A DNA stretch of 64,000 nt from an uncultured Chloroflexia bacterium (GTDB lineage Bacteria > Chloroflexota > Limnocylindria > Limnocylindrales > CSP1-4), in contig CAWFXA010000001.1 in the NCBI GenBank assembly GCA_963819655.1, forward strand, positions 160,001 to 224,000, given 5' to 3'. Position 1 is the first letter of the stretch. Every line of letters begins with the position of its first letter. Below are positions 1-64,000 of this stretch, one piece after another. Under the pieces are notes generated by a model, which was not told the DNA's origin, searched no databases, and saw only the letters and a program-made list of their open reading frames with translations. The translations under genes and the position numbers were made by a program.

Positions 1-1
1 C

Positions 2-517
2 GTGAACGGCGGCTGCGATCCCGATCTGCCGCGGACGAACCTGGCCGGTGCCCGCATCGCCCGCGCGATCCTGGTCGACGCGAAGCTGTGCGATGCGATC
101 CTGTCCGACGCGGACCTGCATGGGTCGGACATGTCCGGCGTAGCGCTCGAGGACGCGTCGCTGAACCGGGCGAACCTCTCGTGGACGATCTTGAGCGGGT
201 CACAGGCGGCCTTCGCGCCGTTCGTGGACGCCAACCTCTCGAACGCCACCTGGCGCGACGGGTTCGCGAACGGGGCGACGTTCGATGGCGCAGACCTCCA
301 TCGGATCGACTTCCGCGGCACGGATCTGCGATCGGCGAGCTTCGTCGGGTCGGACCTGCGCTACGCGCGGCTCAACGGCGTCGACTTGACCGATGCCGAC
401 CTGACCGGCGCGAACTGGCGGCAGGCGACCGGGCTCGCCAGCGCGACCTTCTCCAACACGATCTGCCCGGACGGCACCAACAGCGACGCCAACGGCGGGA
501 CCTGCGCCGGCCACTGA
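2..517 (+). CDS. Pentapeptide repeat protein (probably 5'-truncated by window edge)
   Basis: A(D/N)Lxx repeats throughout (ADLHG, ANLSW, ADLTG); C-terminal cap NTICPDGTNSDANGGTC. Confidence 0.85.
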   Translation: MNGGCDPDLPRTNLAGARIARAILVDAKLCDAILSDADLHGSDMSGVALEDASLNRANLSWTILSGSQAAFAPFVDANLSNATWRDGFANGATFDGADLHRIDFRGTDLRSASFVGSDLRYARLNGVDLTDADLTGANWRQATGLASATFSNTICPDGTNSDANGGTCAGH

Positions 518-584
518 GTCTCGTGCCGGGGTGCGACCGCGGCGCTGATGCATATATTTGGCTTGCGAGCGGACATGAGGTCTT

Positions 585-742
585 CGATGCGCATGGGCCG
601 CATCACGGCTCCGCTGGGGCGGGCGGGCGGTCATGTCGCCGATGCGCATGGGCCGCATCACGGCTCCGCTGGGGCGGGCGGGCGGTCATGTCGCCGATGC
701 GCATGGGCCGCATCACGGCTCCGCTGGGGCGGGCGGGCGGTC
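585..742. repeat. 55-bp tandem repeat, ~2.9 identical copies, with internal hairpin
   Basis: Unit cgatgcgcatgggccgcatcacggctccgctggggcgggcgggcggtcatgtcgc starts at 585, 640 and 695; gatgcg-N7-cgcatc stem in each unit. Confidence 0.9.
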
Positions 743-882
743 CCGACGAACGAGCCGGTTGATCACCCGGGTATGCGGCCTAGGCGCATCACCAGATAGA
801 GGTCGCTTCGGGGCCGGAGTTTATGCATCACATTGGCGAGAATTGGCGAGACTCACAGCGGCCCGTGCCGCCGCCCACCTCG

Positions 883-2301
883 TCAGCCTCGGTCGAGCCG
901 CTTCCTCGCAGCCGCCAGCGCGTCGGCCACGCGCGTCGGCGCCGTCCCGCCAATGACGTCGCACGAGGCGAGCGCGCCGTCCACCGACGCGGCCCCGCGC
1001 AGGATCTCGCCGATCACGTCGTCCGCGGCGAGGGCTTTGGCGCCCTCGTCGCCGCTGGCGCCCAGCGCGAGCCCGATCATCGAGTCGGGCACCTCGTCGA
1101 GCCCTAGCCGGGCTTCCTCGGCCTGGGCGACCAGCGATCCGACCACGTGGTGGGCGACACGGAACGGGATGCCGCGGCGGACCAGGGCGTCCGCGACGGC
1201 GGTCGCCGTCGTGTAACCCTCGTCGGCGGCTTCACGCATTCGCTCCCGGTCGACCGCGACCGTATCCAGGAGACCTGAAAGCACCCCGAGCGACGCCTCG
1301 TAGACAGCGACCGCGTCGAACAGCGGGGCCTTGTCCTCCTGGAGGTCCCGCTGGTATGCGAGCGGCAGGCCCTTGAGCAGCGTCAGCAGCCCGGCCTGTG
1401 CCCCGATGACCCGGGCGGCCCGGCCTCGGACCAGCTCGGCCGGGTCCGGGTTCTTCTTGTTCGGCATGATCGACGAGCCGGTCGAGAACGCGTCGCTCAC
1501 CCGGATGAACCCGAACCGCGGATTCGACCACCACGTGATCTCCTCCGCCAGCCGGCTCAGATGGACCATGCCGAGCGCGATCGCCCCCACGGTCTCGACC
1601 ACGAAATCGCGGTCGCTCACCGCATCGAGCGAGTTCGCGGTCACCCCGGCGAAGCCGAGCTCGTCGGCCGTCGCCTCGCGATCGAGCGGGTAGCCGGCGC
1701 CGGCCAGCGCCCCGGCGCCGAGCGGCGAGATGTTCGCTCGCCGCCGCGCATCGGACAGGCGGTCCCGGTCGCGCTCGGCCATCTCGACGTAGGCCAGCAG
1801 GTGATGGGCGAACAGCACGGGCTGGGCCGGCTGGATGTGGGTCGTGCCGGGCAGGATGGCGGTGCCTTCGCGCTCGGCGAGGCCGACGAGCGAGCGCTCG
1901 AAATCGAGCAGCGCCTCGTCCAGACGGTCGATCGCCCGGCGCAGCCACAACCGAAGGTCGGTGGCGACCTGGTCGTTGCGCGAGCGACCGGTCTGAAGCT
2001 TCCCGGCGACCGAGCCGATGCGCTCGGCCAGCGCCGCCTCGAGGTTGAGGTGGACGTCCTCGAGGTCCGGATCCCACGCAAGGGTCCCATCGGCGACCGC
2101 GCCGGCCAGCCCGTCCAGACCGCCGATCAGCTCGTCGACCTCCTCCGCGGTCAGGAGTCCCGCGCGACCGAGCCCGCGGACGTGGGCGATCGAGCCGGCG
2201 ATGTCGTCCGCGGCCAGCTCGCGATCGAGGTCGATCGAGCGCGTGAAATCGGCGACCCGCTGGTCACTCTCTTCGGCGAATCGCCCGCCCCACAGTCGCA
2301 T
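883..2301 (-). CDS. argH: Argininosuccinate lyase
   Basis: LWGGRF start, TGRSRNDQVATD, GSSIMPNKKNPD signature; GGAGG SD upstream. Confidence 0.97.
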   Translation of the reverse strand: MRLWGGRFAEESDQRVADFTRSIDLDRELAADDIAGSIAHVRGLGRAGLLTAEEVDELIGGLDGLAGAVADGTLAWDPDLEDVHLNLEAALAERIGSVAGKLQTGRSRNDQVATDLRLWLRRAIDRLDEALLDFERSLVGLAEREGTAILPGTTHIQPAQPVLFAHHLLAYVEMAERDRDRLSDARRRANISPLGAGALAGAGYPLDREATADELGFAGVTANSLDAVSDRDFVVETVGAIALGMVHLSRLAEEITWWSNPRFGFIRVSDAFSTGSSIMPNKKNPDPAELVRGRAARVIGAQAGLLTLLKGLPLAYQRDLQEDKAPLFDAVAVYEASLGVLSGLLDTVAVDRERMREAADEGYTTATAVADALVRRGIPFRVAHHVVGSLVAQAEEARLGLDEVPDSMIGLALGASGDEGAKALAADDVIGEILRGAASVDGALASCDVIGGTAPTRVADALAAARKRLDRG

Positions 2302-2335
2302 GCGCCCCTCCTGCGTGTGACGTCATGCTAGCGGC

Positions 2336-3979
2336 ATGATCGACCCATCTCCGTGGTGGCGGGACGCCGTCGTGTACCAGACCTACATCCGCAGCTTCAC
2401 TGACACGGATGGCGACGGCATCGGCGACATCGCGGGGATGCGCTCGCGACTGCCATATGTCCGCAGTCTTGGGGTCGACGCGATCTGGGTGAACCCGTGG
2501 TTCGTGTCGCCGATGGTCGACGGTGGCTACGACGTCGCCGACTACCGAGACATCGATCCGATGTTCGGCACGCTGGCCGACGCCGAGGCATTCATCGGTG
2601 ACGCACACGCCCTCGGTATCCGGGTCCTGCTCGACATCGTCCCGAACCACACGTCCGACCGGCACCCGTGGTTCCAGGCGGCGCTGGCCGCCGGCCCGGG
2701 CAGCCGCGAGCGCGATTTCTACGTGTTCCGCGACGGACGCGGTCGTGACGGCGATCGGCCCCCGACCGATTGGCCGAGCGTCTTCGGTGGCCCGGCCTGG
2801 ACCCGCGTGGTCGAACGGGACGGATGGCCCGGCCAGTGGTACCTGCACTTGTTCGCGCCGGAGCAGCCCGATCTCGACTGGACGGAGCCGGAGGTCCGCG
2901 CCGAGTTCGAGTCGATCCTGCGGTTCTGGTTCGATCGCGGCGCGGACGGCTTCCGCATCGACGTCGCTCACGGCCTCGTCAAGGACCCGGAGTTTCCCGA
3001 CCTGCGGCGCACCTCGCCGAGCTCGGCAGTCAAGCCTGGACCGTACTGGGACCAGGACGGCGTCCATGACATCTATCGCCGCTGGCGGGCCATCGCCGAT
3101 GAGTACGGCGGTCGCATGTTCGTCGCCGAGGTCTTCGTCTCCAGCGCCGACCGTCTGGCCCGCTACCTGCGGCCGGACGAGCTCCATGCGGCGTTCGATT
3201 TCCATTTCCTGCAAGCGGGCTGGGACCCGATCGCCCTGCGCAGGGTCATCGATGCGCAGCTCGAGGCTCTGGCGCCCGTCGGCACGCCCGCGACCTGGGT
3301 CCTGTCGAACCACGACGTGACCCGGCATGTGACGCGGCTCGGGCGCCCGTCGGCGACCAAGGCAAGGGTGGCGGGCACCGCACCCCCGAAGGTCCCCGTC
3401 ACGGAGCGCACCGACCTCGTGCTCGGGCGGCGGCGCGCCCGCGCCGCGTTGCTGCTGATGCTGGCGCTGCCCGGCTGCGCCTACCTGTACCAGGGCGAGG
3501 AGCTGGGCCTGGAGGAGGTCGAGGACCTCGACGAAGATCAGCTCCAGGATCCGACCTGGCATCGCTCCGGGCACACGGTGCGTGGCCGGGACGGCTGCCG
3601 GGTGCCACTCCCATGGTCGGGCACGGAGCCGCCGTTCGGGTTCGGGCCGCCGGGATCGAGCCCGTGGTTGCCGCAACCGCTCGGGTGGCGCGAGCTGTCG
3701 GTCGAAACGCAGACCGGCGACCCTGAATCGTTCCTCGAGCTATACCGCACCGCGCTCCGCCTCCGACGCGACCACCTCGGGCTCCGCGGCTCGGGGATGG
3801 CCTGGCTGCCGGCCCCTGAGTCGGTGCTCCGATTCGATCGGCCGGGCGGGTTGGAGACGATCGTGAACCTCGGATCCACCCCGATCGAGCTGCCGAGCGG
3901 CCGGCCGATCCTGCTCGCCAGCGAGCCGCTCCACGAGGTGGGGCTGCTGCCGCCCGATACGGCAGTCTGGCTGGGCTAG
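2336..3979 (+). CDS. GH13 alpha-glucosidase / alpha-amylase family protein
   Basis: WWRDAVVYQ, DIVPNHTSD, GFRIDVAH, VAE, SNHD conserved GH13 regions. Confidence 0.93.
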   Translation: MIDPSPWWRDAVVYQTYIRSFTDTDGDGIGDIAGMRSRLPYVRSLGVDAIWVNPWFVSPMVDGGYDVADYRDIDPMFGTLADAEAFIGDAHALGIRVLLDIVPNHTSDRHPWFQAALAAGPGSRERDFYVFRDGRGRDGDRPPTDWPSVFGGPAWTRVVERDGWPGQWYLHLFAPEQPDLDWTEPEVRAEFESILRFWFDRGADGFRIDVAHGLVKDPEFPDLRRTSPSSAVKPGPYWDQDGVHDIYRRWRAIADEYGGRMFVAEVFVSSADRLARYLRPDELHAAFDFHFLQAGWDPIALRRVIDAQLEALAPVGTPATWVLSNHDVTRHVTRLGRPSATKARVAGTAPPKVPVTERTDLVLGRRRARAALLLMLALPGCAYLYQGEELGLEEVEDLDEDQLQDPTWHRSGHTVRGRDGCRVPLPWSGTEPPFGFGPPGSSPWLPQPLGWRELSVETQTGDPESFLELYRTALRLRRDHLGLRGSGMAWLPAPESVLRFDRPGGLETIVNLGSTPIELPSGRPILLASEPLHEVGLLPPDTAVWLG

Positions 3980-5169
3980 CTCGCGACCCGCGCCGACGGG
4001 ACGCGTTCGTGCCGGGCTCCGTCACGCGGGAAGGCCCACCAGCCGAGGGCGACCGCGCTGAGCGACAGCACGGTCCCCATCCCGAAGACGGCGGCGGGGC
4101 CGATCAGGTCATACAGCAGGCCGCCGGCGATGTTGGCGATGATCGCGCCGATCCCGAACGCGACGGTCTGATACAGCGACTGACCCGTGCCCTGGAGCTC
4201 CGGCGGCAGGAGTCGGGCGATCGTGAGGACCACCGCGACGACCACCCAGGCGAACGCGACCCCGGTGAACGCTCTGGTCGCGATGATGAGCAACGGCGTC
4301 GCGAGGACCGTCCACGACGCGGTCGCAGCGGCGTAGATCAGGGCGCTCCCGACGAACATGCCACGCAACCCGATCCGTCGGGCGACCGCGGCGGCCACGA
4401 GCATCGCCGGGATCTCGGCGAGGGCCGAGACGCCCGCCGACAGCGCGACGTCCGAGGGCGGGCTTCCGAGGTCGCCCAACCGCAGCGGCAGGAACGTGAA
4501 GCCGCTGATGATCGCGATGTGCAGGAGCATCACCGCCGCGAGGACGCCGGCGAGCCGCGGCGCCACACGGAACGCCAGCCCGGCCGATCCGAAGCGGCCG
4601 CCATGGTCGGCCTCCCCCGCCCCGCCCGCCGTCGCAAGGTCGGCCCGCCTGACGTCGGGTACGAAGCCGGCAGCGAGTGCCATGGCGAGCGCGAACCCGA
4701 TCGTCAGCACGAAGGCGAGCTGGTAGCCCGTCACGTCGTACATGAACCCGGCGGCGATGGTGGACACGGCGAACGCCAGGCTCGTGAGCAACCGGACACG
4801 GGCGTAGCCGCGCCGATCGACATGGTTGACGGTGAGAGCATCGGCGAGCGGCTGCCACGCCGACTCGAAGACCCAATACGCCATGAACAGGACCGCGATG
4901 ATGATCGGCGGCCAGGCGCCGAGCAGCGCACCCGCCGCGGCGGCTCCGCCGATCGCGCACACCTGCAGCGTCCGCGACCTGCCAAATCGGACGTCCGCGA
5001 GATGCCCCCACGCGGGCACGGCGAGGGTGAAGCCGACCGCACCGATCGAGGCGATCAGTCCGATCTCCGCCGGGCCGAAGCCGCGGTCCGCGAGGATGAC
5101 CGGGATGAACGGATACAGGACGCCGAGTGCCGCGCCGAGGGCCAGGGCGAGCAGGCGCAGGGCGGTCAC
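3976..5169 (-). CDS. MFS transporter
   Basis: ~12 hydrophobic segments, WGHLADVRFGR motif A-like; TACCAT -10 6 nt upstream of GTG. Confidence 0.88.
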   Translation of the reverse strand: MTALRLLALALGAALGVLYPFIPVILADRGFGPAEIGLIASIGAVGFTLAVPAWGHLADVRFGRSRTLQVCAIGGAAAAGALLGAWPPIIIAVLFMAYWVFESAWQPLADALTVNHVDRRGYARVRLLTSLAFAVSTIAAGFMYDVTGYQLAFVLTIGFALAMALAAGFVPDVRRADLATAGGAGEADHGGRFGSAGLAFRVAPRLAGVLAAVMLLHIAIISGFTFLPLRLGDLGSPPSDVALSAGVSALAEIPAMLVAAAVARRIGLRGMFVGSALIYAAATASWTVLATPLLIIATRAFTGVAFAWVVVAVVLTIARLLPPELQGTGQSLYQTVAFGIGAIIANIAGGLLYDLIGPAAVFGMGTVLSLSAVALGWWAFPRDGARHERVPSARVAS

Positions 5170-5247
5170 CGGCTGATGGTACCGTCCGTTGGCATACGGC
5201 AGTAGGCCAACTCACGGGCGCGGCCGATGCGCGACACTGGCTCGACC

Positions 5248-6231
5248 ATGACGACCCCCATCGCGGACGGTGTGCCCGACCACGCCCTCACCGCGACCGG
5301 CCTGGGCCGCCGGTTCGACGATCGCTGGGCCGTCCGAGGCGTGGACCTCGCCGTGCGGCGCGGCGAGGTGCTCGGACTGCTCGGACCGAACGGCGCCGGC
5401 AAGACGACGACCGTCCGCATGCTCACGGCCCTGATCAGACCCACGGAAGGCACGGCGACCGTCGAGGGATTCGATATCCGCGAGGCGCCCGATGCGGTCC
5501 GTGCCCGCGTCGGCATCCTGACCGAGACGCCGGGCCTGTACGACAAGCTGCCGGCGATCGCCAACCTCGACTTCTTCGGACGGCTCTACAGCCTCGACCC
5601 GGGTGTGCGCGCGGAGCGGATCGAACGGTACCTGCGCATGTTCGGGTTGTGGGAGCGGCGCGACGACATCGCCGGGACGTTCAGCAAGGGCATGAAGCAG
5701 AAGCTCGCCATCGCACGTGCCCTGCTCCACGATCCGTCGGTCCTGTTCCTCGACGAGCCGACCGCAGCGCTCGACCCCGAGGCGGCGTTCATCGTGCGCG
5801 AGGCGATCGAGACGCTGCAGCGTGCCGGCCGGACGATCGTGCTGGCGACGCACAACCTCGACGAGGCTGACCGGTTGTGCGACCGCATCGCCTTCGTGCG
5901 CGGTGGGCTGGTGCGGGTCGATTCACCGGCGGCCCTTCGCGCCGCGCTCGGCACCCACGGCTTGACGATCCGCCTGGCCGCTGGCGCGTCGGATGAGCAG
6001 ATCGCAGCGGCGCGCGGCGTCGCCGGTGTCGTCGCTGCAGGTGCGACGGATGGGGTGCTGCGCGTGGGAGCCGACGATCCGGAATCGGTCGCGCCCGGTG
6101 TCGTGCGCGCCCTGGTGGCGAACGGCGCCGACGTCGTCGAAGTGCGTCCCGAGCGCCCTTCACTCGAGCGAGTCTATTTCGAGATCATGGGCGTCACACC
6201 CGGCACCGACGGGATCGAGGACGTCGTCTGA
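5248..6231 (+). CDS. ABC transporter ATP-binding protein
   Basis: GPNGAGKTT Walker A, FSKGMKQK signature, LFLDEP Walker B; start uncertain (5227/5248). Confidence 0.93.
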   Translation: MTTPIADGVPDHALTATGLGRRFDDRWAVRGVDLAVRRGEVLGLLGPNGAGKTTTVRMLTALIRPTEGTATVEGFDIREAPDAVRARVGILTETPGLYDKLPAIANLDFFGRLYSLDPGVRAERIERYLRMFGLWERRDDIAGTFSKGMKQKLAIARALLHDPSVLFLDEPTAALDPEAAFIVREAIETLQRAGRTIVLATHNLDEADRLCDRIAFVRGGLVRVDSPAALRAALGTHGLTIRLAAGASDEQIAAARGVAGVVAAGATDGVLRVGADDPESVAPGVVRALVANGADVVEVRPERPSLERVYFEIMGVTPGTDGIEDVV

Positions 6232-7019
6232 TGCGCGCCGCGATCGTCTGGACGGTCCTCCGGCGGGAGTGGTTCGAGACCGTCCGCAACCGGCTCCTGA
6301 TGTCGACGATCCTGGTGCCGCCGATCGCGCTGACGGTCGCGCCGATCGTTCTCGCGGCGGTCGTCGGCGAGCGCGAGCTGCCGCCCGAGTTGGCCAGCCA
6401 GGTCATCGCCCAGAGGCCGGAGTGGGCGAGCTTCACGCCGGGCGAGCTCGCGGGTGCGTTCGCGGTCCAGCAGTTCCTGGTGTTCTTCCTGCTCATGCCG
6501 GCGTACATCCCGCTGTCGATCGCGACGTTCTCGATCATCGGGGAGAAGCTGGCCCGCTCGCTGGAACCGGTGCTCGCCACGCCCATCCGGACCTCGGAAC
6601 TGCTGGCCGGCAAGGCGGTCGCGGCGTTGGTTCCGGGCGTGCTAGCCGGGTGGGCCACGTACGCGATCTTCGTTGCGCTCGCGTCGCTCCTGTACGGGCC
6701 GGCGCTGTTCGGCGTCGTCACCGACCTGTCGTGGCTGGCCGGGGTGTTCCTGCTCGGACCCGCGGTCGGGCTGTCGTCGGTCGTGGCCGGGGTGATCGTG
6801 AGCGCCCGGGTCAACGACCCGCGCGTCGCGCAGCAGATCGGCGGCATCGTGATCGTGCCCATCATCGGCCTCGTGATCGTCCAGGCGACCGGCATCCTCC
6901 TCGTCGGCCCGCTCGGATACCTGCTGCTGTCGGCCGTGGTGGTCGCGATCTCACTCGAGGGCCTTCGCGTCGGCGTGCGGCTGTTCGACCGAGAGTCGAT
7001 CCTGACCCGGTGGCGCTGA
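6231..7019 (+). CDS. ABC-2 type exporter permease
   Basis: Hydrophobic, IIGEK..SLEPVLATP..ELLAGK motif; TGATG coupling to ATPase. Confidence 0.9.
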   Translation: MRAAIVWTVLRREWFETVRNRLLMSTILVPPIALTVAPIVLAAVVGERELPPELASQVIAQRPEWASFTPGELAGAFAVQQFLVFFLLMPAYIPLSIATFSIIGEKLARSLEPVLATPIRTSELLAGKAVAALVPGVLAGWATYAIFVALASLLYGPALFGVVTDLSWLAGVFLLGPAVGLSSVVAGVIVSARVNDPRVAQQIGGIVIVPIIGLVIVQATGILLVGPLGYLLLSAVVVAISLEGLRVGVRLFDRESILTRWR

Positions 7020-7122
7020 GGAAACGCTTCAGCCGCGCGGGCGGTTCTGGTCGGTTAGATGCCGTCCGACCAGGTCGAAACTTGACATACCGGGGTAGGC
7101 CAACGCCACCTATGATGCCGCG

Positions 7123-8046
7123 ATGACCGACCGCTCCTCGCAGATCGACTGGGTGATCTTCCTCCTGCTCGGGTTCTTCTGGGGATCGAGCTACCTCTTC
7201 ATCAAGCTCGCGGTCGACGACTTCGGGACGTTCACGCTGGTCGCGCTTCGCCTCATCGTCGGGGCGATCCTCCTGTGGCTCGTCATACGGGTCGCGGGGC
7301 AGCGGCTGCCGCGCGAGCGGCGCATCTACGGCCACCTCGTGGTGATGAGCATCGTCAACATCACGATCCCGTTCCTGCTCATCACCTGGGCAGAGCGATC
7401 GGTGGAGTCGTCGCTGGCTGCGATCCTGACGTCGCCGGTCCCGCTGTTCGCCATCGTGCTGTCAGCGATCTTCCTGCCGGACGAGCCGATGCGCGTCAAC
7501 GGGCTGGTGGGTCTCGTGGTCGGGTTCATCGGTGTCGTGATCATCACCAGTCGCGGGCTGACGGGTGCGGGGTCGTCGGTGATCGGCGAGGTCGCCCTGC
7601 TCGGGGCCGCTCTCAGCTACGCGGCCGGAGCCGTGTATTCGCGGCGCAACGTCCGTGGGGTCCCACCGATGATCCCGGCCGTGTTCCAGGTGACCTTCGC
7701 GGCGGTGATCGTCGGCTTCTTTGCCATTCTCCTCGAACAACCCTGGACCGCGCGCCCGGACGCCCAGGCCGTGTTCTCGATCCTGTGGCTCGGCATCCTG
7801 GGCTCGGGTGTGGCCTACCTCTTCGTCTTCCGGCTGTTTGCTCACTGGGGCGCGACGCGGACGACGCTCGTCGCCTATCTCCTGCCGGTGGTCGGCATCG
7901 TGCTCGGCTACCTCGTGCTCGCCGAACCGGTCGATGCGCGGCTGATCCTCGGGACCGCCCTGGTCATCGCCGGGGTCGCGCTCGTCAACGGGCGCTGGGG
8001 ACGGCGTCGGCTATTCGCGTCGCCGCAGCCGGCCGAGCAGGGGTAG
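7123..8046 (+). CDS. EamA/DMT family transporter
   Basis: FFWGSSYLFIK start, two EamA repeats; TATGAT 6 nt upstream of ATG. Confidence 0.92.
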   Translation: MTDRSSQIDWVIFLLLGFFWGSSYLFIKLAVDDFGTFTLVALRLIVGAILLWLVIRVAGQRLPRERRIYGHLVVMSIVNITIPFLLITWAERSVESSLAAILTSPVPLFAIVLSAIFLPDEPMRVNGLVGLVVGFIGVVIITSRGLTGAGSSVIGEVALLGAALSYAAGAVYSRRNVRGVPPMIPAVFQVTFAAVIVGFFAILLEQPWTARPDAQAVFSILWLGILGSGVAYLFVFRLFAHWGATRTTLVAYLLPVVGIVLGYLVLAEPVDARLILGTALVIAGVALVNGRWGRRRLFASPQPAEQG

Positions 8047-8077
8047 GGGCCGGGCCGCGGGCCGGGCCGGCGGCGTC

Positions 8078-8959
8078 CTACGACCCGCCCATCGCGAGCA
8101 ACACCGCCCCACCCACGATCAGGCCGGACGCACCCACCCGTAACAGCGTCTCGCCGCGGCTCGCCGCCTCGCCGAGCCGCACGGCCCCCCATGCTGCCGC
8201 GAACACCGATGCCGATTCCCGCAGCGGCGCCACAGCCGAGAGCGGTGCCACACTCAGGGCCCACAGGATCAGCAGGTACGCGACCAGCGTCAGCCAGCCG
8301 CCGATCGCCGCCCGCCGGACCTGATCGTGCCCGCCGGCGAACAACGCACCGCCGGACACGACCCGGTTCCACACGACGAGCACGATCGACGCAGTCACCC
8401 ATAGGATCGCCGCGTAGGGCAGCGGGTCGATCAGCCGCGTCCCGACCCGGTCGACGGCCGAGTAGGCCGCGATCGTGACCCCGGTCGCGAGCGCGAACGC
8501 GATCGATGGATCGAATGCGCGGTGGCCGCGAAGCACCCGCCAGGGCTGCTGCAGGAGCAGGAAACCCGCGAGCAGCGCCACGACGCCCAGCGAGCCGGCA
8601 ACCCCGAGGCGCTCACCCAGAAGCCCCACCCCGATCGCCACGGCGAGCAGCGGCGCTGTGCCGCGCGCGATCGGATACACGACTGACAGGTCGCCCCGTC
8701 GATAGGCCGCCGACAGCAGGACGAAGTAGCCGGCCTCGATCACGCCGGACGCGATGCCGAGCGCGACACCCTCGACTGGCAGGGGCGGCCGGCCGGCGAT
8801 CCACCAGGCAGCGATCCCCGCAGGCACGATGCCTAGCGACGCGGCCAGCATGCCGACGGTAGCCGCCCGCAAGGGATCGCCGGCGGTCTTGAGCCGGACG
8901 TTCCAGGCGACGTGGAGCAGGGCGCTGACCGCGACCAGCGCGATGACGAACGGGTCCAC
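8078..8959 (-). CDS. EamA/DMT family transporter
   Basis: LLHVAWN, AYRRGDLSVVYPIARG, VAPLRESA motifs. Confidence 0.9.
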   Translation of the reverse strand: MDPFVIALVAVSALLHVAWNVRLKTAGDPLRAATVGMLAASLGIVPAGIAAWWIAGRPPLPVEGVALGIASGVIEAGYFVLLSAAYRRGDLSVVYPIARGTAPLLAVAIGVGLLGERLGVAGSLGVVALLAGFLLLQQPWRVLRGHRAFDPSIAFALATGVTIAAYSAVDRVGTRLIDPLPYAAILWVTASIVLVVWNRVVSGGALFAGGHDQVRRAAIGGWLTLVAYLLILWALSVAPLSAVAPLRESASVFAAAWGAVRLGEAASRGETLLRVGASGLIVGGAVLLAMGGS

Positions 8960-8968
8960 GCCGGGACG

Positions 8969-10642
8969 TTAGCGGCCCACGTCCCTCCGGTGCAGACCCC
9001 ACGCGCCAACCAGCAGCCCGCCGATCGCGAGGATCGCCGCGACCATGATGCCGACGACGTCGTACGTCCCGGCCATCGGCTGGCCGAGGTGCTTGTAGAT
9101 CGACAGGTCCAGGACCGCATCCGGGAGATCCAGGGCGGCGCCCAACGTGTCGAGCACGAACGTCGCGATCACGACGGCCGCGGCGACGGGTGCCGCCAAC
9201 GACGACCGGACGAGGCCGCCCACGGCGAACCCGATACCGGCAAACCCGGCAGCGGCCAGACCGAGGATCGCCGAGCCCGCCACGGGTGCCACGATGTCGC
9301 CGCCCTGGGATGCGACGGCCGCGATCACGAAGAGCGCGAGCACGACGACGAACACGCCGATCCCTGCCATGACCCCGAGTCCGCTCTTGATCGCCCAGCG
9401 CGCGCGCGACACTGGCGTGGACAGGACGACATCGAGGCGGCGGTCGTTCTCGTCGCTCGCCCAGGCGGCAAGGAACGTGGCGCCCGCCAGCCCAGCCATC
9501 AAAGAGGCGAAGGCGAAGAACGCGAGCTGGAGGATGCCCGACGGCTGGCTCAGGTCGATGTCCGGGTAGATGATCCGGATGTACTCGATGATCCCGGGGG
9601 TCTGGTTCAGCACGTCGGTAAGTGCCGACGCCGACGACGCGATCAGCGCTGCGTAGAGGCCGACGCCACCACCCCAGCCGAGCGCGGCCGGAGCGAGATC
9701 GGAGAGCAATCGGGCGAACGGCCCGCTCGTCCCGCGCGGGAGGCCCGGGATGCGCAGCCAGCGGAGCGGTGCGAAGGCACCGATGTCGCGCCGTTCGAAG
9801 GCCGCGACGCCGATCGCCAGCAGGGCGACGACCACGAGCGCGAGCAGCCCCACTGACGGCCAGTCGGTGACACCGGCGATCGGCCGATGACCGGCCGTCC
9901 AGGCGTACCAGGAGATCGGACTGATGGCCTCGAGGGTCGGCGACAGGATCGAATAGGACGAGATGACGTACATCCCGAACAGGGCGAGGATGCCGACGCC
10001 CGCCGCGCGGGAGCGGCCGAGCGCCGGGGCGACGGCGAAGGCGATCGACCCAGACGCCAGCATCAGCAGGCCGTACAGGGTGACCTGGCCGAGCGCCGCG
10101 TCGAACGGGATCTCATCGCCCGGCAGCGTCGCGAAGACCTGGCCGGCGACGTACAGCAGCACCGCGGCGATGAGCATCGCCACCACGAGGGCCACGATGT
10201 GACCGGCCAGCTTCTGGAGAGCGATCGTGCGCCGCGCATGGGGAGTCGACACGAGCAGGTCGAGGCTGCCCTTGGCCGCCTCACCGGCGAGCGTTCCCGA
10301 CAGCGCGAGCACGGACCACAGGCCAAGCAGGACCGGTAGGACGTTCCCGACGCGCCAGGAGATGAAACCCCCGAGCGTCTCCAGGTTGATCGGTTCGCCC
10401 AACAAGCCACGGAAGACGGCCGGCAGCGCCGTCATCGACGTCACGAGCAGGCGGCGCTTCTCGGGCGTGTCGAATTCGGCAGCGACCGGGGCGGCCGTCG
10501 CGAGCATGAACAGCCCGCCCAGCATCCCCACGACCAACGCGGCACGCCGGCTGTCGCGCAGCGACTTCGCGAAGACCGAGGACAGGCCGATGACCCGCGA
10601 CCAGGGCCTCGGGCGAACGAGGATAGCGGTGCTAGCGCCCAT
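8969..10642 (-). CDS. ABC exporter permease (duplicated ABC-2 membrane domains)
   Basis: Two repeats with E..G.LD.LLSTP..R motifs; follows ABC ATPase; start uncertain. Confidence 0.87.
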   Translation of the reverse strand: MGASTAILVRPRPWSRVIGLSSVFAKSLRDSRRAALVVGMLGGLFMLATAAPVAAEFDTPEKRRLLVTSMTALPAVFRGLLGEPINLETLGGFISWRVGNVLPVLLGLWSVLALSGTLAGEAAKGSLDLLVSTPHARRTIALQKLAGHIVALVVAMLIAAVLLYVAGQVFATLPGDEIPFDAALGQVTLYGLLMLASGSIAFAVAPALGRSRAAGVGILALFGMYVISSYSILSPTLEAISPISWYAWTAGHRPIAGVTDWPSVGLLALVVVALLAIGVAAFERRDIGAFAPLRWLRIPGLPRGTSGPFARLLSDLAPAALGWGGGVGLYAALIASSASALTDVLNQTPGIIEYIRIIYPDIDLSQPSGILQLAFFAFASLMAGLAGATFLAAWASDENDRRLDVVLSTPVSRARWAIKSGLGVMAGIGVFVVVLALFVIAAVASQGGDIVAPVAGSAILGLAAAGFAGIGFAVGGLVRSSLAAPVAAAVVIATFVLDTLGAALDLPDAVLDLSIYKHLGQPMAGTYDVVGIMVAAILAIGGLLVGAWGLHRRDVGR

Positions 10643-11558
10643 CGGCGTCGACCCCCGCCGCGACTGGGCTTCCATGGGTGCCGTATTGGGCGAGGAAGAC
10701 ATCCTCGAGGTTCGGCTCGCGGCTGACCACGTCGACGAGGCCGTGCTGAGCCGCCAGCACGATCACCTTGCCGATCGGGCCGTTGACCCGCATGCGCAGG
10801 ACGTCACCGTCGGCTTCGACGTCGCTTACCCCGTCGATCGACGAGAACACGCTCGGCGACACCGGCTGCGCGAACGTCAGCTCGACGTGATGGAAGGCAA
10901 GCTGGCGGATCGTCTCGATCCGGTCGACCTGGACCAGGCGCCCCTCGCGGATGATGGCCACGCGGTCACATGTGCGATCGACCTCGTCGATGATGTGCGA
11001 GCTCAGGAAGACGCTCCGCCCCTCGGTCTTCGCCTCTCGCATGATCTCGAAGAACGTCTGCTGGATGAGCGGATCGAGCCCGGCCGTCGGCTCGTCCAGG
11101 ATCATCAGGTCGGGTTTGTGCTGCAGCGCGACGACCAGGCCGACCTTCTGCTTGTTCCCCTTCGAATACTCCTTGTAGCGCCGGCTGGGATCGAGGTCGA
11201 GCCGCTCGACCAGCTCGGCTACATAAACCTCGTCGACCCCGCCGCGCAGGTTGGCGAAGTACGTGATCGTGTCGGCGCCGGTCAGTCGGTCATACAGGTC
11301 GAACTCGCCGGGCAGGTAGCCGACGCGTCGGTGGATCGCGACGGGATCCTTGGTCGTCTCGATACCGAAGACCTCGGCGCGCCCCGCGGTGGGCCGGATG
11401 AGGTCGAGCAGGACGCGCATGGTCGTTGTCTTCCCGGCGCCGTTCGGGCCGAGGAAACCGAAGATCTCGCCCGCCTCGACATCGAGGTCGACCTCGGTGA
11501 TCCCGCGATGGATCCCATAGGTCTTGGTGAGCTGTTCCGTGTGGATGACCGAGGTCAT
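10632..11558 (-). CDS. ABC transporter ATP-binding protein
   Basis: GPNGAGKTT, YSKGNKQK, LDEPT; ATG 11558 overlaps regulator stop. Confidence 0.93.
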   Translation of the reverse strand: MTSVIHTEQLTKTYGIHRGITEVDLDVEAGEIFGFLGPNGAGKTTTMRVLLDLIRPTAGRAEVFGIETTKDPVAIHRRVGYLPGEFDLYDRLTGADTITYFANLRGGVDEVYVAELVERLDLDPSRRYKEYSKGNKQKVGLVVALQHKPDLMILDEPTAGLDPLIQQTFFEIMREAKTEGRSVFLSSHIIDEVDRTCDRVAIIREGRLVQVDRIETIRQLAFHHVELTFAQPVSPSVFSSIDGVSDVEADGDVLRMRVNGPIGKVIVLAAQHGLVDVVSREPNLEDVFLAQYGTHGSPVAAGVDADGR

Positions 11559-12037
11559 GCTGGTTCCTTCCTGCCGGTCGGTTCGGCACGGTCGCTGAGG
11601 AAGCGGCCCACGACGGTGGGGACCTCCTGCTCCACGAAGGCAAAGACGTCGCGCAGTTCTTCGAGCCGGCGGCGCGACGCCGGCGGGCGGTCGGCGATCG
11701 CATCGAGACCGTGTTCCGCGATCTCGCGAAAGTGGCGGTAGATGCGGCCGGCATTTGCCAGTAATGAGTCGAGGGCTTCGGGCGGGGCGCTGAAGTACTC
11801 GCGCCGGTCGCCACGTCGCGTGCTCCGTCGGATCATGCCGGCGGTCGTCAGCATCCGAGCCGTTCCGCTGATCGCGCCACGGCTCGCCTGGAGCGCCTCG
11901 GCCAGGTCGGCCGCGGTCTGCTCGGGCGGCTCGCAGATGAGCAACCAGCCCCACATCCGGCCCGCCATCGGCGTCATGCCGTACGTTGCCAGGGCCTGGC
12001 CCATCTCTTCGACGAACGCGCTTTCGCCCTCGGTCAT
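11555..12037 (-). CDS. GbsR/MarR family transcriptional regulator
   Basis: FVE..G.....GM..MAGR.WG.LL...P, wHTH with GDRREYF wing; heads ABC operon. Confidence 0.88.
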   Translation of the reverse strand: MTEGESAFVEEMGQALATYGMTPMAGRMWGWLLICEPPEQTAADLAEALQASRGAISGTARMLTTAGMIRRSTRRGDRREYFSAPPEALDSLLANAGRIYRHFREIAEHGLDAIADRPPASRRRLEELRDVFAFVEQEVPTVVGRFLSDRAEPTGRKEPA

Positions 12038-12060
12038 TGGCTAAATGGTCGTTCATTCCG

Positions 12061-12084
12061 AACTTTCAGTCAATGCTGAATGTT
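12061..12084. promoter_or_regulatory. Inverted-repeat operator upstream of the GbsR/MarR-ABC operon
   Basis: aactttcag-N6-ctgaatgtt, 8/9 match palindrome, AT-rich, 24 bp upstream of start. Confidence 0.6.
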
Positions 12085-12177
12085 GGGAATTGAGCGGTTG
12101 TTGAGGGTGGGGTGGGCCCGGCGGCCGGCCTCCCCGCCCTGCCACCCGCCTCGCATGGGACGAGACGGTCAAATACT

Positions 12178-12368
12178 CGTCCCCGGAGTGTTAGGCGCAC
12201 ACCTGCCGCGAAACCGGTCGTTCGGGGCCTGTCCGGACGTCCAACGGTGCCGGGCCGTGCACGAGGCGTGACCCCGATCCGTCGGCGAGGTCCTGTCAGC
12301 CCGCCGAAGACTCCCCCGGCGAGGGTTTGGCGGAAAGAGGGGGTCCCCCTTGGCGCGAACCGGGGTCT
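12178..12368 (+). ncRNA. Candidate 6S RNA (long rod with central bubble)
   Basis: End-to-end pairing: ccccgg/ccgggg, gtgttag/ttggcgc, ccgcgaaacc/ggtttggcgg, tcgttcgggg/ccccggcga; central bubble; ~190 nt intergenic; hairpin downstream. Confidence 0.5.
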
Positions 12369-12378
12369 TCGTGGGCCG

Positions 12379-12397
12379 GGGTCGCGGGAGGCGACCC
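12379..12397. terminator. GC hairpin between candidate ncRNA and convergent YibE/F gene
   Basis: gggtcgc-gggag-gcgaccc. Confidence 0.45.
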
Positions 12398-13588
12398 TCA
12401 GTCCCAACCGGGCGCGTGCCGCACGCCGCCTCCCTCGCCGATGAACGGCAACCGCCGACCGATCAACCCGACGGCGATCGCCGTCGTCACTGGCACGGCG
12501 GCGACGATCCCGATGCTCCCCACGAGCGCCCGCACGACCTCGACCGCCACGACCTCACCCGACAGGATGAGGAACGGATCCTGGCCACCCGCGGCGAACA
12601 GGACGATGAGCGGCAGGGAGGCCCCGACGTATGCGAGCACCAGCGTGTTGACGGTCGCCGCGATGTGGGATCGACCCACATTCATCGAGCGCGCCGCCAG
12701 CTCCAGACGTCCTGCCCGCGGATCCGACTCGTACAGCTCCTGGACGGTCGCCGCCTGGGTCACCGTCACGTCGTCTAGCACGCCCAGAGCACCGAAGATC
12801 ACGGCCGCCAGGACGAGGCCCCCGAGGTCGAGCTGGGTGCCGCCCATCGACACGAGGAAGCCCGCGGACTCCGAGCCGCGCAACGGCGTGAACCGGGACA
12901 ACGTGTCGAACAGCGAGGCGAGCACCGCGACCAGTGTCAATGAGATCGCAGTCCCGATCACCGCGGCGACCGTCTGCCGTCGCGCGCCCTCGGTCAGCAG
13001 GAACGTCGCGATCGTCACGCCGGTCGCCGCCAGGATCGCGACCCAGGCGGGGTCCCACCCGGCGAGGATGAGCGGCACCACGACCTTGACGATGACCGCA
13101 AGCGTGAGCGCGAGCGCGATCAACGAGCGCACCCCCCGCCAGCCGCCGACGAGGGTCACCGCGAGCGCGAACAGCACGAGCAGCATGGCCAGCGTGGGCA
13201 CGCGATAGCGGTCGTTGACGGCCACGAAGCCCGCTTCCGGGTCGGTCGAGATGTTGACGATGACCTCGTCGCCGACGTCGAACTCGGGTCGTGCTTCGAG
13301 GCCGTTCGGCCCCTGCAGGAAGCCCTCGACGATGTCGCCCCGTTGCGGTCCGCCCGTGATGCCGTCGAGGACCTCGATCCGGACGTCCGGGGTGCCCGGA
13401 TCCGTGGTCGGGATGAGCTCGACGATGCGGCCATGGACGAGCTGGACCGGCGGAAGGCCCGACGGGCGCGGCGCGATGTCCGGCACGAGGACGAACAGGG
13501 CGATGACGATGAGGATGCCCGCCGCCAGGGCTACGGCGTTGCGCCGCAGACCCGCGAACGGGACCTCGTCCGGATCCCGCGCCGTCAC
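12398..13588 (-). CDS. YibE/F family membrane protein
   Basis: GALGVLDDVTVTQ, MNVGRSHIAATVNTLVLAYVGASLP, EVVRALVGSIG motifs. Confidence 0.9.
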   Translation of the reverse strand: MTARDPDEVPFAGLRRNAVALAAGILIVIALFVLVPDIAPRPSGLPPVQLVHGRIVELIPTTDPGTPDVRIEVLDGITGGPQRGDIVEGFLQGPNGLEARPEFDVGDEVIVNISTDPEAGFVAVNDRYRVPTLAMLLVLFALAVTLVGGWRGVRSLIALALTLAVIVKVVVPLILAGWDPAWVAILAATGVTIATFLLTEGARRQTVAAVIGTAISLTLVAVLASLFDTLSRFTPLRGSESAGFLVSMGGTQLDLGGLVLAAVIFGALGVLDDVTVTQAATVQELYESDPRAGRLELAARSMNVGRSHIAATVNTLVLAYVGASLPLIVLFAAGGQDPFLILSGEVVAVEVVRALVGSIGIVAAVPVTTAIAVGLIGRRLPFIGEGGGVRHAPGWD

Positions 13589-13598
13589 AGACCTCGCG

Positions 13599-14114
13599 TC
13601 ATGCGGCAGGCGGTTGGTGCTCGGCCCGTTCTGCCCGCTCCTTCAGCGCGCGCAGGTGCGCCTCGACGCGCGTCTCCAGCGACCGCCGGCCGAGACGGAC
13701 GAGGATGTCGGTCCAGCGGTCGATCGGCTCGAATGTCGCGCCGTGGATAACGCGCGTCCCCCCGGCGATCGGCTCCAGCCGCCACGACCACTCGCTCTCG
13801 AAGCCGGAGCCCGTGACGCGCAGCCGGAAGATCGATTCGGGGCGAGCCTCGAGGCTCTCGACACGCGCAACCTCACGGAGAAGTCCCAGTCGCGTCCGAG
13901 CGGTCCGTGTCGCCGCCGCCGCGGGCCATGATGGCGCCGCGGGTCCGAGCCGGAGCTCCGGGAACAGCATCGCCGATGCCGACGGGTCGTGGAGCGAGGC
14001 CCACACGACGCGCGGTGAAGCCTGGACGAACACGCGGCGCTCCACGAGCCGGCCACCACGCAGGTGGTCGCCGGCACGGCGATAGCCGACCTCGGGGTCA
14101 GGACGAACGGCCAT
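13599..14114 (-). CDS. SRPBCC/START-fold protein
   Basis: VQASPRVVWASL.D start, W.LEP..GGTRV, C-terminal helix LRALKERAE. Confidence 0.75.
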   Translation of the reverse strand: MAVRPDPEVGYRRAGDHLRGGRLVERRVFVQASPRVVWASLHDPSASAMLFPELRLGPAAPSWPAAAATRTARTRLGLLREVARVESLEARPESIFRLRVTGSGFESEWSWRLEPIAGGTRVIHGATFEPIDRWTDILVRLGRRSLETRVEAHLRALKERAERAEHQPPAA

Positions 14115-14119
14115 CGGTC

Positions 14120-15070
14120 TCAGACGCCGATCGGGTGCCAGACCGTCTTCATCTCGAGGAAGGCGGCGATCCATTCGGGGCGTTCGGTGGCTCGATCGTC
14201 CAGCCAGTCGAAACGCGCCTCATTCACGCTCGAGTGACGTCGCGACAGGCGCTTGATGTCGTCCGCTGCGAGCTGCTCGGTCTCGAGTCGCATGTCGTCC
14301 GGCACGCCCCACGTGTCGAGCGCATCGACATCGACATGGCCCGCCAGGACCGGCACGAGCTCCTTCCGGCGGCCGGTCAGGATGTTCACGACACCACCGG
14401 GCACGTCCGACGTGGCGAGCACCTCACTGAGCGTGATGGCCGGCAAGGGGCGAGCTTCGGACGTCAGCAGCACGACGGCGTTGCCCGAGACGAGCGGCGG
14501 CGCGAGACGGCTCACGAGCCCGAGCAAGGACGACGTCTCCGGGGCGACGACACCGACGACGCCCGTCGGCTCCGGGATCGTGAAGTTGAAGTACGGCGCC
14601 GCGACCGGGTTGGCCGAGCCCAGGATCTGCGTGATCTTGTCGGCCCAGCCGGCATACCAGACCCAGCGGTCGATCGCGCGATCGACGACCTCGACGGCAC
14701 GCGCGTCGCGCAAAGCCTCGGCCGCGGCCACCTCGGCGACGAACTGATCGCGCCTCCCCTCCATGAGCTCGGCGACGCGATACAGGACCTGGCCGCGGTT
14801 CATCGCGGTCTTCCCGGCCCAGCCCGGGAACGCAGTGCGGGCCGCCCGGACCGCGTCGCGCACGTCCTTGCGCGACGAGCGGACGGCATTCGCGAGGGGC
14901 GTTCCGTCGGCCGCCGACACGAGGTACGAGCGGCCGCTCTCGCTGCGCGGGAACGCGCCGCCGATGTACAGCTTGTACGTCTTGCGCACACCGATCCGCG
15001 GCCCGGCACCGTTGGCGGACGCGCCATTGCGCGACGTCCCGTTGCCCGAGCCGTTGCGGCCTGCGGCCAT
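14120..15070 (-). CDS. Short aldehyde dehydrogenase-like protein (NAD-binding domain only)
   Basis: KTYKLYIGGAFPRSESGR, WYAGWADK, EPTGVV; no LELGGK Glu or catalytic Cys; coupled to upstream ALDH. Confidence 0.88.
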   Translation of the reverse strand: MAAGRNGSGNGTSRNGASANGAGPRIGVRKTYKLYIGGAFPRSESGRSYLVSAADGTPLANAVRSSRKDVRDAVRAARTAFPGWAGKTAMNRGQVLYRVAELMEGRRDQFVAEVAAAEALRDARAVEVVDRAIDRWVWYAGWADKITQILGSANPVAAPYFNFTIPEPTGVVGVVAPETSSLLGLVSRLAPPLVSGNAVVLLTSEARPLPAITLSEVLATSDVPGGVVNILTGRRKELVPVLAGHVDVDALDTWGVPDDMRLETEQLAADDIKRLSRRHSSVNEARFDWLDDRATERPEWIAAFLEMKTVWHPIGV

Positions 15071-16593
15071 CAGCGGTCCTCCAGGCGAACGTATGCGTGC
15101 AGCCCGTGCATGCCGCCCTCGCGTCCGAAACCCAATTCCTTGTAGCCGCCGAACGGCGACGTCGGGTCGAATTTGTTGAACGTGTTGGCCCACACGACGC
15201 CCGCCTGCATCCGCGAGACCATCTCGAGGATGCGCGAGCCCTTGTCCGTCCAGACGCCGGCCGACAGGCCGTACGGCGTGTTGTTCGCCTTCTCGACGGC
15301 CTCATCGGGCGTCCGGAACGTCAGGACCGAGAGAACGGGCCCGAAGATCTCCTCGCGGGCGATGCGGTGGCTCTGGGCGACGTTCGTGAACAGCGTGGGG
15401 CGGAAGAAGTAGCCGCGCTCGGGCAGGTCGCACGCTGGCTGGTAGAGGTCGGCGCCCTCGGCGACGCCGGACGCGACGAGCTCGGTGATCTTCTCGAGCT
15501 GCGCCTTCGAGTTGATCGCGCCGACGTCGGTGTTCTTGTCGAGCGGGTCGCCCACGCGAATCGTCGACAGCCGGTCCTTGAGCTTGTCGACCAGCGTGTC
15601 CGCGATCGATTCCTGGACGAGCAGCCGCGATCCCGCGCAGCACACCTCGCCCTGGTTGAAATAGATGCCGTTCACGATGCCCTCGACGGCCTGGTCGAGC
15701 GGGGCGTCGTCGAACACGATGTTGGCGGCCTTGCCGCCGAGCTCGAGCGTCAGCGCCTTGTCTGAGCCGGCCACGCCGCGGCCGATCTTCTTGCCGATCT
15801 CGGTCGAGCCGGTGAAAGCCACCTTGTCGACGTCGGCGTGCGTGGCCAGGTGCATCCCGATCTCGCCCGGGCCCGTGATGATGTTGACGGTGCCCGGCGG
15901 CAGGTCGGCCTGGAGACAGACATCCGCGAACAGCATCGCCGAGAGGGGCGTCGTGGACGCGGGCTTGAGGACGACCGTGTTGCCGGCGGCCAGGGCCGGT
16001 GCGATCTTCCAGGCCAGCATCAACAGCGGGAAGTTCCACGGGATGATCTGCGCGGCCACTCCGAGCGGCTTCGCGACGCGGCCGGGGAACGCGTAGTCGA
16101 GCTTGTCCGCCCAGCCCGCGTAATACCAGAAATGGTTGGCGGCCAGCGGCACGTCGACGTCGCGGCTCTCCTTGATCGGCTTGCCCGAGTCCATCGATTC
16201 GAGGACCGCGAACTCGCGCGAGCGCTCCTGGAGGATCCGCGAGATGCGGAACAGGTATTTGGCGCGCTCCCGGCCCGACAGCTGGCCCCAGGACCGGCGC
16301 TGGGCGCGGCGGGCGGCGCGAACGGCCTTGTCGACATCGACCGCGCTGGCGCGCGCGACCTCGGCCAGGGGTCGCTCGGTCGACGGGTCGATGGAGACGA
16401 ACGTCTCGCCGCCCGTGGCCGGGACGGACCGCCCGTTGATGAACAGGCCGTAGCGCTCCTTGAGCGTGACGATGTCGCGCGCCTCGGGGGCTGGCGCGTA
16501 GTCCCAGGGGATCGCCTGGCCGTCCCCGAAGCCCCAGCTGTTCGGGCGCTGGTCGGGAGCGGGAACGACGCTCGTGCTGCTGCGCTCGGCCAT
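15070..16593 (-). CDS. Aldehyde dehydrogenase
   Basis: IIPWNFPL, FTGSTEIG, LELGGK, NQGEVCCAGSR, EEIFGP; CATAAT 7 nt upstream of ATG 16593. Confidence 0.95.
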   Translation of the reverse strand: MAERSSTSVVPAPDQRPNSWGFGDGQAIPWDYAPAPEARDIVTLKERYGLFINGRSVPATGGETFVSIDPSTERPLAEVARASAVDVDKAVRAARRAQRRSWGQLSGRERAKYLFRISRILQERSREFAVLESMDSGKPIKESRDVDVPLAANHFWYYAGWADKLDYAFPGRVAKPLGVAAQIIPWNFPLLMLAWKIAPALAAGNTVVLKPASTTPLSAMLFADVCLQADLPPGTVNIITGPGEIGMHLATHADVDKVAFTGSTEIGKKIGRGVAGSDKALTLELGGKAANIVFDDAPLDQAVEGIVNGIYFNQGEVCCAGSRLLVQESIADTLVDKLKDRLSTIRVGDPLDKNTDVGAINSKAQLEKITELVASGVAEGADLYQPACDLPERGYFFRPTLFTNVAQSHRIAREEIFGPVLSVLTFRTPDEAVEKANNTPYGLSAGVWTDKGSRILEMVSRMQAGVVWANTFNKFDPTSPFGGYKELGFGREGGMHGLHAYVRLEDR

Positions 16594-16627
16594 GCTCGGC
16601 ATTATGTCACCGCCTGCGGCACGCCCC

Positions 16628-17590
16628 TCAGCAGTCGTAGGCCGCCACGGGGTACACCCGCTCGCAGTAGCGGACGTGGACGTGGTCGTCGTGACCTGTA
16701 TGCCAGCGCGATAACCCTTCGCGGATGAGGACCGGATCGTTGAAGTAGATGAGCTTGATGTGGCCGGGCGCGGCGGCACGGATCGCCCGGATGAGCGCGC
16801 GGGTCGCCGCGCGGTCGTAGACCGACGACCGATACGTGAGGCCCCAGCGGCACTGGTTCTCGTCACGCCGCATAGGCCGCACGTCGACATCGAGACCGCG
16901 CTCGTGGCTTTCGTGACCGGCGATGTCGCCGCCGTGCTCGAGGCCGATGTCGCCGATCGCGACCCGGCCGTGGCCCGCGAGCACGACGGGGACCGCCGCC
17001 GCCTCGACCTGGCCGATCGCCGCGCCCGTGCCCCAGTCGGCGGGTCCGTTGCCGACCTGGTAGTCGCACAGCCACCGCCCGAACGACGGCCGCTCGAAAT
17101 GGCTGATCAGGTATCGCCAGGTCGTGCCTTCGACGACCCCGCTGACCGGCAGGCCCGCGTGGCGCTGGAACGAGCGCACCGCGGTGGCGGTCGCGTCGCC
17201 GAAGACACCGTCGACGGTCAGCGTGGTCCGTCGCTTCTCGTTGAGCTGGCGCTGGAGCACGGCGACCGCCTCGCCCGAGTCCCCGGGCCGGAGCCACACA
17301 AGGAATCGTGCCCAGGTCGGGCCGTTGACCATGCCGGTGACCGGCAGGCCCTGCGCGGTCTGGAACGCTCGGACCGCAGCGACCGTCGGCGAGTCGTAGA
17401 TGCCCGTGATGCCCAGGCCGGTCGTGCCGTGATGGCGGAGGAAGCCCTGGATCGCCCGGACATCGGCGCCGCGGTTGCCGGCACTCTGGTGCGGGTAGCT
17501 GGGCATGCCGGCAGCGGCAGTCCCGGCGCCGGCCAGGCTCAGGACCGCGACGGACGCGGCGATCAGCAGGAGTCGGATCCGATGGGACAT
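16628..17590 (-). CDS. Secreted MepA-like (LAS) murein endopeptidase with two peptidoglycan-binding domains
   Basis: Signal peptide MSHRIRLLLIAASVAVL; two PG_binding repeats (G.Y/F...T..AVR.FQ...GL.V.G.V...TW); HESHERGLDVD and HDDHVH Zn motifs. Confidence 0.85.
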   Translation of the reverse strand: MSHRIRLLLIAASVAVLSLAGAGTAAAGMPSYPHQSAGNRGADVRAIQGFLRHHGTTGLGITGIYDSPTVAAVRAFQTAQGLPVTGMVNGPTWARFLVWLRPGDSGEAVAVLQRQLNEKRRTTLTVDGVFGDATATAVRSFQRHAGLPVSGVVEGTTWRYLISHFERPSFGRWLCDYQVGNGPADWGTGAAIGQVEAAAVPVVLAGHGRVAIGDIGLEHGGDIAGHESHERGLDVDVRPMRRDENQCRWGLTYRSSVYDRAATRALIRAIRAAAPGHIKLIYFNDPVLIREGLSRWHTGHDDHVHVRYCERVYPVAAYDC

Positions 17591-17595
17591 GGCCG

Positions 17596-18546
17596 TCAGG
17601 CTACAGGGGTGTCGACGTCGTCCGCACCCACCCGAACGGCCCAGCCGCTCACCTCCGATGCGGTCGGTGGGTCGGCCCCTGGGCGGGTACACGTGATACT
17701 CGCCACGCGGACGGCGAACGACGTCGCGTCGATGATCGCGGCGCGGTCGGCGAGGTCGGCCCGGCCCCGACCGGCCCCGATCCACGCGGCCAGGAAGCCG
17801 CCACCGAACGCATCGCCGGCGCCGACGCTGTCCACGACCTCGACGCGCGGCGGTTCGACGGTCTGCTTCCCGTCGGCGGTCACGATCCGGACCGGCCCGG
17901 GTCCGTCCGTGACGAGCACGACGCTCGGTCCGTCCTCGAGGATCGTGGTGGCAGTGTCGACCGGCTCCTGGCCCGGCCGGAAGAAGCGCAGGTCGTCGAC
18001 GCTGGCCTTCAGCACGTCCAGGCGGCCCAGGAGGCGGTCGATGCGCGCGACCCACGCGGCGCGGTCCGGCGTGGCCGTGGGTCGCGCGTTGAGGTCGGCC
18101 ATCACGAGTGTTTCGGCAGGCATCCGGCCGACGACCGCCTCGACCGTCGACCCGATCGGCTCGAGCACGAGCCCGAGTGTCCCGATGTGGAGCGCCGCCG
18201 GGCGCACGATCGCCTCGACCGCATCCATGCCGAGATCCGGGACCGAGGTGCCGCTGAGGTAGAACCGGTAGCGCACCTCGCCCGTGACATCCGATTCGAC
18301 GACCGCGAGCGTCGTCGGGTCGTCGGTCTCGACGATGAGCTCGACATCGACCCTGTCGCTCACGAGTCGATCGCGCAGCCGACGCCCGAACGCATCGGTC
18401 GACAGGCGGCCGACGAATGCGACCCCCTGCCCGAGCCGGGCGATCGTGCGGGCTGTGTTGAACGGTCCGCCGCCGGCGGTCGCCTCGATGCGCCCGTCCG
18501 GGCGCACCAGCAGGTCGATCAGGGCCTCGCCGATGACGACGATCAC
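17596..18546 (-). CDS. PfkB family carbohydrate kinase (fructokinase-like)
   Basis: VIGEALID, GGGPFNTA, DSVGAGDAF; GTG start 7 nt after TACGAT. Confidence 0.92.
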   Translation of the reverse strand: MIVVIGEALIDLLVRPDGRIEATAGGGPFNTARTIARLGQGVAFVGRLSTDAFGRRLRDRLVSDRVDVELIVETDDPTTLAVVESDVTGEVRYRFYLSGTSVPDLGMDAVEAIVRPAALHIGTLGLVLEPIGSTVEAVVGRMPAETLVMADLNARPTATPDRAAWVARIDRLLGRLDVLKASVDDLRFFRPGQEPVDTATTILEDGPSVVLVTDGPGPVRIVTADGKQTVEPPRVEVVDSVGAGDAFGGGFLAAWIGAGRGRADLADRAAIIDATSFAVRVASITCTRPGADPPTASEVSGWAVRVGADDVDTPVA

Positions 18547-18553
18547 GCCGCGC

Positions 18554-18563
18554 ATCGTAGTCT
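18554..18563. promoter_or_regulatory. Overlapping bidirectional -10 elements serving two leaderless genes
   Basis: TAGTCT (+, 18558-18563) 5-8 nt before GTG/ATG at 18569/18572; TACGAT (-, 18559-18554) 7 nt before GTG 18546. Confidence 0.55.
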
Positions 18564-18571
18564 GCGCCGTG

Positions 18572-19282
18572 ATGAACCGACTTTCGGGGGCGGTGGAGCT
18601 GCTCGACGGCCCGCTCGACGACCGGCGGGCCCTCGTCGGGAACCTGCGCGATCTGGCCCGCTTCAATCGGCGACTGGGCGGCATCCGGCTGACGACGTCC
18701 GCGGTCGACGCGCTGGCACCAGGCTCCGCGCCACTGACCGTGCTGGACGTCGGCACCGGCGGAGCCGACATCCCCCTGGCGCTCATCGAACGCGGTCGTG
18801 CCGAAGGCCGTCTCGTCCGCGTGACCGGCATCGACAACCGTCCGGAGGTCCTCGCCGCGGCAGCGGTGGCCGACCCCCGCATCACGGCGACCGGGGAGCT
18901 GGCACTCCACGTCGGCGACGGGCTCGCCCTCCCCTACCCCGACGACGCCTTCGACATCGTCCATGCGTCCCTCCTCGTCCACCACCTCGAGCCTGCGGCG
19001 GCCAGGGCGCTGCTGGCTGAGATGGCTCGTGTCGCTCGGGTTGGAGTCGTGCTCAACGACCTCGTCCGCGGCCGGCGCTTCCTGCTCGGGGCCTGGCTGT
19101 TGACCCGTCTGCTGCGGAACCGGTTCACCCGCAGCGATGCGCCGCTGTCGGTCAGGCGTGCGTACACGGTCAGCGAGCTCACGGCGCTGCTCGCGGCGGC
19201 GGGTCTCCGTGTCGAACGCCGCTTCGACGGGTTCGCCGGTCATCGGGTGGCCCTCGCCGCGCGTCGGAACGGCCGGTCATGA
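18572..19282 (+). CDS. SAM-dependent methyltransferase
   Basis: VLDVGTGGADIP motif I, FDIVHASLLVHH, DAPLSVRRAYT. Confidence 0.9.
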   Translation: MNRLSGAVELLDGPLDDRRALVGNLRDLARFNRRLGGIRLTTSAVDALAPGSAPLTVLDVGTGGADIPLALIERGRAEGRLVRVTGIDNRPEVLAAAAVADPRITATGELALHVGDGLALPYPDDAFDIVHASLLVHHLEPAAARALLAEMARVARVGVVLNDLVRGRRFLLGAWLLTRLLRNRFTRSDAPLSVRRAYTVSELTALLAAAGLRVERRFDGFAGHRVALAARRNGRS

Positions 19283-20511
19283 GCCGCGTCGTCGATGTCG
19301 CGATCGTGGGCGCGGGACCGGCCGGGACCACCCTGGCGGCCGCGCTGGCGAGCCGCGGGATCGAGGTGCTGGTACTCGAGCGCGCGCCGACGTGGCAATG
19401 GCGGGCCGGGGGCGTGTTCACATCGCCGGCCGCCGTGCGGGCTCTCGAGCGGGCCGGGTTGGAGCACGAGGCGCTGGACGCTCTCATGCGACCGATCCCG
19501 GCAATGCGCCTCGAGACACCGGGCGGTGCCGTCGCGCGGCTGACGTACGGCGCGGACCGCGGGGGCCCGTCGGCGGTCGGGTTCGACCGGTCGCGGCTCG
19601 ACCCGGCGCTCGAGGCGCTCGCCCGAGATCGCGGCGTGGCGATCCGCCGGGGTGCGCGGGTCAGTGCCGTCGATCTCGACCCGAACGGGCCCGCGACGTT
19701 GCGCGTCCGCGAGGAGTCGATCCGTGCCCGGATCGTCGTCGGGGCGGACGGCTCGGGCTCGGTCGTCGCTCGCACGGCGGGCGTGGCACGGTCGGCGCGG
19801 TTGCCACGCCGGATCGGGCTGACGTGGCACGTCGTCGACCCGCGACCGGCGGCGGGTGCCGCCGACACCGCATCCGATGCGCGTCTCGCGGTGATCCGGG
19901 ACGGCTATGTCGGGCTGGCGCCCGTGCCAGGTGGGCGGCTCAACATCGGCATCGTGCTCGGGCCGTCCTGGCGCGCTGGGCTTGCCCGGGACGGGGCGGT
20001 GGTCACGACCCGCCGGGCGCTCGCGATGGTCCCGACGACAGGGGACGACCCGATCGCGTGGGTGGACGCGACGCCGTGCGAACGGATCGCGGGCGCGGTC
20101 CCCCTGGGCGGTCGCGTGACACGGCGCGCCGGCCCCGGCTGGTTCCTGGTCGGCGATGCGGCCGGCTTCCTCGACCCGTTCACAGGAGAGGGCCTTCACC
20201 GCGCGCTCGTCTCGACAGAGCTCGCGGCTACGGCGATCCAGTCCGCCCTGGGCCGCTCGGGCAGTCGCACGCCCCGGGCGACGGCGGCAGCCGCGTACGA
20301 CCGCGCGATGCGCCGCCGCTTCGCCTCGAAGGACGCCGTCTCGTGGCTCGTCCAGTCGTTCCTCGCGAGGCCTCGCCTCTTCGAGTACGCGGCACGGCGA
20401 CTCGCCGACCGGCCCAACCTCCGTGCGACCATGGGCCTCGTGATGGGCGATCTCGTCCCGGCCTCGCGAGGCCTCGATCCTCGATTCCTCGTCAGGCTGC
20501 TCGCGCCGTGA
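19279..20511 (+). CDS. FAD-dependent oxidoreductase (GG-reductase/halogenase-like fold)
   Basis: VGAGPAG, VGADG, VGDAAGFLDPFTGEG. Confidence 0.9.
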   Translation: MSRVVDVAIVGAGPAGTTLAAALASRGIEVLVLERAPTWQWRAGGVFTSPAAVRALERAGLEHEALDALMRPIPAMRLETPGGAVARLTYGADRGGPSAVGFDRSRLDPALEALARDRGVAIRRGARVSAVDLDPNGPATLRVREESIRARIVVGADGSGSVVARTAGVARSARLPRRIGLTWHVVDPRPAAGAADTASDARLAVIRDGYVGLAPVPGGRLNIGIVLGPSWRAGLARDGAVVTTRRALAMVPTTGDDPIAWVDATPCERIAGAVPLGGRVTRRAGPGWFLVGDAAGFLDPFTGEGLHRALVSTELAATAIQSALGRSGSRTPRATAAAAYDRAMRRRFASKDAVSWLVQSFLARPRLFEYAARRLADRPNLRATMGLVMGDLVPASRGLDPRFLVRLLAP

Positions 20512-20939
20512 GCGAGGATCGCGTTCGGGTCGCCGCCTATGCGGTCGTGCGCGACGACCAGGGCCGGGTCCTGCTCTGCCACATCAACCCGTCGATCGGC
20601 GTGGGCGACATCTGGACGCTGCCGGGCGGCGGGCTCGACTTCGGTGAGGCGCCCGCGCAGGCCGCACTCCGCGAGCTCGAGGAGGAGACCGGGTTCAGCG
20701 GCGAGATCGACCGGCTCCTCGATGTCGACGACCGGCTGTTCACGAGCGCGGATGGCGGCGAGCGGATGCACGCGATCCGCATCGTCTACGCGGTCCGGCT
20801 CGTGGGCGGCACGCTGCGCGACGAGCCTGATGGCTCGACCGACACGTGCCGCTGGGTCGAGCCCTCGAAGGCAAAGCGGCTCCGCTTGGGCGAACTCGCC
20901 CGACACGCCCTCGAGCGATCGATGCCGGTCGATGCATAG
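20508..20939 (+). CDS. NUDIX hydrolase
   Basis: GGGLDFGEAPAQAALRELEEETG Nudix box; GTGA overlap. Confidence 0.92.
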   Translation: MSEDRVRVAAYAVVRDDQGRVLLCHINPSIGVGDIWTLPGGGLDFGEAPAQAALRELEEETGFSGEIDRLLDVDDRLFTSADGGERMHAIRIVYAVRLVGGTLRDEPDGSTDTCRWVEPSKAKRLRLGELARHALERSMPVDA

Positions 20940-21441
20940 CGACATCGCGATCGACATCGATGCCCCGGCGCCCCTGGTCTTCGCACTCGCCCGGGACGTG
21001 GAACGCTGGGCGACGCTGTTGCCCCACTACGTCCGGTCGCGGGTCGTCGCCCGACGACCCGACGGGGGCGTCGTGGCCGACTTCGTCGCCAGGCGGCCGC
21101 TCCTCCCCGTGCTCGGTCTCGGGCTCCCGGTGACCTGGCGATCCCGAGCGTCGAACGAGCCAGACACGCTCAGACTCTTCTTCGTCCATGTGGCCGGGGC
21201 GACGACAGGGATGAATGTCAGGTGGCGCATCGAGCCGAGTGGTGAGGGCAACGGCGCAGGTTGTCGCGTGACGATCGAGCACGACTTCTCGCCGCGCCTT
21301 CCGGGCTTCGCGCGGTTCGTCGACCGGGCGTTCACCCGACCGATCGCGGGACGCACGCTGGCAACATTCAAGGCCCTCGCCGAGGCGGTCGCGGACGCCG
21401 AACGGTCCGGTCCGCCCGCGACGACGAAAGGAATGGCATGA
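20932..21441 (+). CDS. SRPBCC polyketide cyclase/aromatase-like protein
   Basis: IDAPAPLVFALARDVERW..LLPHY, TGMNVRWRIEP; TcmN-like pattern. Confidence 0.8.
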   Translation: MHSDIAIDIDAPAPLVFALARDVERWATLLPHYVRSRVVARRPDGGVVADFVARRPLLPVLGLGLPVTWRSRASNEPDTLRLFFVHVAGATTGMNVRWRIEPSGEGNGAGCRVTIEHDFSPRLPGFARFVDRAFTRPIAGRTLATFKALAEAVADAERSGPPATTKGMA

Positions 21442-22700
21442 CGAGTCGCCGGCGGATCTGGATCACCGGCATCGGCGTCGTGACGCCGATCGGCACCGGT
21501 GTCGACGCCTTCCGGGCCGGTCTCCGGCGCGCGAAGTCGCAGGTCAAGCGCATCGATCGCTTCGACCCGTCGCCATTCCGGAGCCAGGTCGCGGCCCAGG
21601 TCGATGACTTCGACCCGCTCCAGTGGATGCCGCCGAAGACGGCCCGCCAGCTCGACCGGTTCAGCCAGTTCGGGATGGTCACCGGCCGGCTCGCGCTGGA
21701 CGACGCCGGTCTGCGACCGGGGGATGCCGGCGCACCCGATCCCGAGCGCATCGGCATCTACCTCGGCTCTGCGCTGGGTGGCATCGCGTTCGCGGAGGAG
21801 CAGCACGAGCGATACATGGAAAAGGGCATCCGGCAAGTCGCCCCGACGCTGGCGCTCGCGGTGTTCGGTGGCGCCGCGCCGGCCAATCTCGGCATCGCTC
21901 TCGACGTCCGCGGCCCGATCCTCTCGACGGCGAACTCGTGCGCTTCGGGCGGCGTCGCCCTCGGTGAGGCGCTCGGCGACCTCCGCGAGGGGCGAGTCGA
22001 TGCCGCGATCGCCGGTGGTTCCGAGATACCGCTGTCGCCGCTGGCGTTCGGGGCGTTCGACATCATCCGGGCGCTGTCGGCCGGCTACAACGAGGATCCG
22101 GGCCACGCGGCGCGCCCGTTCGATGCCGGACGGGATGGCTTCGTGATGGGCGAGGGCGCGGCGCTGCTGGTCCTCGAGGAGGCGGAGGCGGCTGAGCGAC
22201 GTGGCGCCACACCCTACGCCGAGGTGCTCGGCTACGGCGCGACGTCCGACGCGTATCACATGGTCCAGCCACGGGCCGATGGTCGCGAAGCGGCGCGTGC
22301 CGCCACGATCGCGCTCGACGACGCGGGAGTCGAGCCCGGAGAGATCGACTACGTCAACGCCCATGCCTCATCGACACCGATCGGGGACATGGCCGAGGCG
22401 CGGGCCATCACGACCGCGCTCGGCGAGCGCGCCGCGACCGTCCCCGTCAGCGGGACGAAGGCGTTGTACGGCCACCCGCTGGGAGCGTCAGGGGCGATCG
22501 AAGCGGCGATCTGCGCACTCGCCATCCGCGACGGCTGGGCGCCCGCCACTGTGAACCTGGTCGAACCGGAGCCCGAGCTGGACGGTCTGCTGCCGGGCTT
22601 GCTGCGGGCCGGTCGGCCGGGCACCTATCGACGGGTGCTGAGCACCTCGTTCGGGTTCGGCGGGCTGAATGCCGCGCTGGTGCTCGGCTCGGTCGACTGA
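21438..22700 (+). CDS. Beta-ketoacyl-ACP synthase (FabF/KS-alpha-like)
   Basis: ITGIGVVTPIG, NSCASG (Cys), NAHASST and KALYGHPLG (His, His), SFGFGG.NA. Confidence 0.92.
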   Translation: MTSRRRIWITGIGVVTPIGTGVDAFRAGLRRAKSQVKRIDRFDPSPFRSQVAAQVDDFDPLQWMPPKTARQLDRFSQFGMVTGRLALDDAGLRPGDAGAPDPERIGIYLGSALGGIAFAEEQHERYMEKGIRQVAPTLALAVFGGAAPANLGIALDVRGPILSTANSCASGGVALGEALGDLREGRVDAAIAGGSEIPLSPLAFGAFDIIRALSAGYNEDPGHAARPFDAGRDGFVMGEGAALLVLEEAEAAERRGATPYAEVLGYGATSDAYHMVQPRADGREAARAATIALDDAGVEPGEIDYVNAHASSTPIGDMAEARAITTALGERAATVPVSGTKALYGHPLGASGAIEAAICALAIRDGWAPATVNLVEPEPELDGLLPGLLRAGRPGTYRRVLSTSFGFGGLNAALVLGSVD

Positions 22701-24019
22701 GCGAACGCCGGGGCCTCGGCTGTCGGGGGCACGACGGCCCGCGTCCCCTCGGCACCCGCCGTGGGGGAATGCCTGATCCGCCGCCACCAGACGAGCGCGA
22801 CCACGCCGGTCAGCAGCGACAGGGCGCCACCGATGGCGATCGCCTCGAGGATGCCGATCGAGGACGCCAGGACGCCCATGAGCAGACCGCCGATCGGCAT
22901 CGACGCCGAGAAGACCGTGGTGTAGACGCTCATCACCCGCCCGCGTAGGCCGTCCGGGACGGCGAGCTGGATCGTCGCGTTCGCCGTCGCCGCCATCACG
23001 ATGCCGCCGGCACCGACCGGCACCATGAGTAGCAGCGACAGCGGGTACGACGTCGACGTCGCGAGCAGCAACGACGCGACCCCGAGCACGATCGCGCCGA
23101 GCGCGATGCGGATCGGTCGCGGCTTGCCGGAGAGCACGAGCCCGATCGCCGCCGCCAACGCACCCAACCCCGACGCCGCCATCAGGAAGCCGAACCCGGT
23201 GGCGTCGCTGCCGAGCGCGTCCTGGGCGAGCGGCGGGATCACGACCTGGAAGTTCATGCCGAAGGTGGCGGTCAACCCGACCGTCGTCACCGCCATCAGC
23301 ACGATCGGGGTCTTCCGCACGAACTGCAGGCCCTCGGCCAGGTTCTCCATCACCGCGCCGACCGACCGTGGGCGCGGGATGAGCCTGGGTCGATGGAGCT
23401 CATGGTCACGCATCACCGACAGCGAGACGATGACCGCCAGGAAACTCAGGGCGTTGAGCGCGAAAGCCGTAGCCATGCCGAAAGCCCCGATCGTCAGGCC
23501 GGCGACCGCGGGACCGATCACCCGGGCGCCGTTGAACATCGCGGAGTTGATCGCCACGGCGTTGCCCACATCGCGTGCGCCGACCATCTCGATCGCGAAC
23601 GCCTGGCGAACGGGCATGTCGACCGCATTCGCACAGCCGAGGAGCAGGGCGAGCACGATGATCATCCAGACCTCGACGACGCCGGTCAGCGTCAGCACGG
23701 TCAGGACGATCGCGAGCAGCATCATCACGACCTGCACGGCAAGCAGCGTCTGCCGCTTGGGCAGGACGTCGGCGAGCACGCCGGCGAACAGCCCGAGCAC
23801 CATGACCGGCAGGAACTGCGCGCCGGCGACCACCCCGAGCCAGAACGGATCGCCGGTCAGCGTCAGGACGAGCCAGCCCTGCGCGACCTGCTGGACCCAG
23901 GTCCCGATGAGGGATATGGCCTGACCGACGAAGAACAGCCGATAGTTGCGGTGCCAGAAGGCCGACGCGGCGTCGGCTCGCGCCATCCGGCGCGGGTGCA
24001 GACCCGAGAGGTCGGTCAC
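22625..24019 (-). CDS. MFS transporter (MFS_3 / H+ antiporter-like)
   Basis: HRNYRLFFVGQAISLIGTW.QQVAQGWLV, GVLAD..PKR, LRGRVMSVY. Confidence 0.9.
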   Translation of the reverse strand: MTDLSGLHPRRMARADAASAFWHRNYRLFFVGQAISLIGTWVQQVAQGWLVLTLTGDPFWLGVVAGAQFLPVMVLGLFAGVLADVLPKRQTLLAVQVVMMLLAIVLTVLTLTGVVEVWMIIVLALLLGCANAVDMPVRQAFAIEMVGARDVGNAVAINSAMFNGARVIGPAVAGLTIGAFGMATAFALNALSFLAVIVSLSVMRDHELHRPRLIPRPRSVGAVMENLAEGLQFVRKTPIVLMAVTTVGLTATFGMNFQVVIPPLAQDALGSDATGFGFLMAASGLGALAAAIGLVLSGKPRPIRIALGAIVLGVASLLLATSTSYPLSLLLMVPVGAGGIVMAATANATIQLAVPDGLRGRVMSVYTTVFSASMPIGGLLMGVLASSIGILEAIAIGGALSLLTGVVALVWWRRIRHSPTAGAEGTRAVVPPTAEAPAFAQSTEPSTSAAFSPPNPNEVLSTRR

Positions 24020-24513
24020 GGGCGCGTGGTCCGGTCGGGATGCGGGGCGGGTCCGCCGTCGAGCTCCGCGAGGTGTCCGTCCAGGTGAGCGCGGCGGGCA
24101 CGGGCGGCCTCGACCATGGCGCCCAGGCGCTCGGCCTTCGATTCGAGCGTCTGGATCTGCCGCTCGACGCGGCTCCGGGCATCCTCGAGGATCGCGCGAC
24201 GCTCCCCGGGGTCCTGCGTGGCGCGGAATCGCTCCCGGTTGCGCTCGCGGGCCGCCTCGTCCTCGAGCAGCTGGCCGATCTGGGCGAGCGAGAAGCCCGC
24301 GTCATCGCGCAACTCCTTGATCGTGCGGAGGCGCTCCAGGTCCGAGGCGTCGTACAGGCGATACGCGCCACCCGATCGTGCGGCGGGCTCGAGGAGCCCG
24401 ACTTCTTCGTAGTAACGGATCGCGCGGCTCGTCAGCCCCGTCTCGGCGGCGACGTCCTGGATCTTGAGGAGCGTGCTCTCATGCGGCGGCGCGGTGGTGG
24501 TCTTGGTGGGCAT
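24016..24513 (-). CDS. MerR family transcriptional regulator
   Basis: IQDVAAETGLTSRAIRYYEEVGLLEP..RSGGAYRLY; TATCAT 7 nt upstream of ATG. Confidence 0.93.
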   Translation of the reverse strand: MPTKTTTAPPHESTLLKIQDVAAETGLTSRAIRYYEEVGLLEPAARSGGAYRLYDASDLERLRTIKELRDDAGFSLAQIGQLLEDEAARERNRERFRATQDPGERRAILEDARSRVERQIQTLESKAERLGAMVEAARARRAHLDGHLAELDGGPAPHPDRTTRP

Positions 24514-24531
24514 CCGATCGATGATACCACA

Positions 24532-24553
24532 ACCTTGACGTTCACGTTAAGGT
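24532..24553. promoter_or_regulatory. MerR-type operator palindrome
   Basis: accttgacgt-tc-acgttaaggt (9/10 symmetric) directly upstream of the merR-family -10. Confidence 0.75.
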
Positions 24554-24943
24554 CAGCGCCGGCGGGGCGCGCCCAGAGCGCCTCGCGCGGCGCACCGCCC
24601 GGTTACCAGGCCCGATTCTGCTGGGAGCAGATGATTCTGCTCATCGCCTCCCACAAGGGCCCGCCGAGGCAACGATCGTGCGGGTGAGGACGCCATCCGT
24701 GCACGGATCGCGACTCCGGTGCCGGCTTATGGCCGCCGATGCCCAGATTCCTCTTGTCCCATCAGAAACTGGAGCAAGTTCAGTCATCGAGCGCGCCGAA
24801 GTCAGGCTTACGCAGGTCGCCAGGATCTGCGACCAACGAGATCGTGACCGCGTCCTGCGACCCATTCGGGAACGATTCGCCCGCCCAACCCGCCAATACA
24901 CTCCAGACGCGACCAGACCGGCCGTGCGAAAACCGAGGGCGAC

Positions 24944-25501
24944 GTGGAGCGAGACCTCGTGGAGCGAGCACGGAAGGGCGATCATGACGCCTTTGCGCTG
25001 CTGGCAGGCGCCACGATCGGTCGGCTGGACGCCGCGGCTCGGCTCATCCTGCGGGATCCGTACCGTGCCGAGGACGCCGTCCAGGAGACGCTCGTCCGCT
25101 GCTGGCGGGACCTGCCCACCCTGCGCGATCCCGATCGCTTCGATGCCTGGCTTCACCGGATCTTTCTAAACGCCTGCCGCGATCAGCTCCGGGTCGCCAA
25201 GCGCAGGAGCATCGAGGTCGAGCTTCCCGAGATCCATCCTCTCTCGGTGCCTGACTCCCAATCGGCCACGGCCGACCGGGACCTCATCGAGCGTGGCGTC
25301 CGTCACCTCGACGCCGACCAGCGCACCGTGATCGTCCTTCACTACTACCTTGGCCTGCCGCTGCCCGATGCCGCCTCAGCGATGGGGATCCCGCTCGGGA
25401 CCGCGAAGTCACGACTCCATCGGGCGACCCAGGCGCTCCGAGCCGCTCTCGACTCGGATGCCCGGGCCGCCCGGCCGATGGCGGAGGGAGGGTCCAGATG
25501 A
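24944..25501 (+). CDS. ECF RNA polymerase sigma factor
   Basis: AEDAVQETL, RFDAWLHRI..NAC.D, region 4 GIPLGTAKSRLHRA. Confidence 0.93.
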   Translation: MERDLVERARKGDHDAFALLAGATIGRLDAAARLILRDPYRAEDAVQETLVRCWRDLPTLRDPDRFDAWLHRIFLNACRDQLRVAKRRSIEVELPEIHPLSVPDSQSATADRDLIERGVRHLDADQRTVIVLHYYLGLPLPDAASAMGIPLGTAKSRLHRATQALRAALDSDARAARPMAEGGSR

Positions 25502-26859
25502 CGCATCGCGACGATCTCGACCGCCTCCTCTCCGTGTGGCTCGACGATCCGTACACGCCGCCCGCTCCGCACTACCTCGGACGCGTTCTGGAGCGGACCC
25601 GGCACACCCGGCAGCGAGCGGCCTGGGCCAGCCTCGAAAGGTGGATTCCCATGGCTGACAAAGTCCTCCAACCGACGACGGCACGGCCTCTGCGGATGGC
25701 CTGGCTCCTGATCCTCGCGTTGATCGTGCTGGCCGTCGCTGCCGTTGTTGCGGTCGTGGGGTCTCGACTCCTCGCGCCGACTCCTGTCATACCCCAAGGC
25801 GGCTCTGCCGTCTTCGTGTACGGCACGATCGTCGGTGACGCCGGCGGCGACATCTATCTCGCGCGAGCGGACGGCACTGATGTACGCCGGCTCACAAGCG
25901 GGCCCGGGCTCGAATCCACCCCAACGTGGTCGCCCGATGGCACGCGCATCGCCTACCGCGCCTGGGAGGGCGGGACCGATTCCATCGTCGTCATGGACGG
26001 TGGCGGCGGAAACTCGACGACACTGGCCACGACCCCTGCGTCCGCGTCGTACTGCGCGCGAGGCGACCTTACATGGTCGCCGGACGGCACGAGTCTCGTC
26101 TTCCAGACCAGCCCGGTGTGCGACATGACCTTTGAGCTTTTCATCGTGCCGACCGACGGGTCGTCAGCGGCGAAGAGGCTGCTGGTTCCGGGTCTGGAGA
26201 GCCGTTCAGCCGACTGGTCGCCCGACGGGAAGCGCATCGCCTTCCTGGGGAGGGATGCGGCCGGTAGCGTCGGCCACTACGTTGTCGATGCAGGCGATGC
26301 CCTGGGAGGCGGGCTTCAGGCACGTCGGATCCTGGCCGCGCGCGGCGTTGATTTTCCTAACGCCGCGGGAGCCTGGTGGTCGCCCGACGGGACCGAGCTC
26401 GCGCTCGCCTCCGACACGGGGGACATCGTCGTGGTCAAACCCGATGGCTCGGAGCCGCGGGTCGTTGCCGAAACAGCCTTCAATCCCGCGTGGTCACCCG
26501 ACGGGCGACGGCTTGCCTTCCACCGTACCGTCGACCCCTCGGAGTACTTCGAGGGTGTGGCATGTACCGCTCGCACCTGGGTCGTCGACGCAGACGGCAC
26601 CAACGAACGTCGGCTCGATCCGTTGGTGTTGGGTTGTGGAGGGGCGCCGGTGTGGTCGCCCGACGGGACGCGACTCGCGAGTCTTCTGATCGTGCCGACA
26701 CCGGATGACCCGAATCTCGGGTTGCACTACGGGGTGGTCACCGTCGACGGTAGCGATCCACAGGTAGCCCTTCAGGATGGTGGTGCCGGATCCTGGCAGC
26801 CCGTCGTCGCGCCGATCCCACCGGCGCCCTCGTCTGGGGCGGCCGCCCCGAGCGAGTGA
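25498..26859 (+). CDS. Putative anti-sigma factor with TM helix and TolB-like (PD40) beta-propeller
   Basis: Coupled to ECF gene; short cytoplasmic N-terminus, TM (WLLILALIVLAVAAVV), six WSPDG repeats. Confidence 0.8.
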   Translation: MTHRDDLDRLLSVWLDDPYTPPAPHYLGRVLERTRHTRQRAAWASLERWIPMADKVLQPTTARPLRMAWLLILALIVLAVAAVVAVVGSRLLAPTPVIPQGGSAVFVYGTIVGDAGGDIYLARADGTDVRRLTSGPGLESTPTWSPDGTRIAYRAWEGGTDSIVVMDGGGGNSTTLATTPASASYCARGDLTWSPDGTSLVFQTSPVCDMTFELFIVPTDGSSAAKRLLVPGLESRSADWSPDGKRIAFLGRDAAGSVGHYVVDAGDALGGGLQARRILAARGVDFPNAAGAWWSPDGTELALASDTGDIVVVKPDGSEPRVVAETAFNPAWSPDGRRLAFHRTVDPSEYFEGVACTARTWVVDADGTNERRLDPLVLGCGGAPVWSPDGTRLASLLIVPTPDDPNLGLHYGVVTVDGSDPQVALQDGGAGSWQPVVAPIPPAPSSGAAAPSE

Positions 26860-26867
26860 CACTGACC

Positions 26868-26898
26868 CGATGACCCCGGCCTCCGGCTGGGGTCATCG
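26868..26898. terminator. Hairpin between convergent anti-sigma and deoC genes
   Basis: cgatgaccccggcc-tcc-ggctggggtcatcg. Confidence 0.7.
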
Positions 26899-26902
26899 CC
26901 AT

Positions 26903-27895
26903 TCAGTCGATCGTGAAGTGGTCCGGGTCCTGGTAGCGCCCTGTCCGCTGGAACTCGATCTGCATCAGCACGTCGTTGAGCAACGACGACGCCCCGAAGC
27001 GGAACCAGTCCGGGCTCATCCAGCGCGGACCCAGCGTCTCGTACAGGATCACCAGGTACTGGATCGCTTCCTTGGCGGTCCGGATGCCGCCGGCCGGCTT
27101 GATCCCGACCTGACGCCCCGTCGCCCGCTCGAAGTCGCGGACCGCCTCGAGCATGACCAGCGTCACCGGCATCGTGGCGGCCGGCGTGACCTTGCCGGTC
27201 GATGTCTTGATGAAGTCGGCACCGGCCGCCATGGCCAGGATCGATGCTCGCCGGACGTTGTCATAGGTCTCCAGCTCGCCGGTCTCGAGGATGACCTTGA
27301 GGTGCGCGTCACCCGAGGCCTCCTTGACCTCGACGATCTCCTCGAACACGCCGGCGTAGTCGCCGGCCAGGAACGCTCCGCGGTCGATGACCATATCGAT
27401 CTCGTCGGCGCCCGCTTCGACCGCGGCCCGCGTCTCGGCCAGCTTGATGTCGCGGAAGGTCTGGCCGCTGGGGAACCCGGTCGCGACACTGGCGACCTTC
27501 ACGCCGCTCCCCTTGAGCGCGTCCTTGGCCTCGGCGACCAAGGCCGGATAGACGCAGATCGCCGCGACCGACGGGATCGTCGGGTCGCCGGGCTTCGGAT
27601 GCATGCCCTTGACGCACAGCGCCCGCACCTTGCCGGGGGTGTCCTTCCCCTCGAGCGTCGTGAGGTCCATCATCCGGATCGCCAGGTCGAGCGCCCACAG
27701 CTTCGACGCCTTCTTGATCGACCGTCGTTTGAGCGCGTCGACGCGCGCCTCGACGCCCACCTGGTCGACGGTGCTGACGCGTCCGAGCAGGCTGCCCAGC
27801 GGATCGCCGATCGAGCGAGAGCGCCCATCCCACGCACGGATGAGCTCGTTGGCGCGCTGGCGTGCGAGCGTCTCGGGTCGCTTCGTGGCGGTCAT
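26903..27895 (-). CDS. deoC: Deoxyribose-phosphate aldolase
   Basis: MDLTTLEG, GADEIDMV, LKVILETGEL, FIKTSTGK, KPAGGIR, RFGASSLL. Confidence 0.96.
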   Translation of the reverse strand: MTATKRPETLARQRANELIRAWDGRSRSIGDPLGSLLGRVSTVDQVGVEARVDALKRRSIKKASKLWALDLAIRMMDLTTLEGKDTPGKVRALCVKGMHPKPGDPTIPSVAAICVYPALVAEAKDALKGSGVKVASVATGFPSGQTFRDIKLAETRAAVEAGADEIDMVIDRGAFLAGDYAGVFEEIVEVKEASGDAHLKVILETGELETYDNVRRASILAMAAGADFIKTSTGKVTPAATMPVTLVMLEAVRDFERATGRQVGIKPAGGIRTAKEAIQYLVILYETLGPRWMSPDWFRFGASSLLNDVLMQIEFQRTGRYQDPDHFTID

Positions 27896-28008
27896 GGGAC
27901 GGAGAGGATACCGCTAACCGCGCGGGGCACCAGGGGGGCCGCGGCCGCGGCCCGGCCGAGCGCGCGCTGCCGCTCGCTGGTCGCTCGGGTCTACCATCGA
28001 CCCGGACG

Positions 28009-28755
28009 ATGACCGACCAGCTCTCGCTCCCGCTCGACGCCACCGCGGATCGGCTGCCCGATCTGCCCGAGCTCCGCCCGATGCTGGCCCGGCCGCTCTC
28101 GGACGCCTTCGATTCGGATCAGCACCTGTTCGAGCCGTGGTGGGGAGGGACCCGCGCGCTGATCTCGATCGGACCGGGCGATCGGCCGGGCGAAGGGGAC
28201 GTGCGGGTCGTCGATGCTGACGACATCGACCGGACCGCGTCACTCCCCGAGCTGGCCGGCACGGCCGTCCGTGTCGCGGCGCGGTCGGCGATCCTCGACG
28301 GCGAGCTTGTCGTCGTCGATGCCCACGGACGGGCAGATACGGCCGCACTCGAGCAGCGCCTCGACGGCAAGGCCGGTCGGCCTGTTGCGTTCCTCGCGTT
28401 CGACCTCCTTCACCTGGACGGGCGGTCGCTGCTCGGACAGCCGCTCGTCCGACGACGCGAGGCGCTGAAGCGGATCCTTCGGCCGGGCGACGAAGTAGTT
28501 GCCGTCCCGGCGATCGCGACGGAGGGGCGTGCGCTGTTCGACGCGATCCTGGCCCAGGGCCTCGCCGGCATGATGGCCCGCCAGCGGCAGGGGCCTTACC
28601 TCCCCGGTCTGCGGAGTCGGTTGTGGCGGTTCATCCCCGCGGTCGCCGGATCGGTCCCTGCGTCGGACCTCGCGGATGCGCCGGAGGAGCCAACCTCGGC
28701 GACCGCGCCGGTCCTCGCCATGCTCAGTCGTCTACCCCTCGAAGAGGAGGCGTGA
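28009..28755 (+). CDS. Degenerate ATP-dependent DNA ligase adenylation-domain protein
   Basis: PMLA, ILDGELVV and FLAFDLL retained; motif I reads FEPWWGG instead of EPKxDG; no OB domain. Confidence 0.8.
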   Translation: MTDQLSLPLDATADRLPDLPELRPMLARPLSDAFDSDQHLFEPWWGGTRALISIGPGDRPGEGDVRVVDADDIDRTASLPELAGTAVRVAARSAILDGELVVVDAHGRADTAALEQRLDGKAGRPVAFLAFDLLHLDGRSLLGQPLVRRREALKRILRPGDEVVAVPAIATEGRALFDAILAQGLAGMMARQRQGPYLPGLRSRLWRFIPAVAGSVPASDLADAPEEPTSATAPVLAMLSRLPLEEEA

Positions 28756-28781
28756 GCGCGCGCGCCTCCGTGGGGCCGCGG

Positions 28782-30101
28782 TCAGCCCGCGCGACGGGCA
28801 GCGGCGATGAACGCCCGGATCCCCGGCCGCTGTCCGTACAGCAGCACGCCGGTGGCGTAGATCCGCACGGTGGCAACCGCGACCAGGGCGATCGTGGCCA
28901 GCAGGATGCCGACCGACAGCGCGACCTCCCACGGCTGGACGTCGCTGACCATGAGCCGCGAGAGCATCGCGAAGGGGCTGAGTGGCGGCACGAACGACAC
29001 GATGCGGCCCATCAGCCCGCCACCGCCCAGCAGCACGACCAGTGCCGAGAGGTAGCCTGCCATCGCGACCAGGCTGAGCGGGAGCGACAGCGTCTGGAGG
29101 TCGTCGGGCCGGCTCACAAACGAGCCGACCGCCGCATAGATCAGCGCAAACAGGACGAAGCCGAGCAGGAAGAACAGGCCGTATGCGGCGAGGAGGCCGA
29201 TCGTGAGGCCCCCGGTGGGCAGGCCGACTCCACCATCCCCGAGCACCGCCCGGGCGATCTCGTCCTGGAACGCGAGCACGAGCACGGCAGGCACCGCGAT
29301 CGCGACGTACTGGGTCAGGCCGGCCCCGCCGATGCCGAGGACCTTGCCGACCAGCAGCTGGCGTGGCGACGCCGCGCTGATCATCAGCTCCATGACCCGG
29401 CTGCTCTTCTCGGTCGCGACGCCCGTGGCGACCCACATCCCGTAGATCAGGATCGTGATGAACATCAGGATGATGAACACCGTGCCGAGGAAGCCGCGGC
29501 TGGCGACGACGACGGCATCGACCGCACGCCCGTCCTGGGTCGGCGCGATCAACGACTCTTGTTCGAACTTCGGCGTTCGGAACGTACCCAGGTCAGAGCC
29601 CTGCGGCAGCGAGCTCGTCCAATCGATGATGCCGACCGACAGCGCGACGAACCCCGCGAGCTGGGCCTGGACGCTATCCGCGGGCCCGTTGGTTCGGTAG
29701 GTGACCCCGAGCTGCCCGTCGGGCAGCCGGGCGACCTCGATGATCGCGTCGATCCGGCCGGCCGCGAGCTCGTGGATCGCGAACTCGCGATCGGTCTCGC
29801 GCAGGATCTCGAACGGTGGGGTCCAGTCTTCGGCGGCGACGCCGGGTGGCGGGATGTTCATGATGCCGTTCGCGGTCGCCATGGTGCCCGTCGCCAGCTG
29901 GTCGTCGTCGGCCACGATCGCGATCCGGTCGACCGTCGAACGGTCGAGGTAGCGCAGGCCGATCGGGGTGATCGCGACGCCCACCGCGAGCAACATCAGG
30001 ATCACGGTCGAGATGCGATAGAGCCTGCTGCGGACCCGGTCGACGTATTCGCGCCGGGCGACGATCAGGGCATTGGGCAGCAGCGGGTCGTGGCGCGTCA
30101 T
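28782..30101 (-). CDS. ABC-2 permease (NatB-like)
   Basis: ARREY..RVRSR start, VATEKSSRVMEL.IS, GKVLG. Confidence 0.9.
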   Translation of the reverse strand: MTRHDPLLPNALIVARREYVDRVRSRLYRISTVILMLLAVGVAITPIGLRYLDRSTVDRIAIVADDDQLATGTMATANGIMNIPPPGVAAEDWTPPFEILRETDREFAIHELAAGRIDAIIEVARLPDGQLGVTYRTNGPADSVQAQLAGFVALSVGIIDWTSSLPQGSDLGTFRTPKFEQESLIAPTQDGRAVDAVVVASRGFLGTVFIILMFITILIYGMWVATGVATEKSSRVMELMISAASPRQLLVGKVLGIGGAGLTQYVAIAVPAVLVLAFQDEIARAVLGDGGVGLPTGGLTIGLLAAYGLFFLLGFVLFALIYAAVGSFVSRPDDLQTLSLPLSLVAMAGYLSALVVLLGGGGLMGRIVSFVPPLSPFAMLSRLMVSDVQPWEVALSVGILLATIALVAVATVRIYATGVLLYGQRPGIRAFIAAARRAG

Positions 30102-31045
30102 CAGGCCGCGTCCTCGGCAAGGGCGGGCTCGTCGTCATCGTCCGGCGGTCGACCGACCAGCTCGACGAAGATCGCCTCGAGGGACGGCTCGGCGACCTCG
30201 TAATGGCTGACGAGCGCGCCGCGTTCCAGGGCGGCGGCCAGAACGTCCCGGGGTTCGGTCCCAGGCCGCAGCTCGAGCTCGGCGAAGCCGGCGCCGGGCC
30301 TGACCGCCATGACCCCATCGATCGATGTCAGCCAGGTCGGCAGGATCTCGCCCTCCACGCCAAGCCGCACGGTCCGCGCCCGCGATCGGCGTTTCAGGTC
30401 CGCCAGCGTGCCACCTGCCACGAGCCGGCCGTGGTCGATGATCGCTAGCGACTCGCACAGGGCTTCGGCCGCCTCCATCTGGTGGGTCGAGAAGACGATG
30501 GTGCGACCCTCGTCCCGCAGCTCGACGAAGGCGTCGCGCAGGAGCGAGAGGTTGACCGGGTCCAGCCCTGTGAACGGCTCGTCCATGAGCAGGACGTCGG
30601 GTCCGTGCAGGATCGCGGCGATGAACTGGACCTTCTGCTGGTTGCCCTTGCTGAGCTCCTCGGCGCGGCGATGGGCGAGATCCGGGATGCGGAAGCGCTC
30701 GAGCCACACGTGCGCGTTCTTGCGTGCCTGGTCGGCCGACTCGCCGTACAGCCTGGCGAAATAGACGAGCTGGTCGATGACGCTCAGGCGCGGATACAGC
30801 CCGCGCTCCTCCGGCAGGTAGCCGAAGGTCCGTCTCGGCAAGTCCGAGGCGTGCGTGCCCTGCCAGCGGACCTCGCCCTCATCGGCATGGATGATCCCGA
30901 GGCAGATGCGCATGGTCGTCGTCTTGCCGGCACCATTGGCGCCGAGAAAACCGAAGATCCGGCCGCGGGGCACGCTGAACGACAATGCGTCGAGCGCGAC
31001 GGTCTGGCCGAACCGCTTCGTGACGCGGTCGATGTCAAGGGTCAT
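30101..31045 (-). CDS. ABC transporter ATP-binding protein (NatA-like)
   Basis: GANGAGKTT, GYLPEERGLY, LSKGNQQK, MDEPFTGLDP; TATCCT 8 nt upstream of ATG. Confidence 0.93.
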   Translation of the reverse strand: MTLDIDRVTKRFGQTVALDALSFSVPRGRIFGFLGANGAGKTTTMRICLGIIHADEGEVRWQGTHASDLPRRTFGYLPEERGLYPRLSVIDQLVYFARLYGESADQARKNAHVWLERFRIPDLAHRRAEELSKGNQQKVQFIAAILHGPDVLLMDEPFTGLDPVNLSLLRDAFVELRDEGRTIVFSTHQMEAAEALCESLAIIDHGRLVAGGTLADLKRRSRARTVRLGVEGEILPTWLTSIDGVMAVRPGAGFAELELRPGTEPRDVLAAALERGALVSHYEVAEPSLEAIFVELVGRPPDDDDEPALAEDAA

Positions 31046-31334
31046 CGCGCCGGAGGATAGTCCCCACGGGCACCCTTCGCCGCTGGGCCGATGGTCCCGG
31101 TCCGGGTCGGCCCCAAGCCCCCGGCGCATCGTGTCCGCACGAATGCGCCGAAATCGGCGCATCTCCGGTCGAGATCGACGACTTCGTGCACGAAACCCCC
31201 CGCATGGGTCGCCCGCGACCCTGCGGCACGCTCGGGACGCCCGCCCTTCGACGTGTGATGCAACGAAATCGGCGCATTCACGCGGGGAGATGCGACTCGG
31301 ACAGGGCCGTGACCCGTGGTGCGACAATCCACGC

Positions 31335-31745
31335 GTGACCCAGATGGCGACAGGCCCCGCGACGACTCCGACCCGCATCCACGCGGATCGGGCTGCCGGC
31401 ACGCTCGCGATCGACTGGGCCGACGGGCACGTCACCGTGTACGGCTTCGAGCCGTTGCGCTGGCTGTGCCCCTGCGCATACTGCCGCGGGGAGGCGGGCA
31501 TGCCCGGCTGGCTCGACAGCGCCCCTACCCTGACGCCGGAGCAGACGGCCCTCACGGACCTCCATCTCGTCGGCAACTACGCGGTCTCGCCGCATTGGGC
31601 CGACGGCCACAAGACGGGCTACTACCCGTTCCGGCTGCTACGCGATCGGTGCCCCTGCCCTGCGTGCACGAGCCGCCGCGAGCTCGAGGGCCAGGGCGCC
31701 ATGCCCACACCGGCACCCGCCGGCACACACGAGGAACACAGATGA
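31335..31745 (+). CDS. DUF971 / GBBH N-terminal-like Zn-binding protein
   Basis: IDWADGH..Y....LR..CPCAYC, VGNYAV...W.DGH.TG.Y....LR; extra C-terminal CPCPAC. Confidence 0.85.
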   Translation: MTQMATGPATTPTRIHADRAAGTLAIDWADGHVTVYGFEPLRWLCPCAYCRGEAGMPGWLDSAPTLTPEQTALTDLHLVGNYAVSPHWADGHKTGYYPFRLLRDRCPCPACTSRRELEGQGAMPTPAPAGTHEEHR

Positions 31746-32092
31746 TCGTCGTCACGACCCCCTACCTCGCCGGCCATCGCATCGTGGACAGCAAGGGCAT
31801 GGTCTTCGGGCTGGTCGTCCGGAGCCGCGGGCTCGGCGGCAACATCATGGCCGGACTCCGCTCCCTGGGCGGCGGCGAGATCCACGAGTACACGAGCCTG
31901 CTGGAGGACACTCGCCGCCAGGCGCTCGACCGGCTCGTCCGCAACGCCACGATGGTCGGTGCCAACGCGATCCTGTCGATGCGTTTCGACTCCTCCGAGC
32001 TGTCCGGGACGATGTCCGAGATCGTCGCGTACGGCACGGCGGTCATCGTCGAACCCGACAAGTCGGCCAAGGCGCCGACGGCGGTCGACTGA
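31742..32092 (+). CDS. YbjQ/UPF0145 family protein
   Basis: MIVVTT, GGEIHEYT.LL...R.QA..R, GANAI..MRFD, AYGTAV. Confidence 0.93.
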   Translation: MIVVTTPYLAGHRIVDSKGMVFGLVVRSRGLGGNIMAGLRSLGGGEIHEYTSLLEDTRRQALDRLVRNATMVGANAILSMRFDSSELSGTMSEIVAYGTAVIVEPDKSAKAPTAVD

Positions 32093-32436
32093 TGGGTGCC
32101 GATCTGGCCCGCCTCCTGGTCCTCGGCCTCGGCCTCGTGCTGACGGTCCTCGGCCTGTCGTTGATCGGCACGCAGCGCGCCGAGGGGCTGTACGCGCTGT
32201 TCATCGGGCTCGCCCTGATCGTCGCTGCGGCCATCGAACGCGTGCGCTATCGCTCCGCCGAAGCCGAGCGGCAGGCGGCCGCTCCTGGGCCTGGCGGCGG
32301 CGAGCCAGCCGGCACCAGCCTCGACCCGCGGTTCCGCCCGACAGAGGAGCGTTTCGAGGATCCGACGACGGGCGTGCGGATGCGGGTCTGGCTCGATCCG
32401 GTGGCCGGTGAACGGCGGTACGTCGCCGAGGAATGA
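32092..32436 (+). CDS. Small membrane protein of unknown function
   Basis: Two TM helices then F.PT.E.F.DP..G..MRVW.DP..GERRYV; TGATG coupling. Confidence 0.7.
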   Translation: MGADLARLLVLGLGLVLTVLGLSLIGTQRAEGLYALFIGLALIVAAAIERVRYRSAEAERQAAAPGPGGGEPAGTSLDPRFRPTEERFEDPTTGVRMRVWLDPVAGERRYVAEE

Positions 32437-32517
32437 CCCTTTCGGCCCATCCGGCGCCTTCACTGGGCCGTGCTATCCTCGCCGGCCAGCCCGCAGCACA
32501 GGAGCCGCCCGCTCGAG

Positions 32518-34698
32518 ATGGCCGCCGTCGACCCCGGACCGCCCGCCTCCACCACGGTCGCGGCACGTCCACGGCGCGTCGCCAAGCGGGAAGCGCCCCA
32601 GTTCCCCTACCTCAATCGCGAGCTGTCCTGGCTGGAGTTCAACGCGCGGGTCCTGTACGAGGCGCGCGACGCGCGCAATCCGCTCCTCGAGCGGGTCAAG
32701 TTCGCGGCGATCTTCGCCGGCAACCTCGACGAGTTCTTCCAGGTCCGCATCGCCGGTCTGCGTCAGCAGGTCGACGCGGGAACTGGCACCCGGGCGCCCG
32801 ATGGTCGCACCCCGGCCGAGCAGCTGGCGAACGCCCGTGAGCGCGTCCTCGAACTCGTCGCGGAGCATTCGGCGATCTTCCTGGAGCTGCGCCAGAGCCT
32901 GTCGGCCGAGGGCGTGTCGATGCTCGACTACGCGGCGATCCCCGAGCACCACGAGACGCTCCGCCAGCGATTCCTGGATGAGATCTTCCCGGTCCTGACG
33001 CCCCTCGCCGTCGATCCCGGTCATCCGTTCCCGTACATCTCGACGCTCAGCCTGTCGATCGCGGTCGGACTGCGCGATCCGGAGACCAACGAGCGCGTGT
33101 TCGCCCGGGTGAAAGTGCCGCAGATCCTGCCACGACTGCTCGAAGTCGAGCCGAACAAGTTCATCCCCATCGACCAGGTGATCGAGGCCAACCTCGAATT
33201 CCTGTTCACGGGCATGGAGGTCGTCGATTCGCACCTGTTCCGGGTGACCCGCAATGCCGACTTCACGGTCGAGGAGGACGAGGCGGACGACCTCCTGATG
33301 GCGATCGAGGAGGAGCTCCGTCGCCGGCGGTTCGGCGAGGCGGTGCGCCTCGAGGTCGAGCGCACGATGCCCGCGGCCACCCGCAACCTGCTGTTGCGCG
33401 GTCTCGGCCTCGAGGCCGACGATTGCTACGAGATCACCGGCATGCTCGACCTCACGGCGCTGTACCGGATCGCCGATCTCGACATCCCCGAGCTCCGGGC
33501 GGCGCCGTGGACGCCGGTCACGCCGCCGCGCCTGGTGCCCCCCGACGATGACGAGCCCGCGGACGTGTTCGCGGCGGTCCGCGCTGGCGACATCCTCGTG
33601 CACCACCCGTACGAGTCGTTCGCCGCCACGGTGGAGCGGTTCATCGCACAGGCCGCCGACGACCCGGACGTCCTCACGATCAAGATGACGCTGTACCGGA
33701 CGTCGGGCGATTCGCCGATCGTCCAGTCGCTCATCCGCGCGGCGGAACGCGGCAAGCAGGTTGTCGTCCTCGTCGAGATCAAGGCTCGCTTCGATGAGGA
33801 GGCGAACATCATCTGGGCGCGCAAGCTGGAGCGCGCCGGCGCGCACGTCGTGTACGGCCTGGTCGGGCTCAAGACCCATTCGAAGACCGCGCTCGTCGTG
33901 CGGCGCGAGGGCTCGGGTCTCCGACGTTACGTCCATATCGGGACCGGCAACTACAACCCGAAGACGGCGCGGCTTTACGTCGACCTGGGCCTGCTGACCG
34001 TCCGGCCGGAGATCGGCGCGGACGTCACTGACCTGTTCAATGTCCTGACCGGGCTGTCGCGTCAGCGAACGTTCCGCCGCTTGCTCGTCGCACCACACAG
34101 CCTGCGGTCCGGGTTCCTCGCCCTCGTGGAGCGGGAGATCGCCCACGCCGCAGCCGGCCGGCCCGCGCACATCACTTTGAAGCTCAACGCGATCGTCGAC
34201 ACCCCGGTGATCGAGGCCCTGTATCGGGCGTCGAGCGCGGGCGTCGATATCGATCTCATCGTCCGCGCGGCCTGCTCGCTCCAGCCCGGCATCGCCGGCG
34301 TCTCTGAGCGCGTCCGCGTCCGCTCGATCATCGGCGAGTTCCTCGAGCATTCGCGGATCTGGGGCTTCGCCAACGGCGGCAACCAGGAGTGGTACATCGG
34401 CTCGGCCGACCTGATGGATCGCAATCTCGACCGTCGGGTGGAGGCGGTCGTGCCCGTCGAGGACTCCGACGCAAAGGCGCGCATCGCGGAGATCATCGAG
34501 CTGATGCTGGTCGACGACCGGCGGTCGTGGCAGCTCCAGCCGGACGCTAGCTGGGTGCGCACAGAGACCCTCGATGGCAAGCCCGGGACCATCGACACCT
34601 TCGAGACGCTCAAGGAATGGGCGGTGATGTCGGGTCATGTCGCGTCGGTGCCGCGCCGGCCGGGTTCGGGTGCAGGTTCCCTGGATCCACGGGCGTGA
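32518..34698 (+). CDS. ppk1: Polyphosphate kinase 1
   Basis: NRELSWLEFNARVL, NLDEFF, HHPYESF, LKTHSK, GTGNYN, SADLMDRNLDRRVE; start uncertain (32470/32518). Confidence 0.97.
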   Translation: MAAVDPGPPASTTVAARPRRVAKREAPQFPYLNRELSWLEFNARVLYEARDARNPLLERVKFAAIFAGNLDEFFQVRIAGLRQQVDAGTGTRAPDGRTPAEQLANARERVLELVAEHSAIFLELRQSLSAEGVSMLDYAAIPEHHETLRQRFLDEIFPVLTPLAVDPGHPFPYISTLSLSIAVGLRDPETNERVFARVKVPQILPRLLEVEPNKFIPIDQVIEANLEFLFTGMEVVDSHLFRVTRNADFTVEEDEADDLLMAIEEELRRRRFGEAVRLEVERTMPAATRNLLLRGLGLEADDCYEITGMLDLTALYRIADLDIPELRAAPWTPVTPPRLVPPDDDEPADVFAAVRAGDILVHHPYESFAATVERFIAQAADDPDVLTIKMTLYRTSGDSPIVQSLIRAAERGKQVVVLVEIKARFDEEANIIWARKLERAGAHVVYGLVGLKTHSKTALVVRREGSGLRRYVHIGTGNYNPKTARLYVDLGLLTVRPEIGADVTDLFNVLTGLSRQRTFRRLLVAPHSLRSGFLALVEREIAHAAAGRPAHITLKLNAIVDTPVIEALYRASSAGVDIDLIVRAACSLQPGIAGVSERVRVRSIIGEFLEHSRIWGFANGGNQEWYIGSADLMDRNLDRRVEAVVPVEDSDAKARIAEIIELMLVDDRRSWQLQPDASWVRTETLDGKPGTIDTFETLKEWAVMSGHVASVPRRPGSGAGSLDPRA

Positions 34699-36365
34699 CG
34701 GAGGTCGAGCTCAAGTACCGCGTCGGAGACCTGGCCGCCGCCGAACGATTGCTCGCGGCCGACCGGCTGGGCCCGTTCACCGCCGGCGCCGGCCGCGCAC
34801 GAGCCACGCAGCTCGAGGACCGTTATGTCGACACCGCCGATGGTGCCCTGGCACGTGCCGGTTTCGCGGTCCGCCTCCGCCAGAGTGGTGGTGAGACGAT
34901 CGTGTCCGTCAAGGCGCTGGCCCATGCCGAAGGGTCGAACGGCGCCATGCACCGCGAAGAGCTCGAGGGGCCGGCGGATCGCGTCGCCCCGCCGGTCGAC
35001 TGGCCGGCATCCGATGCCAGGTCGCTCGTCGTCGAGCACGCCGGCGACGCGCCACTGGTCGAGCGCGTCACGATCCGCCAGCTCCGACGCAAGCGCCAGT
35101 TGCGGTCAGCCGCGACGCGTGTCGAGCTGAGCCTCGACGAGGTCGATGTCGTCGAGCGTGGCCGCGTCGTCGAGCGGTTCGTCGAGCTCGAGGCCGAGCT
35201 GACCAAGGGCGATGAGTCCGAGCTGGCCGCGCTCGGCGCCGCGATCGAAACGGAGTCCGGGCTGCAGCGCGCGCGCACCAGCAAGCTCGAGGCCGCTCTC
35301 GCCGCGATCAATGGCTCGAGCGCTGGCGCTGACGCGCCGGTCGCCGGATCGACACCGGCGCCGGGGGCTGATCCCGCACCCGCGGCCCCGCCCGAGATCC
35401 CGTCGAGCGCGCAGGATGCTCCTCGCCTGGTCGTCGGCAAGTCCCCTGGCGTCCTGGCCGAGGACCACATCGCCGAGGCCGGCCGCAAGGTCATGCGCTT
35501 CCACCTCGCGCGGATGCTCGACCGGGAGCCGGGCGTCCGGAGCGGCATCGACATCGAGGATGTCCACAAGATGCGGGTCGCGACGCGCCGGCAGCGGGCG
35601 GCCTGGCGCGTCTTCGGCGAGGCCTACCGGCATGGTCGCACGAAGGCCTATCGCCAAGGGCTCCGCGACATCGCCCGCCGGCTCGGGGCGGTCCGCGATC
35701 TCGATGTCCAGCTCGAGGCGACCGATCATTACCGCGAGGACCTGCCGCGCACCGAGCAGCGAGCGCTCGAGCCGCTGATCGCCGCCTGGCGCCTGCATCG
35801 CGACGACGCGCGGGCCTTGCTCACGCGGGAGCTCGACTCGCCTCACTACGGCCGGTTCATCGACGACTACCTCGACTTCGTCCGGACGGACGGCGCGGCC
35901 GTGGCTTCCATCGGAGCGACCCAGCCACATCGCGTGCGCGACACCGCGCCATCACGCATCTGGACGGCTTACGAGCAAGTCCGCAGCTATGAGCCGGTCC
36001 TGCGCTGGGCCGACGTCCCGACCCTCCATGAGCTGCGGATCGCCGGGAAGTGGCTGCGCTACTCGATGGAGTTCGTCGCGGAGCCGCTCGGGGACAACGC
36101 ATTGCCGCTGATCGCCAAGGTCACTGCCCTGCAGGACCACCTCGGTCTGATGAACGACGCGGACGTCAGCGCATCGATGGCGCGCACCTTCCTCGTCGAG
36201 CACGCCGGGCAACTGAGCCAGGCCGAGGGTGCCGCGATCGGGCGCTATCTGGTCGATCGTGAGCGCGAAGTGGCGCGACTCCGACGAGCGATCGGGGCGC
36301 CGTGGCGCGGCATCGCCGGCCCCGGCTTCCGACGCTCGCTCGGACGGGTGGTCGCGGGCCTCTAG
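34695..36365 (+). CDS. CYTH and CHAD domain protein
   Basis: EVELKY CYTH start, ELEAEL; CHAD VHKMRVATRR.RA, LHELRIAGK.LRY, LQDHLG.MND. Confidence 0.92.
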   Translation: MTEVELKYRVGDLAAAERLLAADRLGPFTAGAGRARATQLEDRYVDTADGALARAGFAVRLRQSGGETIVSVKALAHAEGSNGAMHREELEGPADRVAPPVDWPASDARSLVVEHAGDAPLVERVTIRQLRRKRQLRSAATRVELSLDEVDVVERGRVVERFVELEAELTKGDESELAALGAAIETESGLQRARTSKLEAALAAINGSSAGADAPVAGSTPAPGADPAPAAPPEIPSSAQDAPRLVVGKSPGVLAEDHIAEAGRKVMRFHLARMLDREPGVRSGIDIEDVHKMRVATRRQRAAWRVFGEAYRHGRTKAYRQGLRDIARRLGAVRDLDVQLEATDHYREDLPRTEQRALEPLIAAWRLHRDDARALLTRELDSPHYGRFIDDYLDFVRTDGAAVASIGATQPHRVRDTAPSRIWTAYEQVRSYEPVLRWADVPTLHELRIAGKWLRYSMEFVAEPLGDNALPLIAKVTALQDHLGLMNDADVSASMARTFLVEHAGQLSQAEGAAIGRYLVDREREVARLRRAIGAPWRGIAGPGFRRSLGRVVAGL

Positions 36366-36401
36366 ACGGCTTCGCCTCGGGCGGAGCCTCGGCGGCGTCC
36401 G

Positions 36402-37349
36402 TCAGTGACGCCAGCCGTGCGCGAGCTCCGGCAAGCGATCCCGCCACGCCCGACCGGCGTGGTCGGCGACGAGGATGGCGCCTTCGCGCAGGCTCGCCTC
36501 CGAGACGCGCACATGATCGACGCCATACCTGCGCATCAGCCCATCGATGATCACCGCACCCGCCGGCAGCAGCGGCCCGCGCTTCGGGTTGATGCCGAAT
36601 CGCTCCGTGATGTCCGCCGCCGGGGAGGCGGTCAGGGTGGCCAGCGCCTCGGCCACCCGGTCGCGCGTCAGGATCTCGTCCTTCGACCCGGCCGCGGTGA
36701 CCTTCAGGAGGTTCGAGGCCGTCCCGCCCACAGCGACCAGGTCCGTCGGGTCCGCATCGAGGGCACCCCGCAGGATCTCCTCGGCCGCGGCCTGCATGGC
36801 CTGGATCGCGTCGATGTCGACCGGATCGGATGTCGCGAACCGGGCGGTCAGCCGGCGTGAGCCGAGTCGCAGACCCGCGGCGCGCGGGATGCCTCCGGCC
36901 GTCACGGCACAGAACTCGGAGCTGCCGCCGCCGATGTCGACGACGAGGGTCTCATGGACCACCGGGCGCCCGGCCGTGACCCCGATCAGCGTGAGATATG
37001 CCTCTTCCTCGTGGGTCAGGACGTGGAGCGGGACGCCCGTCGCTGCCTCGACGTCGGCGACGATGCGCATCGCGTCGGCCGCGCGCCTGATCGGCTCTGT
37101 GCCCACGAACGTGATCTCTGCTGCGCCGAGGCCGCGAGCTGTCGCGGCGTAGCGGGTGAGCGCGCCGGCCAGCTCGTCGCGAGCGGTCGCACCGAGATGG
37201 GCGTGGTCGTCGACCGCTGCGCCGAGGCCGAGGAAGACGGATTCGTCCGTCAGGGGCCGGAGCTGGTGGCCCGCGATGGCGGCGACGAGGAGATGGACTG
37301 AATTCGAACCGAGGTCGACCGATGCGCCGATGGGCGGTCGGGGTGTCAC
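36402..37349 (-). CDS. ppx: Ppx/GppA exopolyphosphatase (short form)
   Basis: VDLGSNSVHLLV, EEEAYL, DIGGGSSE, GGTA, SLREG; GTGA overlap with upstream gene. Confidence 0.9.
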   Translation of the reverse strand: MTPRPPIGASVDLGSNSVHLLVAAIAGHQLRPLTDESVFLGLGAAVDDHAHLGATARDELAGALTRYAATARGLGAAEITFVGTEPIRRAADAMRIVADVEAATGVPLHVLTHEEEAYLTLIGVTAGRPVVHETLVVDIGGGSSEFCAVTAGGIPRAAGLRLGSRRLTARFATSDPVDIDAIQAMQAAAEEILRGALDADPTDLVAVGGTASNLLKVTAAGSKDEILTRDRVAEALATLTASPAADITERFGINPKRGPLLPAGAVIIDGLMRRYGVDHVRVSEASLREGAILVADHAGRAWRDRLPELAHGWRH

Positions 37350-37996
37350 GCGGTCGGCTTGGGTTTCGTCGTGCGAGTCGATGCCGCGCGACGCCGGGTC
37401 GCGGGCCTGGGTCGTGTGGCCGTCGTGCTGCGACGTCGGGTCGGCGCCTTTGCGGCGGTCGCCGGCCTGGCGGCTCCGGCTGGCTTCGCGGCTGTGGCCT
37501 TGGCCGCGGGCTTGGCGGCTGTGGCCTTGGCCGCGGGCTTGGCCGGTGTGGCCCTGGCCGGCGCCTTGGCCGCCGCGGGCTTGCTGGCACCGGCGGGCTT
37601 GGCGGCAGCCTTCCTCGCCGGCGTCTTGGTGGCGGTCGCCGTTCGGCCCGGCGTCGAACCGGTCTGCGCCCCGCTCACGCCGCTGGCCGCCTCCCGGATC
37701 GAGGCCACGATCGAGGCCATCTGGGCAGCCGCGTCGGCCGCCTGCCGCTCGCGTTTCGCGAGCTCCTCCCGCAGCCTCGCCGACTGGCGCAGGCGCTTCG
37801 CCTCGGTGGCACGGGCCGCATCGAGCTGCCGCCCGAGCCTTTCGATCCGGCGGCGAGTCGCCTTGGGCACCTCCGCGGCCGCCGCCTGGGACGCGGCCAC
37901 GATATCCCCGACCGCGGCGATGACGTCGGCGGGCATCGAGGACCCCGATACCCTTCCGTCCGCCTTCGTGGCGGATCCTCTCTGCTTGACTGCCAT
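37346..37996 (-). CDS. Coiled-coil protein with histone H1/AlgP-like Lys-Ala-Pro tail
   Basis: AGGAGG SD; central heptad region; AKPAAKATA repeats (27-bp DNA repeats ~37480-37610); stop overlaps ppx start. Confidence 0.75.
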   Translation of the reverse strand: MAVKQRGSATKADGRVSGSSMPADVIAAVGDIVAASQAAAAEVPKATRRRIERLGRQLDAARATEAKRLRQSARLREELAKRERQAADAAAQMASIVASIREAASGVSGAQTGSTPGRTATATKTPARKAAAKPAGASKPAAAKAPARATPAKPAAKATAAKPAAKATAAKPAGAARPATAAKAPTRRRSTTATRPRPATRRRAASTRTTKPKPTA

Positions 37997-38107
37997 CCCT
38001 GCCTCCTGCTCTTGAAATGTCGAATCTGTCGCGGCGGGAACGGTAGCACCCGAAGATCAACCCGGAGCGAGTCGCTCCGCATCGTCGGTCCCTGGTGCGA
38101 ACAGGAC

Positions 38108-38135
38108 GTTAACGACCCGTCGACGGTCGGTTAGC
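38108..38135. promoter_or_regulatory. PHO-box-like 11-bp direct repeats
   Basis: GTTAAC (38108), GTCGAC (38119), GTTAGC (38130) between divergent H1-like/ppx and regulator genes. Confidence 0.55.
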
Positions 38136-38157
38136 GACTGTACGCCATCGTCTCGCC

Positions 38158-38850
38158 ATGTCGACGCCGTCGCTGCCATCGTGGGTCGCCATCGCCGACG
38201 GCGGGCCGGTCATGCACCTCATCGACGTCGTGGGGATGCGGACGATCCATGCCACAGCGGATCCCGCCGAGTTCGCCGAGATGCTGCGGTCGACCCGCCC
38301 GCGCATCGCGATCATCGGCACGCCTCCGGCCGGCGCCGATGAGGTCGCCGCCGCGCTCCGCGAACGCCGCCGCCGACCTGCGTTGCGGATCGTGGTGGTC
38401 AGCCCGTCGGAGGCCATCGCCGAGCGGCTCGAGGCGCTGCGTGCGGGCGCCGACGAAGCCCACCCCGACACCATCGACCCGGCCGAGCTCGGCGCACGAC
38501 TCGCCCTCCTCGAGGAGCGCACGCGTCCGCGCCACGATGCTGTGCTCATCGTGACCGACGACACCGAGCTCGACCTGGTCGCCCATGAGGTCCGTCGCGC
38601 TGGCTCGCTGATCCATCTGCGCCCGAAGGAGTTCCAGCTGCTGGCCATGCTGGCGGCGCATCCCGGCCGGGCCTACTCGCGACGGCAATTGCTCGACCGC
38701 GTGTGGGGTCCGAACCACGACGGCGACCCACGCACCGTCGACGTCCATATCCGCTGGCTTCGAAGCAAGATCGAGCCACAGCCGGATGTGCCGACCCACC
38801 TCGTCACGGTGCGGGGCGTCGGCTATCGGCTGGATCCCAGCCCGCGTTGA
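38158..38850 (+). CDS. OmpR/PhoB-family regulator with degenerate receiver domain
   Basis: wHTH RTVDVHIRWLRSKIE...TVRGVGYR; receiver lacks phospho-Asp (RIAIIG) and conserved Lys. Confidence 0.87.
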   Translation: MSTPSLPSWVAIADGGPVMHLIDVVGMRTIHATADPAEFAEMLRSTRPRIAIIGTPPAGADEVAAALRERRRRPALRIVVVSPSEAIAERLEALRAGADEAHPDTIDPAELGARLALLEERTRPRHDAVLIVTDDTELDLVAHEVRRAGSLIHLRPKEFQLLAMLAAHPGRAYSRRQLLDRVWGPNHDGDPRTVDVHIRWLRSKIEPQPDVPTHLVTVRGVGYRLDPSPR

Positions 38851-38893
38851 TCGCCCAGGGTCACCGACGCCGGGACACGACCGCCATCCGTCG

Positions 38894-39112
38894 CTAGCGG
38901 CGCGGTCGCTTTGTGTCCCGTCGCAGGAGGCCCTCGACTTCCCGTGTGACCGAGTCGTGCGCGTCCAGGTACCGGTCGAACAGGCGCTCGACGGTGCGCA
39001 TCTCGCGTGCCGCGAGTGGGCTACCGGAGGGACGCTCATCGAAGAATTGTCGAAGCCCGACGATGGCGTCCAGCAGGTCGTCGACCTGCCTGGACCAGCT
39101 CACGATGTCCAC
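38894..39112 (-). CDS. Small hypothetical helical protein (72 aa)
   Basis: GAGGAG SD before GTG; protein-like composition; fills intergenic gap divergent from pstS. Confidence 0.5.
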   Translation of the reverse strand: MDIVSWSRQVDDLLDAIVGLRQFFDERPSGSPLAAREMRTVERLFDRYLDAHDSVTREVEGLLRRDTKRPRR

Positions 39113-39231
39113 GACCCCTCCTCGATCCCCGCGAGCCGGCACCTGTTCGGGCGCGGCAGGCGAACGATAGCGACAACGTGCTAAACGCGCCCGAGCGTGG
39201 ACCGGCCACCCCCCGTTCGGTTCGGGTCGGC

Positions 39232-39270
39232 GTTAACGGTCCCTTAACCGCTCGAAAAGCGACCGTTGAT
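39232..39270 (+). promoter_or_regulatory. PHO-box-like repeats upstream of pstS
   Basis: GTTAAC (39232), CTTAAC (39243), GTTGAT (39265) in 11-bp register. Confidence 0.6.
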
Positions 39271-39365
39271 GCCCTCTCTCCATCGTCGTGGCGTCAGACA
39301 GGAAGGAAATCGTCCGAGCACGTCCGCGCCCACACGGCTATGGCCGACCTAGGAGGAACCATCGA

Positions 39366-40386
39366 GTGACCATCACGAGTCCCAAGCGCCTCGGGGCATT
39401 GGCCCTGGTGGCAGCATTCATGCTCGGCGCATGTTCGGGCGGCGGCGGAGCCACCACCGCCCCCAGCACCGCTCCGGGATCGGCGGCGCCGGAAAGCGTC
39501 GCGCCCGAGAGCTCGGCACCTGCCCTGTCGGGCTCGGTGACGATCGATGGCTCGAGCACCGTGTTCCCGATCACCGCGGCCGTCGCTGAGGACTTCCAGA
39601 TCGCCAATCCCGGCGTCCAGGCGTCAGTCGCGCTGTCGGGCACCGGCGGCGGGTTCAAGAAGTTCTGCGTCGGCGAGACCGACATCAACGATGCCTCGCG
39701 CCCGATCAAGGCCGAGGATGAGGGTGAGGGCCTGGCCTGCACGGCGAACAACATCGAGTTCGTCGAGCTCCAGATCGCCATCGACGGCCTGACTGTCGTG
39801 GTGAACCCCGCGAACACCTTCGCGACATGCCTGACCGTGGAAGAGCTGGCCAAGATCTACGGGCCGGACTCCCCGCAGGACCTCAAGTGGAGCGACGTTC
39901 GCGCCGACTTCCCGGCCGATGCGGTCAACCGGTTCATGCCGGGCGCCGACTCGGGGACGTTCGACTACTTCACCGAGGTCATCAACGGTGAGGTCGACGC
40001 TGCGACGCAGCACGCGACCGTAGTCCGAGGATGACAACGTGCTCGTGACCGGCGTCGCCAACGATACGAATGCGATCTCGTTCTTCGGCTACGCCTACTA
40101 CGTCGAGAACACCGACAAGCTCAAGGCGGTCGAGGTCGACGGCGGCTCCGGCTGCGTCGCTCCGACCGAGGCGACGATCAACGACAACAGCTACGCCCCG
40201 CTCAGCCGCCCGCTGTTCATCTACCCGGATGTCGGCAAGGCGAAGGCGCGCCCGGAGCTGAAGGGGTTCGTCGACTTCTACTTCGAGAATGGCTCGGCGC
40301 TCGCCGCCGAGGTCGGCTACGTCCAGTTGCCTGACGACCTCCTCCAGAAGGAGAAGGACGAGTGGGCGGCCGCCGTCGGCGGCTGA
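39366..40386 (+). CDS. pstS: Phosphate-binding lipoprotein PstS, interrupted by a +1 frameshift at ~40020-40023
   Basis: LGAC lipobox, IDGSSTVFP, GTGGGFKKFC, DSGTFDYF; continues in another frame as SEDDNVLV...FGYAYY...PLSRPLFIY. Confidence 0.9.
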
Positions 40387-40410
40387 TCAAGCGAGCACAT
40401 CCCTCCTCCA

Positions 40411-40449
40411 CGCGGATGCCGGCCCAGCTCGGATGGGCCGGCATCCGCG
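40411..40449 (+). promoter_or_regulatory. 16-bp perfect stem-loop between pstS and pstC (mRNA stabiliser or attenuator)
   Basis: cgcggatgccggccca-N7-tgggccggcatccgcg. Confidence 0.7.
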
Positions 40450-40527
40450 CGCTCCTCAGCCCCTGTCCCATCCCGTTTTCGTGACGTACGCTACGGCCCC
40501 CGATCCTGACGAGGAGCGTCACATCGC

Positions 40528-41442
40528 ATGACTGCCGCTGCCAGACCCCTGACGCGACGACGGCCGGTGTCCGAACGGATCATCGAGACCCTGCTGTTCC
40601 TGGCAGCGACCCTCGGGGTCGTCACGACCGGCGGCATCGTCCTCGTCCTCGCCTTCCAGACGATCCAGTTCTTCCTCGAGATCAGCCCGCTCGAATTCTT
40701 CACGGGCACCACGTGGTCGGCCGGCATCCGGCCCTACGCGTGGGGCGTCCTCCCGCTCGTGTCGGGCACCCTCCTCGTGGCCGGGATCGCCATGCTGATC
40801 GCGGTCCCGCTCGGGCTCCTATCCGCGATCCTGCTGGCCGACTATGCGTCCCCCCGCGTCCGGACCATCGTCAAGCCCGTTCTGGAGACGATCGCCGGCA
40901 TCCCGACCATCGTCTTCGGCTTCTTCGCTATCAACTTCCTCGCACCGCAGATCCTCATCCCGATCATCGGCCGGGGCAACATCGGGGGTTTCTCCGCGCT
41001 GTCAGGGGGCATCGTGGTCGGCTTGCTGATCACGCCGCTGATCGCCTCGATCTCGGAGGATTCGATGCGTGCGGTCCCGCGCGGCATGCGCGAAGGCGCC
41101 TACGCGATGGGCGCCACGAAGTTCGAAGTCGTCCGGAAGGTCGTCTTCCCCGCCGCCCTCTCGGGGATCATGGCGTCGATCATCCTGGCGGCGAGCCGGG
41201 CGATCGGTGAGACGATGGCGGTCTCGCTGGCGGTCGGTGACAAGCCCCAACTCACCTTCGACCCGACGGAGAGCGTGCAGACGATGACGGCGTTCATCGC
41301 CCAGATCGCGATCGGGGAGACCGCCCAGGGGTCGATCCAGTTCAAGTCGTTGTTCGCCGTCGCCGCGACGCTGTTCGCGATCACGTTGGTCCTCAACCTG
41401 CTGAGCGGCTGGGTCGTTCGCAGGTTCCGGACGGTCTACTGA
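40528..41442 (+). CDS. pstC: Phosphate ABC permease PstC
   Basis: LETIAGIPTIVFGFF, EGAYAMGATK, SRAIGETMAV. Confidence 0.95.
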   Translation: MTAAARPLTRRRPVSERIIETLLFLAATLGVVTTGGIVLVLAFQTIQFFLEISPLEFFTGTTWSAGIRPYAWGVLPLVSGTLLVAGIAMLIAVPLGLLSAILLADYASPRVRTIVKPVLETIAGIPTIVFGFFAINFLAPQILIPIIGRGNIGGFSALSGGIVVGLLITPLIASISEDSMRAVPRGMREGAYAMGATKFEVVRKVVFPAALSGIMASIILAASRAIGETMAVSLAVGDKPQLTFDPTESVQTMTAFIAQIAIGETAQGSIQFKSLFAVAATLFAITLVLNLLSGWVVRRFRTVY

Positions 41443-42347
41443 TGGCCACCAGCGCACCCACCGCGGTCCCCGCACCGGAGATCAGGTTCGAGCCTGCCCT
41501 CATGCGCCGCAAGCTGACCGGCTCGCTGTTCTACGGCGCATGCCTGTTCGCGATCGGCATCCTGCTCCTCTCGCTCGTCATGCTGCTCTACGACGTGCTC
41601 GTCCGCGGTCTGCCGTGGCTCGATCCCCAGTTCATCACGGGTGTGCCGTCAAGACGTCCAGAGAATGCCGGGATCCTGCCGGCCCTCGTCGGTTCCCTCC
41701 AGATCGGCATCATCGTCGGGGCCATCACGTTCCCGGTCGGCGTCGCAGCGGCCATCTACCTGACGGAATACGCGTCCGATAGCTGGGTCAACCGACTGCT
41801 GCAGACCAACATCAGCAACCTGGCCGGTGTGCCCTCGATCATCTACGGCATCCTGGGCCTCGCCGTCTTCGTCCGCATCTTTTCCCTCGGCCCCACGATC
41901 CTTTCCGCGGGATTGACCCTGACGCTGCTCATCCTGCCTGTCGTGATCATCGCGTCCATCGAGGCGATCAGGGCCGTCCCGGGGGCGCAGCGCGAGGGCG
42001 CCTATGCGCTCGGGGCGACGCGCTGGCAGATGGTCCGCGGCTCGGTCCTCCCCGCCGCGGCGCCGGGGATCATGACCGGCATCATCCTCGCGATGGCACG
42101 CGCCATCGGAGAGGCGGCACCGCTCATCCTGATCGGGGCCTTCGCGTTCGTGACGTTCATCCCGAACCCGATCTCGGGTGGCTACACCGTCCTGCCGATC
42201 CAGATCTTCGACTGGGCACGCCGGCCGCAGGCCGACTTCGCCGCGATCGCCTCCGCGGCGATCATCGTGATCCTGATCCTGATGCTCGTCCTCAATGCCC
42301 TCGCGCTCATCGTTCGCGTGCGGCTGTCGAGGCATATCCAGTGGTAG
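41442..42347 (+). CDS. pstA: Phosphate ABC permease PstA
   Basis: [29 protein letters not shown]. Confidence 0.95.
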
Positions 42348-43237
42348 AGGAGAACCCCGTGCAAGCCCAGGTCTCGGAGACGCCCGTGCGCGAATCGTCC
42401 ACGGACGGTACCGGGCGCACGATCAGCATCGCAGCGACAGCCCGCGACGCATCGGCCGAACCCCAGGCCGAGCCGGAATACATCGTCGAGCTCCAGGACG
42501 TGTCCTGCTACTACGGTTCGTTCAGGGCCGTGCGCAACGTCGACATCAAGGTCGCCAAGAACGCGATCACGGCGTTGATCGGGCCGTCCGGCTGCGGCAA
42601 GTCGACGCTGCTCCGCACGGTCAATCGCATGAACGACCTGATCCCGTCGTATCGCTCCGAGGGGCGCATCCTGCTCGACCAGCAGGACCTGTTCGGGAAG
42701 AACGTCGACCCGGTCGCGGTCCGCCGTCGGGTCGGGATGGTCTTCCAGAAGCCCAACCCGTTCCCCAAGACCGTCTGGGAGAACGTCGCCTTCGGGCCCA
42801 AGATCAACGGCTACAAGGGCGACCTCAACGAATTGGTCGAGCGCAGCCTCCGCCGCGCGGCCTTGTGGGACGACGTCAAGGACAAGCTCAAGCAGTCGGG
42901 CATGGCTCTATCCGGCGGGCAGCAGCAGCGCCTGTGCATCGCCCGGACGATCGCCGTGGACCCGGAGGTCATCCTGATGGACGAGCCGTGCTCGTCTCTG
43001 GACCCCCGCTCCACCCTGCAGATCGAGGAGCTGATGGTCGAGCTCAAGCGCGAGTACACGATCGTCATCGTGACCCACAACATGCAGCAGGCCGCTCGGG
43101 CGTCGGACACCACGGTATTCATGACGATGGGCGACGATCGGGCCGGCTACGTCGTCGAGCAGGCGCCCACGGTTGAAATCTTCACGAATCCGAAGAACCA
43201 GCTGACCGAAGACTACGTGTCCGGTCGGTTCGGATAG
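42341..43237 (+). CDS. pstB: Phosphate ABC ATPase PstB
   Basis: [45 protein letters not shown]. Confidence 0.97.
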
Positions 43238-43248
43238 GGTTGGATGAG

Positions 43249-44004
43249 ATGACTGAACCGCGAAACCGACCTGAGACGCCCACCGTCGACCAGCAGGTCG
43301 AACGACTCTTGCAGGAGGGCCGGCCCGAGGAGCCGACCGACGGGCCGGCGCGACGTGACACGCTCGATGTCCAGGAACAGGAGATCAAGGACGCCGTCCT
43401 GCGCATGGGGGCGCTCGTCGAGGAGGCCATCCGACGCGCCGCGCAGTCGCTGGTCGACCATGACGCCGAGCTCGCGCTGGACGTCATCAAGGGCGACGTT
43501 CGGATCAACGATGCCCAGCGCGAGGTCTCGCGCATGATCAGCGTCGCCATCGCGACGCAACAGCCCGTGGCCCGCGACCTGCGCTACTTGCTCACGCTGG
43601 ATCACGTGACCTACGAGCTCGAACGCATCGGTGACCATGCCGGATCCCTTGCCAAACAGGTCCGCAAGCTCGCCCCCGAGCCGCCCCTTGCCGACTACGT
43701 CAAGCTGCCGGAGATGGCCGAGCGGTCAGCGGTCCTCGTCCACGGTGTCCTGCGCGCGCTGGTCGACGCCGATGCGGTCGCCGCGCGCGAGGTCGCGGTG
43801 CTCGACGACGACATCGACCGGCTGTACCACGCGACCTTCGAGGAGGTCGTGGAGCTGATGCGAGCCGATCCGGCGAACGTGGAGCGCGGGACCCGGATCA
43901 TCATCGCGTCGCACTACATCGAGCGGATCGGTGACCGCTCGACGAACATCGCCGAGGACATCGTCTATCTGGTCACCGGCGACGTCGAGGACCTGAACCC
44001 GTGA
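43249..44004 (+). CDS. phoU: Phosphate signalling protein PhoU
   Basis: [27 protein letters not shown]...NIAE. Confidence 0.95.
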
Positions 44005-44477
44005 CCGACCCGTCCGGCGACCGGGCGGGCGGGGCGATTCGCGTCCTGTTCGTCTGCACCGGGAATTCGGCGCGGAGCATCATGGCCGAGACCCTCTTGC
44101 GCCATCACGGCGGCGACCGGTTCGAGGTGTACAGCGCCGGCACCCACCCGCGCGGCATCAACCCGCTCACCCTGCGCGTGCTCGACGAGGCCGGCATCGA
44201 CACGACAGGAGTGCGCTCGAAGTCGGTCAACGAGTATCTCGGTCAGGAGTTCGATCACGTCGTCACCGTCTGTGACGAGGCGCGCCAGGTCTGTCCCGTG
44301 TTCCCCGGCGTCCACGAGTCGCTGCACTGGGGCTACGAGGATCCTGCGGAGGCCGTGGGCACCGAGGAGGAGCGCCTGGCCGTGTTCCGGCGGGTGTTCA
44401 TCCAGATCGGCGAGCGTGTCCGCCAGTTCGCGACGGTGACGACCCGCGCGGCCCGGGAGGCAGGGCGGCCCGCCTGA
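44001..44477 (+). CDS. arsC: Thioredoxin-type arsenate reductase (LMW-PTP fold)
   Basis: CTGNSARS P-loop, TVCDEARQVCP redox Cys pair, HWGYEDPA. Confidence 0.88.
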   Translation: MTDPSGDRAGGAIRVLFVCTGNSARSIMAETLLRHHGGDRFEVYSAGTHPRGINPLTLRVLDEAGIDTTGVRSKSVNEYLGQEFDHVVTVCDEARQVCPVFPGVHESLHWGYEDPAEAVGTEEERLAVFRRVFIQIGERVRQFATVTTRAAREAGRPA

Positions 44478-44956
44478 TGCTGCTCGACCTGCTGCGTCAC
44501 GCCGACGCGGGTGACCCGATGGCGTGGGAGGGCCCGGACGCCGCACGGCCGATCAGCGACAAGGGCAGGAAGCAGGCCAAGCGGTTGGGCGACCATCTGC
44601 GGTCGATCGGGTTCGAGACCGAGGCGGTGATCACGTCGCCGAGGCTGCGTGCGGCGCAGACTGCCGAGATCGTTGCGGATCGCATCGATATGACGGTGAT
44701 CGAGGACGAGCGCGTCGCCGGTCCCCTCGATCTCGAGACCGTGGAGGAGATCCTGCACGATGCAGGCGACCCCGACCGGGCCGTGCTGGTCGGTCACGAT
44801 CCGGACTTCAGCGAGCTCCTCTCGGTCCTGTGCGCTGCCGCCGGCGTCACGATGCGCAAGGGTGCGCTGGCGCGTATCGAGATCGATCGGCCGCTGCACG
44901 CCGGTGGCGGCACGCTCCGCTGGCTGCTCCCGCCCGACGCCCTGAAGGAACGCTAG
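44477..44956 (+). CDS. sixA: SixA-like phosphohistidine phosphatase
   Basis: LLRHADA, TSPRLRAAQTA, LVGHDP. Confidence 0.85.
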   Translation: MLLDLLRHADAGDPMAWEGPDAARPISDKGRKQAKRLGDHLRSIGFETEAVITSPRLRAAQTAEIVADRIDMTVIEDERVAGPLDLETVEEILHDAGDPDRAVLVGHDPDFSELLSVLCAAAGVTMRKGALARIEIDRPLHAGGGTLRWLLPPDALKER

Positions 44957-44963
44957 GCGTCGT

Positions 44964-45332
44964 TCAGGCGGTCGCGGGCGCGATCGGGAGCGGCCGCCGA
45001 CCGCGGCGTGCAACGAGGTCGTCGGCACGGATCAGACCAGTCGGGACCAGGTCGCGGGCGATCCCGCTCAGCCGCTCGGCGGCGTCCGGCGCGAGGCGGT
45101 AGAAGATCCACTGCCCGCGCCGCTCCGAGGTCACCACACCGGCCTCGCGCAGCACCCGCAGGTGGTGGGAGACGGTCGGCTGGCCGACGTCGCAGCAACT
45201 CGTGAAATCGCACGCGCAGGTCTCGGTCTCCGCAGCCAGCTGACGGACGATCGCCAGGCGCGTCGGATCGGCGAGGGCCGCGAGCAGCCGCACGTCGGGA
45301 TCGAGCGGCGTCGTTTTCGTGGTTCGTGCCAT
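44964..45332 (-). CDS. arsR: ArsR/SmtB family repressor
   Basis: ALADPTRLAI, CACDF..CC, QPTVSHHLRVLR; TATATT 6 nt upstream of ATG. Confidence 0.9.
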   Translation of the reverse strand: MARTTKTTPLDPDVRLLAALADPTRLAIVRQLAAETETCACDFTSCCDVGQPTVSHHLRVLREAGVVTSERRGQWIFYRLAPDAAERLSGIARDLVPTGLIRADDLVARRGRRPLPIAPATA

Positions 45333-45342
45333 GAGGGCAATA

Positions 45343-45376
45343 TATCGATGGGTTTCTATATTGACAAGTATCGATA
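45343..45376. promoter_or_regulatory. ArsR operator (two tandem imperfect palindromes) in the arsR/arsM divergent promoter
   Basis: tatcga-N6-tctata and tattga-N6-tcgata; contains TTGACA. Confidence 0.65.
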
Positions 45377-45440
45377 CGGCGGCCAGCATATCGACACACC
45401 GTGTCGCTACCCCGACGATCCCGCACCCGAGGAGACCGCC

Positions 45441-46304
45441 ATGAACGTCGAGTCGATCACCGACGAGGTCCGCGCCCGGTACGCGGACACGGCCCGAGCG
45501 CTCCTGCGCCGAGAGGCCGTCCCACGGGACGTCGCCGGTTCGTGCTGCGGGCCCACGGGCGAGGCGGCCTGGGGTGACGCCCTGTACGACGCGACCCAAC
45601 GGGCCTCGCTGCCCGAAACGGCCGTCCTGGCGAGCCTCGGCTGCGGCAACCCGACCGCGGTGGCCGAGCTGAGGGAGGGCGAGGTCGTCCTTGACCTCGG
45701 GTCGGGCGGTGGCATCGATGTGCTGCTGTCGGCGACGCGGGTCGGTCCGACCGGCTTCGTGTACGGGCTCGACATGACCGACGAGATGCTCGAGCTCGCG
45801 CGCCACAACGCGGCCGAGGCGGGCGCCACGAACGTCGAGTTCCGCAGGGGCCGGATCGAATCGATCCCGCTCGGTGACGCGTCGGTCGACGTGGTGATCA
45901 GCAACTGTGTCGTGAACCTGTCGGCGGACAAGGCCGCCGTGCTGGCTGAGGTCGCGCGCGTCCTCCGGCCCGGCGGGCGCGTGGGTATCAGCGACGTCGT
46001 CGCGGACGACGCCCTGACTCCCGAGCAGCGCGCAGAGCGTGGCTCGTTCGTCGGGTGTATCGCGGGTGCCCTGTCGTTCGGCGAGTACCGTGCGGGCCTC
46101 GAAGCCGTGGGCCTCGTGGACATCTCGGTCACCCCGACACACAGCGTCGGCGACGGGCTCCATGGCGCGATCGTCAAGGCCACGAAACCGGCGAGCTGGA
46201 CGCTCGCCTCCGTCCGCTCCGTCGAGCTGCCGCGGCCCACCACGATCGGTCTGCCCGTCCTGGCCGATGGCTCCGGCTGTTGTGGTGCGGGCGGCTGCTG
46301 CTGA
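45441..46304 (+). CDS. arsM: Arsenite methyltransferase
   Basis: SCCG, SLGCGNP, LDLGSGGGID, ISNCVVNL, GCIAGA; C-terminal CC pairs. Confidence 0.92.
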   Translation: MNVESITDEVRARYADTARALLRREAVPRDVAGSCCGPTGEAAWGDALYDATQRASLPETAVLASLGCGNPTAVAELREGEVVLDLGSGGGIDVLLSATRVGPTGFVYGLDMTDEMLELARHNAAEAGATNVEFRRGRIESIPLGDASVDVVISNCVVNLSADKAAVLAEVARVLRPGGRVGISDVVADDALTPEQRAERGSFVGCIAGALSFGEYRAGLEAVGLVDISVTPTHSVGDGLHGAIVKATKPASWTLASVRSVELPRPTTIGLPVLADGSGCCGAGGCC

Positions 46305-46311
46305 CCCTGCC

Positions 46312-47517
46312 TTAGTCGCCCGCCGCGGTCGGGAACGGCAGGGCGATCGGATCGGTCGCGAGCCGGCTCCGCCCCTCCGCGTCGAACCGGTCGAGGCCCA
46401 GATCCGCCACGTCGATGAGGTCGCTGCCACCGTGGAGGACGATGTCCGCGGCGACCCGCGCGACGCCCGGGCCCCACATCATCCCGTGACCGGCCGCGGA
46501 TGCGATGGTGACCCCACCGATCCGTGAGCCATCGGGCCGGATCGCCGGGCCGAGGATCGGCAGGTGGTCGGGCGTGTAGTCGATGGTCGCCGCCCAGATC
46601 TTGCGCAGGCCGAGGTCGCGGGTGATCGGCACGTAGTCTGCGAGCCGCGCGCGGTACCGCTCGTACGCCGCCCAGTCGACCTCGCGCGCCTCGCCGGGCT
46701 GCTCGTCCGGGTCGCTCCAGCCGAACAGCAGGCCACCCTCCTCGAGCCGCCAGTAGAGCCCGGCGCCGATGTCGAACACCATCGGCATCCGATCGACCGC
46801 GAACGCCTGGTGCGGCTCCAGGACCGCGACCGTGTGGCGCGCGGCGCCGGCAGGGATCCGCAGCCCGGCAAGCGCACCGACCGCCCGCAGCGACGGCCCA
46901 CCGGTCAGCAGCACGCGATCGGTCTCGATGACGCCGGCGTCGGTCTCGACCCCGACGACACGCGACAAGTCGTCGCTCAGGTGCAGCCCGATGAACGCGG
47001 TCCGCTCGCGCAGCTCGACGCCGGTCCCCTGCATGGCCAGCGAGTACGCGCGGACGTTGCGTGGCGGATCGATGTGGCCGTCGCCGTCGCGGTAGCTCCC
47101 GCCGCGGTGACCGTCGGGTGACAGCGTGCCGACGACCGTCACGGCTTCCCCCGCCGACAGCCACCGGACGTCGGTCAGGCCGGCGGCCCTCTGCATCGCC
47201 ACCCGCTCACGGCCGGCCCGCTCGTCCTCCTCGGTGACAGCCAGGATCAGGTAGCCGAGCTCGCGGAAGCCGGAATCCGTGCCGTAGGCCGCGGTCTGGC
47301 CCCGGTAGAAGTCGATCGACCAGCGTCCGAGGGCGACCGTGGCGGGCGTGCCGCCCTGGGCACGGACGATACCGGCCGCCCGCGACGAGGCGCCCATCCC
47401 CGCCAGTCCGCGCTCGATAACGACGACCCGGCCGATGCCGTCCGCGGCCGCGAACACCGACGCCCAGCCGCCGACCGTGCCTGCGCCGATCACCACGAGA
47501 TCCGCCCGCTCCGTCAT
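46312..47517 (-). CDS. FAD-dependent amine oxidase (DAO / sarcosine oxidase beta-like)
   Basis: VIGAGTVG, GASSRAAG, TPDHLPILG, GHGMMWGP. Confidence 0.88.
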   Translation of the reverse strand: MTERADLVVIGAGTVGGWASVFAAADGIGRVVVIERGLAGMGASSRAAGIVRAQGGTPATVALGRWSIDFYRGQTAAYGTDSGFRELGYLILAVTEEDERAGRERVAMQRAAGLTDVRWLSAGEAVTVVGTLSPDGHRGGSYRDGDGHIDPPRNVRAYSLAMQGTGVELRERTAFIGLHLSDDLSRVVGVETDAGVIETDRVLLTGGPSLRAVGALAGLRIPAGAARHTVAVLEPHQAFAVDRMPMVFDIGAGLYWRLEEGGLLFGWSDPDEQPGEAREVDWAAYERYRARLADYVPITRDLGLRKIWAATIDYTPDHLPILGPAIRPDGSRIGGVTIASAAGHGMMWGPGVARVAADIVLHGGSDLIDVADLGLDRFDAEGRSRLATDPIALPFPTAAGD

Positions 47518-47538
47518 CGACTTCCTCCCGGTTCTGCC

Positions 47539-48192
47539 TCAGCCGTCGAGCGCGGCGGCCTCGACGCACGCCGCGATCACCCCGAGGCGCTGCAACCGAC
47601 CGTACGTCGTCCGGCGCCGGACCGTCCACGCGGCCACCTCGAGACCCGCGCCGCGGGCCGCCGCGAGGGCACCGTGATCGATCACATGGAAGTCGACCGA
47701 GATCGCCTGGCATCCCAGCTCGACCGCCTGGCGGATCGTCGCGGCCGACAGATCCCACGCATTCAGCCAGCGCGGCCACGCCGGGGCGAGCCCGCCGACG
47801 CGCTCGAGCGTCACCGGCTCGAACGACGACACGACCGCGTTGACCAGCCCCGGGCCACGTCCCGATGCCAGGATCTCCACGACCGTCCGATCGTGCAGCC
47901 CCTTCAGGTCGATGTTCACGGTCGCCCGATGCGGGATCGGGAGAAGGGCGTCGGCCAGGGACGGGACGCCGATCTCCTCGAGATCGCGGGCGCTGACCGC
48001 GTCCACGCGGTCCGGTCGCCCGTGGACGCGCTGCAGTGACTCGTCGTGGTACAGGACCGGGACGCCGTCGGCCGACAGGCGCACGTCGAACTCGACGCCG
48101 TCGCAGCCGGGCACCGCCAGCGCGGCCTGGAGCGCGGCGAGCGTGTTCTCGGGTGCGTGCCGCCAGTCGCCGCGGTGCGCGAGCCGGAGCAT
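47539..48192 (-). CDS. Glycerophosphodiester phosphodiesterase
   Basis: AHRG...APENT, GVEFDV.LS.DGVPVL.HD, AWTV. Confidence 0.9.
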   Translation of the reverse strand: MLRLAHRGDWRHAPENTLAALQAALAVPGCDGVEFDVRLSADGVPVLYHDESLQRVHGRPDRVDAVSARDLEEIGVPSLADALLPIPHRATVNIDLKGLHDRTVVEILASGRGPGLVNAVVSSFEPVTLERVGGLAPAWPRWLNAWDLSAATIRQAVELGCQAISVDFHVIDHGALAAARGAGLEVAAWTVRRRTTYGRLQRLGVIAACVEAAALDG

Positions 48193-48195
48193 CGT

Positions 48196-48942
48196 CTAGC
48201 CGACCTCGAGCCGGGCCGACACCCCGAGGTGATCGCTCGGGTACAGGGTCGGGTCATCCGGGTGGGGCCGGTCGAACGCGAGCCGAGCCTCGGTCGCGCG
48301 GATCGCGCCACGGAGCCAGATGTAGTCGAGGCAATCGGGCTCGCCGTCGGTGTCCATGGCCGGCGCCTGCAGCCCGGACGGCCAGGTCACCACCGGCTCC
48401 TTTCCGTGGACCTCGGCGTATGCCGAGCGGAAGCCCGCCGCGACCATCCGCGCATACGCCGGTTCGGCCGGGTCCGCATTGAAATCGCCCATCGCGATCG
48501 TCGCGTCGGCGTCTGGAGCTTCCGCCAGCCAGTCGAGCAACATCGTGGCCTGCCCGTCACGCTCCGCGGCGTCGGGCACCGCGTGGTGGAGGTGGGTCAC
48601 CGCCACGAGGACGGCCGAGCCGTTCGGCAGGTCGATGAGCGCCCGGTGGGCCGAGCGCTGGGATCCGAGGTCGATCCGGTCGACGTCCCTGGCGACCAGC
48701 GGCTCCCGGACGAGCAGGCTGTTGCCGTATTCCGGCCGACCCGCCCACCCGCGGATCGCGGCGTACTGCCCCTCCCCGGCCGCCCCGATCAGGCGGTCCT
48801 GCTGCATCACGTAGACGACCTCCTGGAGGGCGAGCAGGTCGGGCTGGAGAGCCGCCATGTCGGCCAGGATGAGCGGCAGCCGCTCGGCCCAGCGATCGGC
48901 GAGGTTGAGGATGTTCAGGGTCGCGACGTGCAGTCGATCCAT
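48196..48942 (-). CDS. Endonuclease/exonuclease/phosphatase (EEP) family protein
   Basis: TLNI, LALQEV, THLH, MGDFN, LDYI, PSDH. Confidence 0.9.
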   Translation of the reverse strand: MDRLHVATLNILNLADRWAERLPLILADMAALQPDLLALQEVVYVMQQDRLIGAAGEGQYAAIRGWAGRPEYGNSLLVREPLVARDVDRIDLGSQRSAHRALIDLPNGSAVLVAVTHLHHAVPDAAERDGQATMLLDWLAEAPDADATIAMGDFNADPAEPAYARMVAAGFRSAYAEVHGKEPVVTWPSGLQAPAMDTDGEPDCLDYIWLRGAIRATEARLAFDRPHPDDPTLYPSDHLGVSARLEVG

Positions 48943-48953
48943 GACAGTCCCGA

Positions 48954-50165
48954 TCACCCGGCCCGACCCGGATCGCCGCCGTCCTGGATCGGCAGGGCGA
49001 ACGAGAAGGTCGATCCGACGCCTTCCTCCGACTCGACCCAGATGCGCCCGCCGTGCTGCTCGACGACGTGCCGCGCGATCGCCAGACCCAGCCCGGTCCC
49101 GCCGCCGGCCTCCGCGCGCAGGCGCGCTCGATCGACTTTGTAGAAGCGCTCGAACACCCGGTCGCGGGCGCCGCGCGGGACGCCGATGCCGTGATCTTCG
49201 ACCGAGGTGATCACGTCTTCCCCATCGGCGACCGTGCTGATCGTGATCTCGCCGCCGTCCGGGCTGAACTTCACGGCGTTGTGGACCAGGTTGACGACGA
49301 CCTGCCCGAGCCGGGCGGCGTCCCCACGCACCCGCGGCAGGCCGGGTGGGGTGTCGATGCGGAGGATCACGCCCTGGCGCTCAGCGAACAATCGCAAGCG
49401 TTCGGCCGAGTCTGCGGCCAGGCTGGACATGTCCACGCCGTCGGACAGCTGGAGTGTCCCGCCGCCCTCGATCCGGCTGAGGTCCAGGAGCTCGTTGACC
49501 ATCTGGACGAGGTGGCCCGTCTCCACTTCGATCTTGGCGATGCGGTCGCGCATCTTGGCCGGGATCGCGTCGCCGACGGCCTCGGCCTCGCGCTCGAGGG
49601 TCTCGGCCAGCAGGCTGACGGTCGTCAGCGGCGTCCGGAGCTCGTGCGACAGGTTGTCGATGAACTCGGCGCGGATGCGCTGCAGGCGTCGCAGCTCGGA
49701 GACGTCGTCCAGCACGAGCCACACGTCCCCACCCGACAACCGACGGGCGCGGATCGCGAGGACCGGGCCATCGGCACCCGCCGAGCGGATCTCGCCGGAC
49801 GCCGACCCGGACTCGATGGCCTGCCGCGCCAGGCGCTCGACGGTCGGGTCGAGGAAGGCCTCTATGATCGACCGCCCGACGAGGCCCCCCGGTTGGTGTG
49901 CCAGCATCGCGTGAGCCCGGCCGTTGGCGTCCCGGATGTGCAGGCCGGCGTCGACCCGGACGACCCCGGCATCGACGGTCTCGTGCAGGGTCGCGTCGTC
50001 GGCCGATCGATCGCCGACGACCCGTTCACGCTCGGCATCCGCATCCCGCAGGCGATGGATCGTCGCCAGCGCTCGGTCGAGCGCTCGGCGGCGCCGGACC
50101 GCCGTGATCGTGGCGACTGCGCTCACAACGGCCAGTGCCACGATGATCAGGACTCCGAGTTCCAC
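48954..50165 (-). CDS. phoR: Sensor histidine kinase, PhoR/SenX3-like
   Basis: TM, PAS, SHELRTPLT, NAVKF, VFERFYKVDRAR, GGTGLGLAI. Confidence 0.88.
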   Translation of the reverse strand: MELGVLIIVALAVVSAVATITAVRRRRALDRALATIHRLRDADAERERVVGDRSADDATLHETVDAGVVRVDAGLHIRDANGRAHAMLAHQPGGLVGRSIIEAFLDPTVERLARQAIESGSASGEIRSAGADGPVLAIRARRLSGGDVWLVLDDVSELRRLQRIRAEFIDNLSHELRTPLTTVSLLAETLEREAEAVGDAIPAKMRDRIAKIEVETGHLVQMVNELLDLSRIEGGGTLQLSDGVDMSSLAADSAERLRLFAERQGVILRIDTPPGLPRVRGDAARLGQVVVNLVHNAVKFSPDGGEITISTVADGEDVITSVEDHGIGVPRGARDRVFERFYKVDRARLRAEAGGGTGLGLAIARHVVEQHGGRIWVESEEGVGSTFSFALPIQDGGDPGRAG

Positions 50166-50252
50166 GCGGCGAGCATCGCATACCTGCAGACGCCGACGTG
50201 GGGCTGGTCCGGCACTCGCGGCGGAAGGCCATCGTCGAGCCGCGGAGCGGTG

Positions 50253-51311
50253 TCAGCTGTCTCTGGCGCGGGCTCCCCACGGCGCGCTCCGCTCGATCAG
50301 GCCACCCAGCCACGGGGCCGCGTGGCGCCCGAACGCGGCGGTCGTGAAGGCGTGCCGCAGGACCAGGAGGTGGGCCACCCGGCCAACCGCCCGTCGAGCC
50401 GCCGCGGCCGTGCGCGGGCCGATCGTCCCGTCGCACGCGGCCACCGCCGCGTCGATCGCGTCGGCGGCGTCGGCGGCCGCCAGCTCGCTCGAGACACGCA
50501 GCGTGTCGTCCTCCTCCGGCGAGGTCCCATCGGCCCACGGCGCGTCGCCCAACCGTTCCAGCGTGCCCGACGTGGCGAGTCGCCGAAGCTCATCGGCGTC
50601 GAGCCCGCGGGCCCGCTCCAGCATCGCCGCGACGGCGGTCGTCGCGGGTCCGTAACGGGGCTGCCCGACCGCCGAGTCCCAGCCACGGGTCAGGCGTTCG
50701 CGCGCCCACAACGCGGCAGGGTCGCCCAGGATCTCCTCGAGGACGTCGCCGATGATGACGTCGGCCAGGCGCCCGACGACCGCGTCGCGGATCGGGACCA
50801 TCCGCCGTGCGGCGGCAGGCAAGGCAGCGATGGCCTCACCTTCCGCGGCCTGCAGCGTCCGCTCGAGGTCCGTCTCGACGAACTGGCGCAGCGTGGCGAG
50901 GAAGGCGATCGGTGCCGGTTCGGCCAGCGCCAGCCGATCGAGCTCGTCGGCGGTCAGCCGGCCGACACGTTCGACGACGAACGCGACCCGCTCGGCGGTC
51001 GTCGGTGGGCGTCGGACGGTCCGCCGGGGCGGCGCGGTCGACCAGTCGGGGCCTGCCCGCGGTGGACGCCCGCCGCGGATACCGATGGAGTGCTCGCGGT
51101 CGTAGCGTCCCCGGAGATCGGGATCGCTGAGCCAGTCGTGGGCGACGTTGATGCGCTTGGCCAGCTCCAGGCCGGCCGGTCCCGCGACGTCCGGGTGGTG
51201 CTTGCGCAGCAACGCCCGCCAGGCCAGCTCGATCGCCTCAGGGCTGGCATCGCGTGGCACGCCGAGGCGGGCGTACAGGTCATCGGCGGGGAGGGTCGGT
51301 CGGGCGGGCAT
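50253..51311 (-). CDS. J-domain protein with uncharacterised helical C-terminus
   Basis: DLYARLGV, KHHPD, INVAHDWLSDP..R..YD. Confidence 0.85.
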   Translation of the reverse strand: MPARPTLPADDLYARLGVPRDASPEAIELAWRALLRKHHPDVAGPAGLELAKRINVAHDWLSDPDLRGRYDREHSIGIRGGRPPRAGPDWSTAPPRRTVRRPPTTAERVAFVVERVGRLTADELDRLALAEPAPIAFLATLRQFVETDLERTLQAAEGEAIAALPAAARRMVPIRDAVVGRLADVIIGDVLEEILGDPAALWARERLTRGWDSAVGQPRYGPATTAVAAMLERARGLDADELRRLATSGTLERLGDAPWADGTSPEEDDTLRVSSELAAADAADAIDAAVAACDGTIGPRTAAAARRAVGRVAHLLVLRHAFTTAAFGRHAAPWLGGLIERSAPWGARARDS

Positions 51312-51403
51312 CGGTGGCGACGATCGTACTGGCGCGCCGACCGGCGCTCGCTATCCTGCAGGTGTCCGACGGGCGCCGTGCCCGGCCGAGGAAGGGCAGT
51401 CCG

Positions 51404-51911
51404 ATGAGCTTCATCAAGAGGGCCCAGGAGGCGGCCGCGCAGGCAGCCGCCATGGCGAACAGGACGGCCGCCGACCCGGCCACCGCCGAGGCGGTCTCAC
51501 GCAGCGCACGAGAGGCCGTGGGAATGGCCCGCCGCGGGGTCACGACCGTGATCGAGAGGATCGATCCGGGCACGCTCGCCGAGCTGATCGTGCGGGCCAC
51601 AGCGTTGCAGGAGATGACGAACGCGTCCCTCCGCCAGAAAGGTTCGCCCTATCGGATCGCAGAGATCTCGATCTCGGCGTCTATCCCGCCGGCCGTCAGC
51701 TTCGCTATCGGCCGGCTCGGCGATGAGCCCGAGGAGGCCATCGTCGGCGAGGTGGTGTCCTCCGCGGAGCTGGTCGAGCAGGCAGCCGATGCCGGTGAGC
51801 TGGTGCTGGCGCTCGACGGGACCACGGTCGATGACGCCGCGATTAGCGGCGGCACCGTTGACCGACCTGCCGCCGGACACGATGCCCCCGACCTCGGCCC
51901 CGTCCGGCTAG
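51404..51911 (+). CDS. Hypothetical protein (probable +1 frameshift near 51842)
   Basis: MSFIKRAQEAAAQA start with SD-like GGAAGG; in-frame reading runs 700 bp antisense into proS, while a +1 shift stops at 51911. Confidence 0.6.
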
Positions 51912-51946
51912 CGGCCCCTCGGGCCGCCGTCGTCAGGCTCCCGCGG

Positions 51947-53674
51947 TCAGGCCGCCGTGGCGGCGGCCGCGAACCCGTCGACGAGAAGGGACTCGACCTC
52001 CTCGATCGGGCGCGTCGACCGCTCGCCGGTCGCGCGCTCCGTCACTTCGATCCCACCGGCGGCCAACGAGCGCGGCGACACCGTCAGGATCCAGGGCATG
52101 CCGAGCAGCTCGGCGTCGGTGAACTTGACCCCTGGCGACTCGTCGCGGTCGTCCCACAGGATCTCGTGTCGGGCGCCGGACTCGGCGGCGAGGGAGTGCA
52201 GCCGCTCGGCGACCTCGAGGACGCGCGGATCCTTGGCCGTCCCGATCGACACGAGGTGCGCGGCGTAGGGCGCCACCTCGGCCGGCCACACGATGCCCTT
52301 GTCGTCGTGATGCTCCTCGACGATGCAGGCGACGTTCCGTCCCACCCCGATGCCATACGAGCCCATGACGATGGGGTGTGGCTGGCCATCCTCGCCGAGG
52401 TAGGTCGCGCCGAAGGCATCGGCGAACCTGGTGCCGAGCTTGAAGATGTTGCCGACCTCGATGCCGTTGCGCAGGATGACGGGGCGCCCGCAGTTCGGGC
52501 ACGGATCGCCCTCCTGCGCGTTGGTGATGTCGGCGGTCACGTCGGCCGTGTAGTCGCGACCGGCGTTGACGTTGCGGTAGTGGAAGCCCACCCGGTTCGC
52601 GCCGGCGACGAGGTTCGGGGATCGCGCGACCAGGTCGTCGATGACGACGAACGTCCCGCGTGCGCCGATCGGTGAGCCGTAGCCAGGCTCCATGCCCGCG
52701 GCCTTGATCTCCTCGACCTGCGCCGGCCGGATGCCGCCGACCGCAGCCGCGGCATTCGCGAGCTTCGTCTCGTTGACCTCGTAGTCGCCGCGGACGATGG
52801 CCGTGACGAGCCGCCCGTCGCCGGTCACGAAGAAAGCCGCCTTGGCCGTGCGATCGGCGCCGACCCCGAGGAATGCGGCGAGCGTCGCGATCGTGGTCGT
52901 GCCGGGTGTGGCGACCTCCTCGAGCGGCAGGGGCTCCTCCGCAGGAGGCTCGGGCTTGGGCGACCTGGCAACCTGGCGGTTCGCCGCGTAATCACCGTTC
53001 TCGCACAGCACGAGGACGTCTTCGCCGGCGGGGTTGAGGACCATGAACTCGTGCGCCTGGCTCCCACCCATGATCCCGACATCGGAGCTCACGGCGATGG
53101 TCTTGAGCCCCAGTCGCTCGAAGATCCGGACGTACGCTGCGTGCTGGGCCGCGTAGCTCTCATCGAGCCCGGCCTGGTCCCGGTCGCAGCTGTAGGCATC
53201 CTTCATCACGAACTCGCGGACCCGGATCAGGCCGCCGCGTGCGCGCGGCTCGTCGCGCCATTTGGTCTGGAAGTGATAGACCTGCATCGGCAACTGCCGA
53301 TACGACCGGACGATGTCGGCGAGCAGGAGTCCGACGACCTCTTCGTGGGTCATCGCGAGGACCATCTCGCGACCGTTCCGATCCTTGAACCGCGTCAGCT
53401 CCGCGCCGATGGCCTGGTAGCGTCCGCTCGCCTTCCAGATGTCGGCGGGATGGACGACCGGCATCTCCATCTCCTGGGCGCCGATCCGGTCCTGCTCCTC
53501 GCGGATGACCTGCTCGACACGGTCGTTGACGCGCTTCCCGAGCGGCAGCAGCGAATAGATCCCGGAGCCCAGCTGGCGGACGTAGCCGGCCCGCAGCAGC
53601 AACCTGTGGGATGCCATCTCGGCGTCCGCTGGGTCGTCGCGGAGCGTCGTGAAGAAGAGGTGGGACAGGCGCAT
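51947..53674 (-). CDS. proS: Proline--tRNA ligase
   Basis: THEE, KWRDEPR.R.GLIR.REF.MKD.YS, GIEVGNIFKLG, MGSYGIG. Confidence 0.97.
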   Translation of the reverse strand: MRLSHLFFTTLRDDPADAEMASHRLLLRAGYVRQLGSGIYSLLPLGKRVNDRVEQVIREEQDRIGAQEMEMPVVHPADIWKASGRYQAIGAELTRFKDRNGREMVLAMTHEEVVGLLLADIVRSYRQLPMQVYHFQTKWRDEPRARGGLIRVREFVMKDAYSCDRDQAGLDESYAAQHAAYVRIFERLGLKTIAVSSDVGIMGGSQAHEFMVLNPAGEDVLVLCENGDYAANRQVARSPKPEPPAEEPLPLEEVATPGTTTIATLAAFLGVGADRTAKAAFFVTGDGRLVTAIVRGDYEVNETKLANAAAAVGGIRPAQVEEIKAAGMEPGYGSPIGARGTFVVIDDLVARSPNLVAGANRVGFHYRNVNAGRDYTADVTADITNAQEGDPCPNCGRPVILRNGIEVGNIFKLGTRFADAFGATYLGEDGQPHPIVMGSYGIGVGRNVACIVEEHHDDKGIVWPAEVAPYAAHLVSIGTAKDPRVLEVAERLHSLAAESGARHEILWDDRDESPGVKFTDAELLGMPWILTVSPRSLAAGGIEVTERATGERSTRPIEEVESLLVDGFAAAATAA

Positions 53675-53739
53675 GGCCGCGTAAGGATAGCGGCGGGCGA
53701 CGTGTCGAGAGGGTCAGGCGACCGACGTGTCGCCCGGGC

Positions 53740-54201
53740 TCAGGCCAGCAGTGATTGCCAGGAGGGTCCCGTGGCGCCGTCGCGCAACTCCATCCAGCGC
53801 AGCGCGTAGGCCAGGCGGATCGGGCTCGGGTCGTCGCGCTCTGCGCGGCTCAGGACGAGATGGAACGCCTCGCGGCCGTACGAGGCGGCGAGCATCTGGC
53901 GGCTGCGGACCGGAGCGAGATGGCGCCTGACCAGCTCGACTTCGGCCGCGAACGCCGGCTGTGCCCAGCGTTCCGGGCGCCTGGTCGGATCGCGCAGCGC
54001 GCGGGTGACGCGGAGCGCGTCCAGCGCCAGCGCCCGAGCGGGCGCCGGCACCGGAGCAGGAGGGAAGAGAGCACCCGGAGAGAGGAGGGCTCCGGGGCTC
54101 ATTGCAGGTATGCCGTCGTTGACGCCGCCGGGACGCATCGCCTCGACGGGGTGCATCGTCACGAGATCGATGGCCTCGGGCTGGCGCTGTCGGATCGGCA
54201 T
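53740..54201 (-). CDS. Hypothetical protein downstream of phoB
   Basis: Fills the gap between phoB and proS; protein-like C-terminal half; PHO-like repeats upstream. Confidence 0.5.
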   Translation of the reverse strand: MPIRQRQPEAIDLVTMHPVEAMRPGGVNDGIPAMSPGALLSPGALFPPAPVPAPARALALDALRVTRALRDPTRRPERWAQPAFAAEVELVRRHLAPVRSRQMLAASYGREAFHLVLSRAERDDPSPIRLAYALRWMELRDGATGPSWQSLLA

Positions 54202-54272
54202 GGTCGTAGCGTCCGATCGATGTATGAACGCGGCATCAGCGCCGGGTGAACGTTGAAAGGGCGCCATCCACC

Positions 54273-54968
54273 TCATGTCGGACGGCGGAAGACGTACCCG
54301 ACGCCACGCACGGTGTGGATGAACGCAGGCTGGCCAGGGTCCTCCTCGATCTGGCTGCGCAGCCAGTGGACGTGGACGTCGACCGTGCGCGTCTCGCCTG
54401 CGTAGTCGTAGCCCCACACCTTCTCGAGCAGCTGGTCTCGTGTGAAGACCTGGCCGGGGTTCCGGATCAGGAACGCGAGCAGTTCGAAGGCCTTGGGCTT
54501 GATCGGCAGGACCTCGCCGTCGCGGAGCAGGCGATGGCCGCCGAGGTCCGCCTGGACGCGGCCTAGATCGACGATCGTCGGCGCGGATCCGGTTGCCACG
54601 GACGCTTCCGACCGGCGAAACAATGCCCGGATCCGGGCCGTCAGCTCGCGCAGCGAGAACGGCTTGGTGACGTAATCATCGGCCCCGAGCTCGAGCCCGA
54701 CGACTTTGTCGAGCTCGGAGTCCTTGGCCGTCAGCATCACGATCGGCACGCCGGATTCGGCGCGGATGATGCGGGTCACCTCGATGCCGGACAACTCGGG
54801 AAGCATCAGGTCGAGGAGCACGAGGTCGGGGCGTTCTCCGCGGAACTGCGTCAGGGCCTCGCGCCCATCCGCGGCGGCGATGACCCGGAATCCCTCGGTC
54901 TCGAGCGCGTCGACGATCGTCTCGCGCAAGGTCGGTTCGTCTTCGACGACCAAGATCGTGCGTGCCAT
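54273..54968 (-). CDS. phoB: Response regulator, PhoB/RegX3-like
   Basis: VVEDE, DLVLLDLMLP, GADDYVTKPF, RTVDVHVHWLR. Confidence 0.88.
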   Translation of the reverse strand: MARTILVVEDEPTLRETIVDALETEGFRVIAAADGREALTQFRGERPDLVLLDLMLPELSGIEVTRIIRAESGVPIVMLTAKDSELDKVVGLELGADDYVTKPFSLRELTARIRALFRRSEASVATGSAPTIVDLGRVQADLGGHRLLRDGEVLPIKPKAFELLAFLIRNPGQVFTRDQLLEKVWGYDYAGETRTVDVHVHWLRSQIEEDPGQPAFIHTVRGVGYVFRRPT

Positions 54969-54992
54969 CCACGGCTGAGCATACCGACCGTT

Positions 54993-55020
54993 GTTAACGA
55001 CGCGTTCATGGAAGGTCAAT
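54993..55020 (-). promoter_or_regulatory. PHO-box-like repeats upstream of phoB (autoregulation)
   Basis: Minus strand ATTGAC-N5-ATGAAC-N5-GTTAAC followed by TATGCT -10. Confidence 0.65.
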
Positions 55021-55078
55021 CGTCCGGAACACACCAGACCGGGTCACACCGGACCGGGTCACACCGCACGCCCGGGAG

Positions 55079-55468
55079 TCAGCTGCGGTTGCGCAACTCC
55101 TCGGGCAGCTCGCGCCAGTACTCGACGAAGTCGGCGCACCGGCCGTCCCCGTCGAAGCGCAGCAGCCAGACGTTGTAGAAGATCGTCCGCAGCGAGCCGT
55201 CGTCCTCGAGGTAGCGGCTCTGGCCCACGGCCACGGCGCGGTCGCCATCGACCGCATACGGCTCGTAGTGCGCCTCCCAGGATCCCGCCGCATCCGGGTC
55301 GTCGAGCCAGTCGGCGACGATCGCGTCGCGGCCCACGACCGGATCGCGGTACGGCTGGTAGCGGTATCTGGCGTCCTCGGCGAACAGGGCGCCGATCGCG
55401 TCGCGGTCATTGGTCCGCCAGGCATCGACGTAGGCGTCGAGCCAGCGCTGGACGTCATCTCGGGTCAC
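55079..55468 (-). CDS. SnoaL/NTF2-like protein
   Basis: W...D...I..LF.EDARY, GRDAI...W, GRC..F.E; GAGGAGG SD. Confidence 0.85.
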   Translation of the reverse strand: MTRDDVQRWLDAYVDAWRTNDRDAIGALFAEDARYRYQPYRDPVVGRDAIVADWLDDPDAAGSWEAHYEPYAVDGDRAVAVGQSRYLEDDGSLRTIFYNVWLLRFDGDGRCADFVEYWRELPEELRNRS

Positions 55469-55478
55469 GTGGTCCTCC

Positions 55479-55883
55479 TCAGACGCGATCCGTCGGCCGC
55501 TCGACGTAGAACTCGGTGAACGAGCGGCACCGACCATCCTCGTCGAACTCCAGCAGGTAGGCGTTGTCGAAGGCGGACGTGACGATGGTCTTCGACGTGT
55601 CCGTGTAGTAGCGGCTCCAGCCCACCGCGACGGCACGCGCGTCACCGACGACGAATGGCTCGTAGTGGGCATCCCAGGTGCCCGGCTCGTCGCGGGTCGA
55701 CGCGTCGCCGTCGGGATCGAGCCATGCGCGCACGATCGCGTCTCGCCCGACGAAGCCCGCATCAGACGGGTGGAAGCGATAGCGCGCGTCCGTGCTGAAG
55801 AGCTCGCCGATGGCCTCCGGATCGTCGGCCGCCCAGGCAGCGATGTAGCGGTCGAGCCAGCGTTGCACGTCGTCACGCGTCAT
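55479..55883 (-). CDS. SnoaL/NTF2-like protein (tandem paralogue)
   Basis: Shares TRDDVQRWLD start and W.AHYEP..V...RAVAVG.SRY with the neighbour. Confidence 0.85.
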   Translation of the reverse strand: MTRDDVQRWLDRYIAAWAADDPEAIGELFSTDARYRFHPSDAGFVGRDAIVRAWLDPDGDASTRDEPGTWDAHYEPFVVGDARAVAVGWSRYYTDTSKTIVTSAFDNAYLLEFDEDGRCRSFTEFYVERPTDRV

Positions 55884-55896
55884 CGCCGCACCTCCC

Positions 55897-57384
55897 TCAC
55901 GCGCCATCGAGCACCGCGAGGGCCCGATCGAGACGCGCCAGCACGCGGTCCCGGCCGAGGGCGACGAGCGTGTCGAACAGAGGCGGGGTCGCGGTCCGGC
56001 CCGTGACGGCGACGCGGATCGTCATGAACAGATCGCCGGCCTTCCAGCCGCGCAGTTCTGCCAGGGCGCGCAGCGGCGGTTCGAGCTCGTCCGCCTCGAA
56101 CGACACGGCGCCGACGTCCGCGATCGTTTCGCGGGCCGCCGCCAGTGCGTCCTTCGCCGTCGGGGCGTCCCAGCGCTTGGGGACGAGCATGGCCGGATCG
56201 GCGTCGAGCTCGCCGACCCACAGGAACCCGACGAGGTCGCCGACGGCGCCCAGCGTCGGCAGGCGCTCCTGGATGACAGGCAGCAGGGCACGCAGCTCCT
56301 CATCGCTCGGCATCCACTCGATGCGGCCGGCCGCGAGCTCAGCCTCGATGAACGGACGCAAGCGATCGATCAGGTCGTCCGCCTCGAGGCGGCGGATCCA
56401 TTGCCCGTTCATCCACTCGAGCCGCTCGCGGTCGAAGACCGCCCCGCCCCTGTGGACCTCCTTGATGTCGAAGCGTTTCACCAGCTCGTCGAGCGGCAGG
56501 ATCTCCTCCTCCGTGCCGGTCGACCAGCCGAGCAGGGCGAGGTAGTTGACGAGCGCCTCCTTGATGAAGCCCTGCGCGATGTAGTCGTCGATCGCGGTCT
56601 GGCTCTTGCGCTTGCTCATCTTGGTCCGGTCCGCGTTGAGGATCAGCGGCAGGTGCGCGAACCGCGGCACGTCGTGGCCGAGCGCCCGGAACAGCAGGAT
56701 GTGCTTGGGCGTGTTGGACAGGTGGTCCTCGCCGCGGATCACCTCGCTGATGTCCATCGCCGCGTCGTCGACGACGACCGTGAAGTGGTACAGCGGCGTG
56801 CCATCGGCTCGAACGATGACGAAGTCGCCGCCGAGGTTCGACACGTCGATCTCGACCCGGCCGCGGACGATGTCATCGAAGGCCACGACTCCCTCACCCA
56901 CCCGGAAACGGAGCGCGCCGCGTCGGCCCTCCGCCTCACGGGCGCGACGCTCGTCGGGCGTGAGATGGGCGCACCGGCCGACGTACCTGGGCGCCTGCTT
57001 GGCTGCCTCCTGCGCACGACGGTCGGCCTCGAGCTCTTCCAGCGTGCAGTAGCACGGATAGGCCAGATCGTCTGCCAGCAACCGCTGCGCGGCGGCCGCG
57101 TACGTCGGCAGACGCTCCATCTGGCGGTACGGCGCGTGCGGCCCACGGGCAGGTTCGCCGGCGACCTCCGGCCCCTCATCCCACTCGAGGCCGAGCCAGT
57201 GCAGGCCATCGAGGATGTCCTTCTCGAACTCGACGGTGCTGCGAACCTGGTCGGTGTCCTCGAGTCGCAGGATGAACGTCCCGTCGACGTGCCGCGCGTG
57301 CAGGAAGTTGTAGAGCGCAGTCCGAGCGGTCCCGATGTGGAGCGGCCCGGTCGGGCTCGGCGCGATACGGACCCGCGTGGTCAC
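55897..57384 (-). CDS. gltX: Glutamate--tRNA ligase
   Basis: RIAPSPTGPLHIG, LRLEDTD, IRGEDH, KMSKR. Confidence 0.97.
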   Translation of the reverse strand: MTTRVRIAPSPTGPLHIGTARTALYNFLHARHVDGTFILRLEDTDQVRSTVEFEKDILDGLHWLGLEWDEGPEVAGEPARGPHAPYRQMERLPTYAAAAQRLLADDLAYPCYCTLEELEADRRAQEAAKQAPRYVGRCAHLTPDERRAREAEGRRGALRFRVGEGVVAFDDIVRGRVEIDVSNLGGDFVIVRADGTPLYHFTVVVDDAAMDISEVIRGEDHLSNTPKHILLFRALGHDVPRFAHLPLILNADRTKMSKRKSQTAIDDYIAQGFIKEALVNYLALLGWSTGTEEEILPLDELVKRFDIKEVHRGGAVFDRERLEWMNGQWIRRLEADDLIDRLRPFIEAELAAGRIEWMPSDEELRALLPVIQERLPTLGAVGDLVGFLWVGELDADPAMLVPKRWDAPTAKDALAAARETIADVGAVSFEADELEPPLRALAELRGWKAGDLFMTIRVAVTGRTATPPLFDTLVALGRDRVLARLDRALAVLDGA

Positions 57385-58109
57385 GCGCCCGGCACCCGAT
57401 GGAAAAGCGCCGGATCGGCGTCACCGGGCAGGACCCGGACGAGCGCGGCGGGTCGCAGACCGAGGGTCGCGCGACCCAGTGGCCCGTCGAGCGTCAGCGA
57501 ATCCAGCGATTCCGAACGAGCCAGGATCGTGATCGGGGCGCCCGGCTTGAGGGCGCGCGCCTCGAGGTACGAGAGCAGGCCGGCGTCCTCCTCGGCCTCC
57601 TCTGTGATCCGATAGATCGTCGCGTGCGCGCCCGCATCGACCTCAGACAGCCGGATGCCGGCCGGTCGACGACTCGCGGTCGCCGCGTCGATCGGGTTGC
57701 CGTGCGGGCAGATCTCCGGGTGGCCGAGCATCTCGTCGAGACGGGCCTCGACCCGCGGTGAGATGGCGCCCTGGAGCCGCATCGCCTCCTCGTCCGATTC
57801 CGCCCAACCGAGACCGACAACGCTGGTCAACAGCCACTCGAGCAGCGCGTGGCGTCGGAAGATCGCGTCGGCAGCGGCGCGACCTGGGGTCGTGAGTCGC
57901 AGCTCCCGGCCGCCGTCGTGCTCGACGAGGCCGTCGGCACCGAGACGCCGGAACATCTCGCTCGCCGCCTGGGTCGTCACCCCGAGATGGCGGGCGATCT
58001 GAGCCGCGGTGACCCGCGCCCCGTCCTCGGCGCCCGCGCTGACGCGCAATGCCAGCAGGTATTCCTGGGCGGCCGTCGACAGGTCGCGTGGGTCGTTCTT
58101 GCGGGGCAT
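57381..58109 (-). CDS. DtxR/MntR family metal-dependent regulator
   Basis: QEYL, RRHALLE, CPHGNPI, C-terminal FeoA/SH3 domain. Confidence 0.9.
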   Translation of the reverse strand: MPRKNDPRDLSTAAQEYLLALRVSAGAEDGARVTAAQIARHLGVTTQAASEMFRRLGADGLVEHDGGRELRLTTPGRAAADAIFRRHALLEWLLTSVVGLGWAESDEEAMRLQGAISPRVEARLDEMLGHPEICPHGNPIDAATASRRPAGIRLSEVDAGAHATIYRITEEAEEDAGLLSYLEARALKPGAPITILARSESLDSLTLDGPLGRATLGLRPAALVRVLPGDADPALFHRVPGA

Positions 58110-58115
58110 GGTCTT

Positions 58116-59450
58116 TTAGGATACCGGGCGGGCTCTCCGGCGAAACTCGCGCGCAGCGCCGTACGCGAGGCCGGCGACCCAGCCGATGACCATCAGCGCG
58201 CCGAGGATGGTCCGGGCCGTCTGCGTCCCCGCCGGATCGCTTGCGAACAGGAGGACCGCCGTCGGGAACACCATCGCCAGCACGCCGAGCGTGGCATAGG
58301 TCCCCACCCGGGCGAAGCGGGGGACGAGAACGAGCAGCGCGAGCGCCGCCAGCTGCAGTGTCCACGAGACGGGCGCGGCGGCCGGATCGCAGGTCGCCGC
58401 GAAGCGCCCGCAGCCGCTGATCTCGCCGGCACCCCAGCCGATGCCGAGGGCGATCGGTGTCCACGCGATGAACGCCCGCCCGACCCGTGCCGCGATCGAG
58501 GGCCGATCATCGTCGAGCCAGGCCCGGATCGAGGCGACGGCCGCGTCGACGGACAGGTCGTCGACGCCCGGGGGCGCGGTGGCGAGTGGTTGCTGCTGAG
58601 CCCGGGGTGCGGGTCGGGCCGGCGGCCCGTCCGTTCGGGAGCGCGGCGTCGCGGTCGTCTCCCCGGTCGTCGCCTCCCACCACGACGAGGTCGTGTGGGT
58701 CGGTGGGGTGGGCGGGGTCGTCTCGGGCTCGGCCGCCGCGGCGGACGCGGCGGCGTCGACGCCGATCGTGCCCGGGGCATCGGGGGTCTCCGAGGCGGCC
58801 TCGAGCGGCGGCCCCGGACGCCCTTGATCGGGAGGCCGAGCGCCCGCACGTCGTGCCCGTGCCTGGTACTCCGGTCCGTGCTTCCGCGGGTCCGCGTATT
58901 CCTTGGGGTTCAGCGTCCAGTACGTGCCGGAGGTGGTGCCGTACCACGACGCGCCGCCCCAGTCCGGGTCGAACGCCTCGCCCTCGACGCCGTCATATGA
59001 CGTGGATCCAAGCGTGGCCTTCTTCGGCGGGCGTTCCGGGCGGCCCGCGGGGCCGGGCCCGGGCGCTTGGTCAGCTCCCGCGGACTGGTCCGGGCGGGGC
59101 CCCGGTCGGGGTCGTGATCCGGGAGTCGCGCCCGGCCGCGAACGTGGTCGGCCGCCGTATGCACGACGGGTGGCGCCGGCGCGGTCCGGATCGGCATCCC
59201 ACGCTCGTCGTGGCGCGCCTCCCGGGCCGCGGCCGTTCGACCCGCGGTTGCCCCCGTCGGGCCCCGCGATCTGGTCATACGCCGCCTGGATCGCGAGGAA
59301 GCGTGGCAGCGCCGCTTCGCCCGCGGCGTCCGGATGGTTGGCCTTGGCGAGTCGCCGGTACGCCTTCTTGACGTCGTCGAGCGTGGCCCCACGCTCGAGG
59401 CCGAGGGTGCGATAGGGATCGTCGTCGGGGGGCATCAGGTCGGCGGTCAC
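58116..59450 (-). CDS. Membrane-anchored J-domain protein
   Basis: DPYRTLG, ANHPD; long Pro/Gly linker; four C-terminal TM helices. Confidence 0.85.
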   Translation of the reverse strand: MTADLMPPDDDPYRTLGLERGATLDDVKKAYRRLAKANHPDAAGEAALPRFLAIQAAYDQIAGPDGGNRGSNGRGPGGAPRRAWDADPDRAGATRRAYGGRPRSRPGATPGSRPRPGPRPDQSAGADQAPGPGPAGRPERPPKKATLGSTSYDGVEGEAFDPDWGGASWYGTTSGTYWTLNPKEYADPRKHGPEYQARARRAGARPPDQGRPGPPLEAASETPDAPGTIGVDAAASAAAAEPETTPPTPPTHTTSSWWEATTGETTATPRSRTDGPPARPAPRAQQQPLATAPPGVDDLSVDAAVASIRAWLDDDRPSIAARVGRAFIAWTPIALGIGWGAGEISGCGRFAATCDPAAAPVSWTLQLAALALLVLVPRFARVGTYATLGVLAMVFPTAVLLFASDPAGTQTARTILGALMVIGWVAGLAYGAAREFRRRARPVS

Positions 59451-59504
59451 TCCTGGCTCGGCTCGTCGGACATGCTCGACGGTCCCGGGTGAACCGTCCG
59501 ACCG

Positions 59505-60650
59505 TCAGCCGATCAGTTCGCCGACGGGCGCGAGCTCGAATTCCGCGACCGATTCTGCGCCGACGCGCCCGTGCGGGTCGAGGACCGTCGGCCGGTGGTA
59601 GCGGGCGAGCATGCGCAGCTCCTGCCCATCGAGCACGCCGACCTGGCGGAGCGCCTCGACGGACGCCGCCCACGTCCCGCGATCGTAGCCGTCGCCGTCC
59701 TCGATCTTGATGGCCAGGCCCGACGGCGTCTCGAGCTGCGTCCCGGTCCGCGGTCCGGGCAGGATCGCGATCGCGCGGAGGGCCTCCATGCCCGCCTTGC
59801 TGATCAAGCGACCCTCGGCCGCCTTCATCAGCGACGTATCGAGGCGGTCGTGACGACCGGCCACCATCTCGGGGCTCGCGACCATCGCGTCGCGGACGAT
59901 CGTCAACGCGGGAGCCAGCGAGGCACGGCCGTCGCGCTGTCCCACGCTCGATGGGTCGGCCAGGAGTGCGTACGCCTGGGCGACCTCGCGCAGCCGGAAA
60001 CCGAAGGTCTCCACGCCACAGCCGTCGATCGCGGTCTCCAGCCGATCCGGCGACGTGCCGTAGGCCCGCGCCACAGCCGACCGAAAGGCGACCTGGGATG
60101 GATGCTCCGGCTGCCAGTACGTGTCCAGATCCCAGCCCTTGAGTCTCGACAGCAGCAAGGACACCGCGTGCTGTCCGGAGCACATGTGGCGGATCGCGCC
60201 GGCCTTCTCTCCGTCCCGCGCCAGGCGGGCGGCGGTCAGCGAATCGAGCGGCATACCCTCGTTCCCACAGGCCAGGGTGGCCTGCGTGACGCCGGCCCGG
60301 CGGAAGACGCCCTGCAGCGTCCGCACATGGAAGTCCTCGCCCGAATGCGAGCTGGCCATGATCGCGATCTCGGCAGGCTCGAGGTCGAACTCCTCGATCC
60401 CGCCGGCCTCGATAAGCGCCACGACGCCGAAGGGCTTGACGGTCGACCGGAGGGTGACCACCCGCTCGGGATCGCCGAGAGACCGGATGAGGCGGCCGCT
60501 GACGTCAGCTTCGACGATGTCGCCGCGGTGGACGCTCTCCTCGATGCCGTTTCGCAGCTGCCGGACGAGCACGGGGGTATCGGGTCGCACGCGGGCTCGG
60601 CTGCGTGCCCGACCGTTCCGAGGGGTCGCGCGCTCTGCGGCGAGGGTCAC
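59505..60650 (-). CDS. L-asparaginase II (Rhizobium AnsA-type) family protein
   Basis: ESVHRG, RSTVKPF, SSHSGE, CSGQH, IDGCG, SKAGMEA, IKIEDG. Confidence 0.85.
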   Translation of the reverse strand: MTLAAERATPRNGRARSRARVRPDTPVLVRQLRNGIEESVHRGDIVEADVSGRLIRSLGDPERVVTLRSTVKPFGVVALIEAGGIEEFDLEPAEIAIMASSHSGEDFHVRTLQGVFRRAGVTQATLACGNEGMPLDSLTAARLARDGEKAGAIRHMCSGQHAVSLLLSRLKGWDLDTYWQPEHPSQVAFRSAVARAYGTSPDRLETAIDGCGVETFGFRLREVAQAYALLADPSSVGQRDGRASLAPALTIVRDAMVASPEMVAGRHDRLDTSLMKAAEGRLISKAGMEALRAIAILPGPRTGTQLETPSGLAIKIEDGDGYDRGTWAASVEALRQVGVLDGQELRMLARYHRPTVLDPHGRVGAESVAEFELAPVGELIG

Positions 60651-60784
60651 GCACCGAGGATACCGCGCAGCCACCTCGGCGGAGGTGTCGGATGCGTGAC
60701 TTTTCGGTGGGTCGATGGTCCGGCCCGTCGCTGGGCGGTCCGTGCCCCGGACCAGGCACGGGTCTCGCTGGTACCGTCACTGCC

Positions 60785-61567
60785 ATGTCCGGGCTCCGCG
60801 CCTCCCTCTCGCACGTCGTCAGTGCGACCGTGATCGTTGTCGTCGTCGTCGCCGGCTGCCTGCCGTCGCCGCGGGCGGCGAGCGAGGACGCCGCGTCGTC
60901 GGCCGGCTCCGGCGTGCCGAGTGCCCGCCCATCCCCGATCCCGAAAGCCCACCTCGCGGCCATCGCCGCGTTCGCCGAGCGCGTCACCAGCGGGAAGTTG
61001 ACCTACCGGGTCACGCTCAAGGGAAGTGTCCGCGCCTCGGCCGACAACCTCCCGATCGCCGGAACGATGGACGTGTCAGGAGCCGACTTCTCGAGTTCGT
61101 TCACGTACGACTTCAGCCGCGACTATGAGACTCTCGGCAAGGAACGGGTCCAGGTCCGCGGCGTGAAGGGCAAGGGCTATATCAAGCGCGGATCGAAGGC
61201 GTGGCAGGCCATCAAGGGTTTCGGCGTCGCCCACTCGTATGTCCCGTTCAAGACCGTGGATGCGGTCGAGGACGTGCGCTACCTAGGGGCGGTCAGGGTC
61301 GGGGGCGCGACGTTCCACAAGGTCGGGATCGCGGGCGCCATGCTCCTCCACCCGAACACGATCCCCTACCGGATCCAGAAGGAGAAGATCGACCTGACCG
61401 AGCTCGAGGTCGCGATCGACGATGCCGGCAAGCCGCGCTCGGGGACGTGGAGGCTGTGGGGCCAGGCGCGCATCGGTCCGGGCAACGGCCAGCTGCAGCG
61501 GGTCGTGTACGAGGTAAACCTGACGTTCTCGAAGGTCGGCGCCAAGATCACCGTCAAGCGCCCCTAG
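60785..61567 (+). CDS. Lipoprotein of unknown function (beta-rich, LppX/LolA-like?)
   Basis: Hydrophobic stretch plus VAGC lipobox; TACCGT 7 nt upstream of ATG. Confidence 0.7.
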   Translation: MSGLRASLSHVVSATVIVVVVVAGCLPSPRAASEDAASSAGSGVPSARPSPIPKAHLAAIAAFAERVTSGKLTYRVTLKGSVRASADNLPIAGTMDVSGADFSSSFTYDFSRDYETLGKERVQVRGVKGKGYIKRGSKAWQAIKGFGVAHSYVPFKTVDAVEDVRYLGAVRVGGATFHKVGIAGAMLLHPNTIPYRIQKEKIDLTELEVAIDDAGKPRSGTWRLWGQARIGPGNGQLQRVVYEVNLTFSKVGAKITVKRP

Positions 61568-61906
61568 CGGGTCCGTCGACCGTTCCGCCCCTCCGCGAGG
61601 ATCGACACGCTCGGTCGGCAGCGGTTCAGCGAATTCCTCGCGACTGCCGCAGCCTCGGTAGCAATGCGACGATTGCGGCGTGTTGACCGACCGACAGCGG
61701 GTGCACACCCAGCTGTTCTCGGGGAGATCGCGGGCGTCGAGGAGCGCGCGGCCGGCCGCCTTACCGGCGCCAGGGATCATGTGCCCGACCTCCGAGGTCG
61801 ATGCCATGAGGAACCGGAGCAGGACGAGCCCGACCGCCACCAGGACGCCCGCGACAACGACCGCGACGGCCCAGTCGATCCCGAGGATGTAGTCGGCGAA
61901 GTCCAC
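61564..61906 (-). CDS. Small membrane protein with RanBP2-like Zn ribbon (probable frameshift near 61607)
   Basis: N-terminal TM then W.CxxC...N......CxxxC; 3' end uncertain. Confidence 0.55.
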
Positions 61907-61922
61907 GATTCGATGATGCGAC

Positions 61923-61982
61923 CGCTTCCGCGTCATCGGTGCCGGGGCGCAACGCTTCCGCGCCATCGGTGCCGGTGCGCAC
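61923..61982. repeat. 30-bp tandem repeat x2
   Basis: cgcttccgcg(t/c)catcggtgccgg(g/t)gcgca at 61923 and 61953. Confidence 0.8.
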
Positions 61983-62021
61983 CGGAGAATCCGTCGGGGG
62001 CAGGTCCGTCGGGGGCAGGCC

Positions 62022-62675
62022 TCAGTCGCGGTTGCCGGTCCCGAACTGGCGGTCGCCGGCGTCACCGAGCCCGGGCATGATGTAGCCCTTCTCGTTCAGC
62101 CCTCGGTCGAGCGCTGCGCAGTGGATCTCGACGTCCGGATGGGCCTCCTGGACCGCCGCCACGCCCTCCGGGGCCGCGATCAGGTTGACGAGCTTGATCC
62201 GGACCGGCTTGACGGCGCCCCATCGTTTGAGGACGTCGATGGCGGCCGTCGCACTGCCGCCGGTCGCCAGCATCGGATCGAGGATGAGACACAGATCGAC
62301 GGTCGCCGAGTCGGGCAGCTTGTTGTAGTACTCGACCGGGCGGAGCGTGCGCTCGTCGCGGAACAGGCCGAGGTGCCAGACCTGGGCCGTCGGCATGAGC
62401 TCGAGCATCGCGTCGACCATGCCCAGACCGGCGCGCAGGATCGGGATGAGGCCGATCCTTTCGCCGAGCTCGCTGGCGTCCATCTCCTCCATCGGAGTCG
62501 TGATGCGGCGGGGCCGGGTCTTGGCGTCCTGGAGGGCCTCGTAGCCGAGCAGCCACGACAGCTCGCGCACGACCTCGCGGAACTTCTTGGGTTCGGTTTC
62601 GCGGTCGCGCAGGACGCCGAGCTTGTGCAGCACCGCCGGGTGGGTCGAGACGTGCAACGTGTCGGCATTCGTCAC
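62022..62675 (-). CDS. upp: Uracil phosphoribosyltransferase
   Basis: [43 protein letters not shown]. Confidence 0.97.
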
Positions 62676-63421
62676 GCGGCGATGGTAGCGCGGCGCCGCT
62701 CCGTCAATCGTCGCGTGCCGGAGTCGTACCAGACCAGACCCGGCTCTTTCGGCGGAGCCGTGCCCTCCGTCAGCGCTCGAACCCAGGCTCGGCTGGACCC
62801 TGGGAAGGCGGCATCGATGATGTTCGGGTAGCGAGCGATGAGTTCACGATTCGCGGCGGTCGCGCGAACGATCCAGACGCTCGCGACCCGGTCTTCGGGC
62901 CACGTCGCGTTGGCCTCGGCCTCCTTCCGTCGCGTCGCGCGAACGGCCGCACCGAGGTCGCCGAAGCTGTTCCAGCACTCCGCCAGGATCCGCGCGCGGA
63001 CGGATGCGTCGCGGATGCCGACGTCGGTGGATCTGCTTGGGTCCGCGGGTCGGGTCGGGACCTCAATGGTGGCAAGGCGACCGGTCGCCCGAGCAAGGTG
63101 CAGGACGAACTCCTGGATCTCCAGGTGTCCGGCGTCGTTGACCGCGGAAGGTGTGCCGATCGGCCGTGTGAGGGTGACGGCCAGCGGACGATCCAGCGCG
63201 ATCCCGAGCGCGACCCAGGTTTCCAACGGAGCGCGGGTGCCACCACCGCGCTCGATCTCGCTGAGCCGCGCGACGCTGAGACCGGAGCGTCGGGCGAGCT
63301 CGGCGATCGACCACCGCTTGGCTCGTCGCGCCGCTCGCAGCTGGCCGCCCAGTGTCGCGGCGATCGCCATTGCCTCGCGGCGGCCGTTGATGATGTCACT
63401 CGTTGGAACCCGTCGCACCAT
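62672..63421 (-). CDS. XRE-family HTH protein with C-terminal restriction-endonuclease-like region
   Basis: [22 protein letters not shown]...LSEIERG; C-terminal E..D...E-x-W pattern; start uncertain. Confidence 0.7.
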
Positions 63422-63597
63422 GGTGACCTCGATAGGCGGCGGGATTTCTGATGGGAGCATACGAATCGGGGCTTCACGGGCCATTAGCGAGTCCTGCGGG
63501 GCGGTCGACCGCGTGCCCCGTGCGTGTCTCGGAAGGCACAACGCGCGTTAAGCCCGGCGAACCTGCGAAACGTCTGGTGGCAGCAGAATCAAGGCTC

Positions 63598-63656
63598 GGA
63601 ACGGACGGTTCGCGCTCCGGGTTCGCGGAACGGAGGGTTCGCGCTCCGGGTTCGCG
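63598..63656. repeat. 29-bp tandem repeat x2
   Basis: ggaacgga(c/g)ggttcgcgctccgggttcgc at 63598 and 63627. Confidence 0.8.
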
Positions 63657-63675
63657 TTTGGCGGGCGCCGCTCGC

Positions 63676-63999
63676 CTACGGGGCCTCAGGCGTGATCTCG
63701 ACCGTGCCCTTCACGAAAGCCGCGCCCCTCGTGTCGAGCACCTCGAGCGTCGCGAGTGCCGCCTGCGCGAGGTCCGTGCGATAGGCATCGCCCGACGGTG
63801 GCGCCGCGATGACGCCGGCCGCTAGGCAGACATCGATCGTGCGCTGCCATTCGGCTGGGTCCAGTACGCCGATCCCCCCGGGTGCCGGCCAGATGAGCGG
63901 GTTGACCTCGTTCATCGCCCATGCCTCGTGGCCGGCCTGCAACCTCGACGCCGGAGGGCTCGCACCGGGCGCCGCCGCTGACGTCCCAGGTGAAGCGAC
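63676..63999 (-). CDS. C-terminus of a probable ABC substrate-binding protein (NMT1/THI5-like), truncated by window
   Basis: Open to window edge; H..W.MNEVN.LIWP...GIG..D...W..T and AY.TDL...AL resemble NMT1-like binding proteins. Confidence 0.55.
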   Translation of the reverse strand, partial: VASPGTSAAAPGASPPASRLQAGHEAWAMNEVNPLIWPAPGGIGVLDPAEWQRTIDVCLAAGVIAAPPSGDAYRTDLAQAALATLEVLDTRGAAFVKGTVEITPEAP

Positions 64000-64000
64000 C

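What the first reader, a model, noticed from the sequence alone, without database searches (positions are those of the whole stretch)
28009..28755. Catalytically dead DNA-ligase domain carrying an Hda-type beta-clamp motif
Seen: a 248-aa LigD/LigC-like adenylation domain keeps its structural motifs (PMLA, ILDGELVV, FLAFDLL, Y.PG.RS..W). It has lost several catalytic positions: motif I KxDG is WWGG (Lys to Trp, codon 28138), motif IV EG...K is AG...R, and the motif V lysines read RFIP. There is no OB domain, yet the frame is intact with its own TACCAT -10. It starts MTDQLSLPL. Established: QLSLPL is the sliding-clamp-binding hexapeptide of E. coli Hda, and the motif I Lys is essential for adenylation. 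Inference: a ligase pseudo-enzyme recruited to the clamp as a scaffold, nucleotide sensor or nick binder (analogous to inactive ImuB). I know of no described system like this.
Basis: partly seen in the sequence, partly recalled or inferred. Interest (0 to 1): 0.78.

Follow-up and report, generated by a model that had tools for sequence, protein, structure and literature searches.

The report
Dead DNA-ligase domain with docking tails
This gene encodes a well-conserved copy of the core of a bacterial DNA-break-repair ligase that can no longer join DNA but carries a sliding-clamp-type docking peptide at one end and a second docking peptide at the other, so it probably acts as a non-enzymatic helper of Ku-dependent DNA repair.

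Summary
Window 28009-28755(+) encodes a 248-aa protein that is only the nucleotidyltransferase domain of a LigD/LigC-type ligase. Motif I reads WWGG instead of KxDG, motifs IV and V are degenerate, and there is no OB domain.

It is not decay. 79 of 80 species-level orthologues are intact, dN/dS is about 0.07-0.11, and no lysine is conserved anywhere (0-3 per protein).

Both tails are predicted disordered, and each carries a conserved peptide:
- N-terminal M-x-D-Q-L-x-L-x-L, with Q4 and L5 in 80 of 80.
- C-terminal P-V-L-A-x-L-S-R-L-P-L.

QLSLPL is the Hda clamp motif. Residues 1-9 dock in the model into the own DnaN (ipSAE 0.65, best control 0.01). This pass may come from memory of solved complexes.

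New here, following a lead from an earlier scan note: the family descends from ligase-only genes that sit directly behind ku.
- In the sister family f3, 25 of 26 genomes keep ku followed by the dead ligase.
- Longer Lys-less relatives lie in Ku/LigD operons.
- The five Ku-less genomes inspected lack the protein.

Best reading: a non-catalytic repair adaptor. Whether its tails bind the clamp, Ku or both is untested. The scan has met this family on four other genomes.

The parts
27992..27997 (+). TACCAT, a -10-like promoter element 11 nt before the start codon (leaderless-type)
   Evidence: Conserved 6-11 nt upstream of the start in 78 of 79 orthologous loci. Genome-wide, 64 of 156 TACCAT sites precede a start codon by 5-12 nt with an ORF of at least 80 aa. 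The transcription start itself is not shown.
28009..28755 (+). CDS of the 248-aa Lys-less ligase-domain protein (pseudo-ligase), stop codon included
   Evidence: 79 of 80 species orthologues are intact. dN/dS is 0.113 overall.
28018..28035 (+). N-terminal docking peptide Q4-L-S-L-P-L9 (Hda-type clamp-binding hexapeptide)
   Evidence: Q4 and L5 80/80, L7 76/80, L9 79/80. pLDDT below 50. Residues 1-9 and 12 contact the DnaN pocket in the model. The motif is as in Hda.
28069..28638 (+). Nucleotidyltransferase (adenylation) domain, residues 21-210
   Evidence: PF01068 E 4.3e-18. AF2 pLDDT above 93 across 21-210. Foldseek best hits 6NHX and 1VS0, E about 1e-15.
28138..28155 (+). Degenerate motif I, W44-W-G-G-T-R49 in place of K-x-D-G-x-R
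   Evidence: Alignment to 1VS0. W45, G46, G47 and R49 are 80/80; position 44 is W/S/L.
28291..28314 (+). Motif III retained (ILDGELVV, residues 95-102)
   Evidence: D97 79/80, G98 80/80, E99 79/80. The motif label is recalled.
28390..28410 (+). Motif IIIa retained (FLAFDLL, residues 128-134)
   Evidence: F131 79/80, D132 80/80. The motif label is recalled.
28564..28581 (+). Degenerate motif IV, A186-G-M-M-A-R191 in place of E-G-x-x-x-K
   Evidence: A186 79/80, R191 80/80.
28624..28638 (+). Degenerate motif V, W206-R-F-I-P210 in place of W-L-K-V-K
   Evidence: Alignment with Lys-bearing relatives such as P0172. Column counts.
28639..28707 (+). Disordered linker, residues 211-233, standing where the OB domain lies in relatives
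   Evidence: pLDDT 36-53. Lengths vary among orthologues. dN/dS 0.127 for residues 211-230.
28708..28752 (+). C-terminal docking peptide P234-V-L-A-M-L-S-R-L-P-L244 plus an acidic end
   Evidence: P234, L242 and P243 80/80; R241 78/80; L244 L 68, F 12. dN/dS 0.085 for residues 231-248. The same type of tail is found on Ku-adjacent Lys-bearing and Lys-less relatives. The partner is unknown.

Best explanation
The gene encodes a selectively maintained, non-catalytic descendant of the stand-alone ligase that Chloroflexota encode directly behind ku.

What is left is the nucleotidyltransferase domain, without any of the lysines used for nucleotidyl transfer and without the OB domain. It is flanked by two disordered tails, each ending in a conserved docking peptide.

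It most likely works as an adaptor or regulator in Ku-dependent end joining. The N-terminal QLSLPL peptide anchors it in the peptide pocket of the beta sliding clamp. The C-terminal ...L-S-R-L-P-L peptide binds a second site, either Ku or the second pocket of the clamp dimer. The ligase-like core then occupies, or senses, a DNA end or nick without sealing it.

Shown: fold, loss of catalytic residues, purifying selection, conservation and disorder of both tails, descent from and co-occurrence with ku.

Supported only in silico: docking to the clamp.

Inferred: the partner of the C-tail, DNA binding, and the role in repair.
For: Fold and dead site. No conserved lysine; median 1 and range 0-3 per protein across 80 sequences.

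Selection: dN/dS 0.113 overall, 0.072 for the N-tail and 0.085 for the C-terminal segment (171 pairs of 19 sequences, NG86). 79 of 80 species orthologues are intact.

Tails: pLDDT below 50 for residues 1-3, 6-16 and 215-244. Motif columns are near-invariant.

Clamp:
- The motif is identical to Hda residues 6-11. An Hda peptide has a reported KD of 0.38 uM (passages read).
- Complex model: own DnaN dimer plus residues 1-30 (partner) plus residues 214-248. ipSAE 0.65, best of 3 controls 0.01.
- That mark was reached by 58 of 80 solved complexes and 2 of 110 mismatched pairs. Runs agree in at least 86% of contacts. Partner pLDDT is at least 49.
- Contacts are residues 1-9 and 12 with DnaN 155, 172, 174-177, 244-246, 249, 280, 282, 324, 348, 350 and 366-371.
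- Other repair proteins of the same genome end in canonical QLTIF or QLPLF.

Ku link:
- In 25 of 26 f3 genomes the Ku match lies directly upstream of the short Lys-less orthologue on the same strand.
- In 10 of 12 fetched loci of other families, ku abuts a Lys-less OB-bearing relative next to LigD.
- Ku is adjacent in 7 of 9 f22 loci (Lys kept) and 4 of 4 f17 loci (Lys to Ala).
- All 8 of 8 f69 loci have ku followed by a Lys-bearing ligase; its tail ends in LPF in 5 of them and in SLRL or SLF in the other 3.
- Ku was found in 74 of 81 genomes of the class. The 5 Ku-less genomes inspected have no tail-bearing pseudo-ligase.
Against: In this genome the gene is not near ku. It lies on contig C1 and ku lies on C2. 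It stands alone between divergent and convergent neighbours. The Ku link therefore rests on relatives and on co-occurrence among kin, which are not independent.

The clamp pass may come from the model's memory of solved Hda and peptide-clamp complexes. It used my own alignments and a four-chain design unlike the calibration. The partner's fold is uncertain (pLDDT about 50).

Longer Ku-adjacent relatives carry N-terminal peptides without Gln (SLPLSLP, TLPIALP, TLIRVED). This fits a Ku-directed or other motif as well as a clamp motif.

The C-tail was not scored. No DNA-binding evidence was obtained.

The quick tree has weak support at the deep forks (23 of 54 inner branches open).
Confidence: 0.6

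Rival explanations
1. Both tails are Ku-docking peptides, inherited from the POL-less ligase encoded behind ku. The resemblance of the N-tail to a clamp motif would be incidental. The protein would then be a pure end-joining factor: either a decoy that competes with the active ligase for Ku, or a scaffold that helps hold ends.
For: Tail-bearing relatives, with or without Lys, sit directly downstream of ku. They lack the POL domain that, by recalled literature, links LigD to Ku. The C-tail type is shared by all of these groups. Many N-tails lack Gln. The five Ku-less genomes inspected lack the protein.
Against: Q4 and L5 are invariant in 80 of 80 sequences, and the hexapeptide equals a measured high-affinity clamp motif. 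The model places it in the DnaN pocket with controls at 0.01. No Ku-peptide site is known in bacterial Ku, which lacks the vWA domain (passage).
Confidence: 0.25
2. A clamp-bound factor unrelated to end joining. Examples would be a nick sensor or a competitor at the replication fork. The Ku neighbourhood would be only its evolutionary origin.
For: In this lineage the gene has left the ku locus. It has its own promoter-like element and no operon partner. It has lost the OB domain.
Against: After relocation it still co-occurs with Ku. All 19 f1 genomes that carry the relocated form (G000 and 18 others) have Ku. The 2 f1 genomes without Ku (G187, G245) lack it.
Confidence: 0.1
3. It is still an enzyme or a nucleotide sensor that uses the remaining pocket (motifs III and IIIa, R49) without a lysyl-AMP intermediate.
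For: D97-G-E99, F131-D132 and R49 are retained in 79-80 of 80 sequences.
Against: No conserved Lys exists anywhere, and some orthologues have none. The motif I Asp, the motif IV Glu and Lys, and both motif V Lys are replaced. There is no OB domain.
Confidence: 0.04
4. A recently inactivated ligase gene on its way to loss.
For: None beyond the dead motifs. One of 80 orthologues (L146) has two frame shifts.
Against: dN/dS is 0.05-0.11, including the tails. Orthologues down to about 32% identity across the class keep length, tails and the same substitutions.
Confidence: 0.01

Closest known systems
Ligase (LIG) domain of bacterial LigD and stand-alone LigC-type ATP-dependent ligases (M. tuberculosis LigD ligase domain, PDB 1VS0, 6NHX)
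   Same: Same nucleotidyltransferase fold (Foldseek E about 1e-15, rmsd 2.2-2.5 A). 31-32% identity. Motifs III and IIIa and the Y-x-P-G-x-R-S-x-x-W segment are retained. Relatives are encoded beside ku.
   Different: No catalytic Lys, no motif I Asp, degenerate motifs IV and V, and no OB domain. It scores far below every NCBIfam cut-off. It adds two terminal docking peptides that canonical LigC-like proteins lack.
[quoted passage not shown]
   Same: Identical hexapeptide in a disordered N-terminus a few residues from Met1.
   Different: Unrelated domain: AAA+ in Hda, ligase nucleotidyltransferase here. Hda acts on DnaA. Binding is not measured here.
ImuB, the catalytically inactive Y-family polymerase that binds the beta clamp in the ImuA'-ImuB-DnaE2 mutasome (abstracts listed)
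   Same: The same logic: a dead member of a DNA-enzyme family kept as a clamp-tethered adaptor.
   Different: Different fold and pathway. This is an analogy only.
Eukaryotic non-catalytic NHEJ factors that dock on Ku through short terminal peptides (XLF, PAXX, APLF). This comparison is recalled and was not checked by any search.
   Same: A non-enzymatic end-joining accessory with terminal short linear motifs, genomically tied to Ku.
   Different: No sequence or fold relation. Bacterial Ku lacks the vWA domain that binds such peptides (passage). Docking on Ku is untested here.

Membership tests
ATP-dependent DNA ligase, LigD-LIG/LigC type (PF01068 + PF04679; TIGR02779) | Nucleotidyltransferase (adenylation) fold | tested here: met
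   PF01068 E 4.3e-18. AF2 core pLDDT above 93. Foldseek hits to 6NHX and 1VS0 at E about 1e-15.
ATP-dependent DNA ligase, LigD-LIG/LigC type (PF01068 + PF04679; TIGR02779) | Motif I KxDGxR with the AMP-accepting lysine | tested here: not met
   WWGGTR aligns to KWDGyR of 1VS0. 0 of 80 orthologues have Lys there and no Lys column is conserved.
ATP-dependent DNA ligase, LigD-LIG/LigC type (PF01068 + PF04679; TIGR02779) | Motif IV (EGxxxK) and motif V (two lysines) | tested here: not met
   AGMMAR and WRFIP stand against EGVVAK and WLKVK of Lys-bearing relatives.
ATP-dependent DNA ligase, LigD-LIG/LigC type (PF01068 + PF04679; TIGR02779) | C-terminal OB domain (PF04679) | tested here: not met
   No PF04679 hit. 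Residues 211-248 are disordered. Relatives P0172, P0176 and P0220 do have it.
ATP-dependent DNA ligase, LigD-LIG/LigC type (PF01068 + PF04679; TIGR02779) | Curated NCBIfam score cut-off | tested here: not met
   Best is TIGR02779 at 106.1 bits against 227.75. All 12 listed families are below cut-off.
ATP-dependent DNA ligase, LigD-LIG/LigC type (PF01068 + PF04679; TIGR02779) | Self-adenylylation and nick sealing | not testable with these tools
   Needs a biochemical assay.
Beta-clamp-binding proteins (clamp-binding motif, QL[SD]LF or QLxLxL) | Consensus motif present | tested here: met
   Q4-L-S-L-P-L9. The same hexapeptide is the Hda motif.
Beta-clamp-binding proteins (clamp-binding motif, QL[SD]LF or QLxLxL) | Motif in a disordered terminus or loop and conserved among orthologues | tested here: met
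   pLDDT below 50. Q4 and L5 80/80, L7 76/80, L9 79/80. 13 of 14 f3 orthologues have QLxLx[LVI].
Beta-clamp-binding proteins (clamp-binding motif, QL[SD]LF or QLxLxL) | Peptide occupies the clamp's peptide-binding pocket | tested here: inconclusive
   The model supports it: ipSAE 0.65 against a best control of 0.01, a mark reached by 58 of 80 solved and 2 of 110 mismatched pairs. The pass may be from memory of solved complexes. The match to the canonical pocket residues is recalled from E. coli numbering.
Beta-clamp-binding proteins (clamp-binding motif, QL[SD]LF or QLxLxL) | Measured binding to DnaN | not testable with these tools
   Needs ITC, SPR or pull-down.
Bacterial NHEJ gene set (Ku with LigD or a ligase) | Gene adjacent to ku | tested here: not met
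   The own gene is on contig C1 and ku is on C2. 0 of 11 relocated f1 orthologous loci have ku within 1.5 kb. Adjacency is met by 25 of 26 f3 orthologues and by longer relatives.
Bacterial NHEJ gene set (Ku with LigD or a ligase) | Co-occurrence with ku across genomes | tested here: met
   Ku is in 74 of 81 class genomes. The 5 Ku-less genomes inspected have only Lys-bearing ligases or a different Lys-less paralogue. Two further Ku-less genomes (G324, G333) were not inspected. Kin are not independent.
Bacterial NHEJ gene set (Ku with LigD or a ligase) | Physical or genetic interaction with Ku or LigD | not tested
Needs experiment or further modelling.

The most novel reading that the evidence does not exclude
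The protein is a third, non-catalytic component of bacterial end joining. It would bridge two DNA-encircling rings. Its N-tail would plug into the beta sliding clamp. Its C-tail, or its core, would hold Ku. Double-strand-break repair would thereby be coupled to clamps left on DNA, for example at broken forks. Alternatively, it would keep Ku-bound ends unsealed until the active ligase takes over.
Probability: 0.2. Interest if true: 0.85.

Novelty: new variant of a known kind. Interest (0 to 1): 0.68.

Why it matters
Bacterial end joining is described as a two-part machine of Ku and LigD (passages). Here a whole class of soil and sediment Chloroflexota, and relatives in other families of the phylum, keep under strong selection a ligase copy that cannot ligate. 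That copy carries two docking peptides and is encoded behind ku or co-occurs with it.

If it docks on the clamp, on Ku or on both, three things follow:
- It adds a regulatory or scaffolding layer to a pathway thought to have none.
- It gives a bacterial counterpart to peptide-docked accessory factors of eukaryotic end joining.
- It gives a second example, after ImuB, of a dead DNA enzyme kept as a clamp adaptor.

There is also a practical point. Some sources label these proteins 'bifunctional non-homologous end joining protein LigD' or 'ATP-dependent DNA ligase'. For a protein with no catalytic lysine, that label is wrong.

Tried and rejected
- Operon partner in the window: none. The gene is flanked by divergent deoC (in most relatives an S9-peptidase-like gene lies between) and by a convergent ABC-2 permease. 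This synteny is shared by close kin only.
- Defence system: no PADLOC hit.
- Other N-terminal QLxLxL proteins in the genome: a crude scan gave mostly internal false starts and was not informative.
- The clamp motif of the own DinB and ImuB-like genes could not be recognised by eye.
- The search for related loci with the diverse alignment A5 failed because it had no conserved stretch. It was repeated with A1.
- Expression: two RNA-library runs of one study hold contigs on 27969-28131 (1 mismatch) and 28014-28280 (3 mismatches). RNA libraries can hold DNA and contigs show no starts. This is only a weak hint of transcription and says nothing about a leaderless start.
- The C-terminal fragment rode along in the complex job but is not scored, so nothing can be said about it.
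- Order of events (gain of tails, then loss of Lys, then loss of OB): the quick tree of 57 rows puts the window in a starred 14-row clade that also holds the OB-bearing Lys-less P0163. Deeper forks are weak and no clade test was run, so the order is suggested, not shown.
- Literature searches found no paper on a Lys-less ligase paralogue with clamp or Ku docking peptides. Supplements were not seen.
Full report
**The observation.**
Window 28009-28755(+) is an intact ORF of 248 codons starting MTDQLSLPL. Pfam finds only the adenylation domain of ATP-dependent DNA ligases (PF01068, E 4.3e-18, residues 24-206). It finds no OB domain. NCBIfam places it nearest the LigD ligase domain (TIGR02779, 106 bits), far under the cut-off of 227.75. 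All 12 listed families are below their cut-offs.

The best solved relatives are the M. tuberculosis LigD ligase domain entries 6NHX, 6NHZ and 1VS0 (E about 3e-17 to 6e-17). In that alignment FEgKWDGyR of 1VS0 lies over FEPWWGGTR. The AMP-accepting Lys is therefore W44 (codon 28138) and the motif I Asp is G46.
- Motif IV reads A186-G-M-M-A-R191.
- Motif V reads W206-R-F-I-P210, against EGVVAK and WLKVK in Lys-bearing relatives.
- Motifs III (ILDGELVV) and IIIa (FLAFDLL), R49 and the Y-x-P-G-x-R-S-x-x-W segment remain.

The motif names are recalled from the ligase literature.

**Structure.**
An AlphaFold2 model built on a 59-row alignment gives pLDDT above 93 for residues 21-210. It gives pLDDT below 50 for residues 1-3, 6-16 and 215-244. 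Foldseek returns 6NHX and 1VS0 at E about 1e-15. The protein is thus a ligase nucleotidyltransferase core with two floppy tails.

**Not decay.**
The word-indexed search gave 2591 proteins at E up to 1e-3 among 8000 scored candidates. The best 120 are 78-94% identical. Nearly all are 246-257 aa long; the range is 224-286. Where a source names them they are 'LigD', 'ATP-dependent DNA ligase' or 'hypothetical protein, Candidatus Limnocylindrales'.

A scan of one genome per species found 172 relatives. The best 80 loci are MAGs labelled Limnocylindrales, Limnocylindria, Chloroflexota or 'uncultured Chloroflexia'. A few carry labels of other groups. They are 66-97% identical.
- 79 of 80 are intact. 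L146 has two frame shifts just after the N-terminal peptide.
- Over 80 sequences (the window plus 79 loci) W45, G46, G47 and R49 are invariant. Position 44 is W 72, S 7, L 1.
- No column holds a conserved Lys. The proteins have 0-3 lysines, median 1.
- Pairwise dN/dS (19 sequences, 171 pairs, NG86) is 0.113 overall, 0.072 for residues 1-20, 0.115 for the core, 0.127 for the linker and 0.085 for residues 231-248. It is 0.066 against the closest locus.

**Two conserved tails.**
The N-terminus is M-x-D-Q-L-x-L-x-L-(D/E), with Q4 and L5 80/80, L7 76/80 and L9 79/80. The C-terminus is P-V-L-A-x-(L/I)-S-R-L-P-(L/F) followed by acidic residues, with P234, L242 and P243 80/80.

Among the 150 best cluster representatives (11014 at E up to 1e-3) I could judge 71 that show motif I with at least 36 residues upstream.
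- 37 were non-Lys with QLxLxL.
- 18 were non-Lys without it. Several of these have LELPLD-, SLPLSLP- or DLPLDLP-like variants or broken N-termini.
- 2 were Lys-bearing with it.
- 14 were Lys-bearing without it.

Of the other 79, 42 gave no motif I by my pattern. A further 37 had less than 36 residues upstream; 28 of those carry Lys. Canonical LigC-like proteins lack both tails.

**The start and promoter.**
TACCAT at 27992-27997 is 11 nt before the ATG. It is found 6-11 nt upstream of the start in 78 of 79 loci. In the whole genome, 64 of 156 TACCAT sites precede a start codon by 5-12 nt with an ORF of at least 80 aa. That total is a third of what base composition predicts (about 461). It also supports a leaderless-type start, which puts QLSLPL at residues 4-9. 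The transcription start itself is not shown.

**Clamp.**
QLSLPL is the clamp-binding motif of E. coli Hda (residues 6-11). An Hda peptide containing it has a reported KD of 0.38 uM. A Hda-clamp structure (5X06) exists. I read passages of PMC5397184 and PMC11139829.

The own dnaN lies beside dnaA. I folded a DnaN dimer (29-row alignment) with residues 1-30 as the partner and residues 214-248 riding along.
- ipSAE was 0.65, 0.65 and 0.64. The best of 3 controls was 0.01.
- That mark was reached by 58 of 80 solved complexes and 2 of 110 mismatched pairs.
- Runs agree in at least 86% of contacts. Partner pLDDT is at least 49.
- Residues 1-9 and 12 touch DnaN 155, 172, 174-177, 244-246, 249, 280, 282, 324, 348, 350 and 366-371. 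By my recollection of E. coli numbering, this is the canonical peptide pocket.

The model supports binding but does not show it. Like complexes are solved, so the pass may be from memory. My alignments and four-chain design differ from the calibration.

Two other repair-type proteins of the genome end in canonical motifs. One looks like a family-4 uracil-DNA glycosylase and ends in QLTIF. The other looks like a radical-SAM protein and has QLPLF near its end. Both family labels are my reading of the sequence, not a tool result. The organism therefore seems to use ordinary clamp motifs.

**The Ku link.**
The own genome has ku next to LigD on contig C2, four true PF01068 ligases and a stand-alone Prim-Pol. 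The pseudo-ligase is on C1 and has no ku nearby.

Its relatives tell another story.
- In the class sample of 81 genomes, Ku was found in 74.
- In family f3, 25 of 26 genomes have the Ku match directly upstream, on the same strand, of a short Lys-less orthologue. The 26th pair, in G229, was not in the printed rows.
- 14 of 14 fetched loci (13 of f3, plus the f1 genome G088) read FE(P/A)WWPGxR. 13 of 14 have an N-terminal (D/E)QLxLx(L/V/I). All 14 have a C-terminal ...L-x-L-I-x-R-L-(P/G)-(L/F) tail.
- Three f1 genomes (G088, G253, G336) keep this ku-adjacent form.
- The other f1 genera, including the window's, carry the relocated WWGG form. 0 of 11 such loci have ku within 1.5 kb.
- In family f69, 8 of 8 loci show ku followed by a 357-436-codon (one 670) open frame with an intact Lys. 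The tail ends in ...V-L-Q-S-L-P-F in 5 of them.
- In f22, 7 of 9 loci (Lys kept, DQLQIELE start...LTRFPF end) lie just downstream of ku. In f17, 4 of 4 loci do (Lys to Ala, ELDLPF start; the end is QLPRLPL in 2, with QLPRLLI and HLPQLPI in the other two).
- In 10 of 12 loci fetched from families f7 and f26, ku abuts a Lys-less OB-bearing relative (FSVDWDG, FSVEWEG or FEVRWDG) beside LigD. One of these ten, L172, is from the unpublished genome G173.
- The 5 Ku-less genomes I inspected (G187, G245, G133, G269, G316) have only Lys-bearing ligases or a different Lys-less paralogue. Two further Ku-less genomes (G324, G333) were not inspected.

All 19 f1 genomes with the relocated form (G000 and 18 others) have Ku. 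Kin are not independent, so this is a pattern, not a statistic. One genome in the 81-genome tallies (G335) is unpublished.

**Descent.**
A quick maximum-likelihood tree of 57 nucleotidyltransferase domains was rooted on an own-genome ligase. It puts the window in a starred (99) 14-row clade of short proteins that also contains the OB-bearing Lys-less P0163. Beside it (support 89) lies a clade of f3 short forms plus ku-adjacent Lys-to-Asp OB-bearing forms. The Lys-bearing tail-bearing f22 group falls with other Lys-less groups. 23 of 54 inner branches are open and no clade test was run.

The tree suggests, but does not show, that the tails came first on a Ku-partnered ligase. Lys would then have been lost, perhaps more than once. 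The OB domain would have been lost later.

**How it most likely works.**
Shown:
- a folded ligase core that cannot form lysyl-AMP;
- two disordered, strongly conserved terminal peptides;
- descent from and co-occurrence with the ku-linked ligase gene.

Supported in silico only: the N-peptide in the clamp pocket.

Inferred: the protein is a non-enzymatic adaptor or regulator of Ku-dependent repair. It would dock through its tails on ring-shaped, DNA-bound partners and present a ligase-like DNA-end or nick-binding module without sealing.

Which ring each tail binds is open. The main rival (0.25) is that both tails serve Ku and the clamp likeness is incidental. Many ku-adjacent relatives have N-peptides without Gln.

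Residual enzymatic or nucleotide-sensing roles (0.04) are unlikely. Decay (0.01) is effectively excluded.

**Compared with the known.**
By fold it is a LigD-LIG/LigC relative, but it fails four defining features: the motif I Lys, motifs IV and V, the OB domain, and the family score. It should not be called a ligase.

It works like ImuB in logic, a dead enzyme kept as a clamp adaptor. It may also work like the peptide-docked scaffolds of eukaryotic end joining; that comparison is recalled. It is related to neither.

Bacterial end joining is presented as Ku plus LigD in the papers I read in passages. Searches for clamp motifs on ATP-dependent ligases, Lys-less ligases, pseudoenzyme ligases, and LigC with DnaN found no description of this protein. 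Supplements were closed.

Within this scan the family has been reported on four other genomes. My results agree with those notes. They add the class-wide ku adjacency counts, the co-loss with ku and the DnaN docking model for this copy.

**Verdict.**
It is a new variant of known kinds. Interest is 0.68.

Noticed in passing
window 27992-27999, and genome-wide (G000): TACCAT(CG) followed 5-12 nt later by a start codon recurs across the genome. 64 of 156 TACCAT sites fit this, and 22 of 58 TACCATCG sites do. TACCAT is three-fold under-represented overall. This looks like the -10 element of leaderless genes in this lineage.
   Followed up: partly
G000:C2:825868-826125 (L006:1474-2181, minus strand); not in the window: A second, unrelated-looking Lys-less ligase-like paralogue of 235 aa (motif I position reads VEPAWPGHR; PF01068 25.1 bits, just under cut-off). 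It has neither docking tail. Similar proteins occur in Ku-less genomes (L181, L182, L187).
   Followed up: partly
G000:C3:672741-673505 (minus strand) and G000:C2:1346484-1348055; not in the window: A protein that looks like a family-4 uracil-DNA glycosylase ends exactly in DQLTIF. A protein that looks like a radical-SAM (SplB-like) enzyme has EQLPLF near its end. Both look like canonical clamp-binding motifs. The family labels are my reading, not tool results.
   Followed up: no
L169-L173, L178-L180 (LigD C-termini): LigD proteins of several Chloroflexota families end in a shared G-D-L-F-x-x-x-L-x-x-(D/Q)-Q-(D/E)-L-P peptide, a possible docking motif of its own.
   Followed up: no
class sample: Many f3 and f69 genomes carry two or three Ku genes. 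Only one of them is followed by the ligase-like gene.
   Followed up: no
L146:5970-6120: One of 80 orthologues has two nearby frame shifts right after the N-terminal peptide. This is either an assembly error or a true pseudogene.
   Followed up: partly
window 25498-26859 (+), 26903-27895 (-), 28782-30101 (-), 30101-31576 (-): The neighbours look like a beta-propeller (TolB-like) protein with an N-terminal membrane anchor, deoxyribose-phosphate aldolase, an ABC-2 permease and its ATPase. These labels are my reading of the translations. In most relatives an S9-peptidase-like gene lies between deoC and the pseudo-ligase.
   Followed up: partly
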